A stretch of 64,000 nucleotides of DNA from an uncultured Nitrospiraceae bacterium (lineage in GTDB: Bacteria > Nitrospirota > Nitrospiria > Nitrospirales > Nitrospiraceae), in NCBI GenBank assembly GCA_963706325.1, contig CAVPLT010000007.1, positions 352,001 to 416,000 of the forward strand, in the 5' to 3' direction. Below the pieces are notes generated by a model, which was not told the origin of the DNA, did not search any database, and worked only from the letters and a program-made list of their open reading frames with translations. A program made the position numbers and the translations under genes. Positions 1 to 64,000 of the stretch are shown here, one piece after another (positions within the stretch are counted from its first letter, which is position 1; the number at the start of each line of letters is the position of its first letter).

Positions 1-264
1 CACGGTATGCGCCAAGAGGTTGCCGTCTCAGAGGAGTGGGTTCGTGGAGTGATGCGGGTGGTTCGGCAGGACGCCACCGCGCATCCCTATGACTCCATGC
101 TTGCCTGGGCCGAGCCGTTGGTGTGGCGGGTCGCCGCGGCTGCGGCTTTGGGGGCAGTGATCTTTGCAGGGTCGGTGGTGGTTTATACCGCTCGACAACC
201 GCAGCCGGTCACTCCCGTCTGGCTGGAAGAATTCGATGCAGGGCAGCCGCTTCTCGCAGACTAG
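1..264 (+). CDS. 3' part of a single-TM membrane protein (possibly anti-sigma-like), likely starting before the window
   Basis: ORF 7..264 has one hydrophobic segment (VAAAAALGAVIFAGSVVVY) and sits directly upstream of the periplasmic-protein/MdtABC cluster. Confidence 0.5.
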   Translation, partial: HGMRQEVAVSEEWVRGVMRVVRQDATAHPYDSMLAWAEPLVWRVAAAAALGAVIFAGSVVVYTARQPQPVTPVWLEEFDAGQPLLAD

Positions 265-292
265 TTCGATCGCAGAGTAGGAGTCTCTAGAT

Positions 293-715
293 ATGTCACG
301 CACCACCCTCTGGTTTGGGCTCATGGTACTGTTTCTGGCCGGAGCGCTGACGGGCGTCGTCGGGACGTCGCTCTATTACCAATATGAGGATGAGCATCGG
401 TGGGATAACGGACCGGCGGGACGGCAGGAGCGAATCATGAAACGGCTGACGCAGGAACTGTCGTTGGCTTCGTCTCAACAGGCGGAGATCGAGCCGATCG
501 TCAAGCGGGCGCATCTCGAGATTTTGCGTGTGCGAGTCGATCATCAACCCGACGTCGATCGGATTCTCGGGCTGGGCATGGACAAAATCAAAACGAAGTT
601 GTCGCCCGAGCAGCAGGCGAGGCTGGGCCAGTTGTATGCCCGGCTTCAACGGCGCTGGGAATTGACCCGCGAGTATCTGCAGGAGACGCAGGGGTCCATG
701 GGACGGAAGGAATAG
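293..715 (+). CDS. Periplasmic helical protein, Spy/CpxP or heavy-metal-sensor-like
   Basis: N-terminal hydrophobic anchor, '[18 protein letters not shown]' and 'LSPEQQARL' LTxxQ-like motifs; AGGAG RBS. Confidence 0.65.
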
Positions 716-717
716 TC

Positions 718-1959
718 ATGATGGGTCAGTCCGAACGATTTCCCACTGTTTTGAAGCGCTGGCTCATCGGATTGTCGGCAGCCAGTCTGCTGGCGGTGGG
801 GGTCTATGCGTTGATGACCATATCCGGCGAAGCGCAACAGCGCGGCGCGGAGAAACGTCCGGCGATGGCGGCGCGAAGCACCCCCATCGTGGCGACTGCC
901 GCCAAAACCGGAGAGATCAACATGTACCTGAACGGACTGGGATCGGTCACTCCTCTGAATACCGTCACGGTCAGGAGCCGTGTGGATGGGCAATTGATGC
1001 GGGTGTTGTTCAAGGAAGGACAATTCGTGCGCAGCGGCGATCTGCTGGCCGAGATCGATCCGCGTCCGTTCGAGGTGCAGTTGGTTCAAGCTCAAGGGCA
1101 GATGGCCCGCGATCAGGCGCAGCTGAAGAATGCTCAGTTAGATCTGCAACGCTATCAAGACCTGTACAAACAAAATTACATTCCGAAGCAGCAGGTCGAT
1201 ACGCAGGAAGCCTTGGTGCGTCAATACGTAGGGATCGTCCAGGCCAACCAGGGACAGATCGACAACGCCAAGCTGCAGCTGGCCTATTCCAGCATCACGG
1301 CGCCCATCAGCGGGCGGGTGGGGCTCCGCCTTGTGGATGCCGGAAATATCGTGCGCGCGAACGATCCCACCGGATTGCTGGTGATCACTCAATTGCAGCC
1401 CATCACCGTCATATTTACCCTGGCGGAAGACAATCTGCCTGCCGTGCTCGAACGCCTCAAGGCCGGAAAACAATTAGTCGTGGAGGCATTCGACCGTGAG
1501 CAGAAACGCAAACTGGCCACGGGAACACTCCTTACGGTGGATAATCAGATCGACCCGAATACCGGAACCGTCAGGTTGAAGGCGGTGTTCCCCAATGATG
1601 CCAGTGAGCTGTTTCCAAACCAGTTCGTGAATGCCCGGCTTCTCCTGGATATCAAGCGAGGCGCGACCGTCGTGCCCTCCGCAGCGATCCAGCGTGGCCC
1701 AAAAGGAACCTTTGTGTACGTGGTGAAAAGCGAAGAGCCAACGGTCACCGTGCGGGAGGTGACCGTTGGAGTGTCGCAGGGAGAAGAGACCTCGATCGAG
1801 ACGGGGCTGTCGCCGGGTGAGTTGGTCGTCGTGGATGGGACCGAAAAATTGCGCGAAGGCAGCAAGGTCGAGCTGCGGCCTGCGAGCGGGCCGGTCCCGG
1901 CGAGCCAGGAGACCCAGCCGACGGGAGCCGAGCCGATGAAGCAAGGAAACCGGACGTGA
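718..1959 (+). CDS. mdtA: RND membrane fusion protein, MdtA/MuxA family
   Basis: '[21 protein letters not shown]', '[18 protein letters not shown]', '[11 protein letters not shown]'; precedes two RND permeases. Confidence 0.92.
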
Positions 1960-4900
1960 ACCCTTCGCGACTCTTCATCCTGCGGCCGGTGGCCACTGTG
2001 TTGACGATGGTCGCGATCCTTCTGGCGGGCGCCATCGCCTATCGCCAGTTGCCTGTTTCCGCCCTTCCCCAAGTCGATTATCCGACCATCCAAGTGTTGA
2101 CGTTCTATCCCGGTGCCGGGCCGGACGTCATGGCTTCTTCCATTACGGCGCCGCTGGAACGGCAGTTCGGGCAAATGCCCGGGCTGAACCAAATGACCTC
2201 CACCAGTTCAGGAGGGAGCTCCGTCATCACATTGCAGTTCAGCCTTGAAGTCAATCTGGACGTGGCGGAGCAGGAGGTCCAGGCGGCAATGAATGCCGCC
2301 GCCACGTTCCTGCCGCGCGATCTGCCCGCGCCGCCGGTCTATAACAAGGTCAATCCGGCCGACGCGCCGATTCTCACGTTGGCATTGACCTCTGCCACGC
2401 TCCCTCTGCCGCAGGTTCGTGATTTCGCGGAAACCCGGTTCGCCCAGAAAATTTCGCAGCTCTCCGGCGTCGGCCTGGTCAGCATCAGTGGTGGGCAGCG
2501 TCCCGCGGTGCGGATCCAAGCGAATCCACGGGCACTGGCATCCTATGGATTGACGCTGGAGGATCTTCGGTTCGTGGTAGCTGCCGCCAACGTCAATCAG
2601 GCAAAAGGCGGGTTCGACGGACCGCGGCGCGCGTCGATCATCAACGCCACGGACCAGTTATTTGCCGGCAAGGAATATGAACCGCTCATCGTCGCCTATC
2701 GCAACGGCGGGCCGGTCCATCTGTCGGACGTGGCCGAAGTGATCGACGATGTGGAAAATACCAAGCAGGCAGCCTGGATGAATGAGACGCCGGCGGTGAT
2801 CGTCAATATACAGCGCCAGCCCGGGACCAACGTCATTGAAATCGTCGATCGGGTCAAAGGATTGCTGCCGCAGTTGCAAAATACGTTGCCCTCGTCGGTC
2901 CAGGTGACGGTGCTCACCGACCGCACGACCTCTATCCGCGCGACGGTCCGCGATGTGCAGTTCGAGTTGGTCTTGGCGGTGGCGCTCGTCATTCTCGTGA
3001 TCTTTCTCTTTCTTCGGACCTTGTCCGCCACGGTAATCCCGGCCGCAGCCGTGCCGATGTCGCTGATCGGCACGTTCGGAGTCATGTACCTGATGGGGTT
3101 CAGCCTGAACAATCTCACGTTGATGGCGCTGACGATCTCCACCGGATTTGTCGTGGACGATGCGATCGTCATGATCGAAAATATCGCGCGCTATATCGAG
3201 CGGGGGGATTCACCGCTTCAGGCCGCTCTGAAGGGATCGAAGCAAATTGCCTTTACCATTCTGTCGTTGACCGTCTCCTTAATCGCCGTGCTGATTCCCC
3301 TGCTGTTCATGGGTGATGTGGTCGGGCGCTTGTTCCGTGAGTTCGCCCTGACGCTCAGTATCACCATTTTGATTTCGGCAGTTGTGTCACTGACACTCAC
3401 GCCGATGATGTCCGCCAGGCTGCTGCGCGAGAGAGGGACGAAGCAGCCCGGCCGCTTCAATCGTTACTCGCAAGAGGTTCTAGATCGTATCTTGGCCGGG
3501 TATGGCACAAGCTTACTCTGGGTCCTCCGTCATCAAAAGGCCACGCTGGTCGTGACGATGGGAACGGTGATCCTGACCGTTGCGCTGTACATCCTGATCC
3601 CCAAGGGTTTCTTTCCGATTCAAGATACAGGTGTCATTCTCGGGATGACGGAAGCGCCGCAATCCGTGTCGTTCAGAGCGATGGAAGATCGGCAGCAGGC
3701 CCTCGCTCGCGCAATCCTGGAAGAACCTTCCGTGGAAAGCTTGTCGTCGTTCATCGGCGTCGACGGAACCAATACGACTCTCAACAGCGGGCGCATGTAC
3801 ATCAACTTGAAGCCGCTGGAGGAGCGGCGCTCCGCCGACGACATCATCCGGCGCTTGGAGGCGCGGGCCGCGGAGGTGGACGGAATCACGCTGCACATGC
3901 AACCGGTGCAGGATCTCACGGTCGAAGACCGCGTCAGCCGCACTCAGTTTCAGTACACGTTGGAAGATGCCGATCCCGAGGAATTGAATCGCTGGGCCCC
4001 CAAACTCCTGGCGGCTCTCCAGTTACGTCCGGAACTTCGGGATGTCAGCAGCGATCAGCAGAATCAAGGACTGGCCTCCATGCTGGTGATCGACCGCAAT
4101 ACGGCGTCTCGGCTCGGCATCACGCCGCAGATCATTACAGACACGCTGTACGATGCGTTTGGCCAGCGCCAGGTCTCTACCATATTTACCCAATTGAACC
4201 AGTACCGCGTCATTCTGGAAGTGATGCCGGAGTTTCAAAAGGGTCCGGAAGCCTTGCACTTGCTGGAGGTGCGGGGCAGCGGTGGCCCGGTGCCGCTGAA
4301 CGTGTTCAGCAGGGTCAAGGAAACGACCGCGCCGCTCGTGATCAGCCGGCAGGGTCAATTCCCCGCGGTGACGATCTCATTCAATCTTGCGCCGGCAGGT
4401 TCGCTGGGCGATGCGGTGGAGGCGATCGGCCAGGTGACGAAGGAGCTGGGGCTACCGCCGAGCATTCGCGGGAGTTTTCAAGGCGCAGCGCAGGCATTTC
4501 AAACTGCCTTGGGGAATCAGCCACTGCTGATCCTGGCGGCCTTGGTGACGGTCTATATCGTGCTCGGTATTTTATATGAGAGCTATATCCATCCCCTGAC
4601 GATCCTTTCGACCTTGCCTTCGGCGGGTGTCGGCGCGCTCCTGGCTTTAATGCTGTTCCGCATGGAGTTCAGCGTGATTGCCCTCATCGGCATCATACTG
4701 CTGATCGGGATCGTCAAGAAGAACGCAATCATGATGATCGATTTCGCCCTGGAGGCGGAACGTCAGGACGGCAAGCGGCCGGAAGAGGCGATTTATGAAG
4801 CCGCTCTGCTGCGATTCCGACCCATCATGATGACGACGATGGCGGCTCTGCTGGGAGCGCTGCCGCTTGCGATGGGATCGGGGGTGGGTTCGGAGCTGCG

Positions 4901-5066
4901 GCGCCCGCTTGGGATTGCCATCGTCGGAGGGCTGGTCTTGAGCCAATTGCTGACTCTCTATACGACACCGGTGGTCTACCTGGCACTTGATCGACTGGCG
5001 GCGCGTTTCCGGTCGGACCAGCGCCAGGTTCCGCTCTCCGAGGCGCTGCCCATAGGCCCGCGATGA
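1956..5066 (+). CDS. mdtB: RND efflux permease, MdtB/MuxB
   Basis: '[14 protein letters not shown]', '[16 protein letters not shown]', '[13 protein letters not shown]'; 1036 aa; GTGA overlap with mdtA. Confidence 0.93.
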
Positions 5067-8000
5067 ATATTTCGGCTCCCTTCGTCCGGCGTCCGGTCGG
5101 GACGATGTTAATGACCATCGGCATCACGCTGGTCGGCATCATTGCCTTTCAATTCTTGCCCGTCGCGGCCTTGCCTCAGGTGGAGTTTCCGACCATCAAC
5201 GTGTCTGCGTCGCTACCAGGCGCAAGCCCCGAGACTATGGCTTCTTCCGTGGCGGCTCCGCTCGAGCGCCAATTCACCCGTATCGCCGGCGTCACGGAGA
5301 TGACCTCCACTAGTACGATCGGCGGGACCACCGTCACGCTGCAGTTCGAGTTAAATCGTGACATCGACGGCGCCGCGAGAGACGTTCAGGCGGCGATCAA
5401 CGCGGCCCGTGCCGATCTTCCTCCGAATCTGCCTTCCACCCCTCGATACCGCAAAGTGAATCCTTCGGACGGGCCAATCCTTATTGTCGCCTTGACGTCC
5501 GAACTCGTGACCCGGGGTCAGATGTACGATGCGGCGTCGAGCATCCTGCAGCAAAAGCTCTCGCAGGTTGAAGGGGTGGGCCAGGTGTTCGTGGGAGGAG
5601 GATCGCTGCCGGCCATCCGGGTCGATCTCAATCCCACCGCATTGAACAAGTACGGCATCGGGTTGGGGGAGGTGCGCCAGGTCTTAGCCGCCACGAACGT
5701 GAATCGGCCGAAAGGACAGCTGACATCGGACGACCGTACGCGCGAAATCAGGACCAACGACCAGCTCCACAAGGTCGAAGAATACTTGCCCCTGATCGTG
5801 ACCTATCGAAACGGACGGGCCGTTCAGCTCTCCGATGTGGCGACGGTCGAGCATTCGGTCGAAGACCTCAGGACGATGGGTGTGGCGAATGGGACGCCCG
5901 CGGTGTTGGTGATCATCTACCGGCAGGCCGGAGCCAACATTATCGAGACGGTGGACCGGCTTCGCGAGCGATTGCCTCAACTGGAAGCGTCGCTTCCTGG
6001 CAGCATGGCGCTCTCGATCGTAGTGGACCGCACACCGGTGATCCGCGCGTCGCTGCATGACGTGGAAAGGACCCTGGCCATCTCCGTAGGGCTGGTGATA
6101 CTAGTGGTATTCGTCTTCCTTCGGGACCTCCGTGCGACCCTTATCCCTTGCGTCGCCGTTCCGGTCTCGCTGGTCTCAACCTTCGGGGTGATGTATCTGC
6201 TCGGATATAGTCTCGACAATCTTTCCCTCATGGCCATGACGATTGCGACGGGCTTCGTGGTCGACGATGCCATCGTGGTGCTCGAAAACATTACTCGTTA
6301 CCGTGAGCAGGGCGTGCCTCCGATGGACGCTGCCCTGCGCGGAGCCAAGGACATCGCCTTCACGGTCGTGTCAATGACCCTGTCGCTGGTCGCGGTCTTT
6401 ATTCCCATCTTCCTCATGGGTGGAATGCTCGGGCGCCTGTTTCAAGAATTCGCGGTGACGCTCTCGGTCGCGATACTCGTCTCCCTGGTGGTCTCTCTGA
6501 CGACGGTTCCGATGCTCTGCGCGCGTGTGCTCACGTCAGAGCGAACTGCTTCGCATGGCTGGTGGTATCGACATAGCGAGAGGGCGTTCGGATCGTTGCA
6601 TCATGGATATGCGAGGAGTCTGGCGTGGGTGCTTCGTCACCCTCGCACCATGTTGCTGGTGACGTTCGGCACCATGGCGTTAACCGTCTATCTGTACATC
6701 ATCGTGCCGAAGGGATTCTTTCCCCAGCAGGATACGGGTCGCCTGTTCGGCAATATTCAGGCGGCCCAGGACATTTCTTTTCAAGCGATGCGCCAGAAAC
6801 TGTCTGAAGTGGTGGAGATCATCAAGAACGATCCCGCCGTCGATAACGTCACGGGTTTTACCGGCGGCGGCGGCAATGCCGGCACGACCAATACCGGCAG
6901 GATGTTCATTGCGTTGAAGCCGCTCAGGGAGCGAAGCATCAGTTCCGATCAGGTGATTGCTCGTCTGCGCCCTCAACTGGCCAAGGTACCCGGAGCTCCG
7001 ACGTATCTGCAATCGATCCAGGATCTTCGTATCGGCGGCAGATCAAGCAGCGCGCAATATCAATATACGCTGCAGAGCGTAGACCTGCCCGAACTCAACA
7101 CATGGGCTCCAATCGTGGAGCAAACATTGCGCAGCCTGCCGGAAATCGTGGACGTGAATAGCGACCAGCAGGACAGGGGACAACAATCGCTGGTGGTATT
7201 CGATCGGGCCACGGCTTCACGGCTCGGGCTGAGCCCTCAACTCATCGACGATACGCTCTATGACGCGTTCGGCCAGCGTCAGGTGTCGATCATGTACACA
7301 CCCCTCAATCAATACCGTGTGGTCATGGGGGTCGCCCCGCAATATTGGCAGAGCCCGGACGCGTTGCATGACATCTACATCCGCTCGCCCTCCGGGGCGC
7401 AAGTGCCCTTGAGCGCCGTCACCCGATACGAACGCACGAACACGATCCTCTCCGTCAATCATCAAGGCCAGTTTCCAGGCATCACTCTGTCCTTCAACAT
7501 GTCCGCAGGAGTATCGCTGGGAGAAGCGGTGCGGGCAATCGAGCAGTCCATGCATGACATCGGTCTGCCCGCGACGGTGCGAGGCACCTTCCAGGGCACC
7601 GCGAAGGCGTTCCGATCCTCGGTGGAAAATCAGCCATGGCTGATCCTGGCGGCTTTGATGACCGTCTATATCGTGCTCGGCATTTTATATGAGAGCTACA
7701 TCCATCCCCTGACGATCCTTTCGACCTTGCCTTCGGCGGGCGTGGGCGCGTTGCTGGCGTTGCTGCTCTTCAAGATCGAACTGACGATGATCGCGTTGAT
7801 CGGCATCATGCTGTTGATCGGGATCGTCAAGAAAAACGCCATCATGATGATAGACTTCGCGCTTCAAAGTGAGCGGGAAGGAGAAGGCAAGTCGCCGGCG
7901 GACGCGATTTATGAAGCCTGCCTCTTGCGATTTCGGCCGATCATGATGACAACCCTGGCGGCCTTGCTGGGCGCGCTTCCGCTGGCCGTCGGCATGGGGG

Positions 8001-8164
8001 TGGGGTCGGAGCTGCGCCGCCCGCTCGGTATTGCGATTGTGGGCGGCCTCCTCGTGAGCCAGGTGCTGACCCTCTACACTACTCCGGTGGTCTATTTGTA
8101 TTTGGACCGTCTGAGGCTCCGATTCGTCAGGAAAAGAGTTCCCTCTCTGCATTCTGCCGCATAG
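5063..8164 (+). CDS. mdtC: RND efflux permease, MdtC/MuxC
   Basis: '[14 protein letters not shown]', 'LPQVEFPTI', '[13 protein letters not shown]'; second permease of a heteromeric pair. Confidence 0.92.
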
Positions 8165-8423
8165 TATGTTGCTGCTCCGCGAGTGTCACATTCGCCTGAC
8201 TTTACCTCACGTTCCGCTCCTGGAATGCCGCTCTGGCCAGTAGACGAAGGGGCGCGCTCCCTCAACGACATTAATTTTTGCTCTTCTATCAATACCTGGA
8301 ATCCGAACATTCTCTTTTCGTTTGGGACCGGCTAGGGTACCGACATGAACGGGCACGGACCCTCACGCGCCCTCTGTCGGATATTGGGGTCCTTTCGGGC
8401 CACGTCTTACGGTCAGTGACTAT

Positions 8424-9098
8424 ATGAACACATCGCCTGCGTTTGATCTCGAACATTTGTTTCAGGAACATCAGCGTGATCTCTTGGCAATGCTTCGCCG
8501 CATGGTGGGGTGCCGGGAGACCGCGGCCGATCTGGCACAGGAAGCGTACATTCGTCTTGCCGACGTCCCGACCTCGCATATTATTACATCTCCTCGCGCG
8601 TTTTTATTTCGCACCGCCACCAATCTCGCGCTGGATCATTTCAGAAAGCAAAAATTTCGGGGCCAACGGCAAGCGTCGCTCGAGGAAGCCGAGAACGTAC
8701 CGACCGATGCGCGAGCCATAGACGCTCAGGTTCATGATAAGCAATTGGTCGCGACGCTCGAGCGGGCGCTGGCCACCTTGTCAGACCGCACTCGTGCGAT
8801 CTTTGCCATGCGGCGAGTATACGGCTATTCCTATCAGGAGATCGCCGCGCATTGGCAGATGTCGGAACGGGCGGTCGAAAAACATCTCGTGAAAGCCATG
8901 ACTCGCTGCCAAGAGGCGTTGATGGATAAGGATGTGCCCGCTACAGATAGGAGGGGAAAAGAGGAAGCTGACACGTCAATCGGAAGAGGATATAGTGCCT
9001 CGATTGCTTCTCTTGTTCATCTTTCCGAGTCACGATGCGACCTGAAGACAATCGTTCGCAGCTGCCATCCGCAAACTACAATCCGGAGCGACACCTAA
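8424..9098 (+). CDS. FecI-like ECF sigma factor
   Basis: 'AADLAQEAYIRL', 'PRAFLFRTATNLALDHFR', region 4 'GYSYQEIAAHWQMSERAVEKHL'; adjacent to a FecR gene. Confidence 0.9.
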   Translation: MNTSPAFDLEHLFQEHQRDLLAMLRRMVGCRETAADLAQEAYIRLADVPTSHIITSPRAFLFRTATNLALDHFRKQKFRGQRQASLEEAENVPTDARAIDAQVHDKQLVATLERALATLSDRTRAIFAMRRVYGYSYQEIAAHWQMSERAVEKHLVKAMTRCQEALMDKDVPATDRRGKEEADTSIGRGYSASIASLVHLSESRCDLKTIVRSCHPQTTIRSDT

Positions 9099-10033
9099 TT
9101 AAGGAAGCGACGGCGTGGTTTGTACGCCAGGCGGCCGGCGACTTTACCCCTGTCGAACGGCGCCAGTTAGAGTCCTGGTGCGCACAAAGCCCGGCGCATG
9201 CGCGCGCCTATCACAACGTGTCTGAGTTGTGGAACGCGCCTGAAATGCACAGGGCGGCGGCGCAGAGCTCAGCCGGCTGTCCTGTCCCTCAGGTGCGTGA
9301 GCAGACGCGTCATGCCTGGCGCTTCGCGGGAACTGCAGCCGCGGCGGTACTCTTGATGGTCAGCCTGGCGCTGTGGAGCGAAGGCCTACTCATCTGGCTG
9401 AAGGCAGACTATTCCACGGGAGTCGGGGAGCAGCGCGTCGTGACGCTGCAGGATCAGTCGGTCGTGACCTTAAACACGGGCACGTCCATTGCCGTGCGAT
9501 ATGCCTCCGATCGGCGATACATAGAATTGCTGCGAGGAGAGGCCTCCTTCGCTGTGCAGCCCAATCCTGCACGGCCGTTCACCGTTGAAAGCCACGGCGT
9601 CTCTACGACGGCCATCGGCACTCGATTTGTAGTCAAACATCGCAGCGCAGATATCCAAGTCACGGTGCTGAGCGGGACGGTCCTTGTTGACCATGGCAGG
9701 AAGGCACCAGATGACGCCATACGTTTGGCCGCCGGCGATCAAGTCTCCGTCGGGCAGCATGGGGCAGGATCAATTGATCGAGTTGATACAACGGCCATCG
9801 CCGCATGGATGCAGGGTCGTTTGGTTTTCGTCCGAACTCCACTCGCCGACGTCGTTCAGGATCTTGCCCGGTACCATCGAGGCTATATTATTATCTGGAA
9901 TCCAGCGCTCCAGTCCCTTCCGGTGACGGGTATCTATAACCTATCGGATCCCTCCCATATCCTCACGGCTCTGGCCGATACCTTGCCGATCCATATGGTT
10001 CGTCTCACAGACCACCTCGTCGTCATTCGCTAA
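9035..10033 (+). CDS. FecR-family anti-sigma/transmembrane sensor
   Basis: 'EATAWFVR..W...SPAHARAY', TM helix, 'YSTGVGEQRVVTLQDQSVVTLNT', 'AWMQGRLVF'. Confidence 0.92.
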   Translation: MRPEDNRSQLPSANYNPERHLIKEATAWFVRQAAGDFTPVERRQLESWCAQSPAHARAYHNVSELWNAPEMHRAAAQSSAGCPVPQVREQTRHAWRFAGTAAAAVLLMVSLALWSEGLLIWLKADYSTGVGEQRVVTLQDQSVVTLNTGTSIAVRYASDRRYIELLRGEASFAVQPNPARPFTVESHGVSTTAIGTRFVVKHRSADIQVTVLSGTVLVDHGRKAPDDAIRLAAGDQVSVGQHGAGSIDRVDTTAIAAWMQGRLVFVRTPLADVVQDLARYHRGYIIIWNPALQSLPVTGIYNLSDPSHILTALADTLPIHMVRLTDHLVVIR

Positions 10034-10185
10034 GACCTCCTTCTTCGCAACCGTATTCCGTCAATGTGCTCGCCTTTGTTCCCTGGAGGGGGGGATTTTT
10101 CTTTCCCATACGTCCAGGCACAGGAAGGACACAACGATCGAGGGGCCGTGATATCGATCCTCGAAGTTTACTGACGGAGGTTTGA

Positions 10186-12684
10186 ATGAACAACAGTGCC
10201 TGTTACCGAAAAGAACTCGTGACCTCACCGAACCAAGCGCGCCGAATCTCCTCCACAATCGGCCTGCGGAAGCCGTGTCTTCTTGTGACGCTGGTCGTGA
10301 CCCTTGCGGGCCTCAATCACGCGTTTGCGCAAAGCGACGCCATCACCGCCGAAGCGGACAGCCGGCCTAAGAATCAATATCAGATTTCCCAGCAACCGTT
10401 AAACACGGCCTTGCGAGACTTTGCATTGGCCTCTGGGTTACAGGTCAGTTTTCCCGACGACATCGCCCGAGGACGGACGTCGCGTGAAGTCGCCGGATCC
10501 TATACGCCCGAAGAAGCCCTGTCGGAGTTACTTGCCGGAACAGGACTCTCGTTTCGCTTTACCAGCGCCGACACGGTGACCTTGGAGCGGGCAGGTCCAT
10601 CCATCGTCCCTCTCGCGCCGGCCGCAACAAACCAACGCTCTGCCGGTTCGGCCGATAATGGACAGGGCGGAACGCCGACCAGCGTCAAGCCGATCGTGGT
10701 GCCTGAAATCGTGGTGAAGGACGTGCATGAACGGAACGAGCCGGACCAGGAGGCGGTGAAGGAAATAGCTGGAGCGGTCAATGTCGTCACCCGCGAGGAA
10801 ATCCAGCGAGCCAGGCCAAAAAACGCAGACGAAATGTTGCGACGCGTTCCCGGTGTCAATGTGCTGGATGAATATGGCCAAGGATTAAGACCGAACATTG
10901 GAATACGGGGCATGGATCCAAGGCGGAGCAGAAATATTCTCCTGCTGGTAGATGACATTCCCATTCAACCGGCCCTCTTTGGAGATGCCTCGACCTACTA
11001 CATGGTGCCGATCGAACGCATCGATCATATTGAGGTGATCAAGGGGGGAGCTACTGTCCAATATTCGCCCAATACTCAAGGCGGCATGATCAATTTCATT
11101 CAGAAAAGGATTCCCACGACACCGACCTTCTCCACGACGAACACGTTCGGCAGTTTCAATCTCTTTCAATCCGACACACAGTACGGCGGCTACTTCGGAA
11201 ATTTCGGAGCGCAATTGGGATATATCCGGCGCCAGTCGGACGGGTTCAGAGACCGGAGTAAATCGCAGTTGGACGATTTCACCATGCGGTTCGAAGCGAA
11301 TCCCGATGATAGAACCCGCCTTACGACCAATATCTCTTGGTACGACGAAACGACGCAGACGCCGGGAAGTCTCACGCCTACTCAATATCGAAACGATCGC
11401 ACCCTCGCGGGAAAGCCACTGGATGAGTTTAAGGGGCAACGAGGGGCGATCGATGTGACGGCGAGCCGGGAGATCGACGCGCGCAATACGGCCAAAGTGA
11501 TCGTGTACGGCAATGTGTTTGAACGGAACTGGTATATCCAGGATCAAGCCGCTAATGGCACGTTGCTTTCAACCAGCACGAACTTCTTGCGCAAGTTCAA
11601 TGTATTCGGCGTTATGCCGCAACATCAGTTCAATTTTTCCCTCTTTGGCTTGGATCAAAAAGTCACGTCCGGCGTTCGATATCACGCGGAACGACTCACC
11701 GATATCACAGGGATCGGCACGGCCGGCTCGAAAATCAGCCGTACCACCAACAATGCCGATCTGGAATCGGTGGCCTATGCCGCCTATACGGAAACAGCCA
11801 TCCGATTGACCCAGGCCCTCACCATTTCACCTGGCATACGGTGGGAGCAGGTCAACCAAAGCCGTGAAGCGATGAATGCCATCCCGCCGGCGACGCTGCC
11901 CAATTTCAAAAGCAATAACACCACTCAAGGCCTGATCTATGGGACGGGAGTGAAGTATCAACTCACCCCGGACAGCATGTTGTTCGGCCACGTTCATACG
12001 ACATTTCGGCCACCCACCTTTGCCAATGCGGTCGATCCGACCAGCGGAACCACACAAGACCTTGAGGCCGAGCGCGGGTTGAGTTCGGATATCGGGGCCC
12101 GGTCCACCATCGTGCCCGGTGTGAGCGCGGAAATTGCCGTGTTTCGAACCGACTTCAGCAATCAGATCGTTCAGCAAGGAAGCCAGTTCGTGAATGCGGG
12201 GAAGACGCTGCAGCAAGGAATCGAAAGCAGCGTCAGTCTCGATTGGGGCGAACTCGTACGTCCGCTGCAAGGCTTCGTCACCAGGGCGAATGTCACCCTC
12301 TTGCGGCCCAAGTCGCTCTTTGGCGCCACGAACGGGAAGGATCTTCCCTATGCCCCGCGCATGACGTTCTATGGATTAGTGGGCTATTACCACCCCACCG
12401 GTGCCTCGATTGAGGCGGATGCCACGTACGTCGCCCAGCAATTTACTGATGGCGCGAATACCCAGACGGAGAATGCTCTCGGGACGACGGGAGCCATTCC
12501 CTCCTATACCATTTGGAATTTACGGCTCAACTATGCGCCGCCCAAGGCTCGCTGGGCGGTTTTCGCAGGCGTGCGCAACCTCACCGATGAATCATTCATT
12601 GCGCAACGCACAACCGGAAGTTTCATCGGTATTCAGCCCGGCGAAATCAGGAATTTTTACGGTGGCTTCTCATGGAAGTTTTAG
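10186..12684 (+). CDS. TonB-dependent outer-membrane receptor with N-terminal signalling (STN) domain, FecA-like
   Basis: Signal peptide, STN 'ISQQPLNTALRDFALASGLQV', plug 'NIGIRG...IEVIKGG', C-terminal 'FSWKF'. Confidence 0.92.
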   Translation: MNNSACYRKELVTSPNQARRISSTIGLRKPCLLVTLVVTLAGLNHAFAQSDAITAEADSRPKNQYQISQQPLNTALRDFALASGLQVSFPDDIARGRTSREVAGSYTPEEALSELLAGTGLSFRFTSADTVTLERAGPSIVPLAPAATNQRSAGSADNGQGGTPTSVKPIVVPEIVVKDVHERNEPDQEAVKEIAGAVNVVTREEIQRARPKNADEMLRRVPGVNVLDEYGQGLRPNIGIRGMDPRRSRNILLLVDDIPIQPALFGDASTYYMVPIERIDHIEVIKGGATVQYSPNTQGGMINFIQKRIPTTPTFSTTNTFGSFNLFQSDTQYGGYFGNFGAQLGYIRRQSDGFRDRSKSQLDDFTMRFEANPDDRTRLTTNISWYDETTQTPGSLTPTQYRNDRTLAGKPLDEFKGQRGAIDVTASREIDARNTAKVIVYGNVFERNWYIQDQAANGTLLSTSTNFLRKFNVFGVMPQHQFNFSLFGLDQKVTSGVRYHAERLTDITGIGTAGSKISRTTNNADLESVAYAAYTETAIRLTQALTISPGIRWEQVNQSREAMNAIPPATLPNFKSNNTTQGLIYGTGVKYQLTPDSMLFGHVHTTFRPPTFANAVDPTSGTTQDLEAERGLSSDIGARSTIVPGVSAEIAVFRTDFSNQIVQQGSQFVNAGKTLQQGIESSVSLDWGELVRPLQGFVTRANVTLLRPKSLFGATNGKDLPYAPRMTFYGLVGYYHPTGASIEADATYVAQQFTDGANTQTENALGTTGAIPSYTIWNLRLNYAPPKARWAVFAGVRNLTDESFIAQRTTGSFIGIQPGEIRNFYGGFSWKF

Positions 12685-12760
12685 CCATGAGCCAGTCGCC
12701 GACTTTCGATGACCTTTATGGGTGCGACTGATTTCTGACACCCACTAGTAAAGGATACCC

Positions 12761-13462
12761 ATGTTGGAAGCCATCAACCTCACCAAACGATTCGGCGCCA
12801 CCGTGGCGCTCGACAGCTTGAATCTGGCGGTACAGCCGGGAGATATTTATTGCCTCCTCGGCGCCAACGGCGCGGGCAAGACCACGACCATCAATTTGTT
12901 TCTCGGTTTTATCGAGCCGAGCAGCGGTGAAGCGCGGGTCAACGGCGTGGATGTCCAACGCGGACCCGACGCCACCAAGGGCGCCATCGCCTATATACCG
13001 GAGACGGTCGCGCTGTATCCGCATCTGACCGGAATGGAAAATCTCGAGTATTTCGCCGGCCTGGCGGGCCACGAGGCTTCGCGCGAGCAGTTCGGGAGCG
13101 CACTGAGCGAGGCCGGTCTTAAAACCGAGGCACACTCGCGCAAGGTCGCCGGCTACTCGAAGGGGATGAGACAAAAGGTCGTCATCGCGCTCGCCATCGT
13201 CCGGGGCGCCAGGGCGATGCTACTCGATGAGCCGACCTCGGGCCTCGATCCGCACGCGGCTAACGATTTCGGCGAGCTGTTGCGGCGCATGACTGCGTCA
13301 GGGGTCGCGATACTGATGGCCACGCACGATTTATTTCGCGCCAAGGACATCGCGACCACCATCGGCATCATGAAGCATGGCGTCCTCGGCGTGAATTTGT
13401 CCGCGTCCGAAGTCAGCCACACCGACTTAGAGCACATCTATCTGAAGTACATGAGGGACTGA
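12761..13462 (+). CDS. ABC transporter ATP-binding protein
   Basis: Walker A GANGAGKTT, signature YSKGMRQK, Walker B LLDEPT. Confidence 0.93.
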   Translation: MLEAINLTKRFGATVALDSLNLAVQPGDIYCLLGANGAGKTTTINLFLGFIEPSSGEARVNGVDVQRGPDATKGAIAYIPETVALYPHLTGMENLEYFAGLAGHEASREQFGSALSEAGLKTEAHSRKVAGYSKGMRQKVVIALAIVRGARAMLLDEPTSGLDPHAANDFGELLRRMTASGVAILMATHDLFRAKDIATTIGIMKHGVLGVNLSASEVSHTDLEHIYLKYMRD

Positions 13463-13464
13463 CC

Positions 13465-14964
13465 ATGCAGGCACACACCGACGCCCAAGCCGTTCACGCG
13501 TCCGCCGGCCCAAATCGGAATGAGCGCAGCTTGTTCGGTCCGGCCTGGCGCGTGGCACACAAGGAGGTGGCCGATCTCTACAGCGACGGCCGCGTCTTAT
13601 GGGCCATGGCAGCCGTGGCTCTGCTGATCATGATCTCGGTCGCGTTGTCCTGGCAGGACTTCCGTGCGCGCGAGGCGGCGCGCACGCAGGCAGATACGGC
13701 AGTGCGTCATCAGTGGGAGAATCAAGGCTCCAAAAATCCTCACAGCGCGGCGCATTTCGGCCAGTACGCCTTCACGCTCGAATCGGTCCCGGCGGCGATC
13801 GATCCGGGCACGCTTGCCCATACCGGAAGCGCGGTCTGGCTTGAGCCGCACCGCAGGAACCTGTTCGGTTTTCATCCTGCCGAGGACCAAACCGCGGCGG
13901 TTCGCTATGGGCCGCTGACGCCGGCATTGCTGCTGCAAGTCGTCGTGCCATTGCTGATCGTGTCCTTCTGCTTTGCGTCGGTCGCCGGTGAACGCGAGGC
14001 GGGGACGCTGCGGCTCGTCTTGAGTCTGGGACTCACACGCGGTCAACTGTTTCTGGGTAAAGCCCTCGGCGTCGCTCTCGCAGGCGCGCCGCTTGCCGCG
14101 CTGCTCTTTGCGCCGGTGGCAGTGCTGGGGCTGATCCAGATGGGGCAGGGCGCCGCCGGTACCGACCAGGTCGCGCGGCTGCTGCTGATGGCGGTCGTCT
14201 ATTGCGCCTACTGGAGCGTGTGGGTGCTCATCGGTCTGGGGGTATCAAGCCGTGCAGCCACGGCACAGCGCGCGCTCATTGTCCTGTTGGCGCTGTGGGC
14301 GCTCGCCACGCTGCTGGCTCCCCGGGTCGGCTCCTTCCTGTCTGAACAGATCGCCAAGCCACCCTCCACGGAGGCATTTTTCGATGGCATACAGAGCGAT
14401 CTGGCTCACGGCCTTGACGGCAAGTCTCCCGCCGAAATGCGTTACCAGGAACTCGTCGAACAGACGTTGAAGGAGTACAACGTGAAGAGTCTGCAGGAGT
14501 TGCCGGTTGGCTTCGGCGGCCTGCGGCGGCGCTCACAAGACGCCTATTCCGAACGCGTGCATGATAAACACTTCGACGCGGTCCACGACACCTGGCGACG
14601 CCAGGCGAGGCTGCACATTCTTGTCTCGGCCGTAAGTCCCCTCATTCCGGCGCAGGCCTTGTCCCAGGGCCTCGCAGGCACAGATGTCGAGCATCACATA
14701 CATTTTTCTCAGGCCGCCGAGCGCTATCGCCGCTACTTCGTCGACTTCACGACCGACGCCCTGACCGCAGGCGAACAGGGAACGGAAAAACGAATGACTG
14801 CCGGTAACGAGATGTGGCAATCGATCAAGGCATTCGAATACCGGCAGCCGACGGCGGATGAGGCATTGCGCGGGCAGTGGCCGGGCCTGCTGGTTCTTGC
14901 GGCATGGCTGATGGCAAGCGCCTGGTACGCTTACCGATCATTCCGGCGACTGAATTTTGAGTGA
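13465..14964 (+). CDS. ABC-2 type permease, DUF3526 family
   Basis: 'KNPHSAAHFGQYAF', 'GEREAGTLRLVLS', 'LAGTDVEHHIHFSQAAERYRR'. Confidence 0.85.
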   Translation: MQAHTDAQAVHASAGPNRNERSLFGPAWRVAHKEVADLYSDGRVLWAMAAVALLIMISVALSWQDFRAREAARTQADTAVRHQWENQGSKNPHSAAHFGQYAFTLESVPAAIDPGTLAHTGSAVWLEPHRRNLFGFHPAEDQTAAVRYGPLTPALLLQVVVPLLIVSFCFASVAGEREAGTLRLVLSLGLTRGQLFLGKALGVALAGAPLAALLFAPVAVLGLIQMGQGAAGTDQVARLLLMAVVYCAYWSVWVLIGLGVSSRAATAQRALIVLLALWALATLLAPRVGSFLSEQIAKPPSTEAFFDGIQSDLAHGLDGKSPAEMRYQELVEQTLKEYNVKSLQELPVGFGGLRRRSQDAYSERVHDKHFDAVHDTWRRQARLHILVSAVSPLIPAQALSQGLAGTDVEHHIHFSQAAERYRRYFVDFTTDALTAGEQGTEKRMTAGNEMWQSIKAFEYRQPTADEALRGQWPGLLVLAAWLMASAWYAYRSFRRLNFE

Positions 14965-14971
14965 GGACGAC

Positions 14972-17224
14972 ATGATCCGATTACTGCATCTCGAATGGCA
15001 GAAGGATACACGCGACCGGTCCTTATGGATCCCGATCGCCTTCCTGTGCCTGTTGCTGGTCGCGGCGGCGATCAACGGCGCCGGTGACGTGACCGGAGCC
15101 AGGGACTCCATAGCGGCTTCGAATGATTACGAGTCGGCGCGCATGGCTGAACTCCAGCACAGCGCCGGGGAAGTCGCGCGGGGGCATCAACCCGTTCAGT
15201 TCGCGCTGGACGGCTCGAATCCTGCCCGCGTGGGTGGAGGAGACGGTGCGCGTCGAGCCTGGTTGCCTCCGGCGGATTTCGCCTCGTTCGCGGCCGGTTA
15301 TCTGGGCGCGCTGCCGCAATCGCACACGATCACGACTTGGTCGCGCTACGCGCGCACCGACGGCTATGACCTCAGGAGCCCTGCCAACCACGCGAGCGGG
15401 CGCTTCGATGTCGGCTTCGTCTGCGTGCTGCTCCTGCCGCTCTTCGCGATCGCACTGGGTTACAACGTCTTGTCGGCGGACCGCGAGTCGGGCACGTTGC
15501 GCTTGGTGAGCGCGCAGTCGGTGTCGCTGCCTCGCCTGATCGCCGTGCGCCTCGGATTGCGTCTCGCACTGCTCATGGCCCCCATCGCCATCGTCAGCGC
15601 CGGTCTTTACCTATGGACGGCGTCGGAGATCACGGTAGAAGGAGTATCGAAATGGCTGTTCCTGCTCGGCGCGGTGAGCTGTTATGTCGCGTTCTGGCTG
15701 GCGTTGTGCGGGGTCCTCAACGTGTCAGGGCGCAGTTCATCATTTAATGCGATGACCGGAGTATCTCTCTACCTTGCGTTCACCATCCTGCTGCCCACCG
15801 CCATCCAGGTTGCCGCGACGAAAGCGTTCCCGCCGCCTGCTCGCCTGTCGCTCATTCCCACTATGCGGACGATCACCAGCGAGATCGAAAGCAGCGAGAA
15901 ATCCAAAGCCCTGGTCGAACGCTATTACCGCGACCATCCCGAGGTCGTACCGGCGGCGGACTCGCCGAATAAGATGGAGCCGCGGACCAAGCTGTTTCCC
16001 AAAGCGCTGGAGTTCGACCGCCGCCTGGTCCCGATCATCAAGGAGCAAGAGGCGGCGTCCCAGGCCCAGTCCGATTTTGCACGCCGGCTCTCCATCCTGT
16101 CGCCGTCGTTCGCGTTGCAACTGATTCTCGAACAGTGGGCGGGCAACGACTTGGAGCGCAACAGGGCGTTTGTCCGGCAGGTCGATGCGTATGAACAGGC
16201 GTGGCGCGAGTTCTTCGGACCCAAGATCATGGGGCTCTCCAGGCTTGCCCCGGACGATTATCAGCGCCTCCCGACCTTTCAGTTTCGCGAGGAGCCCGCG
16301 TCGAGCTTCTGGGGGCACGCATTCCTGCCGCTGGGTTCTCTGTTCGCGGCCGGCAGTGTCGCGGTGGGCATGCTGGGATTAGCCCTTCCCAAGTCGTCGT
16401 TACGCCGGCGCAAGAAGCAGGTCACCCGGGGCATAGATGAGCGCTGGGCCCGCAAGGCGCACCGCCGGATAGGCATTTTTGCCCTCGGGTTTTTGTTGCT
16501 CTCCTTAAGCACGGGACTGTTGTGGGCCAATGCAAAATTCCTGTATTGGGACGAACGTTATAAGGAGCGGGTGCGACCGGTTGCCGGTCCGCCGCTGGAG
16601 GCGGCAGGAGTTTCGCTTCAGGAGGTGATGGACCGGAGCAAAGCCGCGGTTGAAGGTCCGGCAACCGTGACGCAGGCCACCCTTCGTTCTGATTTTGGCC
16701 GGCTTCTCTATGACGTCAAACTGCGCGCCGGAGGAAAAGCCAGCACATTTCTCTATGATGCGGCAACCGGAGAGCTTCTTTCCCCGATTTCCCCGGAGCT
16801 GGCCCAAGACATCGCCAGGCAATACGTAAGCGAGAACGCCGAGATCACCGCCGTGGCCACGGAACAGTACACCCCTCGAAAAAAACACAAGGCACAAGCT
16901 GCCGTTCGAGTGGCCTTCAATGATACGAATCGAACCGAAATCGTGCTTGATCACCAGACCGGCGAGATTCTCGAAGACGAAGGCCGTTGGCGCAAGGTGC
17001 ACTTCGCAGTCATGCAATTGCATCAGCTGAACTTCTTTGGATTTGAAAAAACGCTGCTCAATATTCCAGGCGTCCCGCTGCTCCTGATGGGCTTCTCAGG
17101 ATTGGCGTTGTGGGGGCTTCAGCGCGCTCGGGCGAGACGCGCCAAAACCGCCGCATTCACAGCGCACGATGTGCTGTCTCCTCCCGATTCGAGAGGGGAA
17201 CCGGAGCATACCAACCGTGGGTGA
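14972..17224 (+). CDS. DUF3526-type ABC-2 permease fused to a C-terminal PepSY/PepSY-TM module
   Basis: First ~475 aa are permease ('GRFDVGFV', 'SADRESGTLRLV'), followed by 'ARKAHRRIG..STGLLW', PepSY-like 'LYDVKL..YDAATGE' and 'MQLHQLNFFG'; ATG at 14972 follows GAGGA. Confidence 0.78.
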   Translation: MIRLLHLEWQKDTRDRSLWIPIAFLCLLLVAAAINGAGDVTGARDSIAASNDYESARMAELQHSAGEVARGHQPVQFALDGSNPARVGGGDGARRAWLPPADFASFAAGYLGALPQSHTITTWSRYARTDGYDLRSPANHASGRFDVGFVCVLLLPLFAIALGYNVLSADRESGTLRLVSAQSVSLPRLIAVRLGLRLALLMAPIAIVSAGLYLWTASEITVEGVSKWLFLLGAVSCYVAFWLALCGVLNVSGRSSSFNAMTGVSLYLAFTILLPTAIQVAATKAFPPPARLSLIPTMRTITSEIESSEKSKALVERYYRDHPEVVPAADSPNKMEPRTKLFPKALEFDRRLVPIIKEQEAASQAQSDFARRLSILSPSFALQLILEQWAGNDLERNRAFVRQVDAYEQAWREFFGPKIMGLSRLAPDDYQRLPTFQFREEPASSFWGHAFLPLGSLFAAGSVAVGMLGLALPKSSLRRRKKQVTRGIDERWARKAHRRIGIFALGFLLLSLSTGLLWANAKFLYWDERYKERVRPVAGPPLEAAGVSLQEVMDRSKAAVEGPATVTQATLRSDFGRLLYDVKLRAGGKASTFLYDAATGELLSPISPELAQDIARQYVSENAEITAVATEQYTPRKKHKAQAAVRVAFNDTNRTEIVLDHQTGEILEDEGRWRKVHFAVMQLHQLNFFGFEKTLLNIPGVPLLLMGFSGLALWGLQRARARRAKTAAFTAHDVLSPPDSRGEPEHTNRG

Positions 17225-17295
17225 TTCGCACATTGTCGGAGGTGTTGAGGTGGTGGCCTTTTCTTTCGTCGGTTGGTTAGAATATCCGGAACGGT

Positions 17296-19335
17296 ATGGC
17301 ACTGACGATTCGTACCATCAAAGGCCGCATTGTGCTCGCGATCGTGCTGGTGGGCTGTGTCCCGCTGCTGATGGGCCTCGTCCTCGCCTACATGTCGGGA
17401 ATGCAATCTTTGCGGGACCTCATCGGCGGCAACCTGCAGGCGGTTGCGGTTCAGGCTGCCGACCGGGTGACCATGCTGGTCCAGAGCGAAATTCAAGCGG
17501 CCCGTTTATTGGGATCGGCGCCTCTTCGCGTGCGTCAGCCGGTCGAGGCGGCCAATCGTGCCTATCCTCCGGATCCTGCGCAGGCGGACCTCATCATTCA
17601 GGAACGCACTCAAATCTGGGAGAAGGGGAAGGAGGCGGCGGCCCGATTGCTGGATGGAGGCCTCTCGCGCTTTCTCCTCGACACGAAGGTTCGAAGCGGG
17701 GACAAGGTCGTGGGCCTCTTGATCGTCGATCAACATGGATCGTTGGTCGCTGCCAGTTCGGAACCTGATCATTACTCCTTCGGCGGTGAATCGTGGTGGA
17801 AGGCGATCCGTTCCGGCGGCACCGACCACGTATATGTCAGTGAGTTGATTCCGACCAAGGAAGGCTCCTTCCGGACGCCGGAGGAGACGATCGACATCGC
17901 CGTGCCGATTCTGGACGACCGTCACCACACTGTTATCGGAGCCGTCAAGGCTTCCTACCGGTTCGACACTCTCCTCGGTATGATCAACCAAATACGGATC
18001 GGGCAAACCGGCCATGCCATGCTCTTCAATGCCGCCGGGGAGCCTTTAGTCTGTCCGATCCTTCCTCGGCAAGCGCATCGTATACCCAGCCAACTAATGG
18101 CCATGATTGTCTCCTCCGAGCCAGGCTGGGGTATCGCTGATGACGATGGACATGGCGGCGCCGACACAGTAGTTGCGTATGCGCCTGTGACCGGTCTCAC
18201 CTTGCCGGACAACACCTGGCATATTTTCGTCAGACAACAGCCGGTGGAAAGTTATGCTCCGATTCGAGACCAGCTCAGGAATCTGGCGGTGATCGGTCTT
18301 GTCATGGTGGGTCTGTTGTGGGCAATCGGGCGCTACGTCGCGACGCGAATCGCCCGTCCGATTCAAGTTTTGAAGACCGGGGTCGAGGCGATCAGCCGAG
18401 GCACCTACGATGGTCCGCTTGATCTCAAAACCGGAGATGAGTTTGAGGAGCTGGCAGTGGCCGTGCATCGCATGGCCGATAAGTTGCAGGCGTCGCGAGC
18501 GGAGTTGGAGTCTCTCAATGCGGAGCTGACGCATCGGGTGGAAGAGAAGACCGCAGAGATCACTCGGCAGATGCGGAAGCTGGAATTATCTGAACGGTTG
18601 GCGACGCTGGGGAAGGTGGCCAGTGGGATCGCCCACGAAATAAACAATCCCCTCGGCATTATTCTCAACCGAATCGAATGTATGGAGGCCGATGCGGCAC
18701 AGGCCGAGCTGACGGATGAAGTCGGGCGGGATTTAGTCACCATCCGCAGGCAGGCGGAACGGATTTCCCGCGTCACGCGCAGCATCCTCACCTTTTCTCG
18801 CGGCACGGTCTCCACATTGAAGCCGCTCGACCTTAATTGTGTTGCCCGCACCTGCGTGGCGATGGCTGGTGAACGGGTCGCAGGGCGTTCCGTGCGGATC
18901 GATGCGCAACTAGCATCACAATTATCCCCGGTCATGGGAGATCGAGACCGACTCGAAACGGTGCTGCTGAATCTCATCAACAATGCCATCGATGCGGTGA
19001 CGGGACATGTCGAGCAGGGGCTCGTTACGCTGCGCACGACACGGACGATCCTTAACGGCGATGAGTGGGTGCAGATCAGCCTCTCGGATAATGGACCCGG
19101 CATTCCGTCCGCTATCCTCGACCGCATTTTCGATCCATTTTTTACTACGAAGCCGACAGGTCAAGGGACCGGGCTGGGATTGTTCCTCAGTTATGGAATC
19201 GTCTCGGACCATCGCGGTCGCATCGAAGCGCGAAGCAGCGTCGCCGGGGCGACCTTCGAGATCTATCTGCCTACGGTGGGTCTCGGGACATCGCTTCAGG
19301 AAGGAACACCATGGGGATTGCAGGAAAAATCCTGA
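17296..19335 (+). CDS. Sensor histidine kinase (periplasmic Cache-like domain, HAMP, HisKA, HATPase)
   Basis: Two TMs, HAMP 'IARPIQVL..GDEFEELA', H-box 'AHEINNPL', 'FDPFFTTKPTGQGTGLGL'. Confidence 0.93.
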   Translation: MALTIRTIKGRIVLAIVLVGCVPLLMGLVLAYMSGMQSLRDLIGGNLQAVAVQAADRVTMLVQSEIQAARLLGSAPLRVRQPVEAANRAYPPDPAQADLIIQERTQIWEKGKEAAARLLDGGLSRFLLDTKVRSGDKVVGLLIVDQHGSLVAASSEPDHYSFGGESWWKAIRSGGTDHVYVSELIPTKEGSFRTPEETIDIAVPILDDRHHTVIGAVKASYRFDTLLGMINQIRIGQTGHAMLFNAAGEPLVCPILPRQAHRIPSQLMAMIVSSEPGWGIADDDGHGGADTVVAYAPVTGLTLPDNTWHIFVRQQPVESYAPIRDQLRNLAVIGLVMVGLLWAIGRYVATRIARPIQVLKTGVEAISRGTYDGPLDLKTGDEFEELAVAVHRMADKLQASRAELESLNAELTHRVEEKTAEITRQMRKLELSERLATLGKVASGIAHEINNPLGIILNRIECMEADAAQAELTDEVGRDLVTIRRQAERISRVTRSILTFSRGTVSTLKPLDLNCVARTCVAMAGERVAGRSVRIDAQLASQLSPVMGDRDRLETVLLNLINNAIDAVTGHVEQGLVTLRTTRTILNGDEWVQISLSDNGPGIPSAILDRIFDPFFTTKPTGQGTGLGLFLSYGIVSDHRGRIEARSSVAGATFEIYLPTVGLGTSLQEGTPWGLQEKS

Positions 19336-20729
19336 TCGTCGACGACGAGCAGGACGCATTGGACAATTGCCGCCGCATCTTGAGCCGGGTGCCGTATCAG
19401 TGTGTCACGGAGTCCAATTCCGCCCGCGCGCTCGACATCATCCAGCGGGAGCGGCCGGGCCTGATCTTGACCGATCTGCGTATGCCGACCCTGGACGGGA
19501 TCGAGGTGTTGACTGCCGCCAAGCGGCTCGACCCCTCCGTGAAGGTCGTGTTGCTGACCGCCCATGCCAGCGTGCAGACTGCCGTGACGTCCATGCGCTA
19601 CGGCGCGTTCGATTATATTACGAAGCCGTTCGCCAGCGCCGAACTTGTGCAGGTTGCCCGCCGCGCATTCGGTGAGGATGGCGCATTACCGTCGGCCGGA
19701 CCCGGAAAGACCGACGATGGCGCGCGTCTCGACCGGGCGCAGCCGGGAAGGCGTGCCAGCTTTGCGCGTGTGATCGGTGAAAGTCCTGCGATGCAAGCGG
19801 TATTCAACCTGATTGAAAAGGTCGCTCCTACCCATTCCAACGTGTTGGTCTATGGAGAGAGCGGCACGGGAAAAGAGTTGGTTGCCCATGCCATTCATGA
19901 TGCGAGTCTCCGGGCAGACCGTCCGTTCGTTCCCGTGGATTGTGTTTCCCTTCCCGACACGTTGCTTGAATCCGAGTTATTCGGCCATGAGAAAGGCGCG
20001 TTTACGGGCGCGCATATTTCCAAACCGGGACTTTTCGAGATCGCTTCAGGGGGCACGATATTTCTCGATGAAGTCAGCGGGATGAGCCAAACGTTGCAGT
20101 CGCGATTGTTACGGGTCTTACAGGAACGGCAGATGCGCCGAGTCGGCGGCATCCGGTTCATGAGCGTGGATGTGCGCGTGATCGCGGCCTCTAACCAGGA
20201 GCTCGAGGCGGCCTGTCGCCGCGGAGAGTTTCGCGAGGATCTGTATTACCGCTTGAATGTCATCCCTATCGCGTTACCGCCTTTGCGAAGCAGAGAAGGA
20301 GATATTCCACTGTTAGCCCGAGAATTCATTCAGCGGTTTATGAGGCAGCAAGGGCCCGGCGCGGCTTTCGTGCCGGACCTGAGCGCTTCCGCGGCGGAGC
20401 TGTTGTGCGGATACTCGTGGCCGGGTAATGTGCGTGAATTACAGAACGTGATTGAGCGGGCAGCGGTGTTAGCCGATGGGCCTATCATTATGAGCGCGCA
20501 CCTACCGGAACGTCTGCGGGGGCCTGAGAGTGACGACTCCGGGTCCCATGAGACGGCCTCATTCAAGCACGCCAAACAGGCGGCCGTCAGCACGTGGGAA
20601 CGAAGTTTCCTCATAGAACTGTTGAAGCGACATGATGGCCATATGGGGCGCGCTGCACGCGAGTCCGGTGTCGACCGTAAGACGATCGAACGAATGGTAA
20701 AGAAGCATGGCCTGCGGGCCTTGTTCTGA
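19311..20729 (+). CDS. Sigma54-dependent response regulator (NtrC family)
   Basis: Receiver 'ILIVDDE..DLRMP', AAA+ 'GESGTGKE', 'GAFTGA', '[10 protein letters not shown]', C-terminal HTH. Confidence 0.94.
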   Translation: MGIAGKILIVDDEQDALDNCRRILSRVPYQCVTESNSARALDIIQRERPGLILTDLRMPTLDGIEVLTAAKRLDPSVKVVLLTAHASVQTAVTSMRYGAFDYITKPFASAELVQVARRAFGEDGALPSAGPGKTDDGARLDRAQPGRRASFARVIGESPAMQAVFNLIEKVAPTHSNVLVYGESGTGKELVAHAIHDASLRADRPFVPVDCVSLPDTLLESELFGHEKGAFTGAHISKPGLFEIASGGTIFLDEVSGMSQTLQSRLLRVLQERQMRRVGGIRFMSVDVRVIAASNQELEAACRRGEFREDLYYRLNVIPIALPPLRSREGDIPLLAREFIQRFMRQQGPGAAFVPDLSASAAELLCGYSWPGNVRELQNVIERAAVLADGPIIMSAHLPERLRGPESDDSGSHETASFKHAKQAAVSTWERSFLIELLKRHDGHMGRAARESGVDRKTIERMVKKHGLRALF

Positions 20730-20804
20730 TCTATCGGCCGTCCGCTTCCAATTATTCACTCCCCATCACCTTCTACTCCACCACATTGGCTCGACGTCTT
20801 TGTG

Positions 20805-20824
20805 ATGGGACAGCCATGTCCCAT
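20805..20824. promoter_or_regulatory. Palindromic putative enhancer (UAS) site 1, ATGGGACA-GCCA-TGTCCCAT
   Basis: Perfect 8-bp inverted repeat with the same ATGGG-N10-CCCAT geometry as site 2. Confidence 0.6.
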
Positions 20825-20888
20825 GCAGGCTAGTTCTTCGGACATTGACTATTCCTCAATAAAGGAGAGCCGTTTCGTCTGTTCGTCC

Positions 20889-20924
20889 CGATACAAATGG
20901 GGCGTGTGCGCCCCATTTGTATCG
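20889..20924. promoter_or_regulatory. Palindromic putative enhancer (UAS) site 2, core ATGGGGCG-TGTG-CGCCCCAT (20897-20916)
   Basis: 16-bp perfect arms CGATACAAATGGGGCG/CGCCCCATTTGTATCG with no downstream U-tract; about 100 bp upstream of a -24 element. Confidence 0.6.
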
Positions 20925-21008
20925 ACTGGGAGTGTATTGTCAAAAATAATGGCTGCATTTGCCGACTTTCTCCTGAGGCGAAATGAGGAACAAGAGTTGC
21001 TCTAGTCT

Positions 21009-21024
21009 TGGCTGTCTTTATGCG
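21009..21024 (+). promoter_or_regulatory. Putative sigma54 (-24/-12) promoter of the multicopper oxidase
   Basis: TGGCTGTCTTTATGCG = GG-N10-GC, downstream of a sigma54 activator gene and two palindromes. Confidence 0.6.
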
Positions 21025-21063
21025 TCCAGTGATGACGCGGCTGTATGTCATCCATCGAGTTCA

Positions 21064-21241
21064 AGGACGTGGAGAAGGAAGGACCGGCCTCCTGACTTGT
21101 CCACTCCATGAGGGTGCAGGTCTTCGGACCTGCACCGTAAAAACAGTGCAGTTGTTGTGTGTGAGGACGTGGAGAAGGAAGGACCGGCCTCCTGACTTTT
21201 CCAGTCCACGATGGTGCAGGCTCCTTGCGGGGCCTGCACCG
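21064..21241 (+). ncRNA. Tandem structured leader-RNA candidate (two units, 21064-21137 and 21164-21241)
   Basis: 35-nt identical core AGGACGTGGAGAAGGAAGGACCGGCCTCCTGACTT; hairpins GGTGCAGGTC-TTCG-GACCTGCACC and GGTGCAGGCTCC-TTGC-GGGGCCTGCACC; the repeat is certain, RNA function is inferred. Confidence 0.55.
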
Positions 21242-21295
21242 AACATCTGAGTGCAGCCATAGGGCTGATCATGGATTCAAGAGGAGGTAGGTGTA

Positions 21296-24200
21296 ATGAG
21301 ATCGGCACCAAGGAGATTTAGGGTTCACAGTCGGCGGAAGTCGCCGGTTGCCTGGAAGTTGCTTATGGGAGCACTGCTTCCAACCCTGTGTATCGGGATG
21401 GGTTCCGTTGTATTTGCTGGCGAGACCGACGGGCATGCTATGGCGCACAGTCAGCCGGCGTGGGCTGAGCAACTCAAAGGGCAGACCATCGTCGAGGATG
21501 CACAGGAAGGGCATGTCGAGCGGACGGCCATGATGGAGCGGCAACATCAGCGCATCATGGAGAAGATCAACGACCAGCTCACGCATGATTCCAACAATCA
21601 GCGCACGGGCGGCATGTACAACAACGTGAACATGTTGCACCAGTACGGAGCCGGGGCCCAAGACATGTTGTTGATGTCGAATAGCGGCGCAGAGCCGGTG
21701 TCGTCGTTGGGTGGGCGCTGTCCAGCCAGTGCGCCGGTGCGAAGCTACGACGTCTCGGCCATCAATGTTGAGATTACTTTGAATATGTGGCTGGATTACT
21801 ATCCGGGCTATATGTACGCCTTGACCGAATCCCTTGAGAAGGTCCGCGCTGAAGAGACCAAGAACCGTGAAGCGCGAGACAAAGAAGGCTACGATCCAGG
21901 CGCCGTGACGAACGGCGTGCAGAATCAGTGGATTCAACCATTGGTGCTGCGCGGTAACCAGGGCGATTGCGTGAAGCTCACGCTCCGCAACCAGCTGGAG
22001 GGTGACGAAGAAGTCAGTTTGAACATCCACGGATCCAGCATGATCATCTCGTCCACGGGTCAGCCTGCGACGACCACGAATCCCGACAGCATCGCGCCGA
22101 AGGGAAAGGCCGTGGAGATGGAATGGTATATTCCGCCCACGCAGCAGGAAGGCAGCCGCCAATTCCATTCCTACAGCAACGATCGTGAGTTGACCGTGAT
22201 GGGATTGTTCGGTTCGTTCGTGATCGAGCCGAGGGGGTCGGAATATCTGGAGCCGTTGGGAACCGGCGATCCGATGCCGGCCAAGAGTGGATGGCAGGCC
22301 ATCATCAAGAACGGCGCCGGTCCGGACTTTCGTGAATTCGTCCTCTTTTATCATGAGGTCGGAGATGAAGCGTTTCGTCCCTTGAACAAAAAGGGCGACT
22401 TCATTCCGCAACGGGATCCGCTGACCGACGTCTATCGGCCGGTGGCGCGCGCGCTGAATTATCGCAGCGAGCCGTTCGGCGTGGACAACATGCAGACCCA
22501 GCATGAATATTTCGGGTTCGAGGATGAATCGATGGCCTACAGCGCCTATACGTTCGGCGATCCCGCCACGACGATTCCTCGCAGCTATCTGGGTGACCCG
22601 GCAAAGTTCCGCTTGGTGCACGGTGGTTCCGAAGTGTTCCACTCTCACCATCCGCACGGTGGATCCATCCGTTGGCCGCGGAGCCCGCGGGCGATCGATG
22701 AAATGCCGCTCTGGCATGCGGCGAAGAACGGCCCCGTGAAGTACCCGGTCATCCGGATGAAGTCCGATCGTGTCGACGTGGAAGTGATCGGCCCATCAGA
22801 GACCATGGACTTGGAGACGGAGTGCGGCTCCGGACTCTGTCAGCAATTGGCCGGAGATTTTCTGTTCCATTGCCACGTCGCCCATCACTACATCGCGGGA
22901 ATGTGGGGCTATTGGCGTGTCTACAACACCATTCAGCAAGGGGCGAATCACAATGACGTGATGCCGGACTTGTTGGAGTTGCCGGACCGCAAGGGCCGCA
23001 TCAAGACAGGGGTGACGTCCGATGAGCTGATCGGCAAGACCGTCGATTGGTTCGGGAAGCAGTTCAAGATCATTGAGAAAGGCAAGACCGATTGGAAGGC
23101 GGACCCCGCTATCGTGACGCTGAAAGATTGGGTCGACATGCAGTTCCCACCCCAAGGGCTGCCTGGCCATAAGAAAGATGAGCGGGACCAGACGCGTTCC
23201 TATGATGCCAGCGTGTTGAACTGGGGCTGGCAGGGTACACGCGCGGTGACCGAGCCTGAGAACACCGTGCCGAATCCACGATATCAGTCGGCCCATCCCG
23301 GCGAGCGTCTGCCGATCGTGTTCGAGCCGTTGACCGGCAAGGTGTCGTGGCCTCATCTGAAGCCACATTTCGGGCGCCGCGTGCCCTTTTCAAAGAACCA
23401 CAATCCATCTCCCTGGCTGGAGATGATCCACTTGGAGGAAGATGGATTGCCGAGTTCTTACCCGGCTAAGCCGGGTGAGAACGGGCGTTGGAGCCTGTGT
23501 CCTGAAAATGCCGGATCCAAGAAATACAACGTGCACTTCATCCATACGCCGATGAAGTTGGCCGATAAGCAGGGCGACACGCCTGCGATCGAAGATCCGG
23601 GTGGACTGATCTATGTCTTGCACGAAGAGGAAGCCGCCATCAGGAAGAACAACGACCTGAAGTATCCGTTGGTCGTGCGGTCCAACATCTATGACTGCGT
23701 CGACTGGATGTTGACCAGTGAATGGGAAGACGACGATCACTCGAACTTCCACTCGTCGAAGGTCAACACCCATTGGCACTTCCTGCAGTTCGACAATCAA
23801 TCGTCGGACGGGGTGATCACCGGGTTCTCGAACGAACAATCGGTGCGTCCGTTCACGATGCTCGAGAAGAAAACGGACAAGGGATTGCCGTTGCCCTTGA
23901 ACACCACCTTCACGAAGGCGGGAAAAAAGGGCGATCGAGTCATCACCGTCAAGAATGCCGCGCAGTACCATCCTGAGGTGGAAATCCTGATCGGCGCGGA
24001 TAATGTCGGCGGCAATGAGATCGGACGGGTCAAGTCGATCAAGGGAAATGAAATCACCCTTCTTCGTCCCTTGAAGCACGATCATCCCGTGAAGGATATC
24101 GTGACGGTCGAGTTCGTCAGACAGCGATTCTGGGTCGATGCCGATGTGGGGACGGTGTTCTGGCACGACCATGCGCTGGGTCGGATCACGTGGGGTCACG

Positions 24201-26179
24201 GCGGCTTCGGCACGATGATCGTCGAGCCGGTCGGGTCCACGTACCACAATCCGAAGACCGGGCAACCGATCCGAAGTGGTCCGCTGGCGGACATTCGGAC
24301 CGTCGAACCGGTGGGCTATGGGGTGAACGGCAGTTTCCGTGAGCTCATGGTCCAGTTGAATGACAGCGTGCCGCATACGGTTAATATCGTGACGGCAGGC
24401 AATCCGCCTGGCCAGCCGATTGAAATCGGGCTTGAGGCGGGCAAGACCGTCTCTTTCCCTATGCCTGAGCACATTCCGATGACTCCGATGGCATTTCTGA
24501 ACGGCGGCACGCATACGACCGGAGGCAGCCTGAATTTCCGAGCCGAGCCGATTATCGGCCGTCTCAAGGCGAACCCGGACTCGTCGTTGATCTTCAGTAG
24601 CGCCGCGCATGGCGATCCTTACACGCCGCTGTTGCGCGCATACCTTGGCGATACGATCGTCTTCAGGTTGCTCCAAACTATGACCAACGAGACAATGGTT
24701 TGGACGCTGTCCGGTCATACCTTTTTGACCGAGCGCTACGCAGGTGACGCCAACCGGAAGAACTCCATCCATATCGGAATCGCCGAGCGCTACGATTTGG
24801 TGGTGCCGCAAGCCGGCGGGCCGAGGCTGCAAGCGGGCGACTACATTCATTTTAACGGTCGCGCGTCGAAGTTCTCTGAAGGGGCCTGGGGCATTGTGCG
24901 GGTTCTGGATAAAGATGTGCCGGATCTACAGAAATTACCATCCGGCTACAGCGGCCGAAATGTCATTCCGAAGTCACCGGAAGTGTGTCCATCTGATGCG
25001 CCGGTGAAGACATTCAACGTCGTGTCGATCGACTTCCCGTCGATGAAGTTGAACCCGAGGGCGCCGGACGCCATCGAGGTCGATTTCGAGCGGACGATTC
25101 AAATGGTCAATCCAGACGCCAAGATTTATACCTTGGAGGAGGACGCGGCCTCAGTGGCATCCGGTGTACAGCCGATGCCGCTGACGATTCGGGCCAATGT
25201 GGGAGACTGCCTTAAGATCAGGTTGACCAATAAGATGAAGGAGGGCCGCGCCTCTTTCTCAGCCATCGGGCTGGCGTTCGATCCGAAGGATTCTCTCGGA
25301 GCGAACGTCGGCAATAATCCCGGCGATCAAACGATCGCGCCGGGCGAAAGCCGCGTCTATACGTACTATGCCGATCCATTCCTGGGAGAGACGGCTTCTC
25401 TGGTGTGGGATTGGGGTAACGTCATGACCAATCCGCGCAACGGACTGTTCGGCGGGATCGTGATCGGTCCGAAGGGAGCGACCTATCGCGACCCGAAGAC
25501 CGGTGCGGATATTTCCAACAAGAACAGCTGGATCGCTGACGTCATCGTCAACCGAACGATTCAGGGCTACGAAAATCGTAAGAATTACCGCGATGTGGCA
25601 TTGTTCTTCCAGGATGAAGACAACATCATCGGGACGAGCTTCATGCCCTATGTGCAGAACACGGCAGGATTGACGGCCGTCAATTATCGGTCGGAACCCT
25701 ATAAGTTCCGTGAAGAATCCGGTTGCACCCTCGGCAGGGTATTCCAGCCCTGTTCGGTCGATAAGCCGGAAAGCATCGCTACGCCACTCATCGAGGCGCA
25801 TGCGGGAGATCCCGTACGCATCCATGTCTTCGGCGCGAGCAATGAACAGAACGGCATGTTCAGCGTGGAGAAACATGAATGGCCGATCGAGCCCTTCATG
25901 CCCGGCGCCGACCAGATCAGTGTCGTGGAATTCTCGGGATCCGAGACGTTGGACGCCTTCATCCCAGCGGCCGGCGGAAGCTTCCGCTTGCCGGGTGATT
26001 ACGTCTGGAGCAACCAGCGATTGCCGTATGCGCAATCCGGCCAGTGGGGCCTGCTCAAGGTCCTTCCGTCTGAGGATCAACGGATCCTTCCGTTGACCCA
26101 GCATGGGTCATCGGCAAAGCGAGCGGAGTCAGAGCAGGGAGAGGGCAGGGTGTCTCGCACCTCCACCTCCATGCAGTAG
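21296..26179 (+). CDS. Giant secreted multicopper oxidase, MnxG-like six-cupredoxin-domain architecture (1627 aa)
   Basis: GAGGAGG RBS; signal peptide; Cu motifs HSHHPH, HCHVAHHYIAGM, THWH and WHDH; three internal modules starting CPASAPV/CPENAGS/CPSDAPV. Confidence 0.88.
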   Translation: MRSAPRRFRVHSRRKSPVAWKLLMGALLPTLCIGMGSVVFAGETDGHAMAHSQPAWAEQLKGQTIVEDAQEGHVERTAMMERQHQRIMEKINDQLTHDSNNQRTGGMYNNVNMLHQYGAGAQDMLLMSNSGAEPVSSLGGRCPASAPVRSYDVSAINVEITLNMWLDYYPGYMYALTESLEKVRAEETKNREARDKEGYDPGAVTNGVQNQWIQPLVLRGNQGDCVKLTLRNQLEGDEEVSLNIHGSSMIISSTGQPATTTNPDSIAPKGKAVEMEWYIPPTQQEGSRQFHSYSNDRELTVMGLFGSFVIEPRGSEYLEPLGTGDPMPAKSGWQAIIKNGAGPDFREFVLFYHEVGDEAFRPLNKKGDFIPQRDPLTDVYRPVARALNYRSEPFGVDNMQTQHEYFGFEDESMAYSAYTFGDPATTIPRSYLGDPAKFRLVHGGSEVFHSHHPHGGSIRWPRSPRAIDEMPLWHAAKNGPVKYPVIRMKSDRVDVEVIGPSETMDLETECGSGLCQQLAGDFLFHCHVAHHYIAGMWGYWRVYNTIQQGANHNDVMPDLLELPDRKGRIKTGVTSDELIGKTVDWFGKQFKIIEKGKTDWKADPAIVTLKDWVDMQFPPQGLPGHKKDERDQTRSYDASVLNWGWQGTRAVTEPENTVPNPRYQSAHPGERLPIVFEPLTGKVSWPHLKPHFGRRVPFSKNHNPSPWLEMIHLEEDGLPSSYPAKPGENGRWSLCPENAGSKKYNVHFIHTPMKLADKQGDTPAIEDPGGLIYVLHEEEAAIRKNNDLKYPLVVRSNIYDCVDWMLTSEWEDDDHSNFHSSKVNTHWHFLQFDNQSSDGVITGFSNEQSVRPFTMLEKKTDKGLPLPLNTTFTKAGKKGDRVITVKNAAQYHPEVEILIGADNVGGNEIGRVKSIKGNEITLLRPLKHDHPVKDIVTVEFVRQRFWVDADVGTVFWHDHALGRITWGHGGFGTMIVEPVGSTYHNPKTGQPIRSGPLADIRTVEPVGYGVNGSFRELMVQLNDSVPHTVNIVTAGNPPGQPIEIGLEAGKTVSFPMPEHIPMTPMAFLNGGTHTTGGSLNFRAEPIIGRLKANPDSSLIFSSAAHGDPYTPLLRAYLGDTIVFRLLQTMTNETMVWTLSGHTFLTERYAGDANRKNSIHIGIAERYDLVVPQAGGPRLQAGDYIHFNGRASKFSEGAWGIVRVLDKDVPDLQKLPSGYSGRNVIPKSPEVCPSDAPVKTFNVVSIDFPSMKLNPRAPDAIEVDFERTIQMVNPDAKIYTLEEDAASVASGVQPMPLTIRANVGDCLKIRLTNKMKEGRASFSAIGLAFDPKDSLGANVGNNPGDQTIAPGESRVYTYYADPFLGETASLVWDWGNVMTNPRNGLFGGIVIGPKGATYRDPKTGADISNKNSWIADVIVNRTIQGYENRKNYRDVALFFQDEDNIIGTSFMPYVQNTAGLTAVNYRSEPYKFREESGCTLGRVFQPCSVDKPESIATPLIEAHAGDPVRIHVFGASNEQNGMFSVEKHEWPIEPFMPGADQISVVEFSGSETLDAFIPAAGGSFRLPGDYVWSNQRLPYAQSGQWGLLKVLPSEDQRILPLTQHGSSAKRAESEQGEGRVSRTSTSMQ

Positions 26180-26186
26180 TAGATCG

Positions 26187-26214
26187 GGGCGGCGCCGGTT
26201 TGCCGGCGCCGCCC
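26187..26214 (+). terminator. GC-rich hairpin after the oxidase (terminator or stabiliser); second hairpin at ~26244-26276
   Basis: GGGCGGCGCCGG-TTTG-CCGGCGCCGCCC directly after the stop; then GGGGGAGAGCT-ACGA-AGCTCTCCCCC followed by a short T run. Confidence 0.55.
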
Positions 26215-26536
26215 TGGGAATGCAGTGCCGGTCCTCATCATCAACAGGGGGAGAGCTACGAAGCTCTCCCCCCTGTCATTTTCAGGGGCATGGTCACTCC
26301 GTTGTCGTACAACATCCTCCCAGACGACCTTAGATGAGTCCGTTGGGCAAGTCCGACCTCACGGTTTCGCAGCTGGCTTCAGCGTTCGTCCCTTGCCGGA
26401 TCGGCGGGGCCTGCGCCAGCGTCGATATGCCGAAACTTAGGCTCATGATCGTGATGATCATAAGGCCGGATTCAAATTGCCCTGCAGTAGTGTGCGCCAT
26501 GTGGGGCTCTCACTTTTTTTACCGCATATCTGCGTC

Positions 26537-26986
26537 TTATCGCGTTTGAGACGGACCGGTCATGCCGCCGGGCGGAACCATACCGGGCTTCCCGCCTAGC
26601 TGACTCGGTGTGTGATGCAGTGCGCCTGGCAGCTGGTCCGGCCGGAGGCCTGGTAATCTTCCTTTCAGCGCGGAGCCTAGTGAAACGCAAGTGGAGTCGT
26701 TGCAGCAGGAGATCTGACCCGTCGCGGCGTCGCACATGAACGAGAAGGAACCTCCATGTGCCTGCGCGTTGTCCGCCATGTTCTTACAGGCTTGTGCACC
26801 GGAGGGGTGCTTGGCTGCGAGTTGGTTGAACTTGTCAGAAGAGATGGAACAGGCGGAGGCGCTGTGGGACGGTCTCCGAGGCGCGCTGTGACCGATGTCC
26901 CCCAAGGTAACCGCCAAGGTCACGACCAATGCCGCGAGACAGGTGGGAGTGGGTCGATATCTCATGGACGATCTCCTCTCGGTCAT
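26537..26986 (-). CDS. Small secreted Cys-rich hypothetical protein
   Basis: Signal-peptide-like N-terminus, six Cys in the mature part ('MCDAATGQISCCNDSTC'), Pro/Gly-rich tail; true start may be the second ATG (MRYRPT). Confidence 0.6.
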   Translation of the reverse strand: MTERRSSMRYRPTPTCLAALVVTLAVTLGDIGHSAPRRPSHSASACSISSDKFNQLAAKHPSGAQACKNMADNAQAHGGSFSFMCDAATGQISCCNDSTCVSLGSALKGRLPGLRPDQLPGALHHTPSQLGGKPGMVPPGGMTGPSQTR

Positions 26987-27275
26987 TCTGTTTATCGCGC
27001 TCTATCGCCGCTGTAATGGCCAGCAAGTGCAGCTCTGACTGGCGGCCGGGCAAGAGCTTGGACAGAATGGTGAAAGCAACTGACACTCAGCTACATTGTG
27101 ACAGGAGCATTCCGTCAGCGTGAGCGGCACCTGGTAGCCGCACAGGTTCGGCGGTAGGGGAAGCATGGCGCCCCGGCTCATCGGCACAATTTCACAATGT
27201 TGGCTACCGAGGGGACAAGATCCGGGAAAGAGCGCCGCGAGCGGCTGGCATTCGTGGATGCTGCCCTCGCCATGG

Positions 27276-28034
27276 TTATTTCCCTGCCCTGGCTATGAGT
27301 TCCTTAAGCCCGTTGACGTCCAGTGCACCAGGCACGAGCTCGGTGCCCACGATGAATCCGGGTGTGCCATTGATGCCGAGATTTTTGGCTAACGCGCGGT
27401 TGCGATCGATGACCGCCTGCCATTCTGGACTCGCCATGTCGGCTTCCAAGCGCTTCCGATCCAATCCGACCTCGACCGCTGTGGAGAGAATCGATTCTTT
27501 CGACATTTCGCCTTTGGAGGCCAGCAGCGCTTCGTGAAAAGCCTGGTGCTTGCCTTGGGCATTTGAGGCCAGCGCGGCCTTGGCGGCCAGTTCCGACGCT
27601 TCTCCCAGGATCGGCAAGTCTTTGTAGATAACACGAACCCGCCGGTCCTCTTTCTGCAATTGAGTCACCGCGCCCGCTGCCTTCTTGCAGTAGCCGCAAC
27701 GATAATCAAAAAACTCCACTACTGTAATGTCGCCGGATAAATTCCCGCTCACGGGAGAGGTCGGATCATTGAGCAACTCTTGTTGGTGTTTGGAGAGCGC
27801 CACTTTCTGTCGCTCGCGTTCCTCAGCTTCGCGTTTGGCGTCAAGGGCTTGAAGTGATTGTTCAATCACCTCGGGGTGGGTCTTGATGTACTGCTCGATG
27901 AGTTGTTCCATCGACTGACGCATGGACGGTTCCAGGGTTGTATCTCCCGCATTCACATCGATGGGCAGGCACATTGCCAGCGAGGCAAGCGTGATGGCAG
28001 CAAAGGGTACAGCATTTCGTCCGCAGGATTTCAT
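27276..28034 (-). CDS. DsbA-family (Com1/ScsC-like) thiol-disulfide oxidoreductase
   Basis: 'VEFFDYRCGYCK', 'GINGTPGF', N-terminal 'YIKTHPEVI'; start MKSCGRN follows GGAGG. Confidence 0.9.
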   Translation of the reverse strand: MKSCGRNAVPFAAITLASLAMCLPIDVNAGDTTLEPSMRQSMEQLIEQYIKTHPEVIEQSLQALDAKREAEERERQKVALSKHQQELLNDPTSPVSGNLSGDITVVEFFDYRCGYCKKAAGAVTQLQKEDRRVRVIYKDLPILGEASELAAKAALASNAQGKHQAFHEALLASKGEMSKESILSTAVEVGLDRKRLEADMASPEWQAVIDRNRALAKNLGINGTPGFIVGTELVPGALDVNGLKELIARAGK

Positions 28035-28486
28035 CCGGCCTCCAGTATGGTTGAAGGTATGCTTATTTATAGTTCGGTAATTGTATTTCCTCTGTCGTTG
28101 CGTCCCGTTGAAAGGTTCAGGTGAATGGACATGCATGTCTACTTCTTCAGGCATGGTAGACGGTTCCAACACACGTCCGGTATTTGCGCGAACGTCTGGC
28201 CTCATGCAGCGCATCATTCCGGGCCTAGAGCTGACGATTGCGACAGTGCCTGTTATCGAATAGGGATGCATGACACGTACGTCGTGGAATGTAGGCCGAC
28301 GGTTCAAGTTTAATTGGGTATGAATCGAGAGGAGAGGAACTGTGCTGACTCGTTGAAGCATCACGTAGGATCTCCCCGTGCCGCACGGGACGGGCCTTTA
28401 CGCCCCGTCCTTCGAGACGGCTGGAGCATACGCAACGGCACGCCTCTGGGTCAACCACGTAATCAAAGAATACGGCTATTGTTGCA

Positions 28487-28954
28487 TCAGAACCGACGAA
28501 CCGCCTTCTGCGCCAAGGCCTTCAACTTCTCCTCGTCGCCGGCGGTTTCACGGATTGAGAGTTTCACGGTGGTGTTACCCTTCTTGATGAAGAGATTCAC
28601 GTAATTAATCCCATGCATGCCTCGATCCATAAATGCATCGTCGCCGAGACCCTTCATGGGGACAGGATGTTTGGAAACCTTTCGCCCTCGATTGATGGCG
28701 TCGGCTGGAAACACCCAGACCTCTATGAGATCCTTGCCGTTGGCGGACTCGTAGTTACACCAGGCGGCATCGCCTTCCTTGTCGCCCGTTGGCTTGCCCT
28801 TCAATGGGCCGACGGCCTGCTCCACCTCTGCCGTTGTCAGGATGCTGCAAGGTTCGACTTTCGGTGGATCGGCGAAGGTCGGCGTCACCGCGAGTGAAAA
28901 AGCGATCCAAAGGCACGCGCGCAGACCTGTCCAGCGGGGAGAAATATGAGACAT
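28487..28954 (-). CDS. Secreted hypothetical protein (DUF3558-like)
   Basis: Signal peptide, 'PCSILTTAEVEQAVG', 'GLGDDAF'; AAAGGA RBS. Confidence 0.7.
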   Translation of the reverse strand: MSHISPRWTGLRACLWIAFSLAVTPTFADPPKVEPCSILTTAEVEQAVGPLKGKPTGDKEGDAAWCNYESANGKDLIEVWVFPADAINRGRKVSKHPVPMKGLGDDAFMDRGMHGINYVNLFIKKGNTTVKLSIRETAGDEEKLKALAQKAVRRF

Positions 28955-29169
28955 AATGTTCCTTTCTTATTTAAGACGATTGCTGCCTTTGAACGGCTAT
29001 CCTCAAGCCTCTTAAGAAATGTGTCAAGGCCATGGATCATCGGCGCAAGGTAGGCGACTCATAGTGAAGATCTGCCCGCAGGTTGACTGCCATCTTGCAC
29101 AAGCCGGTCCTCAGTGAATTGCTGGTTTTCGTACACGCCTCGTGCGGTCCAGTTGGACGACTGGTTTCG

Positions 29170-29616
29170 ATGTGGCACCTGACCTTGTTGTCTGTGGCCT
29201 GGATGGGAGAGGAGCCGCCTTATGTCGTCCAGCTGTCCTCGGCGGATACCTCGCATCGTGTGCTGATCGAAAAGGAAGGCGTCCAAGCGCAGCGCATTCG
29301 CTTGCCTATTCCTGACCGGGAGCTGCGAGACGGGTTTTTGCGCCTCACCGTTCGCGACAGCATCGGCCAGGAGGTTGAAGCCGTTTTCGAGCTCATCCCG
29401 CGGGGCCTTGTGCCTTCCCCAGACCGGACGTGGAAGCAATCGGAAGTGCCGGATAACATTCATGTGCTCTTGCAGGCAGATTTATTGGTGAAACGGGATC
29501 CCGGCCGGTGGAGTTATCAAGCCTATCAATCGGTGGAGCCTCTTGCGGACTCATTCGAACCCGCGCACTGGTTGCGGGATTGTTTGGAGGACGGCTCCTG
29601 GTGCTATCGGCAGTAG
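29170..29616 (+). CDS. Hypothetical protein, possibly a 5'-truncated remnant
   Basis: Protein-like ORF with no clear RBS or family motif. Confidence 0.4.
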   Translation: MWHLTLLSVAWMGEEPPYVVQLSSADTSHRVLIEKEGVQAQRIRLPIPDRELRDGFLRLTVRDSIGQEVEAVFELIPRGLVPSPDRTWKQSEVPDNIHVLLQADLLVKRDPGRWSYQAYQSVEPLADSFEPAHWLRDCLEDGSWCYRQ

Positions 29617-29753
29617 GCAGAGGGTGCAGGGATTTCGGCCTTGTTCAGGCCGTCGCGCCTTGGAGAAACAATTGAGAGGGAGGCAATATCGCCACCCTTG
29701 TGGTTGGAGTCTTTTTTCACTGCTACTGGACAAGCGTTCCGTGAAGGCACATC

Positions 29754-30044
29754 TCAGTTTGCCGGGTCAGTGGGAAGTTTGACCATCCTGATAATTTTTC
29801 CTGCTTCGTTGAGCTCGTAGGTCACATGGTCGCCGATGGCAATATTCTGCAGCCATCGCCGGTCGACCGCCGCAAAGAGGCGTGATTCTCCGCTTGGCAG
29901 GCGCAACGTTACGGACGATGAATCCTGATCAATGGATACCACCGTGCCGCCGAGGAGGAGAATTTCTGCGGAACTTTCGGTCGCAGCGATTCCTGTTACA
30001 GGCCAGAAGGTGAACAGCATGACGATCAAAAGCGGTGTGTTCAT
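29754..30044 (-). CDS. Small secreted OB-fold-like protein (CusF-like pattern, lacking the His/Met ligands)
   Basis: Signal peptide; 'GTVVSIDQDSSSVTL...IAIGDHVTYE'. Confidence 0.65.
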   Translation of the reverse strand: MNTPLLIVMLFTFWPVTGIAATESSAEILLLGGTVVSIDQDSSSVTLRLPSGESRLFAAVDRRWLQNIAIGDHVTYELNEAGKIIRMVKLPTDPAN

Positions 30045-30051
30045 ATCCTTT

Positions 30052-30079
30052 ACTATACCGAGGGGCCGTCACCTGTCAA
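30052..30079 (-). promoter_or_regulatory. Near-consensus sigma70 promoter TTGACA-N16-TATAGT
   Basis: -35 at 30079-30074 and -10 at 30057-30052 on the minus strand, 7 nt before ATG 30044. Confidence 0.65.
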
Positions 30080-30203
30080 AGCCAGGATTTTTTCCTTGAG
30101 AGAATAAACCGACCGCGTCTTTCGAAACCCACCTCAGCCTTGGATTTTACGGTTGCGCTACCCCTGCCATCACTTTATGTTGAAAGGCCTAAGCAGGACA
30201 CAA

Positions 30204-30933
30204 ATGAACGGTACGAGCCATGATGTAGCCGCCGTCCTTACTTTGAACGCCGGATCATCCAGTGTGAGATGGGCATTGTTCCGTGCTGGCGCTCAGCCCG
30301 CACGACTGGGCGCGGGAAAACTTGAGCGGATCGGTCTTCCTGATGGAATTCTCACCGCCACCGATGCGACTAGCGGGCAACGCGATCGACGAACCATTCA
30401 GGTGGCCGACCACGCCGCGGCTGTACAGGTGCTCATCGAGCAGCTCGCGCAGAGCGGCAAGGGATTGTCGATTCATGCGATCGGCCATCGGGTCGTGCAC
30501 GGTGGCAGCCGTTATGCAGACCCTGTGGTGATGTCGCCGGAGGTGGTGGAGGAACTGCACCGGCTCAGCCCGTACGAGCCGGAACATCTGCCGGCCGAAA
30601 TCACCCTGATCGAAGCATTCGGTAAACAGTACCCCCGGGTGCCACAAGTGGCCTGTTTCGATACGGGATTTCATCAACACTTGCCGCGGGTGGCGCGAGT
30701 CCTGGCCATTCCGCGCCGATACGAAAAGCTGGGCGTGAAACGTTACGGATTTCATGGTTTGTCCTATGCCTGAATTTCTTGGTACTTGGCTGGATCTGGA
30801 CCGCAATGAAGCCAACGCTGCCGTCATTTCCATTCCGGAGATCAGAGTGACGGTGCGCGTCATGCACACCGAGGAAGAAATCCAGATTGCGCAATCGGTC
30901 TGCCGGTGGCTGGCAGTCGTTGCATACCAGTAA
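30204..30933 (+). pseudogene. ackA: Acetate kinase with a large internal deletion and frameshift
   Basis: N-half 'LNAGSSS', 'GHRVVHGG', 'ACFDTGFH', 'RYGFHGLSYA*' stops at 30773; C-terminal '[29 protein letters not shown]' follows in another frame (30772-30933). Confidence 0.85.
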
Positions 30934-31003
30934 AGAACGGACGGTCGATTCGGCCTGGGCCGGAGGACGATGCGTGACGAAACACTTGAACGAGAGGGAC
31001 CTC

Positions 31004-33382
31004 ATGAACGAGAAGAACGAGCAGGCGACTCAACCGCTCAGTCCCGAGATGGGTCAGCGCATCCATGCCTACTGGCGGGCGGCAAATTACTTGTCCGTGG
31101 GACAGATTTATCTGTTTGATAACCCGCTGCTAAAGCACCCGCTGAAGCGAGAGCATATCAAACCGCGCCTTCTGGGCCACTGGGGAACCACGCCGGGATT
31201 GAATTTTATCTATGTCCACCTCAACCGTGTCATCAAAGAGCAGGATTTGCAGGTGCTCTATATCACAGGCCCCGGTCATGGCGGTCCGGGCATCGTGGCT
31301 AATGTCTATATGGAGGGGACCTATAGCGAGGTCTATCCGAACATTACGCAAGACGAAGAGGGGCTCCGGCGGCTGTTTAAACAGTTTTCCTTTCCCGGTG
31401 GCATTCCTAGCCACGTCGCGCCGGAAACGCCCGGATCCATTAACGAGGGCGGAGAATTGGGCTATTCACTCGCCCACGCCTATGGAGCCGCCTTCGACCA
31501 TCCCGAGCTCCTTGTGGCCTGCGTGATCGGAGACGGCGAAGCTGAAACGGGACCGCTTGCCGGGAGCTGGCACGGGAACAAATTTTTGAATCCTGTGCGG
31601 GACGGAGCCGTGCTGCCGATTCTGCATTTGAACGGATATAAAATCGCCGGGCCGACCCTGTTGGCGCGCATGCCGCCGGATGAACTCGAGGCTCTGTTGA
31701 TCGGATACGGCCATCAGCCCTATTTCGTCGAAGGCGACGATCCCGAAGAGATGCATCAGCTGATGGCGTCCACGCTGGACGAGATCACCGCCACGATTCG
31801 GAAGATTCAGCAGGAGGCCAGATCGAAGGGATTCACCGGCCGGCCGCGCTGGCCCATGATCGTGCTGCGCACGCCGAAAGGCTGGACCGGGCCGAAGGAA
31901 GTAGACGGCAAGAAGGTTGAGGGCAGCTTTCGTTCCCATCAAGTGCCGATGGGAGACATGGACCGGCCCGAGCATGTGCAGTTATTGGAAGAATGGTTGA
32001 AAAGCTACAAGCCGGAAGAGCTGTTCGATGAATCGGGCAAACTGATATCTGCGTTGGCGGCGCTGGCGCCGACGGGCGAACGGCGCATGGGCGCAATTCC
32101 TTGCGCGAACGGCGGCATCCTTCTGCGTGATCTTCGGATGCCGGATTTCCGTGACTATGCGGTGCCGGTGACCAAACCCGGAGGGGATCAAGCCGAGGCG
32201 ACGAGGGTCCAAGGACTCTTTCTGCGCGACGTGCTGAAAACGAACATGCGGAATTTCCGTATTTTCGCTCCTGACGAAACCGCGTCCAATCGATGGACGC
32301 CTGTCTTCGAAGTGACGGACCGTTGCTCCATGGAGGAAATCCTAAAGACCGATGACCATGTCGCCCCCGATGGGCGGGTCATGGAGATACTGAGCGAGCA
32401 TCTCTGCCAGGGATGGCTCGAAGGGTATCTGTTGACTGGGCGTCACGGGTTTATGAACTGCTACGAAGCGTTCATTCACATCGTGGACTCGATGTTTAAT
32501 CAACATGCGAAATGGCTCAAGTCCTCGCGTGAAATTTCGTGGCGGCGGCCGATCGCCTCCTTGAATTATCTCCTGACATCGCATGTGTGGCGACAGGACC
32601 ACAATGGGTTCAGCCATCAGGACCCCGGGTTCATCGATCATGTGGTGAATAAAAAAGCCGAAGTCATTCGTGTCTACTTACCACCCGACGCGAACACGCT
32701 GCTCTCGGTGACGGATCACTGCCTGCGCAGTCGCGACTATGTGAATGTGGTCGTGGCCGGCAAACAGCCGTCGCCGCAGTGGCTGGATATGGAATCGGCC
32801 ATCTTGCATTGCACGGCAGGAATCGGTATTTGGGAATGGGCCAGCAATGATCGAGGCGGCGAGCCTGATGTGGTGATGGCCTGTTGCGGCGACGTCCCGA
32901 CGATGGAAACTCTGGCGGCGGTAGAAATCTTGCGCAATGCGCTGCCCAATTTGAAAGTGCGCGTCATCAACATCGTCGATCTCATGAAGCTGCAACCCAC
33001 CAGTGAGCATCCGCACGGACTATCCGATAAGGAGTTCGATGCCTTGTTCACCACCGACAAACCGATCATCTTTGCGTTTCATGGGTACCCCTGGTTGATC
33101 CACCGATTGACCTATCGCCGGACCAATCACGATAACCTGCATGTGCGCGGTTATAAGGAAGAAGGAACGACGACGACGCCGTTCGACATGGTCGTGTTGA
33201 ACGATCTGGACCGGTTTCATCTCGTGGCTGATGTGGTGGACCGAGTGCCGCAGCTCGGCGCCAGCGCCGCTTATCTCAAGCAAGACATGCGTGACAAGCG
33301 CATTCAGCACAAGCAGTACATTATGACGCATGGCATAGACATGCCCGAGGTCCTGAACTGGAAGTGGAGCGGCAAACGCTAG
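31004..33382 (+). CDS. xfp: Xylulose-5-P/fructose-6-P phosphoketolase
   Basis: '[14 protein letters not shown]', 'GHWGTTPG', 'EGGELGYSL', '[15 protein letters not shown]'. Confidence 0.95.
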
Positions 33383-33391
33383 AGGAAAAGC

Positions 33392-34075
33392 ATGACGACT
33401 TCGAGCATGGTGGTGCTGTTCGATGTGGACAACACGTTATTGGACAATGATCGGGTCACGGCTGATCTGAAAGAGCATTTGGAGAAGGAAGTCGGTCATC
33501 AACGTGAGCGGCTGTACTGGGACATTTTCGAGCAACTTCGCGAAGACTTGGGATACGTCGATTATCTGGGCGCGCTGCAATGTTATCGCCTTCGATACCC
33601 CCGCGATCCCCACCTCCTCACCCTGTCGCGATTCCTCGTGAATTATCCCTTTGCCGAGCGGCTCTTCCCGCAAGCGCTGGAAGTGGTGCGCCATGTCAGC
33701 CAATGGAGCCAAGCCGTCATTTTGTCGGATGGCGATGTCGTGTTTCAGCCTCGCAAGGTAGAACGGTCAGGGCTGTTCGAGGCTGTTCAGGAACGCGTGC
33801 TCATCTATATTCATAAAGAACAGGAATTGGAAGACGTGGAGCAACGATATCCCGCCGACCACTATGTACTCGTGGACGATAAGGTTCGGATTCTGAGCGC
33901 TGTGAAAACCTATTGGGGCAGTCGGGTCACCACCGTCTTCCCGCGTCAGGGACATTATGCCTGGGACCCCGAGGCACTGCGTACCAACCCTGCTCCTGAT
34001 CTCTCGATTGAGCGCATCGCAGACCTGCTCACGGTCGATCGGCGCATGCTGCTCGCTGCCTCACATGCTTCCTGA
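33392..34075 (+). CDS. HAD-superfamily hydrolase
   Basis: Motif I 'LFDVDNTL', 'LVDDK'. Confidence 0.88.
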   Translation: MTTSSMVVLFDVDNTLLDNDRVTADLKEHLEKEVGHQRERLYWDIFEQLREDLGYVDYLGALQCYRLRYPRDPHLLTLSRFLVNYPFAERLFPQALEVVRHVSQWSQAVILSDGDVVFQPRKVERSGLFEAVQERVLIYIHKEQELEDVEQRYPADHYVLVDDKVRILSAVKTYWGSRVTTVFPRQGHYAWDPEALRTNPAPDLSIERIADLLTVDRRMLLAASHAS

Positions 34076-34293
34076 GTTCATGGGCCTGTCGCGCCTACCA
34101 TTTATCGACTCGCATTCCGCACCGAGGTCGGCTACATCGTCAGACCGAGACAGAAACCTGCCAAACTGGGCTTGAGCCTTGATGCAATCCTGTGGCACTG
34201 TCTTGGGTCTGCAGGCGATGGGTGGCTGGATAGGGGATTACTCGAGTGTCGGCCGGCACTATGCGATTGCCGCAGAACAACCAATGGATCGGA

Positions 34294-36891
34294 ATGACGA
34301 TGAGCGATCATCTGAACGTACGTGAATTTGAACCCGAAATGGTACGGCACCGCGCTTTACTGGAAGTGTCGAAGGCCATTGCGGCGCATCGGGATCTGCA
34401 CGACCTATTTCATGACCTCGCGCAGCGCCTCCCACAGGTCGTCGAGGTCAATTTTGTCGCCCTCTCGCTGCACGATTTTGAGCGCAATTTGATGAAGCTC
34501 TATACGCTGCAGGCCAATGTGCCGGCGGATATCATCGGCGGTCATGAAGAGCCCGTGGACGAGACGCCCACCGGATTCGTGTGGCAAACCCAACAGACGC
34601 TCATCATTCAAGACCTGGACGGAGAGCAGCGTTGGCCGGCGGTGACCTCGCGCATGCAGGAGGATGGGATTCGGTCTCTCTGCATCGTGCCTCTGACCAC
34701 GGCGCTCCGTCGTCTGGGCACGATGGGGTTTGCAAGTTTGAGGCAACAGGCCTATGGGAACACCGATGGGGAATTCCTTCAACAAGTCGGCAAGCAAGTT
34801 GCCGTGGCAGTGGACAACGTCCTCCATCACCAAGACCTCGCGCGGGATCGCGATCGGTTGCGGTTGCTCCTGGAAGTGTCCGAGTCCATCGCGTCGCATC
34901 GCGACTTGGACGAATTATTGCGCGATTTGGCGCAGCGGCTGCCGCACATCGTTCCCTTTGATTACATCAACGTCGTGCTGCACGACCCTGTTCGCCAGGT
35001 CATGCGACTGTGTTTTCTGGTGACAGCTGAACCGGGCACCATCAGCCCCGGTCTTGAAACACCCGTGCACGAATCTCCCGGCGGACTGGTATGGACTACA
35101 CAAGAACCCTTGATCGTGAATGACATTGCGCAAGAGCCTCGCTGGCCGGCCTTGATGTCGATGTTCCGCGATAATGGCGTGCAATCTTTCTGCGTCGTGC
35201 CCCTCACGACGGCGCAACGCCGCCTCGGCGCTATGGGGTTTGGAAGTCTGCAGCCGAGACGTTATCAACCGGCGGAAATCGACTTTATGCGCCAGGTGGC
35301 AAACCAGGTAGCCGTGGCCGTGGACAATGCGCTGAACGCGGAGGCCGCGCGTGCCGCTCAAAAGCAGTTAGCCCATGAGCGTGATCGGCAGCGGATGCTG
35401 TTGAAGGTCAACAATGCGGTGGTGTCTCATCTTGATTTAAGCTCCGTCTTTGCCGCCGTCAGCGATTGTTTGCGCACCGTCATTCAGCACGACGGGTCGA
35501 GTTTAGTGCTCTACGACGCGAAGACCCAACGCTGCCGCGTGCATGCACTGCACTTTACCGAGAAGCGTTCGGTGATCGAAGAGTGCGACGGGAATGCCCT
35601 CATCCCTTCTCCATCCGGTATTGCGATCACGACCAGGCAACCGGCTGTGTTTCGAGAGCAGGACTTGCAGGATATGGCATCGACCTCGCCGATGGCCAAA
35701 TACCTTCTGGCCGAAGGTGTGAAAGCATTGTGCTGCATGCCGCTGCTCTCGCATAACCAGGCATTGGGAGCGCTGAATGTCGGAAGACAACGCGACGACG
35801 CGTTTGCGGCCGAGGATGTCGAATTGTTGAATCAAGTGGCGCAGCAGATCGCGATTGCAGTGGAAAACGGTCTGGCCTACCAAGAAATCGCGGATCTCAA
35901 GGAAAAGCTCAGTAAGGAAAAATTGTATCTCGAGGAAGAGATCAAAACGGCCTACGACTTCGAGGACATTGTTGGAAGCAGCGCCGCGCTCAAACGGGTG
36001 TTGAAACAGGTGGAGATCGTTGCGCCGACCGATTCGACGGTCTTGATTTTAGGTGAAACCGGCACGGGTAAGGAGTTGTTGGCACGCGCCATTCATGATC
36101 GCAGCAGCCGCCGGGAACGGACCATGGTCAAACTGAATTGTGCGGCGATTCCGACCGGGCTCCTGGAAAGCGAGTTGTTCGGCCATGAGCGCGGCGCCTT
36201 CACGGGAGCTATCGCGCAAAAAGTGGGCCGTTTCGAGCTTGCGGACGGCGGAACGCTGTTCCTGGATGAGCTCGGCGATATTCCACTGGAGCTGCAGTCC
36301 AAATTGTTGCGCGTGCTGCAGGAACAGGAATTTGAGCGATTGGGAGGCACCCGAACGATCAAGGTAAACATTCGGTTGTTGGCGGCCACCAACCGCAACC
36401 TGATTCAGATGGTCGCCGAAAAAACGTTCCGCAGCGATTTGTATTATCGCCTCAATGTGTTTCCGTTGACGATTCCCGCGCTTCGCGAGCGTCGAGAAGA
36501 CATTCCTTCGTTGGTTCGATATTTTGCCCAGAAGTTCGCGCGGCGGATGAAGAAAACGATCGATTCGATCTCCACGGAGGGGATGGCGACGTTGACGCAG
36601 TATGACTGGCCCGGCAACGTTCGAGAGTTGGAGAATGTCATCGAACGAGCCACGATCCTTTCGCAAGGAGGAGAGCTGCAGCTGACGCTGGAAAAGGTCT
36701 CGGCCCAAACGAGGCCGGACAGTCCAGCCGTGAGCACCCTGGAGGTCGCCGAGCGCGCTCACATCATGCGAGCCTTGCAGGCTGCCAACTGGATCATCGG
36801 CGGGCCTCACGGCGCGGCCTCCAAACTCGGCATGAAACGAACCACCCTTCAATCAAGAATGCAGAAGCTCAGCATCGTTCGTCCGGCCTAG
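34294..36891 (+). CDS. FhlA-like sigma54 activator with three GAF domains
   Basis: Three GAF repeats ending '[24 protein letters not shown]', 'GETGTGKE', 'GAFTGA', HTH '[17 protein letters not shown]'; exact start uncertain. Confidence 0.92.
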
Positions 36892-37024
36892 CCCTCGTCA
36901 ATGTTGTCTGCGGCTGGTCTTCTCTCCCGCGTAGTGCTTCGCCGGCGCAAATCCAAACCATGCGTGACAGTAGTCCAACTCGTCCGCCCAGGAGTTGCGC
37001 GTATCCCTTAGCATTCGTGGATGC

Positions 37025-37066
37025 TTGACGCGGGCGGAGGAAACTAGTAGTACTGGAAGAGTTTCC
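37025..37066 (+). promoter_or_regulatory. Putative sigma70 promoter with overlapping TetR operator
   Basis: TTGACG-N17-TAGTAC; inverted repeat GGAAACT-N14-AGTTTCC (37039-37066) just upstream of tetR. Confidence 0.55.
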
Positions 37067-37076
37067 GGCGTACCTA

Positions 37077-37712
37077 ATGAAGACCCCCACGCATCGGCAC
37101 AGGCAACCGCTTACGACCAAGGACCGTTCCACGGCCGAACGGATCGTGGCTTCCGCGAGGCGCCATTTCCTGACCCACGGTTTCCGACACGTCACCATGG
37201 ACGATTTGGCGCGCGAGCTCGGGATGAGCAAGAAAACCCTCTATGCCTCCTTTCAAAGCAAGACCCTGTTGCTCGAAGCCGTGATCGTAGATAAGTTCCG
37301 CCAGGTGGAACAGGACCTCGACAGCATTACTGCCGGCTGCTCGTCGGATGTGCTGGCGTCATTGCAGGAATTGCTGGCTTGCATGCAACAGCACACCGAC
37401 GAGATTAAGCCGCCGTTCGTGCGCGATATGCAGCGTGAGTCGCCGGAGAGATTCAAAATGGTGGAAGTCCGGCGGCGGAATGTCATCCAGCGTCATTTCG
37501 GAAAGTTGCTCACTGCTGGACGGAAAGTCGGGATTATTCGCAAGGACGTTCCGACCAACCTCATCCTTGAGATTCTGCTGAGCGCGCTCCAGGCCATTAT
37601 GAATCCTCCTAAAATTGTAGAGTGGGGCCTCACTCCGAAGAGCGGGTATTCGGCAATCGTGACGGTCATAATGGAAGGCGTGATGACCGATCGCGCGCGC
37701 GCGGCGCTATGA
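37077..37712 (+). CDS. TetR/AcrR-family regulator
   Basis: 'HGFRHVTMDDLARELGMSKKTLY'. Confidence 0.92.
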   Translation: MKTPTHRHRQPLTTKDRSTAERIVASARRHFLTHGFRHVTMDDLARELGMSKKTLYASFQSKTLLLEAVIVDKFRQVEQDLDSITAGCSSDVLASLQELLACMQQHTDEIKPPFVRDMQRESPERFKMVEVRRRNVIQRHFGKLLTAGRKVGIIRKDVPTNLILEILLSALQAIMNPPKIVEWGLTPKSGYSAIVTVIMEGVMTDRARAAL

Positions 37713-38701
37713 ACTTGCGGCGGAGATCAGATAGACGGACCAGCACGTGCCTTGTCGGAGTCTGTTGGCTGGTCTGGGCGCTGGCAAGTTGTACCGATCA
37801 GGAACGCGACCGTTTGCAGGGATACGTGGAAGGAGAGTTTGTGTATATCGCGTCGCCCTTCGCAGGCGCGCTCGAGTCGCTTCAGGTCCAGCGCGGGGCG
37901 CAGGTCAAATCGGGCGACTCGTTGTTTTGGTTGGACAGCACATCCGAAAAATCCGTTCGGGATGAGGCCGAGCGCAAACTCGCGCAAGCGCGAGCCACGT
38001 GGGCGGACGTCAAAAAAGGCAAACGTCCCTCGGAAATTGAGGCGCTTCAGGCCCAACTCAAGCAGGCGCGGGCGGCGTCCACCCTGTCAGAACGCGAATT
38101 CAAGCGGCAGCAAGGGCTTATTGGTGTCCCAGGCGCCGCGGTGGAACTTGATTTTGACCGGGCGCGATCCTCCCGCGACCAGACTCGTCAGCGGATAGCT
38201 GAGCTTGAAGCTGAATTGCGAACGGCGCAGTTAGGGTCCCGGAGCGATCAGATTATTGCTGCTGGGGCAGAGGTTCGGGCACGAGAGGCTGCGCTAGCCA
38301 AGGCGGAGTGGGAGTTGTCGCAAAAGCGCCAGAAGGCTCCCAAGGCCGGCTTGGTCTTCGATACGCTGTATCGCGAGGGAGAATGGGTCGCTGCCGGTCG
38401 GCCCGTCGTTGTCTTGCTGCCCCCACTCAATATCAAAGTGCGCACCTTTGTGCCGGAAACTCTGGTTGGAACGATCCAACCCGGTCGCTCTGTCCGCATC
38501 TGGGTAGACGGAATCACCGAGCCGCTCAGCGGCGCCGTGAGCTACGTTTCGCCGAAGGCGGAATACACGCCACCGGTCATCTATAGTCAGACGAGCCGTA
38601 GCAAGCTGGTTTTCATGGTTGAAGCGGTCTTTCCTCCCGACATCGCTGCCGGCCTGCATCCAGGTCAGCCGGTGGATGTACAGTTCGGCTCTGCTCAATG
38701 A
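37709..38701 (+). CDS. HlyD-family periplasmic adaptor (YbhG-like lipoprotein)
   Basis: Lipobox LASC, 'QGYVEGEFVY', 'AEYTPPVIYS'. Confidence 0.88.
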   Translation: MNLRRRSDRRTSTCLVGVCWLVWALASCTDQERDRLQGYVEGEFVYIASPFAGALESLQVQRGAQVKSGDSLFWLDSTSEKSVRDEAERKLAQARATWADVKKGKRPSEIEALQAQLKQARAASTLSEREFKRQQGLIGVPGAAVELDFDRARSSRDQTRQRIAELEAELRTAQLGSRSDQIIAAGAEVRAREAALAKAEWELSQKRQKAPKAGLVFDTLYREGEWVAAGRPVVVLLPPLNIKVRTFVPETLVGTIQPGRSVRIWVDGITEPLSGAVSYVSPKAEYTPPVIYSQTSRSKLVFMVEAVFPPDIAAGLHPGQPVDVQFGSAQ

Positions 38702-39639
38702 CGAACGATCACGCCCCAGCTGATCTCGCGATCGATGTGCGTGGGATGACCAAACGTTTCGGCGAACGGACGGTCGTCGACCATATTGAACTTCAAGTAC
38801 GGCGAGGCGAAATTTACGGGTTTCTTGGACCGAACGGCAGCGGCAAAACCACATTTATCCGTATGCTGTGCGGGTTGCTTCGTCCAGACGAGGGGAGCGG
38901 GACCTGCCTCGGGCATGACGTGATCACAGAGAGCGAAGCGATTAAACTCGAAGTCGGCTATATGACTCAGCGATTCAGTTTTTACGAAGACTTGAGCATT
39001 GCCGAGAATCTTCATTTTGTCGCTCGCATCTTTTCGGTGCCCAATCGGCAAGAGGCTGTACGGAGCAGTATCGAACGGCTTGGCCTTGGCGGCAGGCAGG
39101 GGCAGTTAGCGGGTGAACTGTCCGGAGGATGGAAGCAGCGGCTCGCGTTGGCGGCCTGCCTCATTCACCAGCCGAAACTGTTGCTGCTGGACGAACCCAC
39201 GGCGGGAGTGGATCCGAAAGCCCGCCGGGAGTTTTGGGAGCACATCCATGATTTGGCCGCCGAGGGTCTCACCTTTCTCATCACCACCCATTATATGGAT
39301 GAAGCCGAGCGGTGCCACAGGCTCGCCTATATCGCCTACGGGAAATTGCTCGCGCACGGGACCGTCCCGGACGTGATTGCAGACGCGGGTTTGACGACAT
39401 GGTCGGTCGTCGGACCGGATCTGCATCAGCTCGCAGAGCAGCTGCGGGGTCGCCCGGGCGTCAAACAGGCCGTAGCTTTCGGCAGCATGTTGCATGTGAG
39501 CGGAGACGATGCCGAGGCGCTCGAACGGGCGATCGCACCGTTCCTCGCCAGCCCTTATGAGTGGACCAGGATCGGCGCCAGCCTCGAAGATGTGTTCATC
39601 CACTTGATGGAACGTTCGCCGGACAATTTCTCAGCATGA
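38698..39639 (+). CDS. ABC transporter ATP-binding protein (YbhF-like, single NBD)
   Basis: GPNGSGKTT, LSGGWKQRL, LLDEPTAGVDP. Confidence 0.92.
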   Translation: MTNDHAPADLAIDVRGMTKRFGERTVVDHIELQVRRGEIYGFLGPNGSGKTTFIRMLCGLLRPDEGSGTCLGHDVITESEAIKLEVGYMTQRFSFYEDLSIAENLHFVARIFSVPNRQEAVRSSIERLGLGGRQGQLAGELSGGWKQRLALAACLIHQPKLLLLDEPTAGVDPKARREFWEHIHDLAAEGLTFLITTHYMDEAERCHRLAYIAYGKLLAHGTVPDVIADAGLTTWSVVGPDLHQLAEQLRGRPGVKQAVAFGSMLHVSGDDAEALERAIAPFLASPYEWTRIGASLEDVFIHLMERSPDNFSA

Positions 39640-40778
39640 AGCAAAGCCGATCATTTTCACCGTCTCGATTGTGGGCTGTCGTTGTGAAGGAATTCGTCCA
39701 GATGAGACGGGACCGGATGACTTTCGGCATGATGATCGGTGTCCCGCTCATGCAGCTCATCCTGTTCGGATTCGCCATTAACTCAGATCCGAAACAACTG
39801 CCTGCGGCGGTACTGTCGGCTGACTATGGGCCCCAGGCACGGACCCTTTTGAGTGCCGTTCAACAGAGCGGGTATTTTAGCTTTGTCCGTCAGGTGAGCA
39901 GCGAATCCGAAGCGCGCGATCTTCTCGCCCGCGGAGAGGTCCAGTTCGTCATCACTATCCCGGTTAGCTTCTCCCGTGACTTATTACGTGGCGATCGCCC
40001 CGTGATACTCGTCGAAGCCGATGCCACCGACCCTGCCGCGACCAGCAATGCGGTCGGTTCGTTGCGGACCTCGATCAACAGGGCTCTGCAGCATGATTTG
40101 AAAGGTCCGATCGGAGATCTGGTAGGAACGGACGGTCCGATCGATCTGCGCATCCACGCGAAATACAATCCGGAAGCCATCACCCAATACAACATCGTGC
40201 CGGGGTTGATGGGCGTAGTGCTGACCATGACCATGGTCATGATCACCGGCTTGGCGATCACACGCGAACGTGAACGTGGCACGATGGAAAACCTCCTGTC
40301 CATGCCGACGCGTCCATTCGAGGTGATGATCGGGAAGATTGTTCCGTACATTTTGGTGGGTTATGTGCAAATCGGGCTTATTCTAGTGGCGTCGCATGTC
40401 TTGTTTCACGTGCCGATGGTCGGCAGTCTCGGTTTGCTCCTGCTGGTCGCGCTCGTGTTCATCGCCGCCAACCTAGCCATGGGAATCACGTTTTCCACAG
40501 TGGCTCAGAACCAACTCCAGGCCATGCAGATGTCGTTCTTCTTCTTCCTGCCATCAATCTTGTTGTCGGGTTTCATGTTTCCATTTCGAGGCATGCCGCC
40601 GTGGGCGCAAACAATCGGCGAAGTGCTCCCCCTCACGCACTTCCTCAGGATCGTGCGTGGCATTCTCCTGAAGGGCAATGGCCTCGATGACATACTCCTG
40701 CATCTCTGGAAGATTGTACTATTCGCTGTGATCGCGTTGACCATCGGCGTGAAGCGGTACCGACAGACGCTCGATTAG
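39636..40778 (+). CDS. ABC-2 permease (YbhS/YbhR-like)
   Basis: 'KEFVQMRRDR', 'RERERGTMENLL', 'LSGFMFPFRGMP'. Confidence 0.92.
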   Translation: MKQSRSFSPSRLWAVVVKEFVQMRRDRMTFGMMIGVPLMQLILFGFAINSDPKQLPAAVLSADYGPQARTLLSAVQQSGYFSFVRQVSSESEARDLLARGEVQFVITIPVSFSRDLLRGDRPVILVEADATDPAATSNAVGSLRTSINRALQHDLKGPIGDLVGTDGPIDLRIHAKYNPEAITQYNIVPGLMGVVLTMTMVMITGLAITRERERGTMENLLSMPTRPFEVMIGKIVPYILVGYVQIGLILVASHVLFHVPMVGSLGLLLLVALVFIAANLAMGITFSTVAQNQLQAMQMSFFFFLPSILLSGFMFPFRGMPPWAQTIGEVLPLTHFLRIVRGILLKGNGLDDILLHLWKIVLFAVIALTIGVKRYRQTLD

Positions 40779-40827
40779 TTGCGCTGGTTGGTCCGTAGCT
40801 GGCAGCTTGCCGATCGGCAAGGCAAGC

Positions 40828-40860
40828 GCCGATTTTTCGGCACCGTGCCGCATTGTCGGC
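40828..40860. promoter_or_regulatory. Tandem GCCG-N6-CGGC palindromes, putative UAS
   Basis: GCCGATTTTTCGGC (40828-40841) and GCCGCATTGTCGGC (40847-40860), about 120 bp upstream of a -24/-12 motif. Confidence 0.45.
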
Positions 40861-40971
40861 TCGGCATAGTCGTCATCATTCGCTCGTGCTCTTAAACACT
40901 TTCAGAGTTGACCCACTCCGTCCCCTCTTCCATGGCCCTTCAAGATCACTGAACTCTCTGCGGTGCCCAAC

Positions 40972-40987
40972 TGGAACGGCTTATGCG
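40972..40987 (+). promoter_or_regulatory. Putative sigma54 promoter
   Basis: TGGAACGGCTTATGCG = GG-N10-GC, upstream of a cluster of small genes. Confidence 0.6.
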
Positions 40988-41067
40988 TATTGCGGAGACG
41001 CGGGCATGGCAGCGATTTAATAGCCGAAAAAATTCGGCCCCCAAAGTGTCGAGAAAGGAAGTGAACC

Positions 41068-41304
41068 ATGGCTTGGATGGCGGTACTCGCATCCTACTTT
41101 CTGCCGGTGGCACTGCTGTCAGTCTTCATCTTGCTGGATTGCGCACATACCGCAGCCGGCCCAAGGCTCGTGCGAGTCACGCCCCATCGATTGGGTAGCC
41201 ATCCAGCTGCTCGCCGCCGACAATCCATAGGTATTAGGCGTTGCGGAGAACGGCGACAGGCTCAAGGAAAGGAGACCGCTGATGGCAACGATAGCGAGAT
41301 CTGA
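41068..41304 (+). CDS. Small membrane-anchored hypothetical protein
   Basis: AAAGGAAG RBS, N-terminal hydrophobic helix. Confidence 0.45.
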   Translation: MAWMAVLASYFLPVALLSVFILLDCAHTAAGPRLVRVTPHRLGSHPAARRRQSIGIRRCGERRQAQGKETADGNDSEI

Positions 41305-41503
41305 GTCGAAGCCCATAGGTGACGGGTCCCTCACAGGCAAACCCAACCACGACGGGATTCAGCATTGCTCGCGTTGTGGCGGGCTCATGGTCATGGTGCA
41401 GCTGATCGATCTTCCGGCTCAGCGTTGTGTGCAATGCGGAGAGTTGGTCGATTCCGTCATTCTGCATAATCGTCAACACGGTGTCACACAGGGGCTGAAT
41501 TGA
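41282..41503 (+). CDS. Small zinc-ribbon protein
   Basis: CSRCGGLM...RCVQCGE; AAGGAG RBS. Confidence 0.7.
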   Translation: MATIARSESKPIGDGSLTGKPNHDGIQHCSRCGGLMVMVQLIDLPAQRCVQCGELVDSVILHNRQHGVTQGLN

Positions 41504-41524
41504 AGTAGGTCAGGGAGGTGCAAG

Positions 41525-42031
41525 ATGCGATTGTTCACAGGGACTCTGATGTTTGCATTGGTGCTAATTCTTGGAAACAGCCGGTTTCTCGACGCCAAGA
41601 CGAGCGATTCGCCACCCATGGCACCCCTTAAGACTGATATGGGAGAGAGAGTCGGGAAGGACTGGAACGTCATTGCCGTCGAATTGGCTCCGGGTGCCAT
41701 GAATGGTTGGCATTCCCAGCCTGGAGGTGAATTTCTCTATGTATTAGAAGGCGCAGGTCGCCTGGAGATGGATGGGAAGCAGGCTATCACCCTCAATCCG
41801 GGTTCCGCTTCCACGTTGACCTCAATTCCGCACCATGTATTGAAGAATATCAGTCGGACGAAGCCGCTGAAGATTCTCGTGGTGTTCCTCAATCAGAATA
41901 GTGGACCGCATCCGCTTCTGGCATCAGGACTTATGCAAGGAGATAATGGGTACCGGGATACGCCTCCGCCTGGCGAGGGCAAGGCGCGTACGGGGCGACA
42001 GAAGGCGGGAGAGATAGGACTGGTCTTCTGA
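41525..42031 (+). CDS. Secreted cupin-domain protein
   Basis: Signal peptide; 'WHSQPGGEFLYVLEG', 'PHHVLKN'; GGAGG RBS. Confidence 0.8.
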   Translation: MRLFTGTLMFALVLILGNSRFLDAKTSDSPPMAPLKTDMGERVGKDWNVIAVELAPGAMNGWHSQPGGEFLYVLEGAGRLEMDGKQAITLNPGSASTLTSIPHHVLKNISRTKPLKILVVFLNQNSGPHPLLASGLMQGDNGYRDTPPPGEGKARTGRQKAGEIGLVF

Positions 42032-42225
42032 GAAGGTCGTGCCCAGCCTCGGAATGTCGGGCGTGATGGGAATGGGCGCTCACTTCTTCAATTGCTGGCA
42101 GGGGAAGGGGGCTAGGCGTAGCATATTGCTTACTCTGGATCAGACGGTTCAGAATTGCCCCTGCCGGAAACAACCAGGATCTGGGCACATGGGTAAATTG
42201 AGACAAAAATCTGTGCAGGGCTCGA

Positions 42226-43374
42226 ATGCTTGAGAGGAACAGCCTGACGCGTCGCCGGTGGATCAAGTCCCTGCTGTTGCTCGGCGTGATCATCGCCTGC
42301 GGAGTGATGCTTGCGGCATGGAAGCATTCGGCCATGCAGGACAGCCAGGCGGCGTCGGCGAATCAGCCAGAGCCGATGGAGGTCGTGACGGCCTCCGTCG
42401 CCAAATTGCTTGATCATCGCCCGACAACGACGTCGATCGGGACGGTTTTGGCTCTGCGCTCCATTACCCTTCGTAACGAACTGGCCGGCACCGTCAGTCA
42501 ATCCCGGCTGACGTCGGGTCAAATTGTCGAGGCCGGCGCCGTGCTGGTGTTGCTTGATGTGTCTGTCGAGGAAGCGGAACTGCACGCGCAGGAGGCGCAG
42601 GCCGCACTGGCGAAAACGGTCCTGACCAGGCGTCAACACTTGAGTCGGGACCTTGCCACGGCCGAAGAAGAAGTGGATCGCGCGCGCGCGGACCTCCAGG
42701 TGGCAATGGCCCAGATTGCCCGCACAAAAGCGGTTATTGCCCGCAAAACCATCCGCGCACCGTTTCGAGCGCGGGTTGGCCTGGCGGACGTTCATCCCGG
42801 ACAGTACTTGAACGAGGGCACTCAACTCACCACATTGCAAGGTGTAGATAACGCCGTGCATGTAGACTTCACCGTCTCGCAGCAAGTCGCCGCCGGTTTG
42901 CGAGTGGGTGATGGCGTCGAAGTGCTGACCGCGACTTCGGCTATCCCAATCGTAGCCAGGATCGTCGCGCTCGACTCACGCATCGATCCCACGACCCGCA
43001 ATGCCATGGTGCGCGCGAGAATCGAAGAAGCAGCCAATGCGCCGGCGCCAGGCGCGTCCGTGCGAATTCAAGTGCCTGTCGGCTTGTCGCGCAAGGCCGT
43101 TGCCGTTCCCGCCAGCGCAGTCAAGAAGGGGCCGGGCGGAGATCAGGTGTTTGTACTCACGTCAGGGGAAGACGGGAAAACCAGGGCCTATGTGAGGACC
43201 GTGGGGATCGGAGCGATCCTGGGCGATGAGGTGGTCATTCTGACCGGATTGTCCGCCGGAGAGCGAGTAGCCGCTGCCGGAGCCTTTAAGTTGCGGGACG
43301 CGGTACTCGTGGCGATTACCGGTGACCGCGCGATCGGGCAGACGGATGGCGAACCGATCGAGAGACCGCGCTAG
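42226..43374 (+). CDS. RND membrane fusion protein
   Basis: 'IRAPFRARVGL', 'ALDSRIDPTTRN'. Confidence 0.9.
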   Translation: MLERNSLTRRRWIKSLLLLGVIIACGVMLAAWKHSAMQDSQAASANQPEPMEVVTASVAKLLDHRPTTTSIGTVLALRSITLRNELAGTVSQSRLTSGQIVEAGAVLVLLDVSVEEAELHAQEAQAALAKTVLTRRQHLSRDLATAEEEVDRARADLQVAMAQIARTKAVIARKTIRAPFRARVGLADVHPGQYLNEGTQLTTLQGVDNAVHVDFTVSQQVAAGLRVGDGVEVLTATSAIPIVARIVALDSRIDPTTRNAMVRARIEEAANAPAPGASVRIQVPVGLSRKAVAVPASAVKKGPGGDQVFVLTSGEDGKTRAYVRTVGIGAILGDEVVILTGLSAGERVAAAGAFKLRDAVLVAITGDRAIGQTDGEPIERPR

Positions 43375-43510
43375 GCGACGAGCCGCGGTCGTCCTCCGGC
43401 ACAGGAGAGTAACGACACCTGCGCCCTGAGGTATCCTTCGCGACTCATGAGTTCCAGGGCGTTGTCGAAACTCTTCTATCATTGTTCTCCGCACCGAGAC
43501 GAGGACCTGC

Positions 43511-46500
43511 GTGCGCGCCTTCACCGATATTTTTATCAAACATCCCGTGCTCGCCGTGGTCCTGAACCTCATGATCGTTCTCATGGGGTGGCGAGCGCTG
43601 ACTGTCCTTCCGGTCCAGCAGTATCCGAAGATAGAAAGTTCGTCCGTCGTGATCACGACCACCTATTATGGCGCCAGCGCCGAGACGGTTCGCGGTTTTC
43701 TGACGACGCCGATTGAACGCGTCGTATCGGCTATCGGTGGCGTCGATTACATCGAGTCGACCAGTCGCGCCGGCGTCAGCACCGTGACGGTGCAATTGAA
43801 ACTCAACCACAGTAGTACGGCGGCGCTTGCCGAGATCAGCGCGCGTCTGCAGCAAGCCCGCGCTGAATTGCCCGCCGCAGCCGAGCCACCGGTCGTCGAA
43901 GTACGGCGCGCCGATCGGCCTAGTGCGTCCTTCTATCTGAGTTTTTCGTCTACAGAACGGGATGTCCCCGGAATTACCGATTGGCTCTCGCGGACGCTGC
44001 AACCGCAGATGGCGACGTTGCCTGGAGTGCAGCGTGTCACCATCGAGGGCGGCCGCGCAATCGCCATGCGTATTTGGATCGATCCTGATCGGCTAGCCGC
44101 GCTGAATCTGTCCCCAGGTGACGTGCAGGCGGCGTTGCGGCGCAACAATTTTCTGGCGGCCGTCGGTCGAACCAAGGGCCACCTGGTTCAGCTTAACCTG
44201 CTGGCTAATACGGACTTGCGCTCGGTCAGCGAATTTGAAGAGTTGATTGTGAGTGACCGGGGAAGCGCGTTGACGCGCCTGAAGGATGTGGCGAAAGTCG
44301 AGCTGGGCGCGGAAGAAGCCGACATGATGGCGAAGTTCAATGAGCGTGAAGCAGTGTACTTTGGGATATGGCCGCTGGTCGGCTCCAATGAGATCGAGGT
44401 CGCCCATCGCCTGCATGCTGAAATGGAGCGGCTCCGTCCGACGCTGCCGAAAGATATCGGCATGGAACTCGCGTACGACGCGACGGTGTTTATGGAGGAC
44501 GCGCTGAAGGAGATCACCAAGACCCTGTCGGAAACCATCATGATCGTCGGCCTGGTCGTATTTCTCTTCATGGGGTCGGTGCGGACTGCGCTGGTGCCAT
44601 TAGTGGCGATGCCGGTTTCGCTCATCGGGGCTGCCATCGTCATGCTCGCATTTGGATTCAGTCTCAATCTCCTGACGATGCTTGCGATCGTATTATCTGT
44701 CGGACTGGTTGTGGACGATGCGATCGTCGTGGTGGAGAATGTAGAGCGACACGTGCGTCGAGGCAAATCTCGGCTCGATGCAGCGTTGATCAGCGCGCGT
44801 GAGTTGCTCGGCCCCATCGTTGCCATGACGATTACCTTGGCGGTGGTCTATACGCCGATCGCCTTTCAGGGAGGATTGACGGGCTCTCTGTTCTTAGAAT
44901 TTGCAATCACACTTGCCGCCGCAGTGGTGGTCTCAGGGGTGGTGGCGGTGACACTGTCGCCGATGATGAGCTCGCATTTCGTGCACCCCCAGGGCGAACA
45001 GGGCCGACTGACCCTGCTGGTGAATCGCGCCTTCGAGGCGGTGCGCCGAGCCTATGCCCATGGACTCGACGGCGCGTTGGAAATACCATGGACAATTGTG
45101 GTGGCCTCGCTGCTTGTGATGGTTGCCGCCTGGCCTCTTTATTCATTTTCACGGCAAGAGCTCGCGCCCGTTGAGGACCAGAGCCACATCTTTTTCTTTC
45201 TTGAAGCAGCGCCCGACTCGACGCTGGATGCGACCAATCGAGAATCTCTATCGGTGGTCAAGGCTGTGGCGTCGTTCCCCGAGGCCAAATTTATGTGGTC
45301 TCTCACGTCGGCGTGGGGAGGCTTCGGCGGGATGGTGACGAAGGATTGGCGCGAGCGGACGCGTTCGACCGAAGCGATGTATGGCGAGGTGTACGGCAGG
45401 GTGTCGCAGGTAGCGGGACTGCGTGTGTTCCCGCGTCTGGATCCCCCGCTGCCGACGCCGGGCCAGTACGATGTCGAATTAATGCTCCAAAGTGATGTGC
45501 CGCTTGAACAGCTTCAGGAGACGGTGGCGGCGGTTGTCGGCGCGGGCTGGAAAAGCGGAAAATTCATGTACGTCGACACGGACCTCAAAATTGACTTGCC
45601 GCAAGCGAACGTGGTGCTCGATCGCGAGCGCCTGGCAGATCTTGGGCTTGATCTGGCCGGAGTCGGGCAGGAGCTCGGGACGTTGCTTGGCGGCGCGTAC
45701 GTCAATCGCTTTAATTTTTTCGATCGAAGCTACAAAGTGATTCCTCAAATCGGCGACAAGGGCCGAGAGACTATCGGCCCGCTGCTGGACCTCAAAATCA
45801 AGACGCCCGGAGGCCAGCTCGTCCCGGTTTCGACGTTCACCCATATCGAGGCCGGTACGGCGCCGCGCACGTTGAATCGCTTCCAACAACGCAATGCCGC
45901 GCGGGTGTTCGGCGGCGTCAAGCCGGGCGTCACCAAGGAAGAAGGACTACGCGTGCTTGAAGCTGCCGCGACCAATGCGCGAGGGCCGGGGGTCGTGCTG
46001 GATTATGGAGGGGAATCACGGCAAATCCGTCGCGAAGGCTCCGCGCTGACCGTGACGCTCGGCTTTGCCGTCGTGCTTATCTATCTTGTTCTGGCCGCGC
46101 AGTTCCGCAGTTTCCGTGATCCCTTGATCGTGCTTCTGGGATCGGTTCCACTGGCCATTTCCGGCGCGCTCATATTCAGTTTTCTGGATTTCACCACGAT
46201 CAATATTTATTCACAGGTCGGCCTGATCACGTTGGTCGGGCTTATTGCAAAGAATGGAATTTTGATCGTGGAGTTTGCCAATACGCTGCAGACCCGCGGC
46301 CTTTCAAAGGTAGCGGCCTTACGGGAGGCGTCGCTGACGCGGCTCCGGCCGGTACTGATGACTTCCGCAGCGACCGTCTTCGGCCACCTTCCACTGGTGC
46401 TGGTGTCGGGCCCTGGAGCCGGGGCTCGTAACAGTATAGGCGTGGTACTCGTCAGCGGTATGATCGTGGGCACGATTTTTACCCTTTTCGTGGTTCCGGT

Positions 46501-46573
46501 ATTTTATTCGCTGCTCGCAGAGCAACACCGACCTAATCAAGTGGACGAGCAAGCCGAGCAGCAGGCGACTTGA
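43511..46573 (+). CDS. RND efflux permease (AcrB/MexW-like)
   Basis: 'FTDIFIKHPVLA', '[13 protein letters not shown]', 'RLRPVLMT'; 1020 aa. Confidence 0.92.
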   Translation: MRAFTDIFIKHPVLAVVLNLMIVLMGWRALTVLPVQQYPKIESSSVVITTTYYGASAETVRGFLTTPIERVVSAIGGVDYIESTSRAGVSTVTVQLKLNHSSTAALAEISARLQQARAELPAAAEPPVVEVRRADRPSASFYLSFSSTERDVPGITDWLSRTLQPQMATLPGVQRVTIEGGRAIAMRIWIDPDRLAALNLSPGDVQAALRRNNFLAAVGRTKGHLVQLNLLANTDLRSVSEFEELIVSDRGSALTRLKDVAKVELGAEEADMMAKFNEREAVYFGIWPLVGSNEIEVAHRLHAEMERLRPTLPKDIGMELAYDATVFMEDALKEITKTLSETIMIVGLVVFLFMGSVRTALVPLVAMPVSLIGAAIVMLAFGFSLNLLTMLAIVLSVGLVVDDAIVVVENVERHVRRGKSRLDAALISARELLGPIVAMTITLAVVYTPIAFQGGLTGSLFLEFAITLAAAVVVSGVVAVTLSPMMSSHFVHPQGEQGRLTLLVNRAFEAVRRAYAHGLDGALEIPWTIVVASLLVMVAAWPLYSFSRQELAPVEDQSHIFFFLEAAPDSTLDATNRESLSVVKAVASFPEAKFMWSLTSAWGGFGGMVTKDWRERTRSTEAMYGEVYGRVSQVAGLRVFPRLDPPLPTPGQYDVELMLQSDVPLEQLQETVAAVVGAGWKSGKFMYVDTDLKIDLPQANVVLDRERLADLGLDLAGVGQELGTLLGGAYVNRFNFFDRSYKVIPQIGDKGRETIGPLLDLKIKTPGGQLVPVSTFTHIEAGTAPRTLNRFQQRNAARVFGGVKPGVTKEEGLRVLEAAATNARGPGVVLDYGGESRQIRREGSALTVTLGFAVVLIYLVLAAQFRSFRDPLIVLLGSVPLAISGALIFSFLDFTTINIYSQVGLITLVGLIAKNGILIVEFANTLQTRGLSKVAALREASLTRLRPVLMTSAATVFGHLPLVLVSGPGAGARNSIGVVLVSGMIVGTIFTLFVVPVFYSLLAEQHRPNQVDEQAEQQAT

Positions 46574-46651
46574 TTGGAGGTGCTCCCGCGTTGAGATGAG
46601 TCCATATCACTCGGCTTGCCCCTATGGGACGGCAGATAGAAAGGAAGGAAG

Positions 46652-47140
46652 ATGTCATATCCCGAGCCCCACTACCTTGGCGCCGGAGGCGAGTGTAGCG
46701 CGACGTTCCGTCCGGTGAACCAATCAATCGATGTAACGATCGGCCATGATACGGCCATGCAATATCTGGCCACCGGCGCCTCCACCCGCGGGCAATTCGG
46801 CCTCTACCGATGGGATGCCCAACCGCATTCTCGAGGGCCGAACGCACATTTCCACCGCACGATATCGGAGTCGTTCTTTATTCTGTCCGGCAGGCTGCGA
46901 CTCTTCAACGGAGAACGGTGGCTCGACGCGAAGGCCGGCGATTTTCTCTATGTTCCAGAAGGGGGGATCCACGGATTCCACAATGAGTCGGACGAACCTG
47001 GCTCCATGTTGCTGCTCTTTGCGCCCGGTGCTCCCCGCGAAGGCTATTTCGAAGCGATTGCGGAGAAAGCCGCCGGTCGCCGATTCAGCGAAGAGGAGTG
47101 GGCCGATCTTTGCCGCCGGCATGACAATTATTTTATCTGA
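46652..47140 (+). CDS. Cupin-domain protein
   Basis: 'HFHRTISESFFILSG', 'GGIHGFHN'. Confidence 0.85.
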   Translation: MSYPEPHYLGAGGECSATFRPVNQSIDVTIGHDTAMQYLATGASTRGQFGLYRWDAQPHSRGPNAHFHRTISESFFILSGRLRLFNGERWLDAKAGDFLYVPEGGIHGFHNESDEPGSMLLLFAPGAPREGYFEAIAEKAAGRRFSEEEWADLCRRHDNYFI

Positions 47141-47380
47141 GCCTGAGACAAGCCATTGATGGCACCGGACTTGATCGAACGAGAGTCGATGACCGCGATG
47201 CCCCCTCGTGCTGAAGACAGTCATCAGTTGGAATGGGTAGCCAATGAGGATCTGCTCGTCCCGGAAGGCCTGGTGATCAGGAGATGCTCGCATTCTTGAA
47301 GGCCTACGCAGTCACCGTCAGCATGGCTGAGACATTGCCCAGCCTCTGCAAGCAATACTCATGGCCAGAATGGAGACGTA

Positions 47381-48136
47381 ATGAACGACATAGCGAGAGT
47401 CACCGAAATAGCTCAGGACCACTATCTTATTTCAGTGTATGTGCCGGAGTTCAATCTCCGGTTCAATCATTTCCTGATTAAGGACGAGGAACCGTTACTA
47501 TTTCATACCGGCATGAAGCAGATCTTTCCGCTCGTACGTGATGCAGTTGCGCGCGTGCTCGATCCCGCGACAATCCGATGGATCTCATTCAGCCACTATG
47601 AAGCGGACGAGTGTGGCGCGTTGAACGAATGGTTACAGGTCGCGCCGAACGCTACCCCGCTCTGTGGCCTGGTCGGAGCCCTGGTCAGCGTCAATGATAT
47701 GGCCATTCGCCCAGCTCGCGTCATGGCCCATGACGAAGTGCTCCAGATCGGCCGATCTCGTGTGCGCTTCCGGCAGACGCCACATGTCCCGCACAATTGG
47801 GAGGCTGGGATGTTGTTTGAGGAAGTGAGCCGGACCCTGTTCTGCTCGGACCTGTTCACGCATGAGGGAGATACCCAACCGATCACCGAATCCGATGTCG
47901 TCGAACGCGCAAAACAATCATTGCTTGACGGACAGAATGGGCCCTTTGCCAATGCCTACCCCTACACGCCGTTGACCGAACCTCTCCTGCATGGCCTGGC
48001 CGAGCTGGAACCAGGGCAACTGGCGCTGATGCATGGCTCCGTGTATGCCGGAGATGGAGGACGAGCGCTACGCGAATTGGCCGTGATCATGCGCGAGGTG
48101 CTCGGCAAGGGTGCGTCAGTTCAGGCAGAAAAATAG
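47381..48136 (+). CDS. Metallo-beta-lactamase-fold protein (flavodiiron N-domain/ODP-like)
   Basis: '[10 protein letters not shown]', 'TPHVPHNWE', 'LFCSDLF'. Confidence 0.85.
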
Positions 48137-48178
48137 TCATCGTCGAACGGAGGGGCACAGTAAGTATTGGAGTATGCC

Positions 48179-48550
48179 ATGGGCATTACGCTTAACCACA
48201 CCATCGTTCCGGCGCGCGACAAGATCGCTTCAGCGAAGTTCCTGGCTAAAATCTTGGGACTTTCTTTTAACGAAGAGGCTGTCGGATTTTTTGCGCCGCT
48301 TCGGATCAATGAGACGCTGACGCTCGACTTCGATGAGGCTGCTGAACCGTTCCATATCCATCACTATGCATTCAAAGTGAGCGAATCGGACTTCGATACG
48401 ATGTTCAGCCGCATCAGAGCCGAAGGCATTCCCTATGGGAGCGGACCACAGGCACGAGAAAACTTGGCTATCAATCATCACGCGGGAGGCCGCGGGGTCT
48501 ATTTTTGCGACCCCAACGGGCATATTCTTGAATTGCTCACGGCCGAGTAA
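48179..48550 (+). CDS. VOC/glyoxalase-family protein
   Basis: 'LNHTIVPARDK', 'HYAFKVSE', 'GRGVYFCDPNGHILEL'. Confidence 0.88.
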   Translation: MGITLNHTIVPARDKIASAKFLAKILGLSFNEEAVGFFAPLRINETLTLDFDEAAEPFHIHHYAFKVSESDFDTMFSRIRAEGIPYGSGPQARENLAINHHAGGRGVYFCDPNGHILELLTAE

Positions 48551-48671
48551 TGTCAGAGGAGCCGCAAGCCGTGTACTCACACGAATTCGGCCGGCAGGAT
48601 AGTGTGTCGGCGGAGCGGGATGTCCGGGTACCTTGCGATACTTGGTCCCATTGCACGAAGAGCTTGCTCTC

Positions 48672-49256
48672 ATGAAAGCGATACGGTTGCATCGGGTTGG
48701 AGGAGCTGAATCACTGCGGTGTGAAGAAGCGCAGAAGCCCGTTCCCAAGGATGATCATGCCCTGGTGCGTGTCCATGCGGCTGCGGTCACGCCGACGGAG
48801 TTGATGTGGTATCCCACGTTCCATACCCCTCAAGGCGGACCCAGAGATTTTCCTCTCATTCTCGGTCACGAACTCTCAGGAGTGGTGGAAGCGTTCGGAC
48901 CGGCATGCGTTGGGGTTGAGGTGGGTCAGTCGGTGTATGGGTTAAACGATTGGTTCATGGATGGAGTACAGGCGGACTATTGTCTGACAGATTCTGCCAG
49001 CGTCGCCCCGAAGCCGCGCACGCTCGATCATATTCATGCGGCTGTGGTTCCGATTTCAGCCCTCACTGCCTGGCAAGCGCTCGTCGAGCGTGCCCGCCTT
49101 GCGAAAGGGCAGCGGGTATTGATCCATGGCGGGGCCGGCGCGAACGACCGGGGGGTATTGCGGGGATCAAATGGTTTTCGTCTCCTACTCCAACAGCATG
49201 GCTTGGCTCGGCAAACCGCCGTCGCCAAAGCATCGGAAGCCGGAGACGAACGGTGA
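48672..49256 (+). pseudogene. Truncated NADP-dependent (MDR/quinone) oxidoreductase
   Basis: MDR N-domain 'ILGHELSGVV', 'ALTAWQAL'; similarity stops at 'VLIHGGAG' (~49140) inside the Rossmann glycine loop. Confidence 0.75.
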
Positions 49257-49273
49257 CTCAAAAGGAGAAGCTC

Positions 49274-49624
49274 ATGAAACCCAATATTGAGAAGGTAAAA
49301 GCGTTCGTCCGGGATCTGCGGGATGACAAGGAAAGCCCTCGCAAGCCGCGCGAGACGCTGGCGGGCTATGCATTGGCCGCACGGGCAGTCGACAAGTGTC
49401 GGGCTGTCCTCGTGGGGTGTGAGGGGGAGTATTTTTCCAACTGTCCGCTCGATCAGCGGTGGCTCACGTTTGCCGGAATTGAATACGAGGCGTTCAGGTC
49501 TTTCGTCGCGACCGGAGCAACCGACGAGGAGATTGCTGAATGGATCGGAGAGCATGCCAAGAAACGGACGCAGGCCGAGATCGAGGAGTGGAATAAGCGT
49601 GAAGGCGCGGTGAGGATCAGCTGA
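49274..49624 (+). CDS. DUF5069-like protein
   Basis: 'PRKPRETLAGY..ARAVDKCRA..GEYFSNCPLDQRWLTFAGI'; AAGGAG RBS. Confidence 0.75.
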   Translation: MKPNIEKVKAFVRDLRDDKESPRKPRETLAGYALAARAVDKCRAVLVGCEGEYFSNCPLDQRWLTFAGIEYEAFRSFVATGATDEEIAEWIGEHAKKRTQAEIEEWNKREGAVRIS

Positions 49625-50497
49625 GAGGACGGTTGGTATCGGCGGTCAGTCTAGTCGAGCGATGAAGGCTTTCGCTTCGGTCAGGCTCAATTCCTTGTGA
49701 AGTCGCAGCAAACGAATGGCATGCACCGTCCAGCTTTGTGCCACCGCGGCCTGCACGCTGCCCACGACAAGATCCGAGGTTGGGCGCGCTCAACCGTAGC
49801 AGGGACCGAATCGCCTCGGCGATCGTGTCATAGGCCTCTCCTGTCCCACCGGCATAGATCCTGCTGAACGGCACCTCCCCTTATTCAGTCATGAACGCGA
49901 GGCGAGAAGCGGGACGGGTCGCATCGCTCCCCAGGCAAGTTGGGAGCACCGCGGAGGTCACCTGGCTGAAAGGTAACCCGCCTGCCTTGGTGCAAAAGAC
50001 TCCTTTGGGACACCAGCGGATCTGACCTTCGCTTGGATCGAACTCACAGCGGCTTATCCTTCTCAAAGGGCTGACTATCCGCATCGTTTGATAACACTGT
50101 CCGTGCTTCCCGGAGCAAGTGGCACTGTCACCTTTCTGGCCATGTCCTCTGGCTGAGCCGACTCAGTCTCACCGCTCGATGTTTCAGAAAAAATGCCGAT
50201 ACATATCTGAGGATCATCCGGCCTGCGAAGGTCGATGTACGCCTATGGAAAAATCATCCCGACTTGGCGGACAGGCTGAGTCGAATGGGGCGGACAATCA
50301 GATCTCATCATGAACCACGAATGGGCGCAATCGTAGTGATGTCCATCTTGAGCAAGTGTCCGTTCCGTCGTTGTTCAGGAACACCTCGGACGTTCCGACC
50401 GTTCGATGCATGCTCCCGACTCAATGTCCTTGGGGGAGGGCCAACGCGCCTCCTGTGGCGACTGCTATGGCAGTGAGCCCGGAGTAAGGAGAGTCCC

Positions 50498-51772
50498 ATG
50501 GAACAGAGTCGGATAAACCAGTCATTCGCACTGGATTCAGCGACCGCGCACACGATCTTAGACAGCGCGTTGGATGCGCACATTCTCATGAGCCAAACCG
50601 GAACCATCGTCGCTTGGAACCCGCAGAGCGAACGGATCTTTGGATGGACTGCCCAGGAGGTGCTGGGACGCTGTCTCTCTGAAGTAATCATTCCACCTGC
50701 TTTTCGGGAGGCCCATGAACGAGGGATTCGAACGTTCGAGTCTACCGGGCAGGGCACTGTGCTGGGGAAACGGATTGAGGTTGACGGTTGGCACCGGGAC
50801 CAACGGCAATTCTCCATCGAATTGACAGTCACTTGTTGCCCGATCTGCCGATACCATGGAACTGGGATGAGGTCGTCGGCATGATGCAGGGCGGGGGCGA
50901 CCGGAAGAAAGTTCGTCTGCGTCAGGGTGATGGGACCGGCTGGATATTCATGGGCAAAGACATTACCGAACAAGTCAAACTGGAGCATGACATCGCGCAG
51001 TCCCAGAAGCTTGAATCCATCGGCCAGCTCGCCGCGGGTATCGCACATGAGATCAATACTCCGACGCAGTTCGTCGGCGACAACACCATGTTTCTCAATG
51101 AGTCATTCATCGATGTGTTACACGTGCTGCGGCAGTCAGGCTCTGCTTGCCGCCGTGCAGGCCGGCGCCTGTTCGCCGGCTCTCATCGATGCCTGCGTGG
51201 CTGCCAACGAGCAGGCAGACTTTACCTATCTGCTGTCAGAGATTCCTCAGGCTATCTTTCAATCGCTCGACGGCATCGCTCGGGTGGGGAGCATTGTGCA
51301 GGCGATGAAAGAATTCGCTCATCCTGGCACGCACGAAAAAACCGCCGTCAATCTGAATGATGCCATTATGAGCACCATCACCGTGGCCAGCAACGAATGG
51401 AAATATGTGGCGGAGATGCAGACTCGGCTGGATCAGTCGTTGCCGCCGGTGCCATGCCTGGTCGGAGAGTTCAATCAGGTCATGCTGAACATCATTGTGA
51501 ATGCGGCCCATGCCATCGCCAACGTCGTCAAGAGATCGGGCGCAAAAGGCATCATTACGGTGTCCAGGGAATGAGTTGGGGAATCGGCAGAGATACGGAT
51601 TGCCGATACCGGGGGCGGCATTCCGGAGTCGATTCGGTCAAAGATCTTCGACCCATTTTTAACGACCAAAGAGGTGGGAAAGGGTACCGGCCAAGGATTA
51701 GCCATCGCGCGTTCGGTTGTCGTGGACAAACATGGCGGCACTATCACCGTGGACAGCGAACCGGGACTGGGC
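50498..51772 (+). pseudogene. Degraded PAS-domain sensor histidine kinase
   Basis: PAS (50498-~50830), H-box 'AHEINTPTQF' in a second frame, HATPase in a third frame with an in-frame TGA at 51572-51574 before 'IADTGGGIP..TTKEVGKGTGQGL'. Confidence 0.85.
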
Positions 51773-52190
51773 TGCTCGCGTCGAAGGGGCAAGTGGTCAC
51801 TTCTTCTATGCGTATGCGATTTCAGAGTCTGGCCGGCTCGATGAAAATTCAAGAGCCCCTCATGGTCATGCACTCCAAGCAAGCACGCTCGCGACAGAGC
51901 GACCCTGGCCAGCAGGCTGTGAATTACCTCGTGCAAAAGCTTAAGACTGCCTAGTTGTCCACGCCCACTATTTGTGAAACCTCCGGCTCCCCCCTTCACG
52001 CTGTCGTGAGCATGCTTCAAAGGGATGAAAGAACATTCCATCCCGCCCTCTGTACGTCTTTTTGAACTGCTGATGCACCCTGCCGCTCAAATGCTAGGGG
52101 ATTCCCTGGTTGACGGTGTCTGTGACGGTGATACCGTGGAATCACCCAGCCAGGCCCAGGCGCAGGTCACCGTTAACCAAAGGATCTACG

Positions 52191-52580
52191 ATGCCGATGT
52201 TCATGCAACGATATGCGCCTCAGACCTATGCGTTGATGCGCATGATGACGGGCTTCCTGTTTCTGTGGCATGGCGCGCAAAAATTATTTAGCATCCCGAT
52301 GCCGCCTCCGATGCAGCTCCCGTCCTTCGTGATTGCGATCGCCGGACCGATTGAACTCGTTGGAGGCTTGCTGGTCATGATCGGGCTCTTTACCAGCTGG
52401 GCGGCCTTTCTGTGCAGCGGGCTGATGGCCTTTGCCTACTGGATGGGCCACGGCACGCAGGCGCTGTTGCCGCTTCAGAACATGGGCGAACTCGCGGCTC
52501 TCTATTGCTTCGTGTTTCTGTACATCTCCGCTCAGGGATCCGGTATCTGGAGCGTGGATGCGGCGCGCAAAGGCAGGTAG
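52191..52580 (+). CDS. DoxX-family membrane protein
   Basis: 'RMMTGFLFLWHGAQKLF', 'GSGIWSVD'. Confidence 0.88.
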   Translation: MPMFMQRYAPQTYALMRMMTGFLFLWHGAQKLFSIPMPPPMQLPSFVIAIAGPIELVGGLLVMIGLFTSWAAFLCSGLMAFAYWMGHGTQALLPLQNMGELAALYCFVFLYISAQGSGIWSVDAARKGR

Positions 52581-52600
52581 ATGATTCAAGAAGAGGGTGC

Positions 52601-52999
52601 ATGAGTCACGTGCTGCGCCTTAGTACCACGGAGCTCAAGCAGATTGTGGACTTGACCGATCAGGTCCAGGGCCTCATCCGGCAAGCGAACCTCAAAGAGG
52701 GGCTTTGCACCGTCTTTGTCACCCACACGACGGCCGCGGTCACCACCGGAGAAATCGGGGAAGGGACCGAGCAAGATTTTCTTCAAGTTGTGGAGCAGAT
52801 GATTCCCCGCATCCAATTTCGCCACGCGCATGATCCGTCACATGCCTGGTCCCACATGGCTTCTTCGATTTTGGGGCCTTCCCTTACCATTCCCGTGTCA
52901 TCCGGCAAACTCGTGCTTGGAACTTGGCAATCGGTGATGCTGGTTGAATTAGATGGTCCGCGTGAGCGGAATGTGCACGTCACCTTGCTTCGTTCCTGA
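52601..52999 (+). CDS. YjbQ/UPF0047 family protein
   Basis: 'HTTAAVT', 'LGTWQSVMLVELDGPRER'. Confidence 0.88.
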   Translation: MSHVLRLSTTELKQIVDLTDQVQGLIRQANLKEGLCTVFVTHTTAAVTTGEIGEGTEQDFLQVVEQMIPRIQFRHAHDPSHAWSHMASSILGPSLTIPVSSGKLVLGTWQSVMLVELDGPRERNVHVTLLRS

Positions 53000-53092
53000 G
53001 TCATGTGTATTCCACGGGAGTGAGAACGGGCGCGGGGGAGGAGCTGTCGCGCTGCGCCGGTGAAGCTGACGGCATCTTTGCAGGAGGTCAAC

Positions 53093-53578
53093 ATGCGCAT
53101 TCTAGTGGCGGTGGACGAGTCGGAGAATTCTCATCGCGCCGTGCAGTATGTCGGCGCGCTGCTCCGCCGAACACCGGACGTGGCGGTCACGCTCTTTCAT
53201 GTGTTGAAGCCGATGCCGCGGGAATTGCTGGAGCATGGCGGCTCAGAGAATCCTGCCGCCGAGGCTAAGTTAGGGGCGCAGTTACGTTCGGATCAAGAAT
53301 CCTGGCTGCGAACGGAGCGAGAATCCGAATGCTCAGTGCTTCGAACGGCTTGGACCGCTTTGATGAGTTATGGATTTGATGCGAACCAAGTGAGCATGGC
53401 ATTCGGCCATGAGGACGACATCGCCGCGAATATTCTCGAGGAAGCGCGACGCGGCGAGCACAACACCATTGTCCTGGGGCGCCATGGAACGTCGCGCATC
53501 AAGCGCATGTTCGGCGGCGGCGTGACGGACCAGTTATTGCGCCAAGCCAAGGGGTTTGCGATCTGGGTAGTGGAATAG
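53093..53578 (+). CDS. Universal stress protein
   Basis: 'ILVAVDESENSHRAV', 'IVLGRHG..FGGGVTDQLL'. Confidence 0.9.
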   Translation: MRILVAVDESENSHRAVQYVGALLRRTPDVAVTLFHVLKPMPRELLEHGGSENPAAEAKLGAQLRSDQESWLRTERESECSVLRTAWTALMSYGFDANQVSMAFGHEDDIAANILEEARRGEHNTIVLGRHGTSRIKRMFGGGVTDQLLRQAKGFAIWVVE

Positions 53579-53711
53579 AGTGCTATGACGGGCCGAGGCA
53601 CGGCCCTTGATCTATCAACCCCGACGGATGGTTTCGCTCCACATTGTTATGGATGTGGAAGTCATCACAAAGCATGACTACAAAGCCATACGGACAAACG
53701 GTTTACGGTTC

Positions 53712-54018
53712 CGGACTCCGAAGGAGGGCGAATCAGCGCCGTGCTGTCCTCTCCTCCAGCCTCCACAGACAAAATCGTTATTCTCTGCCACGGTTCATGG
53801 GGTCCAAGGATAGTTGGACTAATCGGGTGCTGAGCGAGCGGCTCGCGAAGCATCAGATCTCCACTCTGCGGTTCGATTTTTTCGGGCATGGGCAGAGCGA
53901 TGGAGGGCTGAAAGGTTTGCTACTCACGACGCTCGTCGCTCAAACTGACAGCGTCATGGCCTTGATGCATGGATATGGGTTTGCGCATATCGCTTTACGG
54001 GGATCCAGCTTCGGTGGC
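53712..54018 (+). pseudogene. Alpha/beta-hydrolase remnant
   Basis: 'RISAVLSSP..KIVILCHG' frameshifts into 'FMGSKDS..RFDFFGHGQSDG..GSSFGG' and then ends. Confidence 0.7.
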
Positions 54019-54093
54019 TGGAAACGGCAGCTGTCCTCCCCCAGAGGCGCTCCTGGCTGGAGCCGTTATCGATTCAGCATAGAAAGGCGACAG

Positions 54094-54603
54094 ATGAAGG
54101 CAGGTGCAGAAAGCGGACGGTCTCATCAGCTTGGCCTAGGATTGATCGCCGGGTTTCTCGGAACGGCAGCTATGACCGTGGCGATGGTTGCATTACATCG
54201 ACGATTGCCGCCGGAGCAGCAGGGCCCGCTTCCTCCCTATCACATTTCGATGGCGGTGGCGGAGCGCGTCGGCATCAAGCGGTATCTGAGTCCAAACAGT
54301 CGTTTTGCGACGACCCTGGCCTTGCACTTCGCCTATGGCAGCGCGGTCGGTTCGCTGTATTTCCCATTTGCTCGCCTGTTGCCTGGCCCATATCCGCTTA
54401 AAGGCCTTCTGTTCGGGGGGCTCGTCTGGACGGGGAGTTATCTGGGATGGCTGCCGGTGACCGGGCTCCTCACCCCTGCGACCAGGCACCCTGCTGGCCG
54501 CAACTGTCTCATGATCGCTGTACACCTCGTCTGGGGTAGCGTCATCGCCCTCGCGATTCAGCGCTTCATCCCTGCAAGGCATCCCACGATGGAGGTTAAG
54601 TAA
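54094..54603 (+). CDS. Membrane protein (DUF1440-like)
   Basis: AGAAAGG RBS; 'AGFLGTAAMT', 'HFAYGSAVG', 'SYLGWLP', 'HLVWG'. Confidence 0.7.
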   Translation: MKAGAESGRSHQLGLGLIAGFLGTAAMTVAMVALHRRLPPEQQGPLPPYHISMAVAERVGIKRYLSPNSRFATTLALHFAYGSAVGSLYFPFARLLPGPYPLKGLLFGGLVWTGSYLGWLPVTGLLTPATRHPAGRNCLMIAVHLVWGSVIALAIQRFIPARHPTMEVK

Positions 54604-54645
54604 CGGCCAGACAAACAGGAAAGCCGTGAGGACGCCTGATCATCC

Positions 54646-55428
54646 CTAGAATCGAGCCCCCAGCGATACCAGCGCAATGTTGTACCAGCCAAACGCGTAC
54701 GTGTCGTTATCCACGCCGCCCTCGAACACGCGATAGCCGGCGGAAACATACCAGGCATCGCTGAGGTCGTAGCGGATCTTGGCCGCTGCGTCGATCGCCC
54801 GCCCTTGTGTGCTGACAAGCCCATCGAAATCGATCAAAGCCGTCCAGCGTGGCGCGATCGCATATTCTACGCCGGCGCTGAGCAGCGGCACGAAGCCGAT
54901 ATTGCTGTCGGAGGCCACGCGTCCGGCTTGACGCAATTCCACCTTGGCATCACGAATGAAAGCCGTAGCGCCGATTCGCCACCGCCAACGGTCGGACTCG
55001 TAGAGTAGATATCGGTAGGTCAGTCGATAGCTATCGAACTTATAATCCGAATCGACGGGGCTACCTGGAGTAAACGTCCCGCCGGCAAAGCGCACCGGAG
55101 TGGCGAAACTACCGCTGCCAGAAAAACCAATCGGGGCATAGACGAACCGAAGCGCATGCCGATGGTTCACATTCCATGTCAACTCAACCCGGCGGTGAGC
55201 TTCTGGACCATTGCCTTGTAGGTCCGCCAGATTGAAACGCGTGCCGTCCGCACTATCAGGGATCTGTATTTGGTTGCGGGACTGCCAGATGGCCCCGGTT
55301 TCAAACTCCAATACAAACCGGCGATCCGAAGAACCTTCCCAGGCCCAAGCGGAGCCGCCTGCCATCATTGAGAGCGCCATCAGGCCTATGATCGACAGCG
55401 CCTGAAAGTGGATGCAGCAGCGAGACAG
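54646..55428 (-). CDS. Outer-membrane beta-barrel protein (probable CTG start at 55428; first ATG at 55380)
   Basis: Amphipathic strands, C-terminal 'SLGARF'; AGGAGG 6 nt upstream of an in-frame CTG. Confidence 0.75.
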   Translation of the reverse strand: MSRCCIHFQALSIIGLMALSMMAGGSAWAWEGSSDRRFVLEFETGAIWQSRNQIQIPDSADGTRFNLADLQGNGPEAHRRVELTWNVNHRHALRFVYAPIGFSGSGSFATPVRFAGGTFTPGSPVDSDYKFDSYRLTYRYLLYESDRWRWRIGATAFIRDAKVELRQAGRVASDSNIGFVPLLSAGVEYAIAPRWTALIDFDGLVSTQGRAIDAAAKIRYDLSDAWYVSAGYRVFEGGVDNDTYAFGWYNIALVSLGARF

Positions 55429-55514
55429 TGTTCACCTCCTCTTTAGCCATGAAGGTTGGCACCGAAAGTCACTTCTGCCACTTGGGCACTTCCCTAGTTG
55501 TCACAATTTTCCCG

Positions 55515-56453
55515 TCAAAATCCTACGGAGTCCTTCACTGGTTTGCGAGGCGGGACTGACCGCTGCGGTATTTTACAGATGGCACTGATGCCGGTGAACC
55601 ACTTGTCTTCATAGCGGTACACCCGGACTCCGGTCATGAGTTGACCGCTGGGACAGTCATGCCACTCGGTCCACCCGGGGCCATACACTCCCGCCTCGTC
55701 CTTGATGCAATTCGAGCGTGTAAATTCGCCTATTTGTCCGTGGAGCTCAACGTCGTCGGTCTCCGCTAGCAGACGGCCACCATGGACCTGCAGACCTTTG
55801 ATCTCCCATGACGTCGATGAATATGCCCCCTGCGGAAGGATGCCGGTATGTCCGCCACAGGCGCGGACGCCGCGCACGAACGTATCGGCAGAGTCGGGCA
55901 GTTGGGCTTGTTTGAAATCGACCAAGGTGGATAAGGGAAATGATCTGCATTTATCGAGTTCGAACTGTGCCAGCTTTCTATTCGCCGATTCAAAGGCTGG
56001 GTCAACCATTCGTCCCCACAGGGTGAGCAGGCAGGGATTATTCCCCTTCTCTTGGATCCCGATGCTGTTGATCGCGTAGTAACCGGCTGGGTTCGGCAAC
56101 GAGACGCCATCACCGACCTCCACCACGTTCGAGCCGGTTCCCGGCGACCCCGTCAGACCCGGACCGCTAGCCGGGAGTCTGATTGAGCCGTCGGTCGGGC
56201 TCGGGACGGGGACGACCATTTGAATCAGCGTGTTTGCCCGTTCATCGATGGAGATGGTGACATTGGATCCAGCCTTTGCCCAGAACCCGTCCACCATGAC
56301 GACGCTTCGCTGGTGGCCGAAGGTCTTCGCGACGCCCGGCTCCACGACTTCGTTGAGGGGTAATTGGAGCTCGCTGTTTTTTGCGGACGTTTCCGTGGAT
56401 GCCGCCATGGCGAGGACGAGAGCCGTGATCATAGTTGTGAGCAGGCCGTTCAT
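55515..56453 (-). CDS. Secreted Cys-containing protein with beta-prism/lectin-like C-terminal motif
   Basis: Signal peptide; 'WTEWHDCPSGQLMTGVRV...GISAICK'; ATGA overlap with the upstream gene. Confidence 0.65.
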   Translation of the reverse strand: MNGLLTTMITALVLAMAASTETSAKNSELQLPLNEVVEPGVAKTFGHQRSVVMVDGFWAKAGSNVTISIDERANTLIQMVVPVPSPTDGSIRLPASGPGLTGSPGTGSNVVEVGDGVSLPNPAGYYAINSIGIQEKGNNPCLLTLWGRMVDPAFESANRKLAQFELDKCRSFPLSTLVDFKQAQLPDSADTFVRGVRACGGHTGILPQGAYSSTSWEIKGLQVHGGRLLAETDDVELHGQIGEFTRSNCIKDEAGVYGPGWTEWHDCPSGQLMTGVRVYRYEDKWFTGISAICKIPQRSVPPRKPVKDSVGF

Positions 56454-57253
56454 CGTCCGATCCTTTCTCCCTCGCGTGGGCTGAATGGTGATCGGGCGGT
56501 CGTGGGCGTGGGAGGCGCATGCTCCTGCTCCAGTTGCCTCACCTTACTGCTCAAGGCCTCAAGATCATTTTTTTGCTCGATCACATACAGGGTCAGCTCT
56601 TCAATTTTCGCCAGCAAGGTCGATTGCATCCGGCCGAGATCGATACCACGCTCCGCCACGTCGGTCGCGCTGGGGAGGTCCGGCAAATGATGGTTGTCGC
56701 GAATAAACGCTTCGACCTCGGGCAGGCTCTTCAACCGATAGCCCGGCTCGAACACATAGTCGGCCCAATCCTTGATCAATTTGATGCGAACTTCCTCGGC
56801 CAAGACTTTGCCGCCCACCAACAGCGTGTAGTCGTTGGGCCTTGGCATCTCGTTGATGTTGACCACTCCGATGGCGGCGCTTCGATGCACGGCGAAGTCC
56901 AAGTCGGCGGGCAGGATGCCGGCCTTGCTCCTGGCCCCGCCGGCGTAGGCGCGTCTTGTGTCCACCTCAAACTTCGGACTCGTTTCACCCTTGTACATCA
57001 TATTGGCGCTGAACAACCCATCGTCCTGATCGTTTGACGAGGCGAGAGGCCTGGTCACTTCGATCATGGCCCTCGGATCGTCTCTTCGCTGAGGCTCCTC
57101 CCCAACCGCCACGTTGCCTGGCCTCCAAATCGTACCCTTCGGATTCGTTGCGCCGTTCCATTGTTGCGCGTGAGTCACCGTGCTAAGCACAGTCAGTATG
57201 CCGGTGACGAGCGTGCAAATTACGAAGCCCGTGCGGATCATTTTGTCCTCCAT
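56450..57253 (-). CDS. Secreted protein with tail-fibre-type chaperone (peptidase S74-like)/coiled-coil C-terminus
   Basis: Signal peptide ending 'THA-QQW'; 'WADYVFEPGYRLKSLPEVEAFIRDNHHLPDLPSA..LLAKIEELTLYVI'. Confidence 0.75.
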   Translation of the reverse strand: MEDKMIRTGFVICTLVTGILTVLSTVTHAQQWNGATNPKGTIWRPGNVAVGEEPQRRDDPRAMIEVTRPLASSNDQDDGLFSANMMYKGETSPKFEVDTRRAYAGGARSKAGILPADLDFAVHRSAAIGVVNINEMPRPNDYTLLVGGKVLAEEVRIKLIKDWADYVFEPGYRLKSLPEVEAFIRDNHHLPDLPSATDVAERGIDLGRMQSTLLAKIEELTLYVIEQKNDLEALSSKVRQLEQEHAPPTPTTARSPFSPREGERIGR

Positions 57254-57379
57254 GTGTGAAAGATTCGATCACGGCGCATTGTACGGCTGATTCGTCGGGG
57301 CGGATGGTCGATTCCTTGTCCATCGAAATCATTCGAGCCTAGACGTACGTGTTGCACCAGCCTGCCTTGTCACTACGTA

Positions 57380-57395
57380 AGCAAGGAATCTGCCG
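57380..57395 (-). promoter_or_regulatory. Putative sigma54 promoter
   Basis: Minus strand CGGCAGATTCCTTGCT = GG-N10-GC with TTGCT, about 130 bp upstream of 57253. Confidence 0.6.
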
Positions 57396-57692
57396 TGACG
57401 AGCGATCTGTTCAGATCTCAATACGGGAGCCACAAACATCGGGAGCATTGCGGCCTGTGCGGGTGCGGCTTGTATCCCTTTCGATACCCCATTTACCGAC
57501 GAGATACATCGCGTGAATTAGCTGAGCGATATGGTGTATTTTGGAACAGGTGCTGAAGCGTGCATGCATCTAACTGGGTTTCCGGTCGCTCGCCGCGATA
57601 GGATAGTATCCGTTTCTTTACCATGGACCCGAGATTGATGAGCGTGGCAAGGTTGACGATTGGATCACCGAATGATTGATGGAGGAACGCAT

Positions 57693-58487
57693 ATGCAGTC
57701 GTTGCGCGTCGTGATGGTGTTGTCGGCTTGGTGTTGGTTTGCCTCGGTGGCGGATGCGGAGGTACGCACCCGCGAGGTCGAGTATACACAGGGTGAGACG
57801 GTGTTACAGGGGCTCATCGCGTGGGATGATGCCGTGCAGGGCCGTCGGCCTGGTGTCCTCGTGGTTCACGAGTGGTGGGGGCATAACGACCATGCGCGTG
57901 CTCAGGCGAAACGTCTCGCTGCGGCTGGGTACGTCGGCTTTGCGCTGGATATGTTCGGGAAGGGCAAGGTAACGACCCATCCGAAGGAGGCTCAGGCGTT
58001 CATGGCCGAAGCTAAAAAAGATCCGGTCGTGCTCACGGCGCGTTTTCGCGCAGCGTTGGAGCAGCTCAAGCAAGATTCGCATGTGGATGGAGAACAGATC
58101 GCCGCAATCGGGTACTGCTTTGGCGGTTCTGTGGTGTTGGATCAGGCACGGTCGGGTTCCGATCTGGATGGAGTGGTCAGTTTCCACGGCATGCTTGCTA
58201 CGAAGACTCCCGCGGAACTGGGGAAGGTAAGAGCGAAAATCCTGGTGCTCACCGGAGCGGTCGATCCATTTGTCCCGGCGGAGCAGGTGGAAGCGTTCAC
58301 GCAAGAAATGAAGGCGGCCGATGCGAAATTCCAGGTGGTGACATTTTTAAATGCCAAACATGGATTCACCAATCCGGATGCGGGCAAGGCGGGGTTAGAT
58401 GCGCTGGAGTACAACGCGGAGGTCGATAATAAGTCATGGGTAGCGATGCTGGGGTTCTTTAAGGAAGTCTTTCCGGCGTTTCATTGA
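57693..58487 (+). CDS. Dienelactone hydrolase family protein (secreted)
   Basis: 'VVHEWWGHN', 'IGYCFGG', 'HGFTNP'; GGAGG RBS. Confidence 0.92.
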   Translation: MQSLRVVMVLSAWCWFASVADAEVRTREVEYTQGETVLQGLIAWDDAVQGRRPGVLVVHEWWGHNDHARAQAKRLAAAGYVGFALDMFGKGKVTTHPKEAQAFMAEAKKDPVVLTARFRAALEQLKQDSHVDGEQIAAIGYCFGGSVVLDQARSGSDLDGVVSFHGMLATKTPAELGKVRAKILVLTGAVDPFVPAEQVEAFTQEMKAADAKFQVVTFLNAKHGFTNPDAGKAGLDALEYNAEVDNKSWVAMLGFFKEVFPAFH

Positions 58488-58505
58488 CCTGTATCGTCTG
58501 GAGGT

Positions 58506-58576
58506 ATCTGGCGAGCCCAGGGGCGAGCTTCATCACCGGCGCCAGCTTAGCCATCGACGGCGGCTATGCCGCCTGA
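58506..58576 (+). pseudogene. C-terminal remnant of an SDR gene
   Basis: 'YLASP' then, frameshifted, 'ASFITGASLAIDGGYAA*', a classic SDR C-terminus. Confidence 0.6.
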
Positions 58577-58643
58577 TCAGGCTAGCTTCCACGCAGATGC
58601 TCTTCTCCCTTGCACCGGCAATCCAGCTTGAGAGAATCGATCG

Positions 58644-59897
58644 ATGTCCGAGAACTCCCTCTCACCATCGCCTGAAGTTGTGGAGCAGGTCTATCGATCT
58701 GAGTCCCGCCAAGTGCTCGCCACCTTGATCCGCCTGCTGGGAGATTTTGATACCGCAGAGGAAGCATTGCACGATGCCTTTGCCGTGGCGGTCGAACAAT
58801 GGCCGCGCGATGGCATGCCTGCCAACCCCCGCGCGTGGCTCGTGTCCACCGGCCGGTTCAAGGCCATTGATGGTATGCGGCGGCGCGCGCGATTCAATGC
58901 ATCACTGGCGGAACTCGCCCGGCAACTGGAAACCAGCGCGAACGACGCGGAAGAACAAGCCGACGAGACCGTCGAGGACGACCGGTTGAGGCTGGTGTTT
59001 ACATGCTGCCATCCGACCCTGGCGCCCGAGGCCCAGGTGGCAATGACCTTGCGAGAGGTCTGTGGACTCACCACTGATGAAATCGCGCGAGCCTTCCTCA
59101 CCAAACCGCCTACGATCGCGCAACGCATCGTGCGCGCCAAGGCCAAGATTCGCGATGCAGGCATTCCTTACGAGGTGCCGGCTGAAGCGGAATTACCGGA
59201 TCGCCTCGATGCCGTCCTGCGGGTCGTCTACCTGGTCTTCAATGAGGGATACTCCGCGTCATCCGGCGAATCGCTGACCAGGCATGATCTATCGGGCGAA
59301 GCCATCCGCCTTGGACGATTACTCATGCATCTGCTCCCTGACCCCGAGGCTCTAGGCCTGGTAGCCCTCATGCTGTTGCATGATTCCCGGCGCGCCGCGC
59401 GCACGTCCTCAACGGGAGACCTCATTCTTATGGAAGATCAGGACCGGACGCTCTGGAACCGTGAGCAGATAGCCGAAGGCGCGGCGCTTGTGAAACGAGC
59501 ATTAGCGTCGCAACCGGTTGGACCGTATACGATTCAGGCGGCGATTGCGTCGGTGCATGCCCAGGCGCCTAGCTCTGCCGCGACGGAGTGGAGTCAAATT
59601 GTGGGTCTGTATGACCTACTGATGCAGGCTACGCCATCGCCAGTCATCGGGTTAAACCGTGCCGCAGCCGTCGCCATGCGTGACGGTCCGTCGGCTGGAC
59701 TCGCCCTCATCGATGCCATCCTCGATGGGGGTGACTTGACGACGTATCATCTCGCGCATGCCGCGCGCGCCGATCTCTGCCGGAGGTTGCGGCGTAACGG
59801 CGAAGCCCGCTCTTCCTACGAACGGGCTTTGAGCCTCACGCAACAAGAGCCGGAGCGGAGATTTTTGAGAAGGAGGTTGGCAGACCTGAAAGAGTGA
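58644..59897 (+). CDS. ECF sigma factor with C-terminal TPR extension (ECF42 type)
   Basis: '[13 protein letters not shown]', '[12 protein letters not shown]', 'VYLVFNEGY', '[10 protein letters not shown]'; 417 aa. Confidence 0.92.
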
Positions 59898-60351
59898 TGG
59901 GGTGACGCTTGTGGAGACAGGCTATTTTTAGTGGTGAGCAGGCGAAGCGGCCTTGAGGCATGGTCGTTTGAATGATGTGTCTAGTCCTTAGCGCTGGCAT
60001 GTCTGCGGTTGTTGGGAATTCCGGCTGCATTCACGCAGAACCCTGAGCATAAATCTTCTCCCTCTATCTGGTCAGTCGTCAGCGGGTTTTCGATAGTATT
60101 CATGCATGGACGGATGATGAGGTCGTCGCATCTGTTCTGGCCGAAGATGCGCACCCTCAAACCCCTCCTCGAAGAATCGGAGCAATTCCTGCGGGTGATG
60201 ATCGAGACGACCGCCTATTAGCCGTGTCAATAGCTTTCTAGAAGATGTCGCCAGTAAACGAATCGCATTCAACTCGACGACATCCTGAATCACACACAGA
60301 TGAGCCGACGTCTCATCCATTCCCGAGGCATGGCGGAATCGCGTCTAGCCA

Positions 60352-60741
60352 TCAGCATTGAATATTCAGGGCCGGGTCGCAGAAGAGCGGCCCGACTGTC
60401 GGGGGTCGCATGTAGCCGGCGCTGGGATCTCGCGCACCCACCGGAGCGTTTATCGGTGGGCCTCCTTGCATGCCAGGTAGACCACGGCCTGCACTAGTAA
60501 AGGGGGCCGGAGTCGCCCGTACGCCGGGATTTGGTGCCAGTTGCGAAGTAGTGGAGGGAGTCAACACATTCGCCGGCAGCCCGCTTGTCGGTGCAGAGGA
60601 TGGTTGGATGGGGGAAATGGAACCGGGAGATTGAGCCTGTGGCTGAAGCGTGCCGGGCACGGTCTGAGAGAATACGGTTGGGCTGAATGTAAGTTGGCTG
60701 ACGCATCCATACAACAGCAGGATGAGGAATCGGACCCACAT
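60352..60741 (-). CDS. Small secreted Pro-rich protein
   Basis: Signal peptide, low-complexity P/S/T/G body, 'CDPALNIQC' end. Confidence 0.6.
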   Translation of the reverse strand: MWVRFLILLLYGCVSQLTFSPTVFSQTVPGTLQPQAQSPGSISPIQPSSAPTSGLPANVLTPSTTSQLAPNPGVRATPAPFTSAGRGLPGMQGGPPINAPVGARDPSAGYMRPPTVGPLFCDPALNIQC

Positions 60742-60859
60742 ACTTCCTGTATCTCAGGGTTGAGAGCCGTTTACAGCTAGGATTTCCCCTCGTCCAGGGG
60801 GGCTTTTGATTCCGCCAGGGTGTGACTGTGGAATGCGGCCTCGTCATCCTACTGGCGGG

Positions 60860-61648
60860 TCAGATGATGGTGCGCACAAGCCCGCCCTCGGCGCGGATGC
60901 AGGACCCGTTGATGACCGAAGCACGCGCGCTGCACATGAAGGCGACGATGTCTCCGATTTCCCGTGGGTCGATGAGGCGGCCGATGAGTGACGACGGGCG
61001 ATTCTCCGCGATGAATCGACGTTCAGCCTCTGTCTGAGCAAGACCGGGAAAGACATCCTGAATGAACTTCTCCACGCCTTCCGTACGCGTGGGACCTGGG
61101 AGGACGGAGTTCACCGTCACCTTTGTGCCTTTGGTGAGTTCGGCGAGAGATCGAGCGATTCCCAACTGCATCGTTTTGGTGGCGCTGTAGTGAGCCATCT
61201 CCGGCGCGGGGGAAACCCCCGATTCGCTCGAAATGAACACAATCCGCCCATGACCCCGTTTCAGCATTCCTTTGAGATAATGTCGAGCCAGACGCACGCC
61301 GCTCATGATATTAATTTCGAACATCTTCTGCCAGGCTTCATCCGTTTCATCAAAAAATCCGATGGCTTCGTAGATGCCGAGGTTATTCACTAAAATATCA
61401 ACAGCGGGCCACATCGAGACGGTCTTCTCACATCCTGTGGCATTTCCGTTATCGGACGCCAATTCCTCTAGAGCGGCGCCGGGCAAGTCCCGGCGGAGTT
61501 CGGCCAATGCGTGGTTGACGCTGTCTTGCGTGCGGCCATTGATGATGACTTTTGCGCCCTCGGCAGCCAGCGAGCGGGCGATAGCCAGCCCAATGCCACC
61601 GGAGGAAGCGGTCACCAATGCGGTCTTGCCACTCAAGTCCAAGTTCAT
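60860..61648 (-). CDS. SDR-family oxidoreductase
   Basis: '[11 protein letters not shown]', 'LVNNLG', YxxxK 'YSATK'. Confidence 0.92.
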
Positions 61649-62036
61649 GAAGCGAGGCTCCTCACCTTGAATGGTTCGTCTGTATACGAGGGGCTCAACA
61701 GTGCCAAAACCTATGCTGCGCTTCAGTTAAGTTGGTTGCAAGAGGCCTTAGGGGCCATGCGGAGTTGTGGGTCTCAGCCAGGGCCTCTGCCAGAGACTGT
61801 GGTGAAGGGCACAAGTCTATAGGCCCCCACGAGCTGGCCTTGAGCCAGATGGAGCGAGAAACCGAAGCGAAGATTTGGGCAGGCCCGAATTATCCGGCAA
61901 GGCTTCCGGATGCAGGCGGTTAGTTGGCGTCTCCCACATCTCGCCCCTCCACATTTGGCACATTGCTGATTTCTGTGCGAAAAATCAGTTACTTGTACCC
62001 CCTTGTCAATTTCCCCATTCGGAAGAATGAAGCCAA

Positions 62037-62064
62037 TGTCGATTTTGCCCGAGTCCGACGACTA
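62037..62064 (+). promoter_or_regulatory. ECF42-type promoter TGTCGA-N16-CGACTA
   Basis: Exact motif upstream of the VOC-YCII-YCII genes; recurs twice more. Confidence 0.75.
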
Positions 62065-62100
62065 TCTTCTGTCAGTAGGAACTTGAGGAGGGAGGATGTC

Positions 62101-62511
62101 ATGGCAACGGGGATTAAAAAGAGAGCAGTTAAGAAACCACAGGCGGCCAGTATCGTCTGGTTTGAGGTGCCTGCCGACGATCTCGGCCGGGCGAAGACAT
62201 TTTATGGCTCGTTGTTCGGCTGGAGTTTCGCAAAAATTCCTGCCGCTATCGACGACTATTGGCACATTGACACCGGTGGCAAAGATGCGACGCCTGACGG
62301 CGGGTTGATGCCGCGCATGCATCCGAAACAATCCATCACCAACTACGTCGGCGTGCCGTCGGTGACTGTTGCGATGAAGAAGGTCGATAAACTCGGCGGA
62401 ACGGTGTGCACGTCAAAGACGGCGGTGCCGCGCATGGGTTATTTCGCAATCTGTCAGGACACGGAGGGCAATACGTTTGCCTTGTGGGAGATGAACGAGC
62501 GCGCCAAGTGA
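62101..62511 (+). CDS. VOC/glyoxalase-family protein
   Basis: 'IVWFEVPADD..FYGSLFGW', 'DTEGNTFALWE'; GGAGG RBS. Confidence 0.88.
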   Translation: MATGIKKRAVKKPQAASIVWFEVPADDLGRAKTFYGSLFGWSFAKIPAAIDDYWHIDTGGKDATPDGGLMPRMHPKQSITNYVGVPSVTVAMKKVDKLGGTVCTSKTAVPRMGYFAICQDTEGNTFALWEMNERAK

Positions 62512-62542
62512 GGCTGCTGCAGAAGGAGAGAGGGGAGTTGCC

Positions 62543-62899
62543 ATGAAATATCTCTGCCTGGTGTATGTGGAAGAAAAGACGTTGAATGCTCTGTCCCGTG
62601 ATGAGCGGGTCGCATTGTCGGATCAGTCCATAAGCTACTGTGATGAATTGCAGAAAAACGGCCAACTCCTTGGCGCCTCGCCTCTTCATCCGGTAGAGAC
62701 CGCGACGACTGTGCGGGTGCGTGGTGGACAAGTCTCGATGACCGACGGGCCTTTCGCAGAAACGAAGGAACAGTTGGGCGGGTACCTATTGATCGATGTC
62801 CGAGACCTCAATGACGCCGTCCGGATCGCCTCGAAGTTTCCCGCCGCTCAGTACGGCAGTGTCGAAGTGCGGCCGCTTAAAGAGGGCGGTTGTGCCTGA
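62543..62899 (+). CDS. YCII-related (DGPF) protein
   Basis: 'TDGPFAETKEQLGGY', 'VEVRP'. Confidence 0.9.
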   Translation: MKYLCLVYVEEKTLNALSRDERVALSDQSISYCDELQKNGQLLGASPLHPVETATTVRVRGGQVSMTDGPFAETKEQLGGYLLIDVRDLNDAVRIASKFPAAQYGSVEVRPLKEGGCA

Positions 62900-62949
62900 T
62901 GGTCAGTGTATAGAGGCAATGCATTGACGACCCTTGAAGGAGGCGCGGC

Positions 62950-63312
62950 ATGAAATTCATATTGCTGGTTCATCACGACGAGTCGGCATTCGAGCAGATG
63001 AGTGAGGAGGCACAGGGTGGATTACTGGCGGAGTCGCTCCGGCTCTGTCACCAATTGGATGCGAAGGGGGAGTATCTGCATGCCTCTCCGGTTCATCCTG
63101 CTGCAACAGCGACCCTTGTGCGGATGCGAGAGGGCAAGGCGATCGTGACCGATGGCCCGTTCATTGAAACGCGAGAGCAAATGGCGGGCTATTTTCTGAT
63201 CGAAGCGAAGGATCTCGAGGAAGCCACCGCCATCGCTACCCAGGTTCCGGGGGCACGCATCGGAACCGTCGAGGTTCGGCCGTTAATCGAAGTCATCGGC
63301 CTGCCGGAATAA
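62950..63312 (+). CDS. YCII-related (DGPF) protein
   Basis: 'TDGPFIETREQMAGY', 'VEVRP'. Confidence 0.9.
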   Translation: MKFILLVHHDESAFEQMSEEAQGGLLAESLRLCHQLDAKGEYLHASPVHPAATATLVRMREGKAIVTDGPFIETREQMAGYFLIEAKDLEEATAIATQVPGARIGTVEVRPLIEVIGLPE

Positions 63313-63324
63313 GCACTCTATCCA

Positions 63325-63352
63325 TGTCGATTCGAGGCTTCTCGTTCGACTA
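63325..63352 (+). promoter_or_regulatory. ECF42-type promoter TGTCGA-N16-CGACTA
   Basis: Exact motif 13 nt after the second YCII gene. Confidence 0.7.
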
Positions 63353-63486
63353 ACCGAGAGAGCCGTGCATACAACACGTCTCACGAAGGACAGACTGTGC
63401 ACATCATCAGCCTTTTCTGTGGTTCGACGACCAGGCCAAGAGGCAGCCAAATCTTATGTGTCAATTTTTGTCGCCTGTCCAGCGCC

Positions 63487-63514
63487 TGTCGAATTCGGAG
63501 CCATCGTGCGACTA
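63487..63514 (+). promoter_or_regulatory. ECF42-type promoter TGTCGA-N16-CGACTA
   Basis: Exact motif upstream of the VOC gene at 63581. Confidence 0.72.
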
Positions 63515-63580
63515 ATAGGCAGTGGACGGATCGAGCCCTTGCGAGAGGAGATCACCAATTGAAGCTTGAAAGGAGACGTT

Positions 63581-63982
63581 GTGGCCACCAAGATCTTCGT
63601 CAATTTGCCGGTCAATGATCTGCAAAAATCTATCGAGTTTTTCACTAAACTCGGCTTCACGTTCAATCCGCAGTTCACCGACGCCACGGGCACCTGCATG
63701 GTGGTGTCAGAGGACATTTTCGTGATGTTGCTCACAGAGGCGAAGTTTAAGACGTTCACGCCCAAAGCAATCTGTGATGCGACGAAGAACACGGAAGTAC
63801 TCGTCTGTCTGTCGCGCGAAAGCCGGGTCGACGTGGATGCGATGGTGCGCGATGCCATTCGCGCCGGTGGGACGACTTACAATCAACCGCAAGATCACGG
63901 GTTCATGTATGCGCACGGATTTCAAGATCTCGATGGGCACATTTGGGAATTGATCTTCATGGAGCCGGGCGCGGTCCAGTAA
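63581..63982 (+). CDS. VOC/glyoxalase-family protein
   Basis: 'IFVNLPVNDLQKSIEFF', 'FQDLDGHIWEL'; GTG start after AAGGAG. Confidence 0.88.
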   Translation: MATKIFVNLPVNDLQKSIEFFTKLGFTFNPQFTDATGTCMVVSEDIFVMLLTEAKFKTFTPKAICDATKNTEVLVCLSRESRVDVDAMVRDAIRAGGTTYNQPQDHGFMYAHGFQDLDGHIWELIFMEPGAVQ

Positions 63983-64000
63983 GATTCACAAGCCGGGGCA

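Follow-up and report, generated by a model that had tools for sequence, protein, structure and literature searches.

A leader RNA of a giant multicopper oxidase in Nitrospiraceae that probably targets the ribosome binding site of a paralog

Introduction

Why should the leader of a giant multicopper oxidase gene carry the same structured RNA element twice, and what does this element pair with? The question is raised by a stretch of 64,000 nucleotides from an uncultured Nitrospiraceae bacterium (assembly GCA_963706325.1, contig CAVPLT010000007.1, positions 352,001 to 416,000 of the forward strand). The whole stretch is here called the window, and positions are counted from its first letter. The oxidase itself is not new. 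In the part that deals with it, PMC3578206 describes for Nitrospira and Nitrospina an MnxG-like multicopper oxidase of the periplasm, proposes a role in ROS defence and places one paralog, here called A, in a bd-like oxidase cluster; the enzyme is also treated in passages of PMC9040806, PMC13374858 and PMC6606698. That part of PMC3578206 says nothing on leaders, on cross-regulation of the paralogs or on RNA control.

The original prediction, made from the letters of the window, saw in the element a cis-regulatory RNA. A structured leader RNA is indeed present, but its best partner is the ribosome binding site (RBS) of another gene, and action in cis is not our main reading.

The locus and its promoter

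The oxidase of the window, paralog B, extends from 21296 to 26179 on the plus strand and comprises 1627 amino acids. It is homologous to MnxG by sequence (PDB 9bxa, E 3.6e-80) and was assigned to its clade on a protein tree; it is not the MnxG equivalog NF041487, for which it reaches 129 bits against a curated NCBIfam cut-off of 3100. Its Shine-Dalgarno sequence, AGGAGG, lies at 21282-21287 (plus strand). Two regulatory genes precede it on the same strand: a dCache-HAMP sensor histidine kinase at 17296-19335 (Pfam) and a sigma-54-dependent response regulator with receiver, AAA and Fis-type HTH domains at 19311-20729 (Pfam, NCBIfam). Judged by adjacency, the kinase likely controls the promoter ahead of paralog B. 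Directly 5' of this two-component system, at 10186-17224, are found a TonB-dependent receptor, an ABC ATPase and two DUF3526/ABC-2 permeases, one of them fused to PepSY domains; this transporter block may import the metal sensed by the kinase.

Between the regulator and the leader, two copies of a palindrome, TGGG(A/G)C-N6-G(T/C)CCCA, at 20806-20823 and 20898-20915 (assigned to no strand) are kept in homologues and are likely activator sites. Among the loci with a seed (seed and clades are explained below), the motif occurs at 29 of 31 in clade B and at 17 of 21 in clade E; of 70 A loci none has it. A sigma-54 -24/-12 motif, GG-N10-GC (GGAAC-N5-TTGC), follows at 20987-21000 on the plus strand; it is conserved in homologous leaders and predicts a transcription start near 21012. 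The units had been placed between a -24/-12 promoter and the oxidase RBS. This layout stands, with the conserved element being the one at 20987-21000 and not a second sigma-54 look-alike at 21009-21024, which we rejected because it is not conserved.

A conserved RNA unit without a known class

The two units start at 21064 and 21164, exactly 100 nt apart; they are 93% alike over 57 nt and, as had been noted from the letters, share an identical 35-nt core. All their parts are on the plus strand. Unit 1 consists of a first hairpin (P2, 21065-21107; fold and covariation), which contains the twelve bases GGACCGGCCUCC (21081-21092) that we call the seed, and of a second hairpin without U-tract (P3, 21113-21136; covariation and fold). 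In unit 2, P2 is predicted at 21165-21207, the seed, with the same letters, lies at 21181-21192, and P3 is predicted at 21213-21240. The second hairpins are those originally described, and, again in agreement with that description, no terminator-like U-tract was found after the units.

Both units are more stable than expected by chance (z -5.7 and -6.2; none of 200 shuffles folded equally well), and the plus strand yields the stabler fold. Each unit is predicted to fold into a hairpin as proposed, but its tip differs: AGG-A-AGG/CCU-CCU around ACCGG has to be replaced by AGGA/UCCU closing a 6-nt CCGGCC loop, with a 2x2 GA/GA internal loop below it, predicted and conserved. GGA/UCC is kept without change by all 28 units; the outer AGG of the earlier register varies. 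For 143 of 149 seeds, local folding predicts the hexamer CCGGCC to be more than 70% unpaired; when the whole tandem leader is folded, the minimum-energy structure joins unit 1 to unit 2, with the seeds partly buried. Two mutually exclusive registers had been suggested for the base of the hairpin. A single helix that employs both UCCA blocks accounts for both; the CGUGGA/UCCAYG register has an ensemble probability near zero, though the alignment is still compatible with it (92% of cells paired).

The alignment of 28 distinct units bears out a conserved, covarying RNA: 95.1% of cells are paired, 12 of 26 pairs have changed on both sides, none of 500 shuffles equals this, and slid controls reach 37-55%. 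The second hairpin is paired to 100% across these units. Twelve consecutive bases, GGACCGGCCTCC, never vary among them. In the 2x2 internal loop (21079-21080 and 21094-21095 in the window) both G are invariant in the 28 units; this loop could be a protein-binding or bending motif. Outside the genus of the window the seed caps one arm of a three-way junction, and as a structural reading, the unit of the window would resemble two arms of such a junction minus the base stem.

The unit occurs twice in its own genome, both times here. A DNA search detected it in 17 genomes of the genus out of 24 and in none of 16 from other families; those relatives that bear a name are Nitrospira. All of 20 metagenome matches of the unit pattern precede the same B oxidase. 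A REP- or MITE-like repeat, scattered at random over the genome, can therefore be dismissed. Rfam 15 gave three matches in the window, all far under the gathering threshold, and none in eight homologous loci, in line with the earlier failure to name a known class. The unit is a real RNA family, outside the curated ones and undescribed in the literature covered. Among 28 loci of the genus, 7 have tandem units, 18 a single one, 2 have lost the unit and 1 is cut off; in 2 of the 7 tandems the first seed is decayed. A single unit is also present in a cultured Nitrospira of lineage I (record FP929003, locus L231). The tandem arrangement is therefore not essential.

These counts speak against a cooperative tandem riboswitch, as initially considered. 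A ligand-sensing riboswitch in general, for Mn or Cu, is very unlikely. Its position 5' of a metal enzyme, the invariant G on both sides of the internal loop and the three-way-junction form in other genera would suit such a device, but there is no Rfam match, an expression platform (a terminator or an own anti-Shine-Dalgarno) was looked for and is absent, and the invariant bases are accounted for by the pairing with paralog A described below. A CsrA-binding platform or control by an upstream reading frame can be given hardly any credence. The genome does contain csrA, and the four GGA per core and the short frame GTG-EKEGPAS-TGA are present as reported; the GGA motifs, however, are predicted to be paired in stems instead of displayed in loops, the upstream ones vary, and start and stop of the frame are both intact in just 11 of 30 units, with varying residues in between.

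The RBS of paralog A as pairing partner

The genome of the window (G000) has three giant MnxG-like oxidases: paralog B in the window, paralog A at C7:617834 and paralog C at C1:68350. The 13-mer GGACCGGCCTCCT has a single further exact match in the genome; it is on the opposite strand, immediately ahead of the ATG of paralog A, and spans the Shine-Dalgarno sequence of this gene. An exact match at a start would be expected by chance with a frequency of about 1e-4. The seed of unit 1 is the complement of the RBS at G000:C7:617822-617833, and the complement grows to 13 bp when the next U is counted.

Among 2255 start regions bearing a Shine-Dalgarno sequence, paralog A ranks first for pairing with the seed (-31.5 kcal/mol; the next has -27.5). 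The RBS of paralog B itself, with surroundings only partly complementary to the seed, ranks 292nd (-17.8 kcal/mol). On cofolding, the 5' region of A opens the seed hairpin (-37.6 versus -32.8 kcal/mol apart), whereas B's own RBS leaves it closed. The site of A is predicted to be able to fold GGA/UCC around a GGCCGG loop, complementary to the loop of the seed; only half of the A loci (36 of 72) are predicted to form this hairpin. The promoter of A in this genome shows a TTGACA-N17-TAATGT motif, and a sigma-54 motif was found at none of 70 A loci.

Some further matches deserve mention. The second-ranking partner of the seed is the RBS of an exported protein with IPT/TIG domain (L418:2353-2898; G000:C4:331897, minus strand); GGAGGCCGG is present at the start of 13 of 26 homologues, against a background of 9 in 660 GGAGG starts in G000, and the protein is a possible second target. 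The seed is also similar to the 3' tail of the organism's own 16S rRNA, the natural anti-Shine-Dalgarno, with a different spacer (region G000:C4:188696). When either strand is accepted, the bare 12-mer is present in 293 of 301 genomes; chance matches of this length are common, and we did not use this count as proof. One genome (L099, G051) has two exact A-type sites 300 nt apart before paralog A, each followed by an ATG.

Seeds and sites across the oxidase family

We collected 283 oxidase loci from 131 genomes and sorted them on the protein tree into the clades A (73), B (51), C (71), D (27) and E (45), the sister family F (13) and an outgroup (3). Left out of the counts were the duplicates L053-L059 and L188, the loci L108, L170, L323, L333 and L376, which the tree did not place, and loci with short upstream DNA (3 of 45 E loci in the co-loss count; those with less than 400 nt in the sigma-54 count). 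For 18 genus genomes with B loci paralog A was not fetched, and they were not scored as lacking it.

A site with at most two mismatches precedes the ATG at 72 of 73 A loci and is exact in 52. Leaders of A lack the seed, and those of B to E carry it in sense orientation, about 110-360 nt upstream. The sigma-54 motif accompanies the seed at 30 of 31 B and 20 of 21 E loci. Eleven B loci are seedless despite the presence of A, and in G003 and G183 the seed has been lost. Several of the eleven lie behind another gene, a putative NirK-like ORF. In the genomes of L189, L193, L199, L122, L197 and L198, where A was not found, B has neither seed nor sigma-54 motif; several of these loci show a TTGACA-type motif and a B RBS similar to A's site. 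There B seems to have taken over as housekeeping copy. In the seedless B genes L237/L421, L192, L195 and L241 a target-like 12-mer lies in the first codons and is exact in NITMOv2_4529 of N. moscoviensis; these genes form a possible second class of targets.

In the sister family A-like sites are retained, though more variable, and the seed was not found in the 5 genomes searched, which implies that the target has constraints of its own. A pattern search in these genomes of family f2 gave 18 matches, of which 5 are RBS sites and the other 13 lie outside seed-type leaders. Two of the matches, at a distance of 6-8 kb from the oxidase, resembled compensated seeds; they fall into a conserved coding region, putatively glutamate-synthase-like, and were discarded. 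In viral contigs three matches of the target pattern were seen, none adjoining the oxidase.

Seed and target change together

For 36 seed-target pairs of clades B and E from 33 genomes, 424 of 432 positions are Watson-Crick pairs, 6 are G-U and 2 are mismatches. When targets were shuffled among genomes, none of 20000 trials equalled the observed pairing, in a test that ignores kinship. In nine of the 36 pairs, from three genera, both partners carry a change, at seed position 4 (G103), 5 (G115, G134, G172 and G187) or 7 (G145, G155, G203 and G242). Four pairs combine a changed position 5 of the seed with an unchanged target and form a G-U pair there, the expected intermediate. Seven pairs are neither canonical nor compensated, five of them differing by G-U only; in G081 the seed contains a genuine mismatch. 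As kinship inflates the shuffle test, the independent double changes appear to number about three. In the window's own genus seed and target are both invariant; the covariation is contributed by E seeds and by the B seeds of G103 and G134, which belong to two other genera.

The losses run in parallel, too. Of 42 E loci, 20 have the seed together with A, and in another 20 the seed is absent or has two mismatches and A was not found in a search of the whole genome. Two are discordant: G131 has A with a seedless E, and in G168 the leader is of the C type. The latter locus, L373, encodes an E-clade protein, and its leader was likely swapped by recombination. Seed losses are interleaved on the E tree. 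Of the seedless E copies, 18 of 21 lack the sigma-54 motif as well, and several show sigma-70-like motifs by eye, as if these copies had taken over the housekeeping role.

Could the seed simply serve the gene that carries it? As a cis anti-Shine-Dalgarno switch it would pair with the RBS of B, located 100-200 nt further downstream, and set B translation, its match to A being inherited, as A and B are sister clades. A near complement, AGGAGGTAGGTC, is indeed found in most B loci of the genus, and the C and D paralogs look built for this purpose (see below). The data on B and E, nevertheless, make such a switch unlikely. The RBS of B drifts while the seed stays fixed; the changes in the seed track A; the best cis match covering a changed base is only 4-8 nt long; in G203 and G242 pairing with the own RBS would break; and the low rank of the own RBS and the closed hairpin have been mentioned.

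Complementarity and covariation are symmetric, and A is highly transcribed in N. moscoviensis. One may therefore also turn the direction around: abundant A mRNA would bind the B leader and cause termination or decay, or the leader would merely sponge A mRNA. We regard this as quite improbable, since the duplex covers the GGAGG of A and is at least 100 nt away from the RBS of B, no terminator follows the B units, and where A is lost the seed of the leader decays together with the sigma-54 motif.

Paralogs C and D as an internal control

The seeds of C and D share the same 12-mer yet ignore the variants of A (p 0.27 and 0.75; 74 pairs), and at 17 of 27 loci paralog D retains the seed although A is missing. 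Instead, their own RBS contains GGAGGCCG, an 8-nt complement, in 58 of 68 C and 16 of 23 D loci, compared with 0 of 31 in B and 2 of 20 in E. A second complementary site between seed and RBS is present in 35 of 68 C and 14 of 23 D loci. The seeds of C and D probably act in cis and therefore provide a control for the result with B and E. In the C leader of G000 (C1:68350-68640, minus strand) the seed sits on a three-way junction followed by a U-rich tract, and seeds on three-way junctions are seen in other C/D leaders, e.g., L417, L104, L117 and L093. The C/D leaders are candidates for a separate cis switch or attenuator.

This control also bears on a last alternative, a 12-bp DNA operator, GGA-N6-TCC, bound by one transcription factor and common to all paralogs. 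As double-stranded DNA, seed and target cannot be told apart, and an altered protein could explain variants that are shared within a genome. An operator is highly unlikely, though, as the copies of C and D in the same genomes do not show the variants, the orientation in A is opposite to that in B to E, the site falls into the loop that the covarying RNA stems are predicted to close, and the G-U pairs make up five of the seven uncompensated non-canonical B/E pairs.

Expression data

Nine RNA runs are listed, all with small shares. The contigs of four of them cover only pieces of the coding region and nothing of the leader, and they count neither for nor against. Table S1 of PMC6606698, as far as it concerns the N. 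moscoviensis oxidases, gives a mean RPKM of 4464 for NITMOv2_3987 (rank 19), 1922 for 3660 (rank 53), 185 for NITMOv2_4529 and 14 for 2863. By coordinates and protein match, NITMOv2_3987 is a C with seed, NITMOv2_3660 is an A with the exact site, and NITMOv2_4529 and 2863 are two seedless B-like copies. No B or E with a seed occurs in N. moscoviensis, whose seed-bearing C is, in this one transcriptome, abundant together with A. The 12-mer alone, therefore, does not remove A mRNA. Either the C seed is tied up in cis, or the effect of pairing is on translation alone.

A proposed mechanism

We consider it probable that the leaders of B and E contain a trans-acting antisense module that represses paralog A by pairing with its RBS; the case is built on comparative sequence evidence. 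The kinase and the regulator upstream would switch on sigma-54 transcription of B near 21012. The leader would then display the seed, with the hexamer CCGGCC as a predicted open loop, and the seed would pair in trans with the RBS of A mRNA, as suggested by complementarity and covariation. Pairing could begin as a loop-loop contact between the seed loop and the GGCCGG loop of A and would not depend on Hfq. Hfq was not found in the genome, which is 96% complete, and this fits with a long, perfect and G+C-rich seed. Because the duplex overlaps the GGAGG of A, it should block translation of A. The housekeeping isoenzyme would be shut off or thinned, and one copper-rich periplasmic oxidase would replace another. 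Stabilisation of the module, or of a fragment cut out of it, would be the task of the second hairpin; a tandem copy would double the dose and be dispensable. The active form may be the mRNA in full or a small RNA released from it, and "processed sRNAs" was, among the options raised at the outset, the one closest to the finding. More tentatively, and with less than even confidence, one may imagine a module common to the whole family through which the mRNAs of paralogs exclude each other directly: the intact induced mRNA leader would dock loop to loop on the housekeeping RBS with neither Hfq nor a released sRNA, a three-way-junction module that acts in cis in C and D having been redirected in trans in B and E.

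Related systems

Antisense pairing by hairpin loops has well-known precedents. CopA/CopT and RNAI/RNAII are cis-encoded antisense RNAs of plasmids that interact loop to loop, and the cuckoo RNAs and RsaE are free-standing anti-Shine-Dalgarno sRNAs with multiple targets and CCUCC loops. The unit has in common with these systems a C-rich anti-Shine-Dalgarno motif, here in a predicted hairpin loop, and two complementary loops that could start pairing. The Rfam models of CopA/CopT, RNAI/RNAII, cuckoo and RsaE matched neither the window nor the eight homologous loci.

The closest known case is s-SodF of Streptomyces coelicolor, a proven processed RNA derived from a 3' UTR, which pairs over 18-19 nt and underlies the inverse expression of Fe and Ni SOD, according to the part of PMC3919588 that describes it. 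There, as here, an untranslated part of a metalloenzyme mRNA holds a near-perfect complement of the 5' end or RBS of an isoenzyme; the complement lies, or here is predicted to lie, partly in a hairpin loop, a second stem-loop follows, and the host lacks Hfq as far as was seen. They differ in that s-SodF stems from a 3' UTR and connects unrelated enzymes, whereas the unit belongs to a 5' leader, would pair over 12-13 nt and connect true paralogs, and recurs in several leaders. Also, processing of s-SodF is proven, while the unit is known here from sequence alone. By analogy, the leader module would be a 5' counterpart of s-SodF.

From 5' UTRs, ChiZ and IspZ of E. coli are described in the relevant part of PMC7815308; they arise by premature termination in a host with Hfq and sponge other sRNAs. 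Like the unit, they are regulatory RNAs within an mRNA leader that act in trans (as proposed here for the unit). Unlike them, the unit has the RBS of an mRNA as its predicted partner, no Hfq was found in its host and no intrinsic terminator follows it. Within the openly readable literature and Rfam we found no account of this element or of any base-pairing regulatory RNA in Nitrospira; an uncurated listing elsewhere, e.g., in the motif tables of comparative RNA screens, is possible.

Biological meaning

A regulator and its target have here been predicted from genomes alone, and compensatory changes between two distant loci are a rare kind of evidence for pairing in trans. In N. moscoviensis the target, paralog A, is one of the genes with the highest transcription (rank 53), and it resides in a conserved bd-like respiratory cluster. 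If induction of B or E silences A, the paralogs would be interchangeable isoenzymes under one-at-a-time control. If this is true, the signals of their two-component systems would point to what these oxidases do.
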